A DNA stretch of 64,000 nucleotides from Neoechinorhynchus agilis (Eukaryota > Animalia > Acanthocephala): assembly GCA_051530055.1 (NCBI GenBank), contig CM121342.1, positions 9,749,480 to 9,813,479 of the forward strand, read 5' to 3'. How positions within the stretch are numbered: the stretch's first letter is position 1; every line of letters starts with the position of its first letter. Positions 1 to 64,000 of this stretch are shown in pieces. The translations under genes and the position numbers were made by a program. The notes under the pieces are model-generated. The model was not told the DNA's origin, did not search any database, and saw nothing but the letters and a program-made list of their open reading frames with translations.

Positions 1-7
1 GAAGGTA

Positions 8-55
8 GGAAACTCACTGATGAGGCCCGCCTCCTCGGGAGGTATCTGAGAATCC
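8..55 (+). ncRNA. Hammerhead ribozyme strands (stem I-CUGAUGA-stem II, and stem III-UC-stem I) of copy 1; the GAAA strand would lie upstream of the window
   Basis: GGAAACTCA-CTGATGA-GGCCC at 8-28 and GGTA-TC-TGAGAATCC at 41-55. CTCA/TGAG and GGA/TCC pair. Predicted cleavage after C46. Confidence 0.7.
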
Positions 56-281
56 GGAGGAGCGTACAAACTCTTAACCGTGCGTTAGAGACTATGTGGT
101 TATATCACTTCTCTAATTTAATTTGTTTGGCGTTATACCTACAAAATAAGCCGGACAAAAAGGGACAAACTAAAATTTAATGATGATATGAAAACAAACC
201 AACTTGCCAGTAAAACTTAAAATAGAATACAGCGCTCACCCTGAGTCGAAAAACTGGCTCAGTTTGACATTCCGTAGTTGT

Positions 282-352
282 GCTGAGACGGCCAAGTGGA
301 CTAATGCTCTTGATCCAAGTTAAGGGTCAACTGGTTCGAATCCGTTACCACC
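282..352 (+). promoter_or_regulatory. Degenerate tRNA(Leu/Ser)-like sequence with Pol III A and B boxes, forming the head of the repeat
   Basis: A-box-like CGGCCAAGTGG at 289-299, B box GGTTCGAATCC at 333-343, anticodon-arm-like CTTGA-TCCAAG-TTAAG. The acceptor stem does not close, so this is not called a functional tRNA. Confidence 0.7.
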
Positions 353-370
353 AATGACGCACCGCCAAAG

Positions 371-439
371 GGGACGAAATACCGCTGAGGGGAGGAAACT
401 CACCGTTGAGTCCCGCCTCCTGGAGGCATCTGAGGATCC
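371..439 (+). ncRNA. Non-circularly permuted hammerhead ribozyme, copy 2 (core degenerate: CCGTTGA)
   Basis: GGGAC-GAAA-TACC at 371-383; CTCA-CCGTTGA-GTCCC at 399-414; GGCA-TC-TGAGGATCC at 425-439. Stem II GTCCC/GGGAC is perfect. Confidence 0.7.
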
Positions 440-614
440 GGAGAGATGTACAACCTCATACCGGATGATTCAGTGTATTGAGTTATTTAATTACTTCTCT
501 GAACTAGATCGGTGGGCTGTATGCCCAAGGAAAGTTATCAGCCGTGATAAAAGGCCACACATTGATACTTAATAAGTTACAGGCTGGCCAGTTTTCAAAA
601 ATTGATTTACTAAT

Positions 615-707
615 AAATATTTCGTCCGTCTCGTCGGACTTCTTCAGGTTTGTTTGTACGAAAAACTTCCAAGTAACCTGAAGTTCGACGAGACCGACGA
701 AATATTT
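615..707. repeat. Foldback/MITE-like hairpin
   Basis: 28-bp arms at 615-642 and 680-707 with 2 mismatches. Related arms occur near 31340-31385, 45105 and 61920-62005. Confidence 0.7.
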
Positions 708-1387
708 TTGAATTAATAAATCAAACTTCGTTATAGCAATTAAGTTTGTAAAAACCATTAAAAGTTGAAAAATCTTCACGATTACAATGTAGCGACATTT
801 TTGCGCTGAAATTTATTTGAAGATTTATATCTTAACATTTAAAAATTTTTGAATGGTTTTCGAACATCATCCCGGCTCGCACCAGTTATTGTAAATAAAT
901 CTAATCGACTTAATATTTACCATCCCGAAGGATCTTCTTGATATGATTATTTAAGAAATGTGTCGAGACTAGCGAATAAATTAGCAGTCCGTTGTTATAG
1001 TCGTACCCAAGGACCATTGGTATAAAATTAGAAACCGTTTTCATAGCAGTGGAGTTTACAAATTTCACCTTCTCCTGGCGTGGAAATTTTTTTATTTAAA
1101 AAACAAAGGTGCACGTATAGGACACAATCAGTCAAAGTCTACGATGCTCACTTTTCTTCTAGAAAAAGAATCGCTTGGAAATTCGCAATTTAGGAATTGA
1201 ATTTGTTTTAAATTGCCCATCGATATATTTGAATATTTTCAGGCTTAAATATCGATCGCAATTTCGAAATTAAAAACAAAATTTTAAACGTTTTTCCTCC
1301 GCACCAACTTTAGGACGGCTGTAATCTTACGAGGTTAAAGCATAAGTAAATTTAGACTTTTATGTTATCAGAACAAATCTAGTCAGT

Positions 1388-1777
1388 CTTTCTTTTTCTT
1401 AGTTTTGCCACCCCGGGGATTTAAATTCACTAATTTATTTCCCCGATATTTGACCTCTCGGATAATTCCGACATTTTCCCAAAGTTTGTCATTGCAGCAA
1501 CCCGGGTGGCAAAACTACCAAAAGAAAGAATATTTTTATATGGCACTGAAAAAAGCGAAGGATTTTTGTTAAATCCAATTATTTTCACAGGCGCAATCTT
1601 GAACGCGTTTTTTGATCATAGCTCGGACTCAATAAATTCCCATTTATTTTTCCGTCGAATTCTATGTTAAAACACTTACTCGACAAACCTTGGGAAAATG
1701 TCGGAATTATTCGACGTGAAATATCGAAAATAAATTAATGAATTTAAATCGGGTTGGCAAAACTTAGAAAAAGAAAG
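1388..1777. mobile_element. MITE-like element with about 100-bp imperfect terminal inverted repeats
   Basis: 1388-1490 is the approximate reverse complement of 1682-1777; no ORF inside. Confidence 0.65.
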
Positions 1778-2504
1778 TCTCTTTTCCTCCGAAGACAATA
1801 ATTCAAGAAATATAGTCGATTTGAACTTTATAGGGCCTTAGTTTTTAGTATGTAATCTGAAAAGATTAAAGCTTAAGATTTTTTTTACGTCGAACGTTTC
1901 AAACCCCTTATTTGTAAGGCACAATATTGACATTTTGAGGCATTCAATTTCAGAGTTTGTTCTTTAAAAAAGAAGTTTAGGTTCACAACTTATTAAAATA
2001 ACTTCAATTTTAAGGCTGTAATCTTAAAAGCTTGAAACGTTAAATCGTTTTAAGAGCTATTCAAAGAACGCTTATTTCTAATACGTAATTTTAAAACATT
2101 AAGGCACCAGAATGCAGAATCTTCGATAACGCAATCATGAAAAGCTGAAGCTCAAGGATTTGTTTTTAAAAAATCCGATGAGTTTATCTTTAAAAGACAA
2201 TCTAGAAATTTTTAAACGAAACTATCTAAAATCAGTAACGCCATTCTTCAACCATAGCCCTCAGACAGAATTTAATAAATTTAAAATGAAATATTGAACA
2301 CGCAAAAACAACGTTGCTCACGCAAACTTATTAAAGTTGATGTTATTAACGGAAAGCTCAACGCAGATCGTTCAATTTGATATTCTCTTACTTTTCTTCT
2401 CTAATAATCACATTATTCACAAAAATGACATTTGTCACGGGAAAGAACTCGTTTCCTCTAAACGATTGAACACCGCTTGCAGATCAATATTCCACGCGCT
2501 CACA

Positions 2505-5275
2505 ATGTTCAATGTGAACTCAAAACTGTTCAAGCGTGCAATCGATTTGCCAACGCTTGCTCGATCCGCTTCAAGGATTCCCCATCTAACCAAGAAGAGG
2601 GCACTTGGTTTCGTTACTGCATTAGCTATACCCGGCGCAATCTTTTATGGATACAACCGGCGTAAATCCGGTCAAACCATCAAGGCTGCATATCATGTTG
2701 ATCCTTCAGTCCATCTTAAGGAGTTACAATCTGATTTGGCTGGACGGCAGGAGCAATGGATGGTAACTGGGACGGTAAGTGTTCCCAGTGACGTAGGCTT
2801 GAAATGCAATCTCAAAATACAAAAGTGTTTTTGAAATTCTAAACATACTATAAAGAACCAATAGAACTACTGAGATTTTATATATTTAGTTTTTGATTCT
2901 CAAAAGTTTTTAGCTAACGTTTTCCCATAGAATTTACTTAAAAGAACTCACTTTTCAATCAAAGTAATTTTGTTTAAGAATTTATTCATTCCGATATTTC
3001 TGAACCACAATCTTGTACGCGTTTATCAATGTTGTAAATAAATCTAATCGATTGATAAACGCGTACAAAATTGTGCTTCTGAAATATCGGAATCAATAAA
3101 TTCTTTTCATTTTTCCGCCACATAAAAACATGAACAATTCAATCAAAGTAATTTTTTACTTAGGATCTCATTTGGGTGGTTAGATATGTAATTATATTAG
3201 TAGATCATCAACACCCGAGAAGGAATGTATTTTCCACTGATTGCATCCGCCTTCTTTAATGATCTCTCTCGTATGTTGACAAGCGACTTAAATGATAACA
3301 TAAAGTAAATTTATTATCTAATCCGGTAAAAATGAAGAAAATATATTCTAATTTTTGGTTTCAATAGGCCTTTTTTACAGCGGTTTATTTTTCTTCTTAA
3401 ATCGCGAAAGCCTCATCAAATCAAATTTTTCTCCAGAATTTTAAAGAAAACAAAATTGTTACAAAATCACAAGTGTTATTAAGGTTTTCCCCCGGTAAAT
3501 AATTTTTATTAAAGACGTTTCGAACATAGTAAGGGGTTCATCATTAGTTCTAAAAACCAAGTGGTGAAATGAAATTTGTTCAATAAAATAATCTTCCTGA
3601 ATTCTCAAGATTTTCTTCAATCCTTTTATCTTCCTACTAATTAAAATTCTTTAAAAGACTTCACTTCTCGCGTTAAGCACTAAGAAGAGTATTTAGATCT
3701 TGAATGGAGGAGGGATGAAGAGCGTCTTTGGTCATTTGACCCTCTACCAATACTGCTCCTGTCCATTCTGTTGTAAAGTTCGCGCCTATCTGGATTATCA
3801 TGGCGTCGACTATGATTTCGTCGAAGTTGATCCTTTGTCGAAATCAACGATGACTTGGTCACATTATAAAAAGGTACCTGTTCTAGTCTTGGAAAATGAT
3901 GAATTGGTTAGTTTATTCTCTATTTGAAGAAACATCAATTCCCTCTTTATATCGTAGCCTCTTAACGATTCAAGTTTGATTATGAGCGTCCTAGAGGCGA
4001 AGAGACGCAATCCAACATTGAATTTCGCCTCACTCGTTCAACAGTTTCCACTTTACATTCAAAAGTTTAAGAATGGGAAACGGAAATATACTTACTCTGA
4101 TATTTATCAGTTACCATTCACGAGGAAGTAAGTATTATATTGCGGAAGGAAACATTTACAGCCGATAGCGCAGGTCTGTCGTTAAAACTAGTTGAATTTC
4201 ACTTTGCTATTTTCGTTGGGTTTTTAATTTTTGAGCCTATGCTCTGACTTGCGAATTTCGAAATTGTTTTTTGCTAAACTCTGGAATGTTTAAACATGAA
4301 TTTTAATGTTTTTATGACGAAATAATTGAAGGAATTTATCGGATCCGATATTTAGGAGTCACAATATTCTACTCCTTTATCAAAGTTACTTGAACGTTTT
4401 CTAATATGTAGGTTACTTTCAAACAACCTTAATAAAGGAGTACAATATTGTGCGCCGAAATATTGGTTTTAATAATTCCTTCATTTTTTGCCACGAAAAA
4501 ATATGAACAATTCAATTTTCAAACAAGAATTTTGACGGTTGCCTTTTAGTGTTTTTAGATTAAAACAGTGAGAAATTGTTCGAGTTGTCAATATTCTCGG
4601 TCTTAAGAAAACAAATGATATTAAAGTTCAATGTTTTAAACCCGATTTCGTTTCACAGAAAAATCGTTGTACTCTTATATAATAATATGAAATTCAAGCA
4701 TGAATTAAAAATTAACAATCGGTGTGATTTAAGAGCATAGAAGAAATCGTCATCGACTGGATGATTGAAATCTATATTTTATGCCTTTAAATACATAAAT
4801 GCTCTTAATTTTAGGCACAAAACGTATCGTCGATTTCTTTTTCTCATTTAGAGGAGCACAAAGTGACTTGGAAATATATTGGAGGGAATGGGTCGACAAA
4901 TCACTCGTTCCGACGATCGGTCTTAGTGTCTACAGCTCGCTTTCCAACTCACTTGACGCATTTCGTTATTTCGCATCTACTGGAGATTGGCCTAAGACTC
5001 TTGGTAGCCAGACTCGATCATCGTTCGTAGTGTACTCTGGTGCCGTTGCTATGTGGATCGTGAGTAAATTAAGACAAAGGAGGAAAGATGCGATTGATCC
5101 TAAACAAGTATTTGAACAACTTTGTGATAGACTCAAAGAATCGAATTATGGATTTATTAGTGAGCACTCGGCACCTAGTCTCGCGGATCTAAGTGCGTTT
5201 GGAGTGCTAAAATCCATTGAAGGCTGTAGGACTTTTAGCAAGTTGATTGAACAAGATGAAGTCTTACTCTATTAA
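2505..5275 (+). CDS. PTGES2: Prostaglandin E synthase 2 (glutaredoxin/GST fold), multi-exon
   Basis: N-terminal hydrophobic anchor exon (about 2505-2775); LTLYQYCSCPFCCKVRAYLDYHG and YKKVPVLV (3.7-3.9 kb); LNDSSLIMSVL (3960); WREWVDKSLV...YSGAVAMWIVSKLR...PSLADLSAFGVLKSIEG (4.85-5.27 kb). The C-terminal exon boundary is uncertain. Confidence 0.9.
2976..3105. repeat. Foldback hairpin, 55-bp arms with a 20-nt loop
   Basis: 2976-3030 versus 3051-3105: reverse complement with 4 mismatches. Similar elements at about 4330-4490 and 20444-20565. Confidence 0.8.
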
Positions 5276-5646
5276 ATAAAATCTACACCTAATCCGCTTC
5301 TTAAAAAGTTGTCTTAGTTTATACATTCTCGAGCCAAGATGCTGCTCTCAGAAATTTATTCAAGTAAACCAATACATTTGCGTAAATATTGCCATAAACG
5401 AGACTTCATGTAACCATTAATGTCCTTTTATTAACTTAATAACGGGCCGTTAAGAAATTTCTAATTAAATCGTGGATTTCTCATGATACATCGCTGCCAA
5501 TTTTAACCATTACAGCCAATCAGTTTTATTGCCAACGCGCTATTCTTTTAAATTTCGTATGACCAGTGTTGTAAGCGCAATTTTTTGGCATCCATTCAGA
5601 AAGCAATAAGTACAGAAATTGTTAAAGAAAGTTCCATACAAATGAA

Positions 5647-8600
5647 AGGAATTTGATTTAACGTCCGTATTTCCGAGTGATTTGCTCTTAATCACTAATG
5701 ATTGATTGTTGTATAAAAATAATAAAGCTCTGCAGGGCATTTAAATTTTGATTTTTTGTTTGTAGAATTTGAATTTCTGATTGATTCGCTCTTTATCACT
5801 AATGATTGATTGTTGTATAAAAACAAAAAAGCACTGGAGGGTATCTAAATTTTGATTTTTTAAGAATTTGATTCAACGACCGGATTTCTAAGTGATTCGC
5901 TCTTAATGACCAATGAGTGACCGTTCTATAAAAACAATAAAGCTCTGGAGGGCATCTCAATTTTGTTTTTTTAAGAATTTGATTTAACGTTCGGATTTCT
6001 TTGCGATTCGCTCTTAATCACTAATGATTGATTATTGTATAAAAACAATAAAGCTCTGGAGGGCATCTAAATTTTTATTTTTTAAGAAATTTATTTAACG
6101 TCCTTATTTCTTAGTGATTCGATCTTAATGACTAGAGGGGGCCGTTCTATAAAAACAATAAAGCTCTGCAAGGCATTTAAATTTTGATTTTTTTAAGAAT
6201 TTGATTTAACGTTCATATTTCTTAGTGATTTGCTCTAAACTATAAAGCTCAGCAAGGTATTTAAATTTTGATTTTTTAAGAATTCTATTTAACGTTCGTA
6301 TTTCTGAGTGATTCGCTCTAAATCACCAATGATTGATTATTGTATAAAAACTATAAAGCTCTGGAAGGCGTTTAAATTTCGATTTTTTAAGAATTTGATT
6401 TGACGTCCGTATTTCTGAGTGATCCGCTATAAATCACAAATGATTGATTGTTGTATAAAAACAAAAAAAGCACTGGAGGGTATCTAAATTTATATTTTTT
6501 AAGATTTTGATTCAACGAACGGATTTCTAAGTGATTCGCTCTTAATGACCAATGAGTGACCGTTCTATCAAAACAATAAAGCTCTGGAGGGCATCAAAAT
6601 TTCGATTTCTTAAGAATTTGATTTAACGTCCGGATTTCTTTGCGATTCGCTCTTAATCACCAATTAGTGACCGTTCTATCAAAACAATAAAGCTCTGGAG
6701 GGCATCCAAATTTTGATTTCTTAAGAATTTGATTTAACGTCCGGATTTCTTTGCGATTCGCTCTTAATCACCAAGAGTGACCGTTCTATCAAAACAATCA
6801 TCAAAATTTCGATTCTAAATTTTGATTTCTTAAGAATTTGATTTAACGTCCGTATTTCTGAGTGATTTGCTCTTAATCACCAATGACTGACCGTTCTATC
6901 AAAACAATAAAGCTCTGGAGGGCATCAAAATTTTGATTTCTTAGGAATTTGATTTAACGTCCGGATTTCTTTGCGATTCGCTCTTAATCACCAATTAGTG
7001 ACCGTTCTATCAAAACAATAAAGCTCTGGAGGGCATCAAAATTTCGATTTCTTAAGAATTTGATTTAAAGTCCGGATTTCTTTGCGATTCGCTCTTAATC
7101 ACCAAGAGTGACCGTTCTATCAAAACAATAAAGCTCTGGAGGGCATCAAAATTTCGATTTCTTAAGAATTTGATTTAACGTCCGGATTTCTTTGCGATTC
7201 GCCTCTTAATCACCAAGAGTGACCGTTCTATCAAAGCAATAAAGCTCTGGAGGGCATCCAAATTTTGATTTCTTAAGAATTTGATTTAACGTCCGGATTT
7301 CTATGCGATTCGCTCTTAATCACCAAGAGTGACCGTTCTATCAAAAAATAAAGCTCTGGAGGGCATCAAAATTTCGATTTCTTAAGAATTTCATTTAACG
7401 TCCGGATTTCTTTGCGATTCGCTCTTAATCACCAAGAGTGACCGTTCTATCAAAACAATAAAGCTCTGGAGGGCATCCAAATTTTGATTTCTTAAGAATT
7501 TGATTTAACGTCCGGATTTCTTTGCGATTCGCTCTTAATCACCAAGAGTGACCGTTCTATCAAAACAATAAAGCTCTGGAGGGCATCAAAATTTTGATTT
7601 CTTAAGAATTTGATTTAACGTCCGGATTTTTTTGCGATTCGCTCTTAATCACCAATGAGTGACCGTTCTATCAAAACAATAAAGCTCTGGAGGGCATCAA
7701 AATTTCGATTTCTTAAGAATTTGATTTAACGTCCGGATTTCTTTGCGATTCGCTCTTAATCACCAAGAGTGACCGTTCTATCAAAACAATAAAGCTCTGG
7801 AGGAGGGCATCCAAATTTACGATTTCTTAAGAATTTGATTTAACGTCCGGATTTCTATGCGATTCGCTCTTAATCACCAAGAGTGACCGTTCTATCAAAA
7901 ATAAAGCTCTGGAGGGCATCAAAATTTCGATTTCTTAAGAATTTGATTTAACGTCCGGATTTCTTTGCGATTCGCTCTTAATCACCAAGAGTGACCGTTC
8001 TATCCAAACAATAAAGCTCTGGAGGGCATCCAAATTTTGATTTCTTAAGAATTTGATTTAACGTCCGGATTTCTTTGCGATTCGCTCTTAATCACCAAGA
8101 GTGACCGTTCTATCAAAAAACAATAAAGCTCTGGAGGGCATCTAAATTTTGATTTCTTAAGAATTTGATTTAACGTCCGGATTTCTTTGTGATTCGCTCT
8201 TAATGACCAATGAGTGACCGTTCTATAAAAACAATAAAGCTCTGGAGGGCATCTAAATTTTGATTTCTTAAGAATTTGATTTAACGTCCGGATTTCTTTG
8301 TGATTCGCTCTTAATGACCAATGAGTGACCGTTCTATCAAAACAATAAAGCTCTGGAGGGCATCCAAATTTTTATTTCTTAAGAATTTGATTTAACGTCC
8401 GGATTTCTTTGCGATTCGCTCTTAATCACCAAGAGTGACCGTTCTATCAAAACAATAAAGCTCTGGAGAGCATCAAAATTTCGATTTCTTAAGAATTTGA
8501 TTTAACGTCCGGATTTCTTTGCGATTCGCTCTTAATCACCAATGAGTGACCGTTCTATCAAAACAATAAAGCTCTGGAGGGCATCAAAATTTTGATTTCT

Positions 8601-10862
8601 TAAGAATTTGATTTAACGTCCGGATTTCTTTGCGATTCGCTCTTAATCACCAATGAGTGACCGTTCTATCAAAACAATAAAGCTCTGGAGGGCATCAAAA
8701 TTTTGATTTCTTAAGAATTTGATTTAACGTCCGGATTTCTTTGCGATTCGCTCTTAATCACCAATGAGTGACCGTTCTATCAAAACAATAAAGCTCTGGA
8801 GGGCATCCAAATTTCGATTTCTTAAGAATTTGATTTAACGTCCGGATTTCTTTGCGATTCGCTCTTAATCACCAATGAGTGACCGTTCTATCAAAACAAT
8901 AAAGCTCTGGAGGGCATCAAAATTTTGATTTCTTAAGAATTTGATTTAACGTCCGGATTTCTTTGCGATTCGCTCTTAATCACAAGAGTGACCGTTCTAT
9001 CAAAACAATAAAGCTCTGGAGGGCATCAAAATTTTGATTTCTTAAGAATTTGATTTAACGTCCGGATTTCTTTGCGATTCGCTCTTAATCACCAAGAGTG
9101 ACCGTTCTATCAAAACAATAAAGCTCTGGAGGGCATCAAAATTTTGATTTCTTAAGAATTTGATTTAACGTCCGGATTTCTTTGCGATTCGCTCTTAATC
9201 ACCAATGAGTGACCGTTCTATCAAAACAATAAAGCTCTGGAGGGCATCCAAATTTTGATTTCTTAAGAATTTGATTTAACGTCCGGATTTCTTTGCGATT
9301 CGCTCTTAATCACCAAGAGTGACCGTTCTATCAAAACAATAAAGCTCTGGAGGGCATCAAAATTTTGATTTCTTAAGAATTTGATTTAACGTCCGGATTT
9401 CTTTGCGATTCGCTCTTAATCACCAAGAGTGACCGTTCTATCAAAACAATAAAGGTCTGGAGGGCATCAAAATTTCGATTTCTTAAGAATTTGATTTAAC
9501 GTCCGGATTTCTTTGCGATTTGCTCTTAATCACCAATGAGTGACCGTTCTATCAAAACAATAAAGCTCTGGAGGGCATCAAATTTTGATTTCTTAAGAAT
9601 TTGATTTAACGTCCGGATTTCTTTGCGATTGTCTTAATCGCAATAGGTGACCGTTCTATCAAAGCAATAAAGCTCTGGAGGGCATCAGAATTTCGATTTC
9701 TTAAGAATTTGATTTAACGTCGGATTTCTTTGCGATTCGCTCTTAATCACCAATGAGTAGCCGTTCTATCAAAACAATAAAAACGGGGGCATCGGGAATT
9801 TTTATTTCTTAAGAATTTGATTTAACGTCCGGATTTCTTTGCGATTCGCTCTTAATCACCAAGAGTGACCGTTCTATCAAAACAATAAAGCTCTGGAGGG
9901 CATCAAAATTTCGATTTCTTAAGAATTGTATTTAACGTCCGGATTTCTTTGCGATTCGCTCTTAATCACCAATGAGTGACCGTTCTATCAAAACAATAAA
10001 GCTCTGGAGGGCATCCAAATTTTGATTTCTTAAGAATTTGATTTAACGTCCGGATTTCTTTTTACTGCCGATTCGCTCTTAATCACCAATGAGTGACCGT
10101 TCTATCAAAACAATAAAGCTCTGGAGGGCATCCAAATTTCGATTTCTTAAGAATTTGATTTAACGTCCGGATTTCTTTGCGATTCGCTCTTAATCACCAA
10201 TGAGTGACCGTTCTATCAAAACAATAAAGCTCTGGAGGGCATCCAAATTTTGATTTCTTAAGAATTTGATTTTACGTCCGGATTTCTTTGCGATTCGCTC
10301 TTAATCACCAAGAGTGACCGTTCTATCAAAACAATAAAGCTCTGGAGGGCATCAGAATTTTGATTTCTTAAGAATTTGATTTAACGTCCGGATTTCTTTG
10401 CGATTCGCTCTTAATCACCAATGAGTGACCGTTCTATCAAAACAATAAAGCTCTGGAGGGCATCAAAATTTTGATTTCTTAAGAATTTGATTTAACGTCC
10501 AGTTTCTTTGCGATTTCATCTTAATCACCAATGAGTGACCGTTCTATAAAACCAATAAAGCTCTGGAGGGCATCTAAATTTTGATTTCTTAAGAATTTGA
10601 TTTAACGTCCGTATTTCTGAGTGATTTGCTCTTAATCACTAATGAGTTACCGTTCTATCAAAACGATGAAGCTCTGGAAGGCATCTAAATTTTGATTTCT
10701 TAAGAATTTGATTTAACGTCCGGATTTCTGAGTGATTTGCTCTTAATCACTAATGAGTTACCGTTCTATCAAAACGATGAAGCTCTGGAGGGCATCTAAA
10801 TTTTGATTTCTTAAGAATTTGATTTAACGTCCGGATTTCTTTGTTATTCGTTCTTAATCACT
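5647..10862. repeat. Tandem satellite, 110-111 bp unit, about 47 copies
   Basis: Unit GCTCTGGAGGGCATCAAAATTTTGATTTCTTAAGAATTTGATTTAACGTCCGGATTTCTTTGCGATTCGCTCTTAATCACCAA(T)GAGTGACCGTTCTATCAAAACAATAAA; copies at 7023 and 7133, for example. Confidence 0.97.
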
Positions 10863-11580
10863 AAACAAGTGCACGATTGTTTTTTCTTCGTTTGAACTTT
10901 AATCGTTTCTACATGTCTCGCAGTAACTTGTCTGTGACCTTTTTGATACAATGTTTTATATAAAAAGGTTCAATGAATTGTGGATGATCTCATTAGGGAA
11001 AATGGTTCGCAATCAATATAAGTACTCACGTTAAGCTTTAAATATGAGATTGCTAATTTTGTTTCGCTGATTGTCTAATTGATCTTAAATAAAACGTAGT
11101 CATTTTTTCTAAATCTTATATGGCCGATCACCTTGCTATAAATAGATAAACCCAAATCGATCTTTAAGCAGACTTGCGACGCTTCATTAAAAAAATTAAA
11201 TATCGAACTTTGTGCCAAATACAAATATGCCGAATTCACACAATAAAAACTTGTGATTTGTTTCTCGTTATCAAAATTATCTCTTCAGCTCAATGTATGA
11301 CTTATAAAAAGTTCACTAATAACTATTTTTAGTGAGATTTCTTAGTGGCTAACACTTTAGTCGCTAATTTGAAAGATATTTAGGATGCTCTCGCTTTATT
11401 TATTTTTTCATTTCAAATAAAAATGTCAATTAAAGTTAGTACTGAGAGAAGAGCAAAAAATGGACAAGGAAAAAGTCTACTGATTTTTTTCCTTTATACA
11501 AAACCAAGACGGTTGACTGAGAGCAAATACTCTATTCTCGAAGCATAATAAAAACAGTTTACAAAATCGCTAATAGAACA

Positions 11581-12665
11581 CTAATCGAGGAAGATAATAT
11601 CTCGTTCGTCCTTTATCTCCACACTCTCGTCGCTATCCACGGATATGACTAATGGTGCTTCCTCACTAATTCCAACGAGCGATTGAGAATTGGGCGTAGG
11701 ACACGAAACGTGAGAAATTCCACAGTTATTAAGTTCATTAAGAATCTCAGAAGCTCTTTGTTCCAATCGATATTCTGCATTCGGGTTCTTCATTAGTTTA
11801 CTAGCAAGAAGTTCATCACTGAGAGCTGGATCGGAGTCCACAAGTTGCTTCCACGTGGACCGAATATTGTTACTATTAATTTCCGGATTTATTGACAAAA
11901 GGCAATGATTCATTAAAAGCTCAAAAAATCATCATTACCTCTGCCGCCTACATGAGAGATCAAAAACTCCATCCTTTCCGTTCGTCTTTGATGAACAATA
12001 TCTTCCAATAGCATAGTAAACAAAACCCTCCTTTCGGCTTCCAATTCAGGACTATCTTCCTGTCCTGTAGCTGCTCGTATAGCCTTTTTAACATCTTCAA
12101 AATCAGGAAGATTTGCGTCCATTCGTCTAATAAGATGAGTAAGTGAAGCGTTTATCATTGGACATTTGGACCGTTTAAAAAAAAATCCATTATTAACATC
12201 GATAGAGCGTTCAGTGCTTCCTAAAGATTCCTCCAAGCTCTTGATATTCTTATCGTATCTTGAAACGCGCTCTCTTAAATCGTCAATCTTCACGAACGCC
12301 GAGTCTTCATTGTCCAAATCAACATCGCCTTCTTCTATTTCCTTCAATCTACAAATCACCTTCTCAAGCTTTCGCCGATAACGGTTTAACTTTCTCTTCT
12401 TTTTCTCGTCTTGTATTGCCTCTTCTGATACTTTTGGCATTTGTTCTAATGACAAAATTAAGTCGAGAATCATTCTATGCTTAGTCTTGTTCCGGTCTTC
12501 CACTAATTCGGTTGATTTCAATTCACGTTGACACTTTCGCACTGCCTGTGCGACCAGCTCTTTGTCACGGTCTTCAACGAAGTGATTAATCAATTTCTGG
12601 TACCTCTCAAACGCGAATCCAGTAAATATACGGCTCATTGTGATGAATAGTGATTGTAACTCCAT
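11581..12665 (-). CDS. DAXX: Death domain-associated protein 6 homolog (H3.3 chaperone, histone-binding domain)
   Basis: DLDNEDSAFVKIDDLRER, FKRSKCPMINASLTHLI, LPDFEDVKKAI and DSDPALSDELLASKLMKN match the DAXX histone-binding domain. A 32-nt GT-AG intron near 11920-11951 would join the two ORFs. Confidence 0.8.
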
Positions 12666-13110
12666 TTTACTTCTAAAAATAACGAGAAAATGATCGAAAC
12701 TAAACAAAACGTGAGCGCAAATGTTTTAATTTAATTGCTCGCGCGTGATACCTACATGTGACGTAATATAAATACAGAAGAATCGATGCAGTCGTACAAC
12801 AAATTCTTAGTAAATAACTAGAATACTAGAATTGAATTATTTTTCTTTACTTCGCCTTGACCAAAAATAATCCATGGAAAACATCTTCACAACTCGGATT
12901 TCGCTGTTGTGCTTCCTTAGAAAACGGTGGTTCCACTTTTTCAAGGCAAGTTTTAAACATTCGCACTTGTGCGGTGTGTAGATTTAACACTTTAACAATG
13001 ATAGAGAAGGCGAGGTTTCCTGGCGAAATATTTCAAAAGAATAAAATGATTTTTAACCGGGAGTATCTTCACCATAAGTCAAAATTTAATATTTATGTTG
13101 TTGAACACAG

Positions 13111-14375
13111 TATTGAACATCCCTCCGGATCCTCAGATATTCTCCGAGGAGGCAGGGCTCACCAGTGAATTTCCTTAATTCAGCAATATTTCGTTTCCTT
13201 TGGTTATGAGTCAACGGCGATAATGGATCTTGAACCTTTTGACTCGGAAACAGAGAACTTCGCCCCAACTACAGAACGTACAAACCCTCCCAGATTTAAA
13301 CCTTGGGTAATTGTTTAAATATTTTTATCTTTAATCTGGCTAGCCGGTTACTTTTTATTCAGTGTTGAAGTGTCCTTCCCTTCCATGGCTAATTATTTTC
13401 CTCTGACACACAATTCACCGATATCTTGGATCAGGGAAGCACATAAAATCACTTAATACCCGTGACCATACGGCCAAGAGTTTGTACGCATCCCTCCGGA
13501 TCCTCAGATATTCTCCGAGAAGGCAGAGCTCATCATCGAATTTCCTTCCCTTCAGCAATATTTCGTTTCCTTTGGTTATGAGTCAACGGCGATAATGAAT
13601 CTTGAAACTTTTGACTGGGAAACAGGGAACCTCGCCAAAACTGCAGAACGTACAAACCCTCCAAGATTTAAACCTTGGGTAATTGTTTAAATATTTTTAT
13701 CTTTAATCTGGCTAGCCGGTTACTTTTTATTCAGTGTTGAAGTGTCCTTCCCTTCCATGGCTAATAATTTTCCTCTGACAAACAACCCACCGATTTCTTG
13801 GATCAGGGAAGCGCATAAAACCAATTAATGCCCGCGACCGTACGGCCAAGAGTTTGTACGCATCCCTCCGGATCCTGAGATATTCTCCGAGGAGACAGAG
13901 CTCACCAGTGAATTTCCTTCCTTCAGCAATATTTCGTTTCATTTGGTTATGAGTCAACGGCGATAAATGATCTTGAACCTTTTCTCGGAAACAGAGAACT
14001 TCGCCACAACTGCAGAACGTACAAACCCTCCCAGATTTAAACCTTAGGTAATTGTTTAAATATTTTTATCTTTAATCTGGCTAGCCGGTTACTTTTTATT
14101 CAGCGTTGAAGTGTCCTTCCCTTCCATGGCTAATTATTTTCCTCTGACACACAATTCACCGATATCTTGGATCAGGGAAGCGCATAAAACCATTTAATAC
14201 CCGCGACCATACGGCCAAGAGTTTGTACGCATCCCTCCGGATCCTCAGATATTCTCCGAGAAGGCATAGCTCACCATCGAATTTCCTTCCTTTAGCAATA
14301 TTTCGTTTCCTTTGGTTATGAGTCAACGGCGATAATGAATCTTGAAACTTTTGACTGGGAAACAGGGAACCTCGC
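13111..14375 (-). mobile_element. Tandem array (about 3.4 units, 369-372 bp period) of the same hammerhead-bearing repeat, with degenerate cores
   Basis: CCCTCCGGATCC at 13121, 13492, 13864 and 14233. The minus strand reads GAAAC-GAAA-TATT..TTCA-CTGGTGA-GCCCT..AATA-TC-TGAGGATCC. The array is cut at 14375 by the LTR insertion. Confidence 0.85.
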
Positions 14376-14494
14376 TGTGATATTGAGCGTCACAATTGAC
14401 CGATCAATAGTGGCGGTTTCAAGTGTGCGCACGTACGTTTTGTTATTTCGTTTGGTTGGCTCAATAAAACCTAGTTCAGGCATATATTATAACA
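14376..14494 (+). repeat. 5' LTR (119 bp, TG...CA) of a Gypsy element
   Basis: TGTGATATTGAG...TATTATAACA, repeated with a few changes at 16609-16738; AATAAA at 14463-14468. Confidence 0.85.
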
Positions 14495-14525
14495 ATTTAT
14501 TGAGCCAACCTCCTATTCGAATTCT

Positions 14526-15437
14526 ATGGAGGACGAAAAATCTCTATTGGACGATTCAACCAGTTCATGTCAAAGAATGAACCCCAACTTTAAAATCGAA
14601 CGGTTCAATACGTTACCGCATGAAAACGGTTCGGCGAAAAGATTCAAATTGTGGAAAAGAAACCTCAAGTACTTCATACAATCGGTCAACAACAAGGATG
14701 ACAAACTCGAGTACCTATTTGCCAATATTGGACCGGATGTATTTGAGCTTGTCGAGGAAGCCCAAAGTTTTGACGATGCGTTCTCCACCTTGGTAAAGCT
14801 CTATGTTAACAAACCAAATGTTGTATTGACTCGACATTTGCTCGCCACTCGCAAACAGCTGGATTCGGAGGACATCGATCAATACGTCTTGAGCTTAAGG
14901 AGCATCGCTCGTGATTGTGGCTTCAAGACATCTAGTGGAGAAGACATCAAAGATGAATCCATCCGAGATGCATTTATTGCTGGGATCAAATCGAGTAACA
15001 TAAGGGGAAGATTGTTGGAAATCGAGGATTTGACCCTATCAAAGGCTATCACGATCTCGAAAAGTATCCAATGTGCGGTAGATGGTTTGGAACAATTCGA
15101 TGACAGTAAAACCAGCCAATGCTTACGCAGTTTAACCGTCGCTGATTCTACCTTTGCTGATTCGATAACTGAAAATCTGAATTGCAACGCTGCCATGGCT
15201 AGCGGTAAGAACGAGGGATTTTCCGGTGGATCAATATGCTTTTTCTGTGGGAATAAGCGACATCCCAGAAACCTATGTCCTGCTAACGAAGCCAGGTGTT
15301 ATAACTGCCAAAATAGTGGGCATTTCGCTAAGATGTGCAGATCCAAAAACCCAATAAGGCCGAACTATCGTCCGTTTTTCTTGCTTGAACTACGTATGAT
15401 GGCCCTTCGAAACCGACCTAGCTGGAAATCCCAGTAA
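14526..15437 (+). CDS. Gag-like protein of the Gypsy element
   Basis: 303-aa ORF with RKQLDSEDIDQYVLSLRSIARDC, IRDAFIAGI, CFFCGNKRHPRNLC and CYNCQNSGHFAKMC. Confidence 0.85.
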   Translation: MEDEKSLLDDSTSSCQRMNPNFKIERFNTLPHENGSAKRFKLWKRNLKYFIQSVNNKDDKLEYLFANIGPDVFELVEEAQSFDDAFSTLVKLYVNKPNVVLTRHLLATRKQLDSEDIDQYVLSLRSIARDCGFKTSSGEDIKDESIRDAFIAGIKSSNIRGRLLEIEDLTLSKAITISKSIQCAVDGLEQFDDSKTSQCLRSLTVADSTFADSITENLNCNAAMASGKNEGFSGGSICFFCGNKRHPRNLCPANEARCYNCQNSGHFAKMCRSKNPIRPNYRPFFLLELRMMALRNRPSWKSQ

Positions 15438-15942
15438 CGATTCAAAACAAGACGTTTCAAGCCTTACTCGATACCGGTAGCTCTCTCAATTTCATCGACA
15501 ACATCACCTCAAAGAAACTTAATCTTGTTTCAGAGCCTGCATGTATGAATGTTTCTATGGCATCCGGACGTGCAACAAAGCGGGCGCTAGGAAAGACCTA
15601 TACCAAAGTACAGTATAAGGAGGAGAATACTGAAAACTTAGAATTCTATATATTGCCTGACTTATGCTGTGACATTATCTTGGGCTTGCCCTTTATCAAA
15701 CTACACAAGGAATTACGAGTAAAACTGAATGGAGGGGGAAACATTCTCGAATTGACAGCCGCCGTTACCGATCATACATCAAGCGAGACCATATTCAGTC
15801 CGACCCTTTTCGAAAATTTGAGCGCCGATTGCCATCGCCACGAAATCTAGATCGTATTTTGGAACGGATTTTCAATTTATCAAATCGGAGATAGGACGTG
15901 TGCTTAAAGATGATATTATAGAAACTTCAAACTCGCCGTGCC

Positions 15943-16518
15943 GTGCTCAAGTTGTCCTTGGTAAAAAAGAAAACGACAAAAAACGTCGACTTTTCTCAAA
16001 CGATAAATAGGTTTACATACTTGGATGCCTACGCGTTACCGAAAATTGAAACCATAGTTAATGATATCGCAAAGAATACAGTGTTTAGTCAAATTGACTT
16101 GAAGGATGCATACTATCAAGTTCCGATAGACGCCAAAGAGAGAAATTATACGTCCTTCGAAGCTTGCGGAAGATTATACCGATTCAAGAAAATTCCCATG
16201 GGAGTCACGAATGTCGTGGCCGTGTTCCAACGCTTTATGAATCACATCATCGAAGAAAATAAACTCGCAAATACTTATTCGTATTTGGATGATGTAGTCA
16301 TACGTGGGAAGATCCAACAAGAACACGATCAAAATCTTGAACGTTTCAAGGAAGCGGTGACCAAGAGAGGGCTGAAACTAAACGGCTCGAAAAGCCGATA
16401 TGGACTCAAAAGAGCTTTTGTGCTAGGATACGAAATCGGGGATGGACAATTAAGCCCTGACCCTAACAGACTTAAGCCTCTCAACGACATAAAATATACA
16501 TTAATACTGGGGATCTAA
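15943..16518 (+). pseudogene. Gypsy reverse transcriptase fragment
   Basis: LPKIETI, FSQIDLKDAYYQV, PMGVTN, YLDD. Separated from gag/protease by frameshifts and ends prematurely. Confidence 0.85.
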
Positions 16519-16608
16519 AAATAAAACGTCTTCAAACAACGCATCTGCTCCTTTTAAAGCTACTAATGTGTTATCCATTGAGAATATCGAGTTCATAGCC
16601 AAGGCTAT

Positions 16609-16982
16609 TGTGATATTGAGCTCCACAATTGACCGATCAATAGTGGCGGTTTCAAGTGTGCGCACGTTTGTTTTGTTATTTCGTTTCGTTGGCGCAATAA
16701 AACCTAGTTCAGGTCTAGTTCAGGCATATATTATAACAATTTATTGAGCCAACCTCCTATTCGAATTCTATGGAGAACGAAAAATCTCTATTGGACGATT
16801 CAACCAGTTCATGCCAAAGAATGAACCCCAACTTTAAAATCGAACGGTTCAATACGTTACCGCATGAAAACGGTTCGGCGAAAAGATTCAAATTGTGGAA
16901 AAGAAACCTCAAGTACTTCATACAATCGGTCAACAACAAGGATGACAAACTCGAGTACCTATTTGCCAATATTGGACCGGAC
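16609..16982 (+). mobile_element. Second copy of the same Gypsy 5' end (130-bp LTR, PBS region, gag start), truncated
   Basis: LTR at 16609-16738 with an 11-bp internal duplication, followed by TTTATTGAGCCAACC and gag to IGPD. No polypurine tract precedes it, so it is a second 5' LTR and not the 3' LTR of the first copy. Confidence 0.85.
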
Positions 16983-16989
16983 GCTCCCC

Positions 16990-17600
16990 CACAACAATGG
17001 GCCACCATCGATACGGCTAAGCGATTTTTTGAGTTAAAAATAAACGACGGAAAATAACATCTGCCAAAGATGTTAGATCCATTGCAATACAAAATTCCCG
17101 CGTTTCCATTTATGAACGAGCATTAGCTCGTTTTGTGTTGGAATTCGCTCCGGAACACCGTTGTATCGATCCACGTTGTCATGGATTTTTGCCCAATAAA
17201 TCAGTACATTCCGCCATTAAGGAAATATCTTAGAATTTCTATAATAATCTCTGCTCAACTAATATTTTAATTTCGTTTGATATTTCAAAAGCCTTCGACA
17301 ATTTAAATATCGAATTCATCATTGAAATTCATAAATATTTTAATTTCCCCTTTAACATCATCTCCAGGATTCATAACATCCTTGTTTCAAAGTCCTTTTT
17401 TCTTTCAAGATGATCACCTTCATCGTACATAATTTCTGCACAAAGGTGTACCGCAAGGGTCACCTTTATCCCCTATTCTCTTTTGTCTCGCTACACAATA
17501 CATTGTCCAGAATTGTAAGGTCTGCAATTCTATTTCTCTCTATGCTGACGATCTGACTGCAGTAATCAAGGAAGGCAATTATTTAAGGGCGAGGAAAAGA
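16990..17600 (+). pseudogene. Non-LTR (LINE) reverse transcriptase remnant
   Basis: Manual translation gives DVRSIAIQN, HGFLPNKSV, SFDISKAFD (about 17273), KGVPQGSPLSPILF (about 17445) and YADDLT (about 17541), with stops and frameshifts. Confidence 0.85.
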
Positions 17601-17619
17601 CTTCTTAGTTTTGGAATAA

Positions 17620-19404
17620 AGAGGGTGTTCTTGATCAGGAACAGAGCCTCGTGTAAAGAGAATTCATCAACTCGTTTGCACAGCACCGAGAGTTACGGTG
17701 AAAGATTGGCAATCTCTGCTTCATCATTAGAACCAAAAATACAGTTTCCTAGAAGACCCAACCGGTCCAGAATGATCAATTCTATCCCGGGGAGCCAGGT
17801 TCTGAAAATCTTTTACGATAGTTTGCCTGGACGCCTCATCTTCCACGTTCATCACTAATATCTCGCAATTCGCGGCATTCAATGCCAATTTTCGCCGTCT
17901 CCTTCACGAGTGTCTCCAAATCGCGCAGTACTACAGAGGGGTAGCCGTTAAGGCTGGACTGGAGATAGTGCACGACGGGATTGATTGCGAATGAGAACGC
18001 TATTGGTCCCAAAGGATCCCTTTGTTGATCTCCTCATTCTGATCACAAAACGTTGTCATTGAACAACAAGGGAGCTGAAGTCTCATAGGCATTAACGAAT
18101 TAACGAAATGCTTCTGGTGCGTGATATCTTACTACTTCGAGCAAATCTGTTCGGTGAACTGTGTAGAATGCATTTTTGAAATCACATTTCCGGTGATGAA
18201 CGTGCGGAGTGAATGAACAATCGCCTCTGCGCCACAAAGTGAACAGCAGCCTAGCTGAGTAGGGCGAAGCAGCATCCCTACTTTTCCGCAATCTTAAAAT
18301 TAAAAATTTGGCTGTTACGCGGCACAGAGTTGTTCCAATTGCAATGGGACGAATCCCGCCGAAAAATAGCTCAATTGCTTTCGAAATCAACTCTCCCCCT
18401 GCAAATCGGTCTACTAGGGGTGCCAATGCATTTTCAAGGGACTGAGCAGCGTCACCTACTGAAAAGGAAGTCACATCCTTTGGGTGTTGGGGCCGGAACC
18501 AGTAAAGCCCGTGAGCTGATCCGTTAGCAATAGATGAGATTGCCATCTTCAATTATGATTTCGATGATAAAATGTAAGGGATCGTATCGAAGGAGGAGAA
18601 TTTCACGAAATACTGCTGACCGCCGTCACTGGGATGTTTGGAACGAAGAGTTCGTAAAGTTTCTTCGTTATTTTTGGCGAGACTATCCATTGATGATAAA
18701 AAACGAACTGCTCCTCTGACATCTCGGTGTGCGAGCTTCGAAGAAACGCGCCTGGCAATCGACCGATTTGAGTTTCGGTGGTGGTCAGGCTCCAGGACAC
18801 ACTATTTACGTAGCTCGCATGCTGTCGAAAGGCATTGGGTAAAATTTTCGTCAAATTAACTTATTCGCCTTTTTATTTTTGTGGCCAGAGATCTTTCAGA
18901 AGCATCACCAGGGGAGAACACTAGTCTAAGAAACACAAAGAGACGCATCCGCGACAACTCTGAATTAGTCTCGATGAAGTCTGTCAATAAAGAGATGGAT
19001 CTCTTTGCGACCTGATATTGTGCGCCCCTTGGGATTCTTTTCAGAACGTTCCTCCTACAAATGGAATGTCATTTTGTATTGGTGATGTGTTAATAAGATT
19101 TCGGCGCACACCATCAATAGACTTTGGGGGTGAATTGGAACCGCCGCAGCGTGAATTGCGGGGTCCATGGACCCTAATAGCTCCTGTTTTCGTCAGGGAG
19201 AAAATCCCATCACAAACCTCAAAGAATACTGTTGGGAAGCTCGGTCGTGTGGTACTCTTGGCTGATGTTGTTCTCTTTACTTGGCTCATGTTGGATGGGC
19301 AAGTTTCCGTCTTCATATTGTGATGTAGCATCCAGGTTGCGAGCGAAGCGAGGAACGTGTCGTCCTCGAGCGAAGCGAGGGTCTGTGGCATCGATGTCGT
19401 CGAT
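17620..19404 (-). mobile_element. CRE-clade non-LTR retrotransposon, 5' half (zinc-finger-like N-terminus and RT), decayed
   Basis: CDGIFSLTKTGAIRVHGPRNSRCGGS, LKRIPRGA, GGIRPIAIGTTLCR, DFKNAF, QRDPLGPIAFSFAI, HEALFLIKN. Confidence 0.8.
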
Positions 19405-19407
19405 GGT

Positions 19408-19570
19408 GATCCGGAGGGATTCGTACAACCTCATATCCTCATAGTTCAGTATATTAAGCGATTTTATGCGCTTCCCTGAACCATATCGGTGGGCTGTGTG
19501 TCCAAGGAAAAATTATCAGCCGTGAAAAAGGCCACACATAGCTACTGAATAAAAGTTACCAGCTGGTAAG
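19408..19570 (+). mobile_element. 3' body of the hammerhead-bearing repeat, starting at or next to the predicted cleavage site
   Basis: GATCCGGAGGG..GTACAACCTC..ATCGGTGGGCTGTGTGTCCAAGGAAAAATTATCAGCCGTGAAAAAGGCCACAC is homologous to 435-590. Confidence 0.85.
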
Positions 19571-19649
19571 ACTTCGAAAATACAAAATGTTAATGTTTGA
19601 AGATAAAACTATTATGCTTGTTTATGGTGCAAAAATTAAAAGAATTTAT

Positions 19650-20443
19650 TTTTTTTAATCATAACATAATAAAGTACAAAACGTGCAATCACCAACGTCC
19701 GAAAAATTGGAGCTTCTCTCCTTCCTCGGCTGTCGCTATCACGCTAGCAATATTGCCTCGTTGTACTGCCAGCGAGATATTTTGTCGAAGGAATACACCT
19801 GCTCGTGCGTCGCCGGTCGTTTCTCTCAATTTCGTCGAGAGATCCTGGAGCAGAGTGAGTGCCGAGCTGCCGAGCGCTCCATAAGTCTCTACTCCGAAGG
19901 GGACAAAATAGTGCGCCCTTGCTAAATCCCTATATTTTCGTACCTTCGTTCATTCCGCTGCACTGGCGGCACCACCGGCGATTTCGAGGGAGTAGGGGAT
20001 GTTGCTGGCTGCAAGGGTATCCACAAACGTGGCGTCCCAGAGAAGGCATTTGCCCTCCCGCCACGGAAAGACCGAAATTCCGTTGGGTAGACGACCGTCT
20101 AGTCGACAAAGATGGATGGGTTCCAAGATGTTGGGGAAGTTCGCCGTTCTCAACGCTCGAGAAATTACGCTATTGATCACAGAATGGCATTTTAAACTTT
20201 CTCCTGACTTTCGACAAACGGGACCGTGTCGCCCGAAAGCACCAACCAAAGACCCACATCGACAGCGATGGGGCGTGCATATCAGGAGACCAAGTCTTAA
20301 GGACACTGCTATAGTCGTTGCCTCATCAGTGAGAAGAGTTCCCACTGATGCCAGAGGAACAGCCTCCAACCACGCCCCCGATTCTCGTGTCGAAACTGCC
20401 AACAATCTAGCTCGGACGACCCCATCGCGAGAACCTGAAACCG
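19650..20443 (-). mobile_element. 5'-truncated CRE-clade element (CCHC knuckle, restriction-like endonuclease, A-rich tail) inserted in a foldback element
   Basis: GAWLEAVP, HRCRCG..HGPVC, EP..RLPNG..PWREGKCLLWDATFVDTLA, ISLAVQRGNIAS. The interrupted MITE arm lies at 19630-19650 and resumes at about 20444. Confidence 0.85.
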
Positions 20444-21685
20444 ATATTTCAACGGCACAATCTTGTGCCTTTATCGCGAATAAAAAACTTTAACGACCTT
20501 GATCAAAAGGCGTACAAGATTGTGCCGGTGAAATGTCGCAATCAATAAATTCTTTTAATTTTTTTACGTGATAAACATGTTTCTGTCTAAATATTTGGAT
20601 AAACGCATTATCGCTTTTATAGAACAAGGAACGTTTCCGCCCTTAATGCCAACCCCCTTGTTTCTAATAACGTTTCCGAAGATTTACCGTCAATGCTCAC
20701 CTCCACTTAGTAATACTGCTTACTTTTTTTATCTTGGAAAACACGAAAATGTGTGCCGTTCGTTATTCGGAATCTGAGCGACGTCCCTGTTTTCGTTCGT
20801 TCGCCATGAAAGGCTGCATTATGATTTAGGTAAGCAGCATTGTTGCCCAAATTGTTCATCAACCTCAAAGAGTTTGGCATTTTACGTTTTCTTCTATTGT
20901 TGAAAAATGCGGTTTTATAGCAGAACACGACGATGCCAGTCCTTTAAAAAGTGACGTCTTCCCAATTTTTTACGATTTGTCAACACTGAATTATTTTATT
21001 GATTGTTCCTTGATAAATATTTTCACCAACTCATCGCTGCCTGAAAGGGCCACATTCGACAATCTTCATTTTCAATCTCGTTCAACTCTAAAATGAGGAT
21101 CTTGCTTAATTAAAAGTGGGAAATAATAGCCTTGTAATTGTCTGATTCAAATCGCTCTTTTATTGAAAAACCGATAAATACGAGCGTAGGACTTAAAATA
21201 CAAGGCAATCGTAATTTGCTGAGATATTCACTGGGAAAAATGTTGACGAGATCATTTGGTCTAAATAGAAGGTTAATTATTCGCCTTTTTCGCGATTCGT
21301 TTCGTCTTCTTGTTCGATTCACTACTACGCTCAACAATTACAGCCCTTTGGTTTTAAAAAGGGAATCCCCGAGAACGTGTGCCTCAATTTAGGATAAATG
21401 TACAGAACTTAAGTTGATTTTTATTAGTAATACTAAGAGGATCATAATTATTATAAAAATTCCAAATTAACAGTTCGATTGGTTCAGCAAAATGAGACAA
21501 ACCTATTTCGTGTTTTTCACAAATTGTCTCAATTAAAGACATTTATATAAACCCAACGACGTTAACGACTTAGGCGGAGAAAAAAGCAACTCAAGTTAAA
21601 AAAAAATCTACGACATATAGTTGATTTTTTTAAAGTTGAATATGATCGAATAAACAACCGGTTAATGGTGGTGGTATTGGTGGTG

Positions 21686-24049
21686 TTAATATTGATCATC
21701 GTCATCCTTGCGTTCTTCGATTTGCTCTCCACTAACGACTTCGAATCCTCGATCTGGATTTTCTTCAGCTTGCTCAGCAATGTCCTGCTGCTGATCATCA
21801 TCACCATCATCGTATTGTTCATAATCGGCATTTACAACATTACTTACCTCGTCGGGCACATAATCGGCCAAATTTAAGCGATTGTCTGAATTGGAATAAT
21901 TGTACGAGGAAGAAGATCGTACATCGACTGCTCCATGGGACTGAAATTCTTCGTTTTGGTTGTCAGCGACCCATCCATCGCCATAACCATCGCCATCACC
22001 GCCCTCAGTAAAAAACGACGGAACCTTCTGTTTAGCGTCTTTAAGAATGCCAATAAGGCCACTTGTCATCTCCGCACACTTTGGATCGCTTTTATCGTAG
22101 AAAGTGATTGACCTTCCTGGGTTTCCGCATCGACCAGTTCGACCGATTCTATGGACGTACTCAGTGAGTTCGTTCGGCATATCGTAATTTATGACATTAT
22201 CAACTCCTGGAACATCGAGACCGCGAGCTGCTACATTAGTTGCGACCATACATCGGGCTTTTCCATTCACAAACGCATTCAGCGCTTCTTCTCGTTCTTT
22301 TTGTAGTCGATCTCCGTGGATGGTAGTGGTCACGTATCCAGACTGACTAAGATCACTCGCTAAGAAGTCAGCGAACTTTTTTTGTCCGACGAAAATCAAT
22401 GTTTTAGTGTTGCCCAATTCCGTGAGGATTTCTTTTACCTTTGAACGTTTTGTTGTTCGATCTACTTCAACAAACTCTTGTGAGACATCTACACATGCTC
22501 CACCAATGATTCCTGTGGAGATGAAAATATAGTCTTTTTTAAGATAAGACTGGGCGAGTTTCTGGACATCGGTTGGGAATGTAGCTGAGAACATCATTGT
22601 TGATCGGTCCGATGCAAGCTTCCCAATTTTAGCAATATCCGCAATATCAATCTCGAAGCCCATATCGAGCATTCGATCTGCTTCATCGAGTACAAAGTAT
22701 CGGCAATTGGAGAATTCAACGAATCCACGTTTAACAAAATCCAACAGTCTACCAGTGGTCGCAAAAACGATATGACATCCCATTCGAAGTTGGCCGTATT
22801 GATGAGAAGTAGCAACACCGCCGTATAACATTGTTGTCTTAATTTTGGATTTAAATCCTAATCGATTGCAAGTTTGATAGGTTTGTCTTACCAACTCACG
22901 TGTTGGCATAAGAACCAACGCAAAGGGTCTAACAGGCAAAGGCGAAGTGTCCGCTTCGATTTCATTTGTGAGCAGATCGTGTAAGATAGGCAATAAGAAA
23001 GCTGCCGTCTTTCCACTGCCAGTTTGAGCACAAGCCATAAGATCACGACGGTGTTCCATTATGATTGGTAAAGCGTATCTTTGAACCGGTGTTGGAACTG
23101 CAAATTTCGATTTCCGGATATTCGACAATAGAAGATCATGAAGACCTGAGTCCACGAATTGATCATACGGTTCAACATCACCGCCCGTAACATTTACTTG
23201 TACGCTTGAATATTTGCTAAAATTGATTCCTTGACGTATTCCTAGGGAAAAAAGAGCAGGTTCCGTTCGTTCGATTTCTTCGGGAATGTATGTTACCGGA
23301 GGAGGACGACTCTCCAAATCTTGACTAGGACCCCAACTCGTTTCATTACTTTCAACTTGTGGCTTATCGTTGTTTTGATTAGACCATCCTTTTCGATCAT
23401 TCCAATTTGATTTATCATCACCACCATTATAATAATCATTTTTACTTCGATTACTTTCATTTTGCCTAAGATTACCCGTTTTCCATCCAGAATTATCTCT
23501 TCTATCCAAACGATCATCATCATCTCGTCCCCAACCACTTGAACGTCCCTCTTGATTTTCACGTCTACTAACTGGTTGATCATTATTATGATGGGCGTGA
23601 TGGTTGCCATACCCGCGAGTACCATTTGACCGATCATCCTGATCGGCATTTGAATTCCAATGCGAACTATTTGACCGAGATTGATCATACTTACGCCCAC
23701 GATCATCGACTTCATATTGATCATCTCGTCTATTGTGAAATGGACGACTTTGATACGGCCCACCACCGTATCCACCGCGACCTTCATTAGGCCTAGGTCG
23801 ATTTTGATTTGAATGTTCGACCGGACGTATTCGTCGTTGATCGTCGTTCCGTCCACCAAAATCATTGTTCTTTAATCTATATTGACCTTCGTCCTCCCAT
23901 CTTCTACTCATCCCATCGTCCTGTCGATGATTGCCCTGATCGTTGTTTTGATTAGAACGCTGACCAGAACCCCATCCAACATTTCGTTCTCGGCTAAAAC
24001 CCGTCGGTCTGCCCCATACGCCGTCAGCCGAATCACCATGTGAATCCAT
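21686..24049 (-). CDS. vasa: Vasa DEAD-box RNA helicase (start at 24049 or 24076)
   Basis: GINFSKY, PTPVQ, AQTGSGKT, PTREL, DEADRMLDMGF, SAT, GGACVDVSQ, ARGLD, HRIGRTGRCGN; low-complexity R/G/D/N N-terminus and acidic C-terminus. Confidence 0.88.
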   Translation of the reverse strand: MDSHGDSADGVWGRPTGFSRERNVGWGSGQRSNQNNDQGNHRQDDGMSRRWEDEGQYRLKNNDFGGRNDDQRRIRPVEHSNQNRPRPNEGRGGYGGGPYQSRPFHNRRDDQYEVDDRGRKYDQSRSNSSHWNSNADQDDRSNGTRGYGNHHAHHNNDQPVSRRENQEGRSSGWGRDDDDRLDRRDNSGWKTGNLRQNESNRSKNDYYNGGDDKSNWNDRKGWSNQNNDKPQVESNETSWGPSQDLESRPPPVTYIPEEIERTEPALFSLGIRQGINFSKYSSVQVNVTGGDVEPYDQFVDSGLHDLLLSNIRKSKFAVPTPVQRYALPIIMEHRRDLMACAQTGSGKTAAFLLPILHDLLTNEIEADTSPLPVRPFALVLMPTRELVRQTYQTCNRLGFKSKIKTTMLYGGVATSHQYGQLRMGCHIVFATTGRLLDFVKRGFVEFSNCRYFVLDEADRMLDMGFEIDIADIAKIGKLASDRSTMMFSATFPTDVQKLAQSYLKKDYIFISTGIIGGACVDVSQEFVEVDRTTKRSKVKEILTELGNTKTLIFVGQKKFADFLASDLSQSGYVTTTIHGDRLQKEREEALNAFVNGKARCMVATNVAARGLDVPGVDNVINYDMPNELTEYVHRIGRTGRCGNPGRSITFYDKSDPKCAEMTSGLIGILKDAKQKVPSFFTEGGDGDGYGDGWVADNQNEEFQSHGAVDVRSSSSYNYSNSDNRLNLADYVPDEVSNVVNADYEQYDDGDDDQQQDIAEQAEENPDRGFEVVSGEQIEERKDDDDQY

Positions 24050-24311
24050 GTTGGAGTTTGGTCGATGGCATTGCATCTTAAAAAAAGAACACTCAAACTT
24101 TATACATCAACAACAACAAAGCAAGTGAGCACAACAAATAACCTTTCAAACTTTCAAGAAGTTTAACTCAATCACACTCATGTGCATACCCATAAATTCA
24201 AAGGAGAAAAATACAAACACACTTAACGGCGAAAAACAAAACACACCACATGAGATTATGGTGCGAAGGATACTGAGGTAATGTGCATATGATTCTTCCG
24301 GATACGAGTCA

Positions 24312-26520
24312 TTCTTTCGATGACGTCACATCTACAAATTCAAAGGGCCTTTTTTTGATGAACGTTCCTTTAAGGCTAGAAAATTTAAAAATTCGCTTCC
24401 TCCTAACCTAAACTTTATAGTGATTTTAAAAAGTTGGGTGTTATTCTTTCGATGACGTCACATCTACAAATTCAAAGGGCCTTTATTTGATGAACGTTCC
24501 TTTAAGGCTAGAAAATTTAAAAATTCGCTTCCTCCTAACCTAAACTTTATAGTGATTTTAAAAAGTTGGGTGTTATTCTTTCGATGACGTCACATCTACA
24601 AATTCAAAGGGCCTTTATTTGATGAACGTTCCTTTAAGGCTACAAAATTTAAAAATTCGCTTCCTCCTAACCTAAACTTTATAGTGATTTTAAAAAGTTG
24701 GGTGTTATTCTTTCGATGACGTCACATCTACAAATTCAAAGGGCCTTTTTTGATGAACGTTCTTTAAGGCTAGAAAATTTAAAAATTCGCTTCCTCCTAA
24801 CCTAAACTTTATAGTGATTTTAAAAAGTTGGGTGTTATTCTTTCGATGACGTCACATCTACAAATTCAAAGGGCCTTTATTTGATGAACGTTCCTTTAAG
24901 GCTAGAAAATTTAAAAATTCGCTTCCTCCTAACCTAAACTTTATAGTGATTTTAAAAAGTTGGGTGTTATTCTTTCGATGACGTCACATCTACAAATTCA
25001 AAGGGCCTTTTTTGATGAACGTTCTTTAAGGCTACAAAATTTAAAAATTCGCTTCCTCCTAACCTAAACTTTATAGTGATTTTAAAAAGTTGGGTGTTAT
25101 TCTTTCGATGACGTCACATCTACAAATTCAAAGGGCCTTTATTTGATGAACGTTCCTTTAAGGCTAGAAAATTTAAAAATTCGCTTCCTCCTAACCTAAA
25201 CTTTATAGTGATTTTAAAAAGTTGGGTGTTATTCTTTCGATGACGTCACATCTACAAATTCAAAGGGCCTTTTTTTGATGAACGTTCCTTTAAGGCTAGA
25301 AAATTTAAAAATTCGCTTCCTCCTAACCTAAACTTTATAGTGATTTTAAAAAGTTGGGTGTTATTCTTTCGATGACGTCACATCTACAAATTCAAAGGGC
25401 CTTTTTTTGATGAACGTTCCTTTAAGGCTAGAAAATTTAAAAATTCGCTTCCTCCTAAACTAAACTTTATAGTGATTTTAAAAAGTTGGGTGTTATTCTT
25501 TCGATGACGTCACATCTACAAATTCAAAGGGCCTTTTTTTGATGAACGTTCCTTTAAGGCTACAAAATTTAAAAATTCGCTTCCTCCTAACCTAAACTTT
25601 ATAGTGATTTTAAAAAGTTGGGTGTTATTCTTTCGATGACGTCACATCTACAAATTCAAAGGGCCTTTATTTGATGAACGTTCCTTTAAGGCTAGAAAAT
25701 TTAAAAATTCGCTTCCTCCTAACCTAAACTTTATAGTGATTTTAAAAAGTTGGGTGTTATTCTTTCGATGACGTCACATCTACAAATTCAAAGGGCCTTT
25801 TTTTGATGAACGTTCCTTTAAGGCTAGAAAATTTAAAAATTCGCTTCCTCCTAACCTAAACTTTATAGTGATTTTAAAAAGTTGGGTGTTATTCTTTCGA
25901 TGACGTCACATCTACAAATTCAAAGGGCCTTTATTTGATGAACGTTCCTTTAAGGCTACAAAATTTAAAAATTCGCTTCCTCCTAACCTAAACTTTATAG
26001 TGATTTTAAAAAGTTGGGTGTTATTCTTTCGATGACGTCACATCTACAAATTCAAAGGGCCTTTTTTTGATGAACGTTCCTTTAAGGCTAGAAAATTTAA
26101 AAATTCGCTTCCTCCTAAACTAAACTTTATAGTGATTTTAAAAAGTTGGGTGTTATTCTTTCGATGACGTCACATCTACAAATTCAAAGGGCCTTTATTT
26201 GATGAACGTTCCTTTAAGGCTAGAAAATTTAAAAATTCGCTTCCTCCTAACCTAAACTTTATAGTGATTTTAAAAAGTTGGGTGTTATTCTTTCGATGAC
26301 GTCACATCTACAAATTCAAAGGGCCTTTATTTGATGAACGTTCCTTTAAGGCTACAAAATTTAAAAATTCGCTTCCTCCTAACCTAAACTTTTTAGTGAT
26401 TTTAAAAAGTTGGGTGTTATTCTTTCGATGACGTCACATCTACAAATTCAAAGGGCCTTTTTTTATGAACGTGTCGCTGAGGTTTTAAAATTAAAACGTC
26501 GCATCTTCCTAACTTAAACT
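24312..26520. repeat. Tandem satellite, 132-bp unit, about 17 copies, each with TGACGTCA
   Basis: GATGACGTCA at 24319, 24451, 24583 ... 26427; units are near-identical. Confidence 0.97.
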
Positions 26521-27058
26521 TTATAGCGATTTTCGAGTTCGGTGTTTTGGGAAGAAGTCATGGAGGCTAGCATTGATGGTGACAAAAATACGTTCGTAAA
26601 TAAACCATTGAGAATTCTTGTTTCGTTAAGAATCCGAGTAGTTGAGACGTCTAAATGGGATCGATAACATCAAAAGTAACCGTTTCATTCCTTATTTAGC
26701 GCCTCTTAGCTTTTGAAGGACGCTACCAGCGTTAATCTCTATCATCTTTGTGTAGAAATTCAACTATCCGGGCCCAAAATCATGGCTACAGCGTAGGAAA
26801 ATCATTAACTTTGTTAATGTTAAACTGCGGAATGAATGTTCTTTACTTGGTTTAAGTGATTAGGTTTATGTGGAAGACACGTGCTTCTTGGTCGTTACTG
26901 CCCAATCTTCTCGGATATCATAATCTGAAATGCACCTCAGGAAATGAGCCCAACCTAACAAACTCTCCTAAAAACAATAATCGCCAATTTCCCACGCGAA
27001 AGGACTCGTAATTCATTCCAAAATCAACAACCGCATTCATTTAACAAATCATAACTGT

Positions 27059-27180
27059 CTGATGAGTCCCGCCTCCTGGAGGTTTTTGAGAATTCGGAAG
27101 GACGTACAAACTCTTAACCGTACGGTCTTGGGACATTGAGCGCTTCCCCGACTAATGAATCGGTGGATTGTGTGTCCATT
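27059..27180 (+). mobile_element. Truncated copy of the hammerhead-bearing repeat
   Basis: CTGATGAGTCCCGCCTCCTGGAGG..TGAGAATTC..GTACAAACTCTTAACCG..ATCGGTGG; the GAAA strand is absent. Confidence 0.8.
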
Positions 27181-27914
27181 CGGCCGTATACGAAACAATA
27201 AAATATATAAATAAAAAACACTACCGGCTGAGCCACATATAAAAGTTCTAAAAAAACAGAACTCGAGTGTTCACGATGACCCAAAGGTAGATCGACGGAG
27301 AAGTAAAACTTTTGATGTGAGTTAGATTTGTGACCAAGGATCCGGGGCAGTTGGAAAGGATGTTCCGCTGGCAGTGGGAATCAGAGATCTTGAAATCAAC
27401 TAGACAAAGCTCAAGAACTACTCAAAGAGGTCTCTTCTTTAACCCATACCTCACATCGGCAAAAGCCTTCTGAAATACTGATTATCTTTATATCATAAAG
27501 AATTGTCGTCGTTGTGAATTAATTCGAATTTGGCGATGTTTTTACCCCGGATTGCTGTTGGTGTTGATCATTTATTTTCAGTTGGGGTGTGCGCGTTCAT
27601 AATGCGCTTGATATGTCGAAGGTTCAACGCCACCGGTCGCTATGTTCCACGGGTGTGCGAGGCGGCTGGAAGGGTGGGGGTCAGGTCGGCTAAGCGCCTC
27701 CGTTGTGTGAAAGTCAGCCAAAAGGCTCCAAAGGAATATGGCCGTGAGGTCAAAAAGGAGATGTCAAAAATTGAAAAAACTAACAAGAGTTTATGAGGCC
27801 TTGATAATAAAAAAATTTCGGTTATATTGTTTCGCAAGTTTGTCACAGCCCGCCCAAAAACCTTGACGCCTCAAATATAAAAACGAAAATGTGTTCAGAA
27901 AACAACCTCTTTTC

Positions 27915-28373
27915 TTATGTTCCTTCAACGTTATTGCCTCCAAGATGTTCAAATCGCGAGTTGCTCCATTGAACCATTGGATACACGATTGCTGATAACA
28001 TTATTGCGGATCCCAACCATGCTAAAGTGCTTAGGATGAAAATTAAAGATAGTTTAGATCCGGTTGATAGTTCGGCCACGTTCTTAATTAGATGCAATTG
28101 TAAACAAGCAATTTTGCGCATTATCGGTTGTCGCCACGTCAAATTACTACAAAGATCGTTTTCGTGTCCTTTCAAAACAGCAATCGTTGAATTGTTTACT
28201 TCATTGGATGACGGTATTGTTGACATTTGAGGGGTGCCATTTGTCCCTGCACCGATTATTTCCGCTTCCTGGCGCATTGAGGTTGTTGTTGGCACGGTCG
28301 AAGGAATGAGACTCGTGTTAACTTGAGTGCTCGCAGTAGCAATATATAAAGTAAAGATAATAAATAGAAGCAT
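27915..28373 (-). CDS. Unknown single-pass membrane protein
   Basis: 152-aa ORF with a signal-peptide-like start, S/T-rich ectodomain and hydrophobic segment LSLIFILSTLAWLGSAIMLSAIVYPM. No family recognised. Confidence 0.5.
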   Translation of the reverse strand: MLLFIIFTLYIATASTQVNTSLIPSTVPTTTSMRQEAEIIGAGTNGTPQMSTIPSSNEVNNSTIAVLKGHENDLCSNLTWRQPIMRKIACLQLHLIKNVAELSTGSKLSLIFILSTLAWLGSAIMLSAIVYPMVQWSNSRFEHLGGNNVEGT

Positions 28374-28795
28374 CTTACAAGGAGCGGATCTATTCCTAAA
28401 CTGAAACTAAACGCTTTGTAAATGTAGGTTTCCATAGTAATAATAATCGTGAGTTTTAGACGTTCAAGACCTCTGTTTTTTAAATACGAAGAGAGTTTTC
28501 AGTAAAACTCACTGCAGAGTTCGAAACGGTATTCAAATTGACATTTTAATGTTTTATTTACAAAACCAAACTCCTACTTGTTTTTTGCTTTTAGAGTAAA
28601 GGAACCCAGACTTATCGCTTTTTATCGAATCAGCAAAAGGCTTTACCACAATTTTGATGGGTAATTTTTACTATCTCCAGACACACGTAAATTGTTCTTT
28701 CAAATCACAGAGCTATCTTATTGGTGCCCATTATTTGACAAAATGAAACTTGCGTTAGTTTTTCATAGTCTCAAAAACATCCTAACACTTTTTAT

Positions 28796-29500
28796 CTAAA
28801 ATCTCTGCTCACCAGGTTGAAATTTATCGTACTCGATAAAAATCTCATGCTTCGAGATGGCGGTTCTATTATTTGCAAGGACATAATACAATCCCAATTC
28901 TCCATTGTTTGTCCTCCTGAGAACGGGTGAATTTGGTACTCTCATAATCCAAACTTGCTCCGATTCACAGAACCTCCATCCTCTTCTAAGCAGTTCGTCA
29001 TTGGCTATTTTCCGCTTGCCATTGAATGAGCTATAGAAAATGTATCCTAACGTATTAACTGAATATCTAGATGGATGGAAAGGATCGCTCGATTGCTGAG
29101 TATCTTCATGGTCTTCTGCAATGTGGTATTCATTTATACTTTGTTGGAAACTGTTTGGATTAAATGGAGATTCGAGTCTTTTATACAGAACTTCGTCTTT
29201 GTCTACTGGGATTCCAAGTTTACTGAGGTCCATGTTGAAGACTTGATTGCGGATTTAAATCGACAGCTCCCGTAAAAAGTGTAACCCGCAATCAAGTTTC
29301 ACAGCAAAATGGTTGAAAGCTATACCGTATGGATGTCCACTTGTCTTGTAATCAATTTTAAATTGATCACTCATTGGCATCCCATATTTTTTTAGGTTTG
29401 TAGGCTGATGACCGCTGGGGGAAATTTCCTCTTCACCCATCCTCTCAGATACCTTTGAGCCTTCGTGACTTTGATTCGTTCCGAATGTTCGTTGCGGCAT
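28796..29500 (-). CDS. CNOT2: CCR4-NOT subunit 2-like (NOT2/3/5 box), divergent
   Basis: MDLSKLGI..LYKRLESPF, RYSVNTLGYIFY, ELLRRGWRFCESEQVWI, GLYY, IEYDKF. A probable 84-nt intron lies at 29242-29325. Confidence 0.7.
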
Positions 29501-30879
29501 TTGACGCCGGATTCAATGTCGCCACTAACCATTTCAATGAACTTAAAAGCGTCAAAATGCGGTAGACAAACTGTTAACCTGATCCGATCATTTTTATAAT
29601 CGATCTCAGCAAAGAATTTTTCGCTAATGGTGTCTACAAAAACTCCACCATTAAACGAACTTAGCGAGATTATCGGAAGTACTGTCTTTATTGGATTTAA
29701 GAGAATTATTCAGGGAATTTATTAACATCGAGAAATGATAACATCATTCTTACACTCTTTGGTACGATCCATAATCAATCTTGTTTTCGCAAGGCCGGCA
29801 AGTGACAAAGTTAAAGATACCTGGAAATTTGAGTGTTCAAATTAAAGATTTTCTCTATTTGTCTAATGCTATCAACTGGTCATATAAAAGGAAACCAGCA
29901 GTCTGTCTGGACAATTTGACTACCGTACACTCGAAGAATACAATGGGCAATCTTATAAGGGACGGCGGTGTTGAAAGTGCAGAATGGTATGTCGGACCGA
30001 GAGATTCTTTGGTCGTAGTATTGCTTTCAAATAAATAATGGTACGGTTCCCTGAAATGTTTATTGGCTCAATCGAGCTTAAATTGTCTTAAAAGTACCAA
30101 TACGCGATTCCCCGCACTTGACGAGAAAAATAAAGGAAGTTCCGGATCGACTTTATCTATGTTTAATTAAATCAGAAGTTCGTGTTGAGCGGTTCAAACC
30201 ACGAAATATTAAATAACATTAATACGTCTCGGGGTTTAAACCGCTCAACAACAATATCTTTCAACTCGAATGTGATCCTGCATGAAGTTTAAATCAGAAG
30301 TTTTAAATGTATTATAATTAAATGGGTGAAGAATTTGTACCTACTTTGTTTAAATTCCTTTTATCGCTTTCTCATAACAAAATAATAGTTCATCAGAAAA
30401 AATCACCAACCTTACCTAAAGTTTTGAATATTCTCGAAAACCTTTTATACTTGTCGGTTCGAACTTTCATTTCCGCAAAAAAATGGAAATTTAATGAAAT
30501 TATGACGACGGTAGCCTTTTCTACTACACTAAAAGAGCTATGTTTCTCGAACTCGGGAATTTCCTAAACCAAAAGCTCATACAGACCACGAATTTTGCTT
30601 CCCCCATTAAAACGTTGTTCGACTGCACCAAAATTTTAAGCATAAAAAATAAATTGGAATTTCTTGTTTCGAAACATGACTGTATATTGGTGATGAAAAG
30701 AGACAAAAATATAAAGATTATATTCTTTAAAATCACCTACTTATTTTCCTACTATTAATGTTGTAGATACTTTAAATCTGCAAATTGAGACTATTGTATA
30801 CATATATAAAAGTTAATAGATTTGCTTTTTCATCTTAAATAATTGCTGTATATTGTAAAGAAATTATTCATTATATTTC

Positions 30880-31190
30880 CAGTTTCAATTAGCGATGTTT
30901 GATTCAGAAAATACATGAAAATTTTCAGCCTTTTCGTTGGCCTTCTTCAGTCAATCTGCAATTTAAAAGAAGCATTGTCAGCCTCCCTCGTACATTTCTC
31001 AATGGACCTCCTTTTTAGTTTGTTGTAGATCCAATCCAGTTCATATTTGAGTAGCAGTTGAACCGAAAACCAACTCATTAAAAAATTGTTTTCGGAGGAA
31101 AGTTCGAGTGACTGAAGAAAGCCAACGAAAATTCCGAAAATTTTCAAGATAAATCTATTTTTCTGAATCAAACATCGCTAATTGAAACTG
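30880..31190. mobile_element. MITE-like element with a perfect 32-bp terminal inverted repeat
   Basis: CAGTTTCAATTAGCGATGTTTGATTCAGAAAA at 30880-30911 and its reverse complement ending at 31190; imperfect pairing extends to about 70 bp. Confidence 0.7.
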
Positions 31191-32082
31191 AAATTGCTGT
31201 ATAGTGAATAGAATGGTTTTTACGGAAAATAAAAAGTCTTGGCACTAATTTTCGAGCACTCCTTCATTCGTTGGTGTTCCAAAATATTTGATGTATTTTT
31301 TATGATAAGAAAAATAGAGATTGATTTATTTAAAAAAAATAATATTTCGTCCATGAAGTCCAACGAGACGGACGAAATATTTTTGAATTAACATAAATCG
31401 ATATCTATTTTTCCAGTCACCCAAAAATGCATATAAATGAACATTTTTTTTACAAAAAAAAGATTTTAGCAGACAAACGCGATAAAAAGAAACCAAAAAA
31501 GGGGGATAGATTTGTTGTCGCTGATATGTGTGTGTATCTATTTTTCGTTATTGCGTCTTTTTCTCACTCATAAGAAGATCCTTGAGTTTTATGGCTGAAG
31601 ACGTTAGTGATTAGAGGAGTAATATGTCGTTTGTACTTAATGTACTAAGCAAAAGTGTGCTGAACGCGATCGCTGGGCGGATGAGTACGACTAAGACGGA
31701 GAAGTGTTGAAGAGCGATATCGGGAGGAGGAGACACATAATACAAAAAATAAGACTTTCCTAGAGAGGAGCATAATAACATCGTGGAAAGGAGCAAGAAT
31801 AGTATTGTGCTTCTTCGCCTGCTAACTAGTGCGCCGGCGTCAGTTTCCCCGAAAATATTTTACAGGTTCCCTTTTCCAACTCGATGGCACAGAGGTTGCT
31901 CAGGGCGATGACTGGCTCCTCGCGTCGCGTGGAACACTTCAATGGTTGAGGTGGCAGCGACTGGGATTTTTTTGATCGAAAATCTTTGTGTGTGTTTTTC
32001 AATGCCGATGAGTTGGTTTGTTTTAGAAACAAGAGATTGCCCGCTCTTTGAAAACCCATGATTTGTTGAGCGACTGATTGAA

Positions 32083-35000
32083 ATGTCAAAGACAATCACA
32101 GCTATTCCAATATTGAGTAACCAATGGTGTAAAAATGATAGATTGGAAATACTCGAAGATACCGAAGAATATTCTGAAGAAGAGAGACGCACAAAGTCAT
32201 TTATTGAGAATAGAAGTAAGGTTTCCATATTTTCTCGTTCATATTAACGCAAGATGTGGTCTAGAAGTGAAGGATTCGTGGATAAGTGATGGATTAAATG
32301 CAAGCTACAGTGTCCCGATTGGTGGATTTGTACGACTTGGGATAAAATATGGATTCAAAGATTGCGGGCAATTGGAGGTTTCGTGGATTAAGAACGGTAT
32401 TGTGATAGATGATAACTTTTTGGCACAACACATTAACGTAATGGTGAGAAGAAGGCTTCTGGTGGTGGTGGTGGTGAGACTTGGAAATGGTAATAATCTC
32501 TGCTTGATTATCCGGCTGGAAGCACATCTGCAGTGCAGTCTATTTTAGAAAGGAGGAAGCACGAATCCCATTTGTCTAATGGGGATGGGAATGTCAGGGT
32601 GGTCATTTTTCTGCTAGGTTACTTTTCACTTATGCCGAGCAATACACACGATATGATGAGATCTCCATACCAAAGGAGTCTGAGACACGTCCGTATCAAT
32701 ATCCCTGGATACTTCATATCGCGACACACCGTGTTGAATAACCGCATCTTACAGATATGCTTCAGTTTCTGACAGCTATTAAAAAAAGGATTCTCAAGGC
32801 AAGCTGATTATCGCTTTGTTTCATGTTATCGCCAAATCAATATAACATTTGTCGAACTTTTTTTGTAACGAACAACATTTAGATACTCCGGACGGAAACG
32901 CAATGTGCTTTGATGATCAAAAGAGCTCAAATTGAAGATTCCGGCGATTATGAAGTTCGATTACGAACACTAGATGGCAGCCAGTGTTCATCTAATGGTC
33001 ATCTAGAGGTCACGGAAACCGGATCAATGTTAGTATTCTTGTCATGGCACGATAAAAATCTCTTAATCCCATTCATTTTTTTAATGAAAACAAACCTCGT
33101 TCAATTTCATTCCTTATTTCTCTTCAGACCTAATTATTGTTCGACTTTTAGCTCATTTTGTATTATGTGTTGATTTTTTGCTAATCGATTGGTTGCAATT
33201 TCCTTTTCCACAAGTTTCACATTTTCCTTGTAAAATCAAAACATAATTCCGTTTTAAAGGATTTCTACAATTTTATCTAAACTATCATGAACGTTAGCCA
33301 TTCCCATATTTCCTCTTTTTTGATTATAGTCAAAACAGTGAGGAGGAAATACGAATCACAAAGCATTTGGAGAACATCGACGTTCATGTAGGGATGCCAT
33401 TGGAGCTGTATTGCGAATTTAAGAGCAAAGAAACTCCTGAGGTTGGTTTATAGTTTATTCGTTGATTTTTCACGTAAAAATTTCAAGATTTATTGGTACC
33501 TCAATGATATTCCGTTGGAAAGCGATCCTCGCTTTATTTCACAAAAAGAAGCGTCAAGATGCTTTTTAAGTATAAAACGCTTCTCAAAATCAGACAGCGG
33601 TTTCTACACAGTTAAAATCATTGATTCAACTGGTTTTGACAAGAGTCAATGTTCAGTCAAAGCCGTTTCATCAATTTCTAAAAATGTCGCGCCTTCGTTT
33701 ACAAAGAAGTTAAACGAGATCAACGCCCCTAACGGACAGGATGTCGCGCTGATGGTAGATGTAAACGGGAACCCGGATCCGATGGTTAGTTTTTTCAAAA
33801 ATGGTGAAAAAATTCCGGATGAAAAGGTTTGTTATATCTTGTTTGCGCGACAAATCTGCCATCATTAACAAACAGATAAATCGTAAAGGGATGACATATC
33901 GATATATAATCCGAAGAGTCAATCAAAACGACACTGGAGTGTACAGCGTTACAGCGGTAAATAACGCTGGTGAGGCTAAGACTTACGCAAGGGTTCATGT
34001 CCGCGAGGAAGACGAACGAGGACGTCCAGGAGCTCCGTTGTTTCAAAAATCGTTCCGTGATCAGAATGTGTTTCGAGGAGAAAATGTACTTTTCGAAGCC
34101 ATGGTTTTCGGAACACCTAAACCAAAAGTCCGATGGCTTTTAAACGATAGACCAATAAGGAATTCCCGTTACTACTACTCAAATGTCAATAATAAATACA
34201 GTCTAACTATTAGTAATGTCTGTTCGATGGATAGTGGACTTATCACATTGCTCGTTGAGAATAAATACGGACGGGCTACATGTTCAGCTAATCTTTATGT
34301 AACAGGTATGATAAGTAATGTAAAGTGAATGAAGTCTGTGAGATAAGAAGATTTAGATCTTGATGGAGATGATATCGATTATGCCATTTCGAGGCGGGTA
34401 CATGTTAGGCAGCCTGGCAAGACAGTCGAGCAACGGAGAAGGATGACTGGATTCGATTCATCTGATGCGTATGAATCCAGCGATCGTCGAAGATATAACG
34501 GAGCTTTTAATGCATCGCGATCAGATCAATATCGAAAATCGTTTCGGCCAGTCGGTTATAAGTTGATAAGATCATCAAGTGATCATTCAATTAAAACAGA
34601 GAATCCTTTGGTTGGAGTATTTTTGTTATAGATTTTGAGCTAACACTTTAATTTCATAAAATAGACAGTCAATAAAAGTAATTGCGTCGCACACTTATTC
34701 ACTAGGTCACAGAATATGTCTGAAATTTTTAAGATCAAAAGTGGTCCCAGCATTCATTATTTATAAAAAGATTGAGATTTCTACAATAATTTTCAAAGGA
34801 TTCTCTGTAGTAGCCCGTTTCCTTCGTCAGATGCTTTAAGCGATGATTCAGATCTTGGTGGTGAAATGAGCAGTACAAGAACAATTACACGTGAGAAAGT
34901 TAATGAATACCGTGAGTATCGATTCGCAGAGTCGTCGGAGGCACGAAAGCGGCATCCGGTGCAACGTCCGGTTGAAATTCGTTTTAGTAAACCTCAACTT

Positions 35001-38000
35001 CCTCAGCGTACGGAGGCTGAGATGTACAAACGTTTCCGATCAGTGGATAGATTCGATACTCGTAGCACTAAAAGTGGATTGTCAAAGTCTGATGAGCGTA
35101 AGACTAGGCTTATTAGACTGTCTTCTGTTCCTCCGACTGAACCGAATCGAAAATGCACAAGAGTGGAGCCTTCGTTTGCTCCCATTGATATCATCGTTGG
35201 TAAACCGATAACTCACACGATTGTGAGAGATGAATTCACATTGAGTAAAGACCGTCGTGATTTGGTTATAGGCGAAAGTGAAGTGGAAGTCCGATTGCCA
35301 AAAGCTCGCCATGCATCAACGGTAGTGAGGCAGAAGGAGGATAAGAGCAAAATTTCATCCTACTTCGAGATGGAAGGTGAAAAATCAGTGTTAAAGGTAC
35401 ATAGCTGGTTCCTTTGAACGCGTAGATGATCTTTTAATGTTCATGAATCAGCTCATAGAAGAACCAATTGGCCAGGATGGCGAGGTTGTTTTGAATTTGC
35501 CTAAAGGTCAGCATTCGTCTACTGTAAGACGACACCAAAAGGCTAAGGACGAAGTATTCCAAATCGATCGACGGCAAAGAATTACGGGTGAAAGGGAAAT
35601 AATGCATATCGAAAAACCTATACAACTGGAAGAGGAGATAGACGTTCGATTGGAAAAAGAAAAAGGTTCACATGCTGCCACTATTTATAAAGAAATTCCC
35701 TCGAGACAAGAACGGTACCATCTTCACCCAAAACGGCCTATTCCTGGTGAACACGATGTTTATATGGTTGATGAGACTGTGAAAGCTCAGGAATCATTGG
35801 ATGTTCAACTGCCGAAGATCGAGAGGCAGGTTGCAGAACACTCGTCTACTGTTCTAAGGTCAAAGCAGGAAAAAGAACAAGTTATGACTCTTAAGAACAA
35901 ATTGGTGCTTCCGGGTGAACATTCGTATAAGCACGTTCGAGACCGTGTTCAATATTTGGAATCAGAAGATGTCGTCCTTCCGAAACAAGGACAACATTCA
36001 TCAACGGTCTACAAGCAAACTCATGGTCCTATTGAGAGCTACAATATTGGAACAGTTAGATCAGATGATGATCAACGAATATTGAAAAAGATTTCTAATA
36101 CAGAGTTGGAAGTCCGAGTACCGAAACCCGGTGATCATTCATCGACTTTGGTTTGTGATGGAACCCAGAGAGTAGATTTGGGAAAACTGCGAACGACTAG
36201 TGGAACAAGTTCAATTTTATACGTAAGTGATGAAATCGAAGATCACCGATCGACAGTTGTAATGGGAGCTGAGAAAAATCTTAGAGTAGATGTAGCACTT
36301 GAGAGTGAGTTTTCTGAATATGATGAAAACGTTGATCGTGAGTATCGGTCAAAACGTGATCATAAGACGACTTTGATGGCTGATCTTGAAGGAGACAAAG
36401 TGGAACATGTGAGACAAACATCACATTCAACCACGACTGTGAAAAATGTAGCGGAAAAAATGGATAGAATCGAAATGGTGATCGATAGACCGCTTGATAC
36501 ATCCGAGGTCACAGCAAGAATTGAAGCTCAGACAGAACCTCAGACAATTCATTTGCCTGCAGCTCAATTGTATGAACAACGTCAGCACCAAAGAGCTCAA
36601 AGTGAAGTTGTAGCCAGAGTTGGAGCGAGATATCAGATCATGAGTGAGGCTCAAGCTCAGGAACAATCGAGTATCTCAATTGAACCAATAAAAAGACGAG
36701 AGGAAACGATTGATTTAAGAATGGGAAGTAGTACCACTCAAATTGTAGCGAACGTGAAACCGCGACTGCAGTTGTTGCATGATAAAATTGAAAGTGTAGG
36801 ATCATCGAGTGTTCAAATGGATATGGCAGAGATCAGTAAAGCCAGTGTAAACGTACTCATGCCTCAAGTTGAACTTCAACCTTCATCAAGTGGAGTTGTG
36901 GTTGATCTCTGTGGAGCGCTTAGTGGCCCTTCGACAGCAGTCAAAGGCGCGGAGCAATTCTCTTCAGAACTCATCTTAGGTCCTAAGCGACCTCCGTCTA
37001 CGAACGCAGTTGAGTTAGTCGTTGATGAGCCTGCTGTGGAAACCAGTAGTTCAAGAGTGGTCGCTAATCTTTCTTCAAGTTTGACTCGACAAAGTTCGGT
37101 TGGAATGCAGCATGTTCCAGCTGAGATAAGCACTTCCACTTTTGTGATGGATTTAACATCTCGCGTAGCTCGAAAAGACGTTAATGTCAATCTCGGCGAG
37201 ATTTATGTCGACGAGAGTTCAAGTGGCATCACTGCTGATATAGACACTTCGTTGAGCGTTCTTGATCGTACTCAATATATGACACAACAAAAGAATACCT
37301 CAAGTGTGGAACTGCCTCTTACGGATAGACGACCTTCAGTCGCTTCTGAAGTAGATGTGAGAATGAAGACGGACATTCGAGGCCGTACAGAAGTTTTGGC
37401 TAATCTTCCTGATAAAGTTCAGAACATTAAACCGTTCCGACGCCCTATGAGTTCAAGTAAATTCGAGATGATAGGACATCGACCGGTTGAAGCAAGTGTT
37501 AGAATTCCAAAGGAAGATATGAACGTTAGTCAATTTAGAGCTCAATTGAATGAACATGGTAGCAGTGAAATTCAACTCAGAGATTTTGGACATCAACAAC
37601 CTGAAGTCGAAGTTGTTCTTCATCCACCTATTCACAGTGAACAAAGTAGCACTCTTAGTGATTATCGGAAATACGAAGCAAGTGAAGGAAGTGCTACGAT
37701 TATTAAACAGATTGGTAGTTTAAGTCCGGAAAGATATTATGTGGGTGCAAGACCAGAGCAAAACACATCGACCGTCTATATAGAAATGAACGAACACAAC
37801 AGATTCCAAGAACGGTTTAATAAAGATAATCGAAGATTCGATTTTGAAGAAGGGGGTCCAATCCATCTGATCGTAGACGCAATTGATGTGGCCAATGCAA
37901 GATGGACGAAAGACGGTGTAGTGCTCGGAGATCGATATTCTACATTCATTACCGATCGATCGGTGGAACTTTATGTTGCTGATAGTCGACATACAGATTC

Positions 38001-41000
38001 TGGAATATACGAATGTAGCGCTACCGATAAACACAATCGAGTCACTTCTCATTTGTTCATTGTAAATGTGAAATCAGTGAGTGAGAAATCCGAGTTCCAA
38101 GTGTTCAATAATCGATCAGATGAATCGAGTATTGTACGAAAGAGAATGGCTCCACTTGAAGATGAACTCTGTTTTGTTCAAGAACTTCCAAGTCAATTAG
38201 TCTGCGAAGTGGGTGAACAATTGCGACTGATCACACGAATCAAAGGGAACGCTATAAAAACCTCTTGGTTCCACAATGAAGTCCTTATAAAAGAAAACTT
38301 GTTGGAAACTTCACAGCCGAATCACATTTACGATCACAGTATGGTCGTTCCATGTATTGATAAGCGATATGAAGGAATATACACAGTCAAAGTAGTAGGA
38401 CCATTTACTTCCATCGAGAGCTACTGTCGAGTCACTGTAAACGGTTGGTGATTTCGCGCTTCTTCGATAGTTTAGGATTCGGGCATAATCTTGAATCTTG
38501 GTTACATATTTTAAATCCCATTTTTTTAAGGTTGTGAATGCTTTGGTTCTGGCTTCTTTTCCAAAAACTTTAGGATTAGCGGCTTGTATGAATTGCATAT
38601 ATCTTTGAAAAGCGATTATGAAAAGAAATCTATAATTTACAATGTTATTTCTCTGGTTGATTCCTTCTTTGTTTATTATCAAAAGAAAATCTTTCGTCCT
38701 TAGGAAGCATCCATATAAATGCACCGGTTATACTCTACGGTCCGATGACTTAATTTTTTCGCTAGATTTTCGTACGACAAATTCTCGGAAACAGTAGTCA
38801 TTTCTTAAATGTAAAATGCAATTTATATGTGTATTTTTTAGATTTTTCCAATAAAACCAATTAGTTAAGACATTTCATTTGTCAACCATAACAAAAGACA
38901 TTAAATTTTAAGTTCATCGTAAAAAATATGAACTAACCATTTTTGTGTTGAGCTTTCAAAATCTAATGTGATTAATTTTATTTAATATCCTAATTTTAAA
39001 CATCAAATTTATTGTACAAATATAAGTTGAATTTTGACCATTGTTGTTTTAGGTAATCATCAGTTGAACACACTGCCTTCACAAATCTCAGAAACATTCC
39101 AAAAGCCATTGACAGTAAGTTAAACCATTTTCCTGCAAAGAAATCAAATCGTTATTTAAAAAAGCAGACATTTCACCAGGACGTTACTCGGTACGCTGAA
39201 CAATCCGTTCCGAGTAACTTGATTGAGATAACGACAACCAAACGTCGCAAACCTGAAACTACTATCAAAGTTCGCGAAGGTGATTGCAACGAATGTGTAT
39301 TTGTGATCAGTGAGACGGACGATGGAGAGTACGTCGTGACCGAGACGACCGATGATGAACACGATCACCGTTGAAGATTAAATCACACAAAAATCTTTTA
39401 CTAAACCAATAGAAATCAATTGTCTTTTCTGGTGAAATTGTAGAACTAAAGCCGAATTAATTTTGAAAAAACAAAGAATTAAATCGTCGATTCCATGTTT
39501 TCAGATCATTTAATGAGCTGGCAAGGCCCAGGATGGACACAATATTCCAATACCCTTGCTGCACCGCCAATATCCATTGTTGTACCATTGATCGATACAA
39601 CGTGCCAAGAAGGTGATCCTGCGATTCTCGCATGCAAAATCCGAGCATCCGGTTCGTTCACAGTTAGTGCATTGATTGATCGGTTATTGGCGTAAAACGC
39701 AGTAATGTTTAGGTCCGATGGTACAAAGACAACCATGAATGCATAGATGATAATCGTTATGTGAAATCGATTGATAGTGATGGATACGTTCGACTTAAAA
39801 TTTCTCGAAGTTCATATATTGATTCCGGACTATATATGGTCGCCATTATCTGCAATCAAACAGAAGTTTCAAGTCAGTGTAGAGTAAAGATAAACACGAG
39901 CGGGATTGACCGAAGGAAATTTACATCTAATGTGGCAAAACAAGAATTTGCAGCACCCACAATAACCAAAGAACTTTTAAGCACTCAAGTTAAAGTCGGT
40001 GAAACGTGTAAAACAGCGTTTCTTGTTTTGACTGTCTAATAGAGAAACTCTGTGGTAGACTCAAGTGCAGGGTGTACGGTCATCCAATTCCTAAGGTATA
40101 CTTTTACTAAGAAATTGAAGTGATTTTAATATTGAAACCGTTTGAAATAGATGAAAATCGAGTTTTATTCAAAGAATTTCATTCTAGGTCAAATGGTTCA
40201 AAGGAATATTTCAACTATATCCGAGCACAAGGGTTAACATGCAGTTCGACTTTAATGGATATGCTTCGCTCATAATAAGAAATGTTGAACCTGAAGATGG
40301 TGGTCAATATGTAGCTTTGTTTGAGAACTCCGTTGGGTCGGTTACGACATCCTCAACGATCACCGTTGTTCCACTCACTTCGGAGAGTTTTTCCGAATGG
40401 AATACAAGTGCTGCAGTTAGTGGTCCACCAGTCATCGTCAATCCTCCAAAGAGTATTTCAGTCGCAGAAGGACAAACCGTAATTCTAGAATGCGAGGTAT
40501 CTTCGGCGGATAGGTCAAAAGTAACGTGGCTTCACAACAACGGTCAATTGATGACATCAGAAAGGTATAAATCCTATTTTGACGGTCGTAAAGCTGATCT
40601 CCGAATCTATAATGCGTCTGAAATCGATAAAGGCATTTACACCGTCATCGTAGAAAATAGAAGAGGTTCATCGACCTTTTCTGTTTCAGTGGACGTTATC
40701 GATAGTTCTGGTGGTTACTATCCAGTTTACGATATACCAGAGCGACTCATCACTGATCATCGTCTTCCTCTTCAACCATCGACTCTAGATTTTAAAAAGG
40801 ATGCACATGGTGAAATAGACGATAGCTCAATATTTGATCCTGAACTCTTTAAACATCTCGACAAACGAAACATATCAAAAGACGATCAATATGAGGCGGG
40901 TATTGACACGACTCCTTTGAAATCATGTGACAAAATTGCTGAATTAGAGGCAAAGCGACAACTTGGAGTTCAGAAAAAAGACCTTGAATCAGTAGTCGAG

Positions 41001-42408
41001 CAGAACACGACTAGAAATCTACTTCACATTCAGGAGTTGGAGAAACGGAATCGAGAAAAGTATCAGAAGCGGGATACTCTTGCGGAAAACGAAATCGACA
41101 CAAAACCACTGCGCGATCCGGCAGCATTCAGATTTCTTGAAGCTGAGAAAATTAAAAAGGAATATAGTGGTCCTCCAGTTGACTCAAATCCGATTGTTGA
41201 TCCAATGGCATTTTATTTCTTAGAACTCGGAAACACACAAAAAGTTAAGGATATTCAATCAGGAGTAGACGATTCACCTATAGTTGACCCGAGTGCGTTT
41301 CGATATGTGGAACCGCAATACACAAATCGAACATCACATGGAACATCGGAAGTAGATACAAGTTCAATAATCTCACCTTCAGCATTTAATCATTTAAACC
41401 GACCACCGACGCCAAAACTGGAATTATTGGAAAGCACCGTTGACAATGAACCGATAATATGTTTGGACGCGTTAAGATGGGCGATTTTAGTGCTTCTTTT
41501 TGAATTTCAGGGGTGTTAAAGAAACTGAGATTGTCCAACACAAAATACATTGAGCGTCCTGAACCAAGAAAGCTGCGATCCAATAGCCCTACAATTGACA
41601 CGAGTCCTTATGTTGACTTGCGTCCTTTCAAGTATCTTGAGACGAGTGAAGATAGACGAGAAGACGTAGAGCCAGGCGTAGACGAAACTGCCTACATCCC
41701 AATGGATGCTTTTAAATACGTGGAAGCTGAAGCTGCCAAAGAAAAAGACTTTAGTGGTCCGGCTATTGATACTACTCCGATGATAGACAGTGAGGCATTT
41801 CGTGCTCTTGAACAAAAGAATATTCCAAACGATATTTACAGCGGTCCTGCGATTGATGATAGTTCGTTTATTGATCCAAGTGTTTTCAGAGATCTTGAAA
41901 ATTCAAAAATACAAACGATCGATATTGCGGATGACGGCGATGAAGGATTTTCGCCGAGAATAGAAGGCAGCCTAGGTTTGTGGTGTAGATTCAAAAAAAT
42001 ACCCGAAGATATCCATCCTTTTTTAAAAAAGGCGATGTAAATGTGTTTGAAGGCCAAAAAGCTGTTTTCAGTGTTGCCGTTGTCGCCGTACCATATCCGG
42101 ATGTAAGCTGTACCTTCCACGAGTTCAATCGATTTTTTCTGTACTTTTAGATAAAATGGCAGCACAATGGTAAACCGTTGTCGCCATCGAGTAGGATAAT
42201 TTCGAATTACAATATCGCAAATCGGATCGCTACATTAAGCGTTTCACAGTGTACCGTTGATGATTCCGGTCTATATGAATTAGTGGCAACCAACAAAAAT
42301 GGAAGTCTGTCAGCATATGGACGACTAATAGTCCACGAGGATTCTAAAATCGATGAGACGGGATTCGTACCGTTGGATCGTTTCCGGTCAATTGAGATCA
42401 ATTCTTAA
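32083..42408 (+). CDS. Large titin/kettin-like multi-Ig (I-set) muscle protein with long non-Ig repeat regions; multi-exon, start uncertain
   Basis: Many I-set domains (EDSGDYEV, SDSGFYTV, NDTGVYSVTAVNNAGE, DSGIYECSA, EDGGQYVA, DKGIYTVIVEN, DDSGLYELVATN) with P-x-F starts and W-x-x-N/K motifs, in successive + strand exons split by short introns. Confidence 0.8.
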
Positions 42409-43573
42409 GTTTTATCTTTTGTGGATTCAGTAGATTACTAGCAACGCAAGTCCAAGAAGGTTTTAGAGCTGGATTTGCTGAATAAAGAGTTTGTCGAATT
42501 ATGAGACGGCAGAGGCACAGAATGAAATTTCTTAGTGTTCTACGCTTTACTAACCTCTTTTTTAGGATTCCAAACTAGTTTTAAATGCACCTTTAATGTT
42601 GACGTTGATGAGAAAATCTGTAATACAAAGAATGTTTTTTAGTTGAACTTTTTGAGGAATAATCACTCTGAGAGCCCAACATTTGTGTTACATTTGATTC
42701 AAATGAATTTATTTTGAAATCTTCGACATTTCCTTCTACATTTATTCTTTTATGACTTTATTTAGTCTATTTGAAGAGCAAAAATGGGTTCGAATTCGAA
42801 AATCAAGCAACTGCAAGCCGTTAATTTCTATATTCAACAAATCATTGACATCCGTAGAAACCTTCTTTGTTTAAACAAGAGTCGAAAAAGTTAGAAGATT
42901 TGTGGGTGAAACAATACCCGACGAGGCACGCGTTGCCACATTAATAATAATTAATTATAAAAATTAATGCTATAATATTTTTTTGAATAGATTAAAGTCA
43001 GTGTTTAACGTTTTCAAGAAATATTCGTAATAAAAATTTACCTTAAAATATATTCCATTGTTTAAATTAAGAAAATGATCAAAATATAACACGTTTCAGT
43101 GCAAAAGTCGTTAATAAGACAAAACAATCGTTTTAGTCTACTTGAACCAAGCTTAGCACCAATTTTAATAAAAAGAAAATTGAACGTTGCTAATACAATA
43201 AACAAGTATAATTGGTAAACAAAAGACAACATCTAAAAGAGTAAAATCTTACATTGCACGAATACGTATTTAAAAAAGCAGTGTTTAGACGAAGAAATTG
43301 AGGTGATTTTATTTTAAATCCGATATTTTTAAAATAAAATCATTTCAATTCCTAAGCGCCATAAAACAACCAATATGAACAGTTCAAACTTCAAACAATT
43401 TAGTAAGTGCAAGGATGTCCATCCAAAAACGAAGACTAATAAAGAGAATTATGAATAATTTAATATCAGATTAAAAAATTGAAAGTATTAAAAAAAGGTA
43501 ATAGTTGGCTTTGGCATCGTTAAGATCTTGCGCACGTTATAATATAGCCACACATTTAACCAAATTTTAATAT

Positions 43574-45907
43574 TTAATTGATAACAAGTTTCTTAGGAAC
43601 TTCCCAAGGAAACTCATACCGCCCAAAATGTCCATAACAACTTGTACGATGGTAGATGGGCGCCCTCAGTCCGAGGTTCTTTATTATCATCCCTGGTCTA
43701 AGATCAAAATTATTTTGAACGATCTTCAACAATTCAGACTCTGATCTAGTCGATGTTCCATATGAGAAAAGAGTGACTGAAAGGGGATCAACAACTCCGA
43801 TTGCATACGAGAGTTGAACTAAACAACGCCGACATAATCCTGCTTTAACCAACGATTTAGCTACCCAGCGAGCGGCATAAGCTGCACTTCTATCCACTTT
43901 TGTAGGATCCTTCCCTGAGAAAGCTCCACCTCCATGAGCACCCCATCCTCCATAAGTATCTACAATAATCTTCCTTCCAGTAAGTCCAGCATCACCCATT
44001 GGACCACCAACTATGAATTTCCCACTTGGATTCAAATGATAAATTGTATTGTCGTCCAGGAACTTTTGAGGAATTACAGCTTTGACTACTTTTGTCATAA
44101 GGTCTTCTTTGATTGCTTCAAGACTGACTTCAGGGGAGTGTTGAACACTTATAACCACTGTATGAACACGCTGAGGAACGCATGCTCCATTATGAGATTC
44201 GTACTGGATGGTAACTTGAGTTTTGGAGTCGGGACGTGCCCAAGACAATTCCCTGGATCGACGCAGATCTGCGATCTTTTGGTTTACTTTAATGAGCTTC
44301 ATCTTTAACGATCTTGAATTTAGAAAAAAAAACATCAGAGCTTGAAAATCTGCATAGAGGTAGGCTAATAAATTGAGCCGGACAACAATAGAAATTTTGA
44401 TCCTAGACTTTAATTGTCCCTAGAGTTTTGTTAATTTGTGGTTACACTTAACCATCTAGTGACTGTAAAATACCAACAATTGTAAATTCTTCACACTTTA
44501 AGTATCCTTCCAGCAATGAAAAGTGACACTCAAATGTTTTATTTTAGAGAATCTAAAGCACCTTAGTTATCTATGCGACGAATTTTCAAACAAAATCTTA
44601 GTCTTAAATTTTACAATTTTGCGAAAAACCTTCGTCGCACAAAATCCGTTAAAACGAAGAAACTGCATTTCGATGTCCCAATCAAATGTCCGCAACATAC
44701 CAGTAATCGCAACTTTCACAAATTCAATCTCAATTTAAGACCTCAAAGCCAAACTAAAAAACCGAAGCACATTAGTGTGAGTTTTTCTAGCAATTTGAAA
44801 GCAATATCAGCAAACTCTCGGTCTTAAATTTCAAAACCATTGACTAAAAACGTCGTGGCTTTCGTTTCGGTACCTCGATTGACTGTCTTCAATAAATATA
44901 CTAAAAATAAAGATCGCCTAATTTGATTTCATGACGTTTCTTTAAATGATCATTGATAAACCCAGTATTAAAATTTATAGTTTTTTTTAGAAAATATCAA
45001 CAACGAACAATATCGATTTAAAAATCTTTAATAATAAAAGAGCTTCATTCTACGGCTAAAATACAAAAGTTAAAACAATTTAGATTCATTAATACCTTTT
45101 TAAAATCGGACGAAATATTGTGTGAAAGGAAATCAATAAAATTAATTTTTATATCACTAAATAAAATATATATCAATGAAAACCGGAAAGCGGTCATTGA
45201 ACGTTTTGTATTTTATATTATGATCAAAAAATAGTATTCGTCAAAAAAATTATTGTATATTTTTCTGCTAACAACCTCCGAAGAAATATTGTGTGAAAGG
45301 AAATTAATTTTTAAATCACGAAATAAAATATATATGTGAGAAAACTGGTGGATTAAGATCAATTTCAATTCTGAGTCTCTAAAATCGTTCCCGGGAAACT
45401 TCTAAAGCATCATTAGTATAACTTATGAGCTAGGAAAAGCGTCAGGGGCATACATTCTTCGGTTTCATCGGTTGCATAACCGAACATGAGGCCTTGATCA
45501 CCAGCTCCGATTTCTTCATCAGTTTTGTTCATATGAACAGCTTGAGCAATATCAGGACTCTGTTGTTCAACGTTCACAATAACGGCCATTGTCTTGTAAT
45601 CGAAGCCTTTATCTGAACTATCGAATCCAATTCTCCGGACAGTATCCCGGATCACCTTCGGGTAATCGATACGAGCATTAGACATCACTTCCCCGGTTAC
45701 AAGAATCATCCCAGTCTTTGTTAAAGTCTCACAAGCGACTTTAGCAAACGGATCCTGTTCTAAATGAGCATCCAATATGGCATCACTTACCTGGTCACAG
45801 ATTTTATCCGGATGACCTTCACCAACGGATTCAGAAGTGAACAAAAAACGATTCACAGTCGAAGATCTATCGAACTCAGGAAACTCACATTGGGCCGACG
45901 TCGACAT
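43574..45907 (-). CDS. MAT: S-adenosylmethionine synthetase, two coding blocks (45907 to about 45421; about 44290 to 43574)
   Basis: [82 protein letters not shown]. Confidence 0.96.
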
Positions 45908-46059
45908 TTCTCGAACTGTTTCACACCAAAAAATGTCAAAAGAAACCAATTTCGCACGAAAGAAGTAGACTTCAAAGACTTTCATTGAATCAGTTTTCTA
46001 AATAAAAATTCAATCGCGAGCGCTCATTTGAGATTTGCTTGAACTCGTTATTCGGCGGA

Positions 46060-49000
46060 ATAAATGAGAAACGGTTTAAAGGTTCGCTCGAGCCCCATTT
46101 TCGTGTGGAATTTTATTAATCTGAAAAGATTCAGGAGCTGTTTTTCGACTTGAAAGCTTCGTTGAAATTTCTGCAGTTTTGGAAATTTGTGTGAAAATAA
46201 ATAACACGAAATGAGAAATGGTTTAAAAGTTCGCTCGATTCGAATTTTAGCATGGAATTTTCATAATCTGAAAAAAGATTAAGAAGCTCTTTTTCGACTT
46301 GAAACCTTCGTTGGAAATTTTTGCAGTTTTGGAAATTTGTGTGAAAATAAATAACAAGAAATGCGAAACGGTTTAAAAGTTCGCTCGATTCGAATTTTAG
46401 CATGGAATTTTCATAATCTGAAAAAAGATTAAGAAGCTGTTTTTCGACTTGAAAGCTTCGTTGGAAATTTCTGCAGTTTTGGAAATTTGTGTGAAAATAA
46501 ATAACAAGAAATGCGAAACGATTTAAACGTTCGCTCGATCCCAATTTTAGCATGGAATTTTCATAATCTGAAAAAGATTAAGAAGCTGTTTTTCGACTTG
46601 AAAGCTTCGTTGGAAATTTCTGAAGTTTTGGAAATTTGTGTGAAAATAAATAACACGAAATGAGAAACGGTTTAAAGGTTCGCTCGAGCCGCATTTTAGC
46701 ATCGAATCTTCATAATCTAAAAAAGATTCAGAAGCTCTTTCCGGTTTGAACAGGTCGAGATTTTGGCAGTTTTGGGTGTGAAAATAATAGAAATGCGAAA
46801 CGGTTTAAAGTTCGCTCATTCGAATTTAGCATGGAATTTTCATAATCTGAAAAAAATCAAGACTCTTTTTCGATGAAAACTGAAATCTGCAGTTTTAATT
46901 TTGTGAAATAAATAACAAAAGCGAAACGTTTAAAGTTCGCTCGATCCCTTTTGCATGGATTTTCTAATCAAAAAAGATTGAAGCTCTTTCCGGTTTGAAA
47001 GCTTCGTTGGAAATTTCTGCAGTTTTGGAAATTTGTGTGAAAATAAATACAAAAAATGCGAAACGGTTTAAAAGTTCGCTCGATTCGAATTTTAGCATGG
47101 AATTTTCATAATCTGAAAAAAAATTCAGAAGCTCTTTTTCGATTTGAAAATCTTCGTTGGAAATTTCTGCAGTTTTGGAAATTTGTGTGAAAATAAATAA
47201 CAAGAAATGCGAAACGATTTAAACGTTCGCTCGATCCGCATTTTAGCATGGAATTTTCATAATCTGAAAAAAGATTAAGAAGCTCTTTTTCGACTTGAAA
47301 GCTTCGTTGGAAATTTCTGCAGTTTTGGAAATTTGTGTGAAAATAAATAACAAGAAATGCGAAACGATTTAAAAGTTCGCTCGATTCGAATTTTAGCATG
47401 GAATTTTCATAATCTGAAAAAAGATTAAGAAGCTGCTTTTCGACTTGAAAGCTTCGTTGGAAATTTCTGCAGTTTGGGGTATTTGTGTGAAAATAAATAA
47501 CAAAAAATGCGAAACGATTTAAAGGTTCGCTCGATCCCTATTTTCGCATGGAATTTCGATAAAATGAAAAAGATTCAGAAGCTGTTTTTCGACTTGAAAG
47601 CTTCGTTGGAAATTTCTGAAGTTTTGGAAATTTGTGTGAAAATAAATAACACGAAATGAGAAATGGTTTAAAGGTTCGCTCGAGCCGCATTTTAGCATCG
47701 AATCTTCATAATCTAAAAAAGATTCAGAAGCTCTTTTCCGGTTTGAACACCTTAGGTCGAAATTTTGGCAGTTTTGGAAATTTGTGTGAAAATAAATAAC
47801 AAGAAATGCGAAACGGTTTAAAAGTTCGCTCGATTCGAATTTTAGCATGGAATTTTCATAATCTGAAAAAAATCCAGGAGCTCTTTTTCGATTCGAAAAT
47901 ATTCACTGGAAATCTCTGCAGTTTTTCATATTTTTGTGGAAATAAATAACAAGAAATGCGAAACGGTTTAAAAGTTCGCTCGATTCGAATTTTAGCATGG
48001 AATTTTCATAATCTGAAAAAAGATTCAGAAGCTGCTTTTCGACTTGAAAGCTTCGTTGGAAATTTCTTGAGTTTTGGAAATTTTCGTAAAAATAACAAGA
48101 AATGAGAAACGGTTTAAAGGTTCGCTCGATACGCATTTTTGCATGGAATTTTGATAAAATGAAAAAGATTCAGAAGCTGTTAATCTAAAAAAGATTCAGA
48201 AGCTCTTTTCCGGTTTGAAAACCTTCGGTGGAAATTTTAGCAGTTTTGGAAATTTGTGTGAAAATAAATAACAAGAAATGCGAAACGGTTTAAAAGTTCG
48301 CTCGATTCGAATTTTAGCATGGAATTTTCATAATCTGAAAAAAGATTAAGAAGCTGTTTTTCGACTTGAAAGCTTCGTTGGAAATTTTAGCAGTTTTGGA
48401 AATTTGTGTGAAAATAAATAACAAGAAATGCGAAACGGTTTAAAAGTTCGCTCGATTCGAATTTTAGCATGGAATTTTCATAATCTGAAAAAAGATTAAG
48501 AAGCTGTTTTTCGACTTGAAAGCTTCGTTGGAAATTTCTGCAGTTTGGGGTATTTGTGTGAAAATAAATAACAAAAATGCGAAACGATTTAAAGGTTCGC
48601 TCGATCCGAATTTTAGCATGGAATTTTCATAATCTGAAAAAAGATTAAGAAGCTGTTTTTCGACTTGAAAGCTTCGTTGGAAATTTCTGAAGTTTTGGAA
48701 ATTTGTGTGAAAATAAATAACACGAAATGAGAAATGGTTTAAAGGTTCGCTCGAGCCGCATTTTAGCATCGAATCTTCATAATCTAAAAAAGATTCAGAA
48801 GCTCTTTTCCGGTTTGAACACCTTAGGTCGAAATTTTGGCAGTTTTGGAAATTTGTGTGAAAATAAATAACAAGAAATGCGAAACGGTTTAAAAGTTCGC
48901 TCGATTCGAATTTTAGCATGGAATTTTCATAATCTGAAAAAAAATCCAGGAGCTCTTTTTCGATTCGAAAATATTCACTGGAAATCTCTGCAGTTTTTCA

Positions 49001-50560
49001 TATTTTTGTGGAAATAAATAACAAGAAATGCGAAACGGTTTAAAAGTTCGCTCGATTCGAATTTTAGCATGGAATTTTCATAATCTGAAAAAAGAAGAAG
49101 CTGCTTTTCGACTTGAAAGCTTCGTTGGAAATTTTGAGTTTTGAAATTTTCGTAAAAATAACAAGAAATGAGAAACGGTTTAAAGGTTCGCTCGATACGC
49201 ATTTTTGCATGGAATTTTGATAAAATGAAAAAGATTCAGAAGCTGTTTTTCGACTTGAAAGCTTCGTTGGAAATTTCTGAAGTTTTGGAAATTTGTGTGA
49301 AAATAAATAACACGAAATGAGAAATGGTTTAAAGGTTCGCTCGAGCCACATTTTTGCATCGAATCTTCATAATCTAAAAAAAGATTCAGAAGCTCTTTTC
49401 CGGTTTGAAAACCTTCGGTGGAAATTTTAGCAGTTTTGGAAATTTGTGTGAAAATAAATAACAAGAAATGCGAAACGGTTTAAAAGTTCGCTCGATTCGA
49501 ATTTTAGCATGGAATGTTTATAATCTGAAAAAAGATTAAGAAGCTGCTTTTCGACTTGAAAACTTCGTTGGAAATTTCTGCAGTTTTGGGTATTTGTGTG
49601 AAAATAAATAACAAAAAATGCGAAACGATTTAAAGGTTCGCTCGAGCCCTATTTTAGCATGGAATTTTGATAAAATGAAAAAGATTCAGAAGCTGTTTTT
49701 CGACTTGAAAGCTTCGTTGGAAATTTCTGAAGTTTTGGAAATTTGTTTGAAAATAAATAACACGAAGTGAGAAACTGTTTAAAGGTTCGCTCGAGCCACA
49801 TTTTAGCATCGAATCTTCATAATCTAAAAAATGATTCAGAAGCTCTTTTTCGACTTGAAAGCTTCCTTGGAAATTTCGACAGTTTTGGAAATTTGTGTGA
49901 AATAAATAACAAGAAATGAGAAACGATTTAAAGGTTCGCTCGAACCGGATTTTGGCTTCGAATTTTCATAATCTGAACAAGATTCAGAAGCTGTTTTTCG
50001 GTTTTAATACCTTCGGTGGAAATTTCTGCAGTTTTTATATTTTAGTGGAAATAAATAACAAGAAATGAGAAACGGTTTAAAGGTTCGCTCGAACCGAATT
50101 TTAGAATGGAATTTTGATAACCTGAAAAAGGATTCAGAAGCTGTTTTTCGACATGAAATCTACGTTGGAAATTTCGGTAGTTTTGGAAATTTGTGTGAAA
50201 ATTAATAACACGAAATGAGAAACGATTTAAAGGTTCGCTCGATCCGCATTTTAGCATGGAATTTTCATAATCTGAAAAAAGATTAAGAAGCTGTTTTGAA
50301 ATTTCTGGATTTTTGGAAATTTGAGTTAATTAACAAGAAATGAGAAACGGTTTAAAGGTTTGCTCGAACCGCATTTTAGCATGGAATTTTCATATTTTGA
50401 AAAAAAGATTCAGATGCTCTTTTTGGGCTTAAAACTTTGTTTAAATTTCCGTAGTTTTTGATATTTGTGGGAAAATTAACAACAGGAACTGAAAAAGGGT
50501 TTTAAAGTTTGCTTGAGCCGGTTTTCACACGGAATTTTCGAATCTGAAAAAATTAAGAGG
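46060..50560. repeat. Tandem satellite, about 150-bp unit, about 30 copies, with higher-order structure
   Basis: TTCGCTCGAT at 46230, 46380 and 46530. Diagnostic monomer variants recur 1071-1072 bp apart. Confidence 0.95.
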
Positions 50561-51699
50561 TTCGCTGAAATATTCTTCAATATTTGATTTTTTGAGGTTC
50601 GCTTGCTCGGCTTTAAACATTGTTTCTCGAATCTTTAAATATTTAAAGGCGGAAAATAAAGATGTGCAATTCAGAAATGGTTTTTAATTTCACTTGAGCC
50701 GCTTTTAGTTTGAGATTTTACAATCCAAAAAATTTAGAAGCTGTTACTTTATTATAAAACTTTCGGTGAAATTTCCGCAGTTTTAGATATTGTTGCGAAA
50801 TTGATGATCAGGGACGGAGGAACTATTTTGAAGGTTGGCTTGTTCCTCTTTTAACTTGGAATTTTAGAACCTGAAAAGGCTTTCTTCTTCTTTTTCTCAG
50901 TGCAAAGATTTAAATTCCTTACTTTTACATTTTAAAGATGTTTCAAACGCTCTTACACGTTGAAATTTTTACTACAGCTGGAACCCGACGATGTTCGAAA
51001 TATCTTTAATTAAAAATTGTCTACCGGGTGAAGACCTAAATAACACTTTGATCATAATTTTATTAATGGCTATATTTCAAAGCCTGAATTCTCTGTTTAT
51101 AAATGAAAATTCTATTTCTGACCAATAAACAAAACATTTTTTCCACATAATGATTTTCCCCAGATTGATATTTGTTTCTTGTGCTGGAGTTACACAATCC
51201 CCTAGAGTGCAGATAACAGTTATTCCAATGCCATCAGTGTTTATAATATTTCCACCATAAATTGGATTTATAATTATTTTAATCTATCCAAGTTAAGGCT
51301 ATAATAGCTACTAAAGCAGATTTAATAGTATAATTAGTGAAATCATCAATGAACTGCTCTTTTGACTCTGAACGATTTTATGAGAATTTTGGGGATTTAT
51401 GTTTGCAATATTGTGCTCTATTAAAAATTTAAATATCTGGATAAATCATGTGATTCGCATTTTATAGCTTAATCCTTTCGTTAAGAAACCACTTGAATGT
51501 GACTTTCTAAATTATAAAATTTATGATTCTCAACATAGTGGCTTGTAAATTCTATTTTCGTTTTTAGTTCAAAATCTCCATTGTGGATCGTGTTTGTGCC
51601 CACATTTAGAAACTCTCGTGGTCATGACAACGCTGGAAATCATTTAATCGTGATTGAATTATAAAAACGTGATGTCCAAAAAATACTCAAGCGCAATTT

Positions 51700-52020
51700 G
51701 CGATATTTACGTCCGGGAGCACCTTGTGACTTATGGTTGTTTTCAGACTCGTTTGGAATTTATGTGCCGCAACGAACCGAAAGTCGAGGATCTTTGTAGA
51801 AAAATCGAATCAGTGCTCCATGTTCCTCAAGAAGAACAAGCCATTTTTTAAATTGGTCGTCTCTGGGTTAAAGGAAACGATCGATGATGTACGAAAATAG
51901 ACGTTTAGATTATGATATGAATTCAAGATTAAGTGATCTTCAAATACCTAATCAATGTGAGATTGTTTTGAGAAGAAAAGTTATGTATGAGCCTCTCAGT
52001 GATGATTCCAAAAGCGACTG
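51700..52020 (+). CDS. Possible small ubiquitin-like-domain gene or pseudogene
   Basis: KVEDLCRKIESVLHVPQEEQAIF plus a downstream block DMNSRLSDLQIPNQCEIVLRRK resemble the two halves of a beta-grasp fold. The frame connection is unresolved. Confidence 0.35.
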
Positions 52021-52365
52021 ATATCAAAACTTTAATAAATCCTAATTAGGTAAACGTTTTATTCGGGTCGCATCTTTTAAATATTGATTTGTATATTTTT
52101 ACGTAATACGTAAACAAACATAGGATATATCATTAAAATCCTTATATGAATTAGTCATTTAAATTTTTTAAAGCTGCGACCATCTTACCGTGTTTAAGCT
52201 CTCTTTGTAACCTTACTACATTTGCAATTAAAAATCCATCTTCCAAAATCGAGTAGATTCATGTACAATTTTTGGATTGGAACTTCAAAAAAATTTGTGA
52301 TGATATACTGCAATATTTCTTTTGAATTCTGGTCAGTCGGGAAATTTTATTCTTTGTTTCAAGTC

Positions 52366-52482
52366 TGGCCTTTTTCTACGGCTGATAATTTTTCATTCGG
52401 CACAACGCCAACCAATCTTATCGAGAGAAAGATCGATGGGCTGTGCTACCAAGGAAAAATTATCAGCCGTGGAAAAAGGCCA
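52366..52482. repeat. Inverted repeat built from two opposite pieces of the retrozyme 3' body
   Basis: 29-bp arms at 52366-52394 and 52454-52482, 1 mismatch, 59-nt loop. Confidence 0.8.
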
Positions 52483-55400
52483 CAATTAAAACAAAGAATA
52501 CTGCAATATATTGATTAAACTTCTTAGCTATTACATTATTTAGCTCCAATGAAGTTGGAATTACTATCTAGTAGTGTGATTGTCCAATTTTTAATAAAAA
52601 AAATAAAACCATGAATACTCGAACAGGTTTTTAAAAGAAGCTTATTTTCTTTTGGACGCCATGATTTCAAGTTTCTTTATTTCCCTGTTCCTGAAATTTA
52701 ATAAGGTCTGAAGCTCCGCCGCCTTATATATTATAATCAAGCACGATTTTTAATCACTGATCACCGTGCTAAATATTGCCATCCATATAAACGAGTCTGA
52801 GCATTTTTTAGCAATTGTTTAAGATCTTTGCTTTAAAGAAATTTCATTCTAACGCTTCCACGAAATTTTTTTTAAATATGTTCTATAGATCAGTGTGGTC
52901 GAAATCATTTCGTAAAAAGAATTCTTAAATAAATTACCAATCATTTAACCATTTCCATGACCTTTAATGCGATTGTTTTAAGGTGTTCATACTTGTTGGC
53001 ATTTTGTTTTTAGCTTCAAGCATTTCACAGGATCATATCCGTGTTATTGCTTCCATTCAGCCGTTAATGGGCGTGGCTGTACAGACTGAAGTCATCCGAT
53101 TAATTAGAAAAAACGATTGGAAGAAATATTTTTTATTCAAAATGCGCTTGATTTATTTTATATTTTCGAGAAATACAAGCGATTCGGCTCGAAATATCTT
53201 CGTTATATTGTTAAAGAATTAGATGTCAACAACTTGAAGTAATTTCCAGTAAATGCAAGGTATTTTTCGAAATTTTGACCTAAATGTTCAACCAAAAATT
53301 ATCGAGACTTATTCATGAGGCTAAAAAGTGAGTTGATACGACCTTTGAATTCACCGCCGCCTTCCCACCCGTTTTATGATGCTAATTTTGAGAACACTAA
53401 TCGCCTGATTTTGATTGATGATGGCTTTAATCACAGTTCTAATAGAAACGCACAATTGTAATTCTTGGAATGAATCTATGCTGGGTGACCATTTCGAGTT
53501 GAAGGCAGATAAAGATTTCATTTGAAATAAGTTTATGATTGATTGTGGAACATTTTGCTAATCATTGAAAGAGACAACTCACTGATTAAAATAGCGGTTT
53601 GAGCATTTTTATCGAATTCAGTGATATATTGGGAAGTCCCTCTGGTGCAATTTCCTTATCTCCACATAAAAGATCTGCGTTTTTGCCGACAAACGGAGAA
53701 AACATACTTGATATGAACTTTAATTGATGTGTAATAAAGGTTAGACGTCGATCATTCCTTAACGACAACACAGTTTTTATCGTCATTTCATTCAGTTTCT
53801 CTTAAAGGGAACCTCTCTAGATTTCTTCTATCAGTTGACAACGTATGATACAAATTCGATGCTGATTTACACTAGCGACGGTCCGTTGATTGTGTCTCAC
53901 AAAGATTTACGAACTGACATTTGGCGCAGACAGATCCGTTCTTGCGTTCGTATCACTCGATTTTTTTTATTACAAAATACAATACTACGTTTTTTTTCTC
54001 GGCTTTAAATGGTGAGTATTTGAAAAATATCCAATCTGTGTTTAAAATAAATATTTACATGATTATTTTTAATTATGACAATCCTTCGGGATGCATTCTA
54101 CCACACGACTAAATAACATCAATTATAGCGACTGGATTATTGAGAAATTCGAGCGGCAACATGCCTGGGTTCGATTGAAATCTGGGAACAACAAAGAAAT
54201 CTCGTATTAGCCGCAATAGTAATTGGCTGGCAAAACATTCGATACAATACGCATATGGCCTTTAGTGAGTGAAAGGATTAATTAATTAAAAATTATCCTC
54301 ATTTTGATCTTAATGAACATACTTGCGCTTTTTTTTATTAATTCAAGCTGAATGTTTAAATTTGGTTGAAAGACATTTTTTTAGATATTAATGACTTGCA
54401 AATAAAATCATGTCTGCACTAATTTTTTATATTGCAGAGTTTTATTCAAAGTCGATAAAGCACTAAACAAACAAACCAATGGTATCAAATTATTATCTTT
54501 GTAACCGTGCGGATATTCGTGTGGCTTACCAAAAAGTAATACCATCGAAAACCACTTGACATTCGCATTTGATCCCAGCAAGCGCTTTAATACTTAGACT
54601 ATGAAACTAAAAACCTTGTTTCGAGAAACATAATCGCACTCACTGTGAACAAGGCTAATGCATGGATTTAATATTGCTGTCAGAATCGCTTACATAACGC
54701 GAATAGATTATGTACACTACGAATCCACCACCACCACCCCCGCCGCCGCCGCAACTATTGCTGCATTCTGATTGGCTTACTTCTTGGCAACTTATTCCTG
54801 TGAGACGGCGTTTAGAGGTAGAATGCCGCTGAGAATAACGAGATAAGAGCGCGTGCACTATAGCCGACTAGCGAAAATGCTGTAGAAGAACTTCCTGGTT
54901 CCGGAAATCAGATAACATATAAACTCTCGTTCTCCCGCGACTTGACATCTATCCCATCAAGAAGGTTAGCTTCTGGTATTTCACACTTTTAAGGACTCGT
55001 TCTAACGCACTCCCATTCGGTCAAACTGAGCCAATGACCTTTCTCTTTAATAAAATCAACGAAATGCGGACACAAATTTTGAAGAATGAGAATTATTAAA
55101 AAAATTTCATGTGCTCACTATATTTATTTTTGGGATTATATAGCCAGTAGGGAAACTTAAAAGAAATTTAAAAATATTATTTATTTAAATAAACAGTAAA
55201 TAAGCGAATTTTATAATAAAAATTCTTTCTTCATTTCTCTAAGAAAAAGGATAATTTTGAATGTAAAAAATTTTTTTGAGGCAAATAAAAAATATTTACT
55301 ATAAATCTTAATCCCATAGAAAGTGATGATTTCCAGTATGCCCTAATCAATGACTATCACTCCTTCTTTCTATAAACGACATTCTCTCTTTCCTCTCATA

Positions 55401-55948
55401 GACTGCGTTATGTTATTATTCCTGATTATTACTGTTTAGCCACAAATCCACCCTCCTCTGCAGCTTGACTGACCTTTTCTCCAAGAAGATGCATTCACCT
55501 AGCCTACTCGTAGGCTTGGAATCTGTCTATTCCTATCCTACGCATACAATCATTATTTTAAAGGTTACAGTGGCATTTAAACGAGGAAAACTTTTGAAAG
55601 AATTTAAATTCAATAAGACACACTTATAAAATGAACTGAAACCAAAAGCAAATAAGGCACAATTGCCACCATATTTCTTTATAGCTCTTTGGCTGACAGT
55701 TTCATCAGGTTCCAATTGTGACTGGCACCTTTTAACGTCAAGTGAAACATTAAAACGCTCTGTTTGCAAGGCAGTTGGAAAGTCTAGAACGCGTACGCTT
55801 TCCGTTTTCAGAAACACTAAAATCAAAGTTTACTTTGGTTCAAAATTTTGAAAGCTACCGCTTTGGAGATCACACTACGCGTGTACCCAGTATTTATATC
55901 ATCTGACTTTGTATATATAAATTCATTTCAGATTTTCCCCCTCTCCCC

Positions 55949-58011
<2,063 letters not shown>

Positions 58012-58458
58012 CGGACGGTGTGTGAACGTCGTTCTTGCATCGTTAAAGAAAGCTATGCTGTACAGTTGACATTAAAAGGAAATATCCTGGTATAATTTAA
58101 TTTTATGAAAAAATATTTTGTTTATAACATATTGGTCGCAATATAAATATAAAACAAAGTAGTACCATTTTTGCTTAAATGTAGCTTAAATTTGCAAGGA
58201 AGTATCCTTAAAATTGCAATGATGATGACTCTAAAATGTGCATTACCTTATTTTACAAGTTTGGAATCCGTAAAAAATAAGAGCAGTATATAACAGTCCT
58301 ACTTGAAGTTTGGACGCGATTCTTGGTCATTTCAAACCACCAATACTTTTTCACAAAAGAACTAAGAATTAATTATTTTTCTTCATTAAACACAACCACT
58401 TCGAAAATCGACCACAATGAGATTTACTGAACATCGATAATTTCTTATATTTACGCCA

Positions 58459-58791
58459 TCAATATTCAAATCGATCAAACTCATCCGGTATTCCATCACG
58501 TCTAAATCTGAGTCTATAATTCCGGCTCACAAGGTTGTGGATTGACGGTCGTTTGCCGAGCGACTGCCACCAAAAGGGCATTTGACGTCTAAAATCTCTT
58601 GGAATTAGATAGTATCGAGCATCATTTAGACCTTCGGAAATTCCACGTCCGTTGTACATCGTATAAACACAGTTACTTTCCTCCTGGTCATCTCGATCAT
58701 CGTGGAGGCATTCATATCTGGGTATAGGGACACCTTGGACGAGCATACAGGCGATGGCTGTTGAGAGAAAAAAAATTCGAATGATCTTCAT
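58459..58791 (-). CDS. Neuropeptide precursor, predicted product pQMPFWWQSL-amide
   Basis: Signal-peptide-like MKIIRIFFLSTAIACMLVQG, RR-QMPFWWQSL-G-KR, a second RR site, and an acidic Cys-containing pro-region. Confidence 0.7.
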   Translation of the reverse strand: MKIIRIFFLSTAIACMLVQGVPIPRYECLHDDRDDQEESNCVYTMYNGRGISEGLNDARYYLIPRDFRRQMPFWWQSLGKRPSIHNLVSRNYRLRFRRDGIPDEFDRFEY

Positions 58792-60569
58792 GAGTTCCAA
58801 AGCGAAAACGAGGAATGTTGATTTTCTCAACTCAAAAGCTGTGGTTAATATAGGAGTCTAACATTAAGGAAAAGGAAGGAACCAAGAAAAAATTGAATTA
58901 CACAATGACACATATGGAATGATGGAGATCTGATTTCAATAAAGTTAAGAACTATTCGGGTTTCTCTATCCGCCTACTTTTCCCAACGGAATCTTAAAAT
59001 AGGTGCGAGGAGTCCATTATACGTATCACCTCATGCAATTAATTTTGTGGGAGAATTTAAGTAGCAAGAGAAACCAAAGGCAAAAGTAAACCTGGCAACC
59101 GTGATGAAATTAGCCGATTTGTCAAATCCCACGCGTTCATCTAGCATAATTCCTCTTTTACGAAATCAAATGCGTTGCTTTAGAACCCAAATGTTGAGAT
59201 TTGATTTAAAATTGTTCTAAATAAAATTTGAAAAATATTTGGATGCAAAGTTATTGTCAAATGTCCGTTTTCAGATAGTTTCTAAGCTCGAAAACAAGTA
59301 ATATAACTAATGAAGAAAAACCAGTTGTTAAATTTCAAAGCTTTAATTCACTGTTACCTTTTTCGGATTTCTTTTGAGATCGCTGATTTAAAAAACAATC
59401 GTTCAAGAGAAGCATTTCCAAAGCTTAGAATAAATAAAGGCCATTAATACGAGATTATTTTTTAAATATAAAATATCACATGAATGGCACTTACTATTTC
59501 CACGTGAATTTGAAATTATAACCAAGTAAAATATGAACGACAATGAGAACTAAAGTTATTAAAATTTAATGTTGAATCGTGAGCAATTTTTTTAAGATCG
59601 CTCATCTAAACAAAAAATCGCTCCAAAACAAACGACAAAATTGCCTATTCCTAAGCTATTCTCCGTTTCGGATGACGAATTTTTTAGTTTATTAGCTTTT
59701 GTATCGAGTTTAATTTATAAGATAAACCTCGCGCTTCATTCAAAACGACCAAACAATAATGCCGTTAGACCAGAACAGAGAAAAGATCTTGCTTTAAATG
59801 TTTATATTCTATCAAGATTACTAGCGTGGGTTAAAGTCAACAAAAATCTCTGTTCCTTTACAATTTAATAAATATATAAATAAGAATCGAAAGGCCACGT
59901 TATTTTCTCATGCAACAATCTTTAACGTTTTCTACTTAAGAAAATGATAAATATTCTACCATTTTGCAATTATCAAACTTTTCGGATTTTATATTTTTAA
60001 TAATTAAAGCGATATCCTTGAAACGTCAACTTTAACTTGCCGAAGGCCCATAGAAAAACGCAAAGTTCATTTTTAAAAATTGTAATAAGCAAAGAGGACA
60101 AATAGTAAAATATTTTAACGGCGAGCGATTTCAAAATAACAATCTGAACTCGGTAAATCATTTTCGTATTATTTATTTGTCTTGTGTATAAATAATTATT
60201 TTGCGGCAGATCATTAATGCTCAATTTAATTTTAAATGTTTAATGTTTTTACTTCTAAAAACAGGAAAAGATAAGCGATATTACCGGTGATTTTGAAAAT
60301 TTATCCCGACGTCAAATTTCATTAATCCGCGGCGGCGATTACCTTTTTAAATGGTTTTGCCACTTGTCACTCGATTGACGCGGCTTATAGTAAATTCGAT
60401 ACGCAAAGCTGAATTTAAAATGGTTTGTGTTGACTTTGGGTAATGGGAACTGACTTGGTTGATTGAGTTTGCTTACCGAATCTGTCAATTACACCATCAG
60501 GATGCCGCTAAGCTTAATTCTCCTTCAATTCAAAATTCAATGAGATACATTTATGTTTTAGAGTCAGAA

Positions 60570-62902
60570 ATGAGTGAAGAGACTGCTTCTGAAACCAGCC
60601 GGTCTCATTCTGATCAACGAAAAGGACGTAGGAAATCCGAAGATGGCCAAATCGTTAGTGAAACTGGGTTCGATCCACTGTCAAAATTAGTGATTTATTC
60701 GTTAAATCCAAAAAATCGATTCATTCTCAAACTATACTGTCCTCGTCTTATCCAGAAATCATACGGTAATGAGAAAAGGTAATGCGAGTTGTTAACTGCA
60801 AATGTATTTTTAGCTTTCTCCTTAGATTTCTATGCCCTCCTCCGTGTATCAAGTTCGTTGGACCGAGATGGTCCAACTCTCAATTACAAAAATTTGTTGA
60901 AAAATCGAGAGATGGCAAAATGTTAGCAGATGATCTCATATTGCATGTAAATTTGAAAGGGGAAGCTCCCGTTACATTATCCTTAAAAAACGAGGTATTT
61001 TCCAGATTATGTATAATTAAAAATTTGAAAATCGTTCAAAAGATCTCGATGCTCATCTCAGGATTATTCACAACGGATTTGGAAAGAAGCAAGAAATCCA
61101 ATTTGGAAATAAGTATTCACCAATTCGGTGGATATCAGATGGCTCGAATTCTAAGCAGTGGCATAAACGTAGTCACAAAGCCGTCCAGAAGGCAACTTAT
61201 TCGTTTTCCCCGATACATGGGATCTTACCGGACGTCCAAATCTAATCACAGAACCTTCAATAATGATCCGCCCGATGATGATAATAACGAAGTTTCCACG
61301 CTATTCAACAGTCTGTGTCTCATGTCCGGCATGCAAGTTTGCATCTTCTGTCGCTCAAGGGCTCATGCTCTTCACACTCTGTTTCTCCACACGAATAAAA
61401 CAGGATGGAATGAAGATTCAATTATCGGTGTTACTGATAACAGCATCGAAGATCCTGCTTTGACCTGCAGTGCAACCCAGTGGACTCCTTTTCAAATCTT
61501 TAAAAAAGATCCCGATTATCCTGAGTCTAAAATCGATGAGACGGAATATGGTACTATTTGTGAAGATGTTGTTGTACCCGGTCCAATTACCGTAGGATCC
61601 AGTGTAATCATTCGAAATGAAAGTACTGGTATTTGCTCGCCTAGTATGGTTAGTTCTTTGAATTTAATCTTTCACGATATTCCGATTTTTACTTCGAAAT
61701 TGGGAATTAGTCGGTCTAGCATACTTTTAGATTATTATTTTTCGATGAATACAATTTTTGTATTCAGTGACTTCCATTGGACATAGAAAAATTTTCAAGA
61801 ATTCCTTTCTGACCTAAAGGCAAGGGGTTTCCATACCGGTTACTATTTTTAGAAATATTTCATTAACTATTCCTCTATTGACTATGTAGTCTTTGGCAAA
61901 ATGAGAAGAATAGAGATTGATTCGGACTTCATGTTGTTGTAAGTTTTCATATAATAAGATTTGAAAATGTGAAGAAGTCCGACGAGAAGGACGAAATATT
62001 GAGAATTCATAAATCAATCTCTATTCTTTAGCATTTGTTGTAAATTCACATTGGATTTCGAAATTACAATTAAGGTCTTTTAAAACGCCTATAATTCTTT
62101 GTAGATTGTAGAGAAAGTCGGTACGGACGCTCAATGTGAAGATGTGAAGATATTGGAAGAGAAAGGACTTAATATAGTATGTCAGCTCCATAAATACGCC
62201 CTTCGCTTAGAACAAGCAGATCATCCCTCTAATCTATTTCTCACTGCTCATAACAATGGTGAGCTCCAATTCGAAGAACCGAATGGTTTGGTTAGTTCTC
62301 TGATTTTCTTTTCCCGAGTCTTCAATTTCCTTACATTTAGGATAGATCCGTTAACTCAAACAAGAATTTTGGAATGGCGTTCCTTCAAACATGGTCCTTT
62401 GTAACTGTTGAAGAAATCAGTTTCTCGTGGGCTATAGATAATACGTTCGCTGGAATAGTGAACAACATTGTTCCTCGGGTTATTAGTGTTTGTGTAAGCG
62501 TTTTATCTTTTAAAATGAAAAGCGGTTAAACTTAACAAATATTTTTCGACGTAGACTTTAAGTATTTGTGAGGGTGAACATTTGGTTGAAGTAATTGGTG
62601 TTCATCTTTTGCCCATTCACATTGTATATTTTGGTTCATTGGCAGCTGTGACGACCTATAGAACATCGAGACAGCTACTTGCTATTGCGCCGATTAAGGA
62701 ACTTCATTTTGGCAATCGGTCGTGTACTGTTTCTAATTCAGATCAAAATAATCGATTGTATCGGTTTGAAAAGGGTAGATTGGTGAGTGCTTCTATTAGT
62801 ATACAGTATCCTAAAATTAAAAAATAGATAGTCCCGGTGAGCATAGCTAGACCCGATGGAGTCGCTTTTCCAACAGACATTGATTTTGTTTATGAGCTTT
62901 GA
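60570..62902 (+). CDS. Su(H): CSL transcription factor (Su(H)/RBPJ family), highly divergent, multi-exon; start uncertain
   Basis: QKSYGNEKR|FLCPPPCI, VVTKPSRR, LCLMSGMQVCIF, SATQWTPF, VCQLHKYAL, WSFVTVE, VYFGSLAAVTTYR and IARPDGVAFPTDIDFVY align in order to the NTD, BTD and CTD of CSL. Confidence 0.85.
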
Positions 62903-63294
62903 TGAATAAAAGAGCATCTGATATTGAATGAAGAGAGATAATCGGAGAGTGGCATGTTTTTTCAAATGATAAGACAAAAAGTTCTTGAATTATAAATGGT
63001 CATGGAAATTCAGCTATAGAATCGATACTCATTGAACTTAACTCCATAGGCCAAAGTTCGAAATTCGCGACATGAGACTATCTTTAAAGACCAAACATTT
63101 TTACAAATAAAATGGAATGGTCTGATTGTGTCATAGATGGGTACAGGATACGACGAATTGGTATGGCATCGATCGTGATTTTATGACCGATCATACTTAA
63201 AAGTAAATCAGTTGATATTATTAATTGAGAAATATCAAAATTTATTTGCGATTAATTAACCGATTCTTAATCCCATTTAAAATTCAGTCAGATG

Positions 63295-63392
63295 TGTGGC
63301 GAGTACGTCAGAGGTCCACCAATCGATATGCACGCATGGTGCATGGAGTACAACTAGAAAACAGAGCGCGTTGGTTTTTGTGTTGAACTACA
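63295..63392 (+). repeat. Putative 5' LTR, about 98 bp (TGTGG...CTACA)
   Basis: Ends 1 nt before the PBS. Only one copy is in the window, so the 5' edge is inferred. Confidence 0.55.
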
Positions 63393-63393
63393 T

Positions 63394-63407
63394 TGGTGAC
63401 CCCGACG
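63394..63407 (+). promoter_or_regulatory. Primer-binding site complementary to the tRNA-Trp 3' end
   Basis: TGGTGACCCCGACG is the reverse complement of CGUCGGGGUCACCA, the 3' end of animal tRNA-Trp. Confidence 0.8.
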
Positions 63408-64000
63408 CTTGTTAGCGAAGCAACAAGATATGCACAGTCAGGCATCGATTCAAGCGGTAAACATGAAATTGCCACCTTTTTGGATCGAACAATCCCGAGT
63501 GTGGTCCGTACAAGCTGAGGCTCAATTTGCACTGAGGGGCATTACGGCAGACGACGCCAAATTCTATTACGTCCTCGCAGCTCTGGATCAAAATACTGCC
63601 GGACGAGTAATAGATCTCCTGGAGACTCCGCCGCAACAAAAGAAGTACGACGCACTCAAAGACCGCTTACTCGATACATTTTCCTTGTCGGAATACGAGC
63701 GTGCCAGCCGAATTCTACACATGGAGGAACTAGGGGACGCTCAACCATCAGAACTCATGGACAAGATGTTAGGATACCTCGGGACAGGTGTTCATGGAGC
63801 GGCTACCTGAGGATATGCGCTCGGTACTTGTTCACTCCAAGATTACGGATCCCCGTAAACTTGCACAAGCAGCCGACGAATTGTTCAGGGCAAAGCGGTC
63901 CACCGCGGGATCGATTAAACAAAACACCGATTTTATATTCCCTGTCGAACAAACCAAAAAGGAGCAAACGGATATTTGCTTCTATCACCAACGGTACGGC

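Follow-up and report, generated by a model that had tools for sequence, protein, structure and literature searches.

A candidate self-priming gypsy lineage in Neoechinorhynchus agilis, with a primer-binding site complementary to its own LTR

The 64-kb window (the whole stretch of Neoechinorhynchus agilis DNA analysed here) contains two partial copies of a single LTR retrotransposon family, designated family A. The features of both are collected in Table 1. In copy 1, a single base, A (14495), separates the end of the LTR from the 15-mer TTTATTGAGCCAACC, and the poly(A) hexamer AATAAA (14463-14468) makes up the last six bases of the LTR arm with which that 15-mer can pair. The gag ATG lies at 14526, giving a leader of 31 nt in which 14496-14510 is the sole candidate for a primer-binding site (PBS). 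Copy 1 is truncated within the reverse transcriptase (RT) at approximately 16518 and lacks RNase H, integrase and a 3' LTR. Its protease region (15438-15942) has no match in Pfam. Copy 2 consists only of an LTR, a PBS and approximately 210 nt of gag, and no polypurine tract precedes its LTR (16609). Searches with Rfam (E values up to 0.1) and ARAGORN returned no match in the element region.

Table 1. Features of the two family A copies, in window positions. MFE, minimum free energy.
Feature	Position	Strand	Description
5' LTR, copy 1	14376..14494	+	119 nt, TGTGATAT...TATAACA; direct repeat with 16609-16738
LTR arm, copy 1 (candidate self-primer)	14454..14468	+	GGTTGGCTCAATAAA; 15/15 complement of 14496-14510; arm-PBS covariation across 11 families
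Loop, copy 1	14469..14495	+	27 nt; LTR remainder 3' of the hexamer plus 1 nt; loop in the MFE fold
Putative PBS, copy 1	14496..14510	+	TTTATTGAGCCAACC; complementary to own LTR, not to a tRNA 3' end; no TGG
gag ORF, copy 1	14526..15437	+	303 aa; two adjacent CX2CX4HX4C zinc knuckles
Decayed protease region, copy 1	15438..15942	+	Frameshifts and stops; equivalent stretch of copy L020 matches Asp_protease_2
Reverse transcriptase fragment, copy 1	15943..16518	+	PF00078, E 1.2e-24
LTR of truncated copy 2	16609..16738	+	130 nt, with 11-nt loop duplication
LTR arm, copy 2	16687..16701	+	2 mismatches to copy 2 PBS
Putative PBS, copy 2	16740..16754	+	Identical to copy 1 PBS
gag 5' fragment, copy 2	16770..16981	+	Direct repeat D8, 99% identity; homology to copy 1 stops at 16981

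Upstream of copy 1, a tandem repeat with a unit of approximately 372 nt (3-4 units, 65-93% identical) occupies 13118-14375 and reaches the LTR start, which places copy 1 within a satellite or at its edge. The copy L002 (C2:10044138) shares its 5' flank with copy 1, and its LTR resembles that of copy 2, a mixture that suggests segmental duplication or gene conversion. Elsewhere in the window there are satellite arrays at 8000-10920 (110-111-nt unit, approximately 26 copies) and at 24236-26511 (132-nt unit, 16 copies), and many units of both are 98-100% identical. The minus strand carries an uninterrupted 796-codon ORF (21686-24076) for a vasa/DDX4-like DEAD-box RNA helicase with DEAD and Helicase_C domains, whose Atlas neighbours are named vasa/DDX4.

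Approximately 18 LTR copies of family A are present in the 46-Mb genome. Target site duplications (TSDs) of 5 bp (ACCAG, CCGGG, CAGAA and CGACG) surround solo LTRs and full copies, lying directly outside TGTGAT...ATAACA. These duplications fix the LTR ends, and the PBS therefore begins exactly 1 nt past the LTR, the spacing that the earlier note on this DNA had given. The full copies (L019, L020 and L021) are 3.6-3.9 kb long; their LTRs measure approximately 119-130 nt, and the 3' LTR is preceded by a G-rich polypurine tract. In L019 and L020, Pfam identifies zf-CCHC, Asp_protease_2, RVT_1, RT_RNaseH and rve, in that order; the element is a Ty3/gypsy LTR retrotransposon with the order gag-PR-RT-RNase H-IN. 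Every family A copy has frameshifts or stops, and identity within LTR pairs is 95-98%. Family A is an old family with only dead copies in the N. agilis genome.

The observation from which the analysis set out, that the PBS at 14496-14510 is the perfect 15-nt reverse complement of the LTR segment at 14454-14468, was reproduced by an inverted-repeat search as well as by reading the sequence: the arms match at 15 of 15 positions and lie 27 nt apart. When up to two mismatches are allowed, the 15-mer occurs four times in the window, against 0.19 expected, a number reached in none of 100 shuffles, and all four occurrences fall on the arms of copies 1 and 2. Approximately 280 internal control windows of 24 nt from the same element are complementary to the LTR over no more than 9 nt. 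Copy 2 was likewise correctly described as keeping its PBS while differing at two positions in the LTR segment; the two mismatches that result are decay. Most family A copies have C, not G, at the position equivalent to 14454, so the duplex at the level of the family is 14 nt long. Seven decayed 5' copies retain 13-15 of the 15 arm-PBS pairs. In most copies, an 11-nt duplication extends the loop to 38 nt.

Relatives of family A were picked by protein homology, with an RT-RNase H query against the same genome and a protein search of public data, and not by the presence of a hairpin. Within the genome, four further families, B, C, D and E, were resolved with both LTRs. Family B (69% amino acid identity to family A) has the arm CGTTAGCTAAATAAA, which pairs at 15 of 15 positions with the sequence 1 nt past its LTR; family E (59%) has GTTTTGTTTAATAAA, with 15 of 15 pairs and a 13-nt loop. 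The two families at 46% identity carry arms of other lengths, TTTTTCAAGTTGAATAAA in family C (17 of 18 pairs) and TACTGTAATTAAA in family D (13 of 13). Beyond this genome, the protein search finds relatives at 43-50% amino acid identity in many animal phyla. The genomic sequence around ten of these proteins, eleven places in all, was fetched from public data, and six were resolved: those of Nematostella vectensis, the leafhopper Macrosteles, the moth Achroia, the tapeworm Sparganum, the schistosome Trichobilharzia and one ENA assembly. Places without a clean LTR pair (Trichinella L056, Xenia L060, Achroia L061, and ENA L103 and L105) were left unscored.

In all six resolved relatives, the sequence that begins 1 nt past the terminal CA is perfectly complementary to an LTR segment over 13-18 nt. 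A complement at this exact spacing is seen in 12 of 12 resolved elements, from the five families here and the six relatives, so the loss of complementarity among relatives that the earlier note had named as the outcome that would count against its proposal is not what is seen. The LTR arm ends in AATAAA, ATTAAA or AGTAAA in every case, extending one base past the hexamer in Macrosteles. Internal control windows across these elements reach no more than 8-11 nt, compared with the 13-18 nt at the PBS position. LTRs range from 69 to 220 nt and loops from 13 to 93 nt across the lineage. The gag ATG follows the LTR end at a distance of 16-34 nt; family B and Trichobilharzia have a PBS that touches or overlaps this start codon. 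Leaders this short leave no room for another PBS, and a TGG-type PBS was found in none of the resolved elements.

The quality of the pairing follows the age of the copies. Where the two LTRs are 100% identical (Sparganum, Achroia, L104 and Trichobilharzia), the duplex consists of 14-18 perfect pairs; young copies are perfect in their arm-PBS pairing, and old ones are decayed. Several of the relatives combine identical LTRs with uninterrupted reading frames. One distant family of the same genome, L110 (approximately 30% amino acid identity), served as a negative control and has no LTR-leader inverted repeat. This element (G000:C2:9981300-9988300, approximately 1206-5560) has LTRs of approximately 94 nt and one uninterrupted 1372-codon ORF, and its leader carries a direct repeat of a 16-nt string that includes the AATAAA of the element. 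As a separate observation, the LTRs of families C and D start with TGACGT; their 5' tips (L038 68-75; L045, minus strand) read TGACGTAA or TGACGTGC, which is CRE/bZIP-like.

Covariation was assessed in an alignment of 11 families anchored at both arms. Watson-Crick pairs are formed in 99.3% of its 143 cells. Changes on both sides are seen in 10 of the 13 pairs, with 31 compensatory cells, and the covariation score was reached by none of 500 shuffles. Sliding the partner by 1-3 columns lowers the pairing to 29-48%. The compensatory LTR/PBS changes that the earlier note had suggested looking for in related families are thus present.

The arm-PBS duplex is part of the MFE structure of all eight leader RNAs that were folded, with z-scores from -1.65 to -4.5. 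These folds consist of the central duplex with small local hairpins in the loop, such as a small CCU/AGG hairpin in copy 1, and pairing of the PBS-adjacent sequence with the LTR was not seen in them. The hexamer is directly followed by GCC and a small hairpin (GCC...GG[C/U]) in the relatives from other phyla except Macrosteles (L057, L059, L062, L104 and L106), and families A and B have ACC...GG at the matching spot (window 14469-14480). The short stem that is predicted to stack on the primer-PBS duplex in the folds may be a recognition element.

Experimental proof of self-priming in reverse transcription exists only for Tf1 and its nearest relatives, and the trait is regarded as a hallmark of the Tf1/sushi group. 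Tf1/sushi chromoviruses carry a C-terminal chromodomain on the integrase, and the present lineage shows none: PF00385 was detected neither in eight proteins of the lineage (E value 0.01) nor among the precomputed domains of the best 120 matches. The element is not a Tf1/sushi chromovirus. Further differences from that group are the ending of the primer in the hexamer, the LTR lengths of 69-220 nt, the leaders of 16-34 nt, the distribution over several animal phyla and the two CCHC knuckles. The primer duplex of Tf1 is reportedly 11 nt long, and that of this lineage, at 13-18 nt, is longer. Tf1 also needs a three-duplex 'pretzel', which is not evident in the MFE folds here. The likenesses are nonetheless close. 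Tf1, Tf2 and Tj1 of fission yeasts, together with Tf1/sushi elements, also have no tRNA PBS, and a sequence in their 5' LTR complements a PBS just downstream; the fold-back geometry is the same, and the duplex would be cut at its loop-side end (PMC4600332, PMC10085805). Self-priming has been proven for Tf1 and inferred for Tf1/sushi elements, plant Tcn1 and copia TAR elements (PMC4600332, PMC10085805, PMC6317226). For plant Tcn1 chromoviruses and the Ty1/copia TAR elements (Houba and Osr-1), it was predicted, as here, from LTR-PBS complementarity alone (PMC6317226); these belong to other superfamilies or clades with plant hosts, and no link to the poly(A) hexamer has been described for them.

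Resemblance also extends to the Mag lineage (Mag, SURL/C-clade and Jule), which likewise consists of compact animal elements with two adjacent knuckles and no chromodomain (PMC5408684). The Mag-like gag with two CCHC knuckles that the earlier note had described was found, in the form of two adjacent CX2CX4HX4C motifs. The termini of the family A LTR, TGTGATAT...ATATAACA, fit the Mag C motifs TGTNATRT...AYANAACA (PMC3601003 Table 3); family B nearly fits them, and families C and D do not. Mag LTRs also carry a clear AATAAA (PMC3601003). Knuckles, chromodomain absence, compactness, animal hosts and LTR termini are together consistent with a Mag-like element. A full-text literature search, with the original Mag and Jule papers outside it, returned no report of self-priming or of an LTR-complementary PBS for the Mag lineage.

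Pairing that is kept with different letters in four sister families and six relatives suggests that the lineage probably self-primes with its own RNA. The earlier note had proposed priming without a tRNA from a PBS complementary to the element's own LTR, possibly as an independent system with a predicted transcription start near 14454, and the core of this proposal, the tRNA-free priming, is strengthened by the covariation across five families and six relatives and by the lack of a tRNA-type PBS. The complement sits at the PBS position that the mechanics of reverse transcription demand. What we infer, rather than observe, is that the arm is contained in the transcript, that the RNA is cut, and which copy of the arm (5' or 3') serves as primer. 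The explanation that we favour, and which the comparative data make probable, is Tf1-like self-priming in a Mag-like animal gypsy lineage without a chromodomain, with the hexamer inside the primer duplex.

In the model that follows, the 13-18-nt LTR RNA segment that ends in the hexamer would fold back onto its complement 1 nt past the LTR. An RNase H-type cut right after the hexamer would leave a 3'-OH, which RT would extend across the remainder of the LTR (the 13-93-nt loop) to give strong-stop DNA; in copy 1, the template of this minus-strand strong-stop DNA would be the 27-nt loop at 14469-14495. The strong-stop DNA would then move to the RNA 3' end, where the same sequence lies between the hexamer and the poly(A) site, and the primer would be copied back into the progeny PBS during plus-strand synthesis. 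Since the primer would be copied into the PBS, arm and PBS would be re-matched in each cycle, which would produce covariation between families. The cleavage of an RNA duplex for self-priming has been demonstrated only for the Tf1 RT (PMC4600332, PMC10085805).

Own-RNA priming could also begin from the copy of the arm in the 3' LTR, in the same or a co-packaged RNA, and the 5' transcript may then start downstream of the arm. The two arm copies are indistinguishable by sequence, no promoter motif was found conserved at a fixed distance upstream of the arm in a by-eye comparison (neither a TATA nor an initiator), and in Trichobilharzia a TATAAAA-like string overlaps the arm. However, such priming would require an extra strand transfer that is without precedent, and the proven Tf1 primer is the 5' end (PMC4600332). 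In family D, the arm starts at nt 17 of an LTR of approximately 69 nt, so the space for an upstream promoter is tiny, and a transcript starting near the LTR 5' end would include the arm. Priming from the 3' arm is for these reasons unlikely, if the best of the alternatives.

Retroviruses suppress the poly(A) site in the 5' LTR, and the poly(A) hairpin of HIV-1 is one example. As in the HIV-1 poly(A) hairpin, the hexamer of the present elements is contained in both LTR copies and is base-paired in the 5' leader; unlike in HIV-1, its partner is the PBS, a sequence that the 3' end does not have, and masking may be the consequence. The duplex in the 5' LTR would hide the hexamer, and since there is no PBS after the 3' LTR, the 3' hexamer would stay free. 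It may be that the duplex is purely regulatory, as a mask for the 5' poly(A) site or as a packaging or dimerisation signal, and that another primer is used. The arm always ends at the hexamer (plus one base in Macrosteles), which priming alone does not require. Yet masking needs no exact 1-nt offset from the LTR, and 12 of 12 elements show one; the leaders have no room for a second PBS, and none of the TGG type is present. A solely regulatory role accordingly has only a slim chance of being correct. Masking and priming are moreover compatible, and the favoured explanation joins them: as a speculation, the constant inclusion of the hexamer, which is not needed for priming, may also serve to mask the 5' poly(A) signal.

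The PBS was also compared with host tRNAs, represented by 40 genes of this genome, a sample that includes none for Ala, Asp, His, Leu, Phe, Pro or Val. The best match to the family A leader is a run of 12 consecutive nt, GGTTGGCTCAAT, which equals nt 5-16 of one tRNA-Lys(UUU) gene (C2:8351839-8351911, L063), in the acceptor and D arm, and window positions 14454-14465. In 300 trials with random 32-mers of the window, a match of at least 11 nt came up only 3 times, so this one should not be lightly set aside. The remaining Lys(UUU) genes read GGTTAGCTCAAT, sharing 10 of 12 bases with the family B arm. The earlier expectation that the PBS would match no host tRNA is thus borne out for tRNA 3' ends among the 40 genes, but not for internal fragments, given this 12-nt match. 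A genome-wide pattern search with the 15-mer (at most one mismatch) found only element copies and three non-tRNA loci. As an aside, an exact 16-nt copy of the PBS with the base before it, ATTTATTGAGCCAACC, occurs at L107 (G000:C2:13685330-13685630, 143-158) within otherwise unrelated, non-tRNA sequence; approximately 0.02 such chance matches are expected in the genome.

On this basis, the primer of family A could be a 5' piece of tRNA-Lys(UUU) that results from cleavage in the D-loop at approximately nt 16 and anneals to ATTGAGCCAACC (14499-14510), and priming by half-tRNAs does exist in copia-type elements (PMC6317226). The fit to the PBS is nevertheless poorer than that of the element's own LTR. 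Three PBS bases adjoining the LTR are left unpaired by the tRNA and are paired by the LTR arm, and the match stops short of the tRNA 5' end, where the PBS continues with TCCT and not GGGC. Family B fits its own LTR at 15 of 15 positions and the tRNA at 10 of 12; families C, D and E have no match longer than 7 nt in the 40 tRNA genes, and for families B-E no consecutive match exceeds that length. A tRNA primer would also leave the presence of the same sequence in the LTR unexplained, and we know of no retroelement that uses a 16-nt D-loop fragment. Such a primer is thus very improbable, and the likeness between tRNA-Lys and the arm could be coincidental or could be left over from tRNA-derived sequence. 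A chance inverted repeat, for which only the AT-rich composition of the hexamer end speaks, deserves next to no credence and is refuted by the comparative data, namely the shuffles and controls above and the recurrence of the pairing at the same position with different letters in 12 of 12 elements.

Self-priming from the element's own LTR therefore stays the preferred reading. A broader proposal, that a gypsy lineage of several animal phyla (cnidarians, flatworms, insects and this worm among the hosts), standing apart from Tf1/sushi, self-primes through one 13-18-bp helix that both makes the primer and silences the 5' poly(A) signal, is more tentative, and we put it forward as a possibility that we would not yet back. 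If it is true, tRNA-free priming would be common in animal retrotransposons and not a peculiarity of Tf1/sushi. A second, chromodomain-less self-priming lineage would point either to repeated origin or to an ancestral state, and some models of LTR-element origin do propose ancestral self-priming (PMC3601003). Such a lineage would also explain the failure of annotation pipelines based on a tRNA PBS on these very abundant compact elements. It would be a simple natural case of a single helix that may link priming with the choice of poly(A) site.
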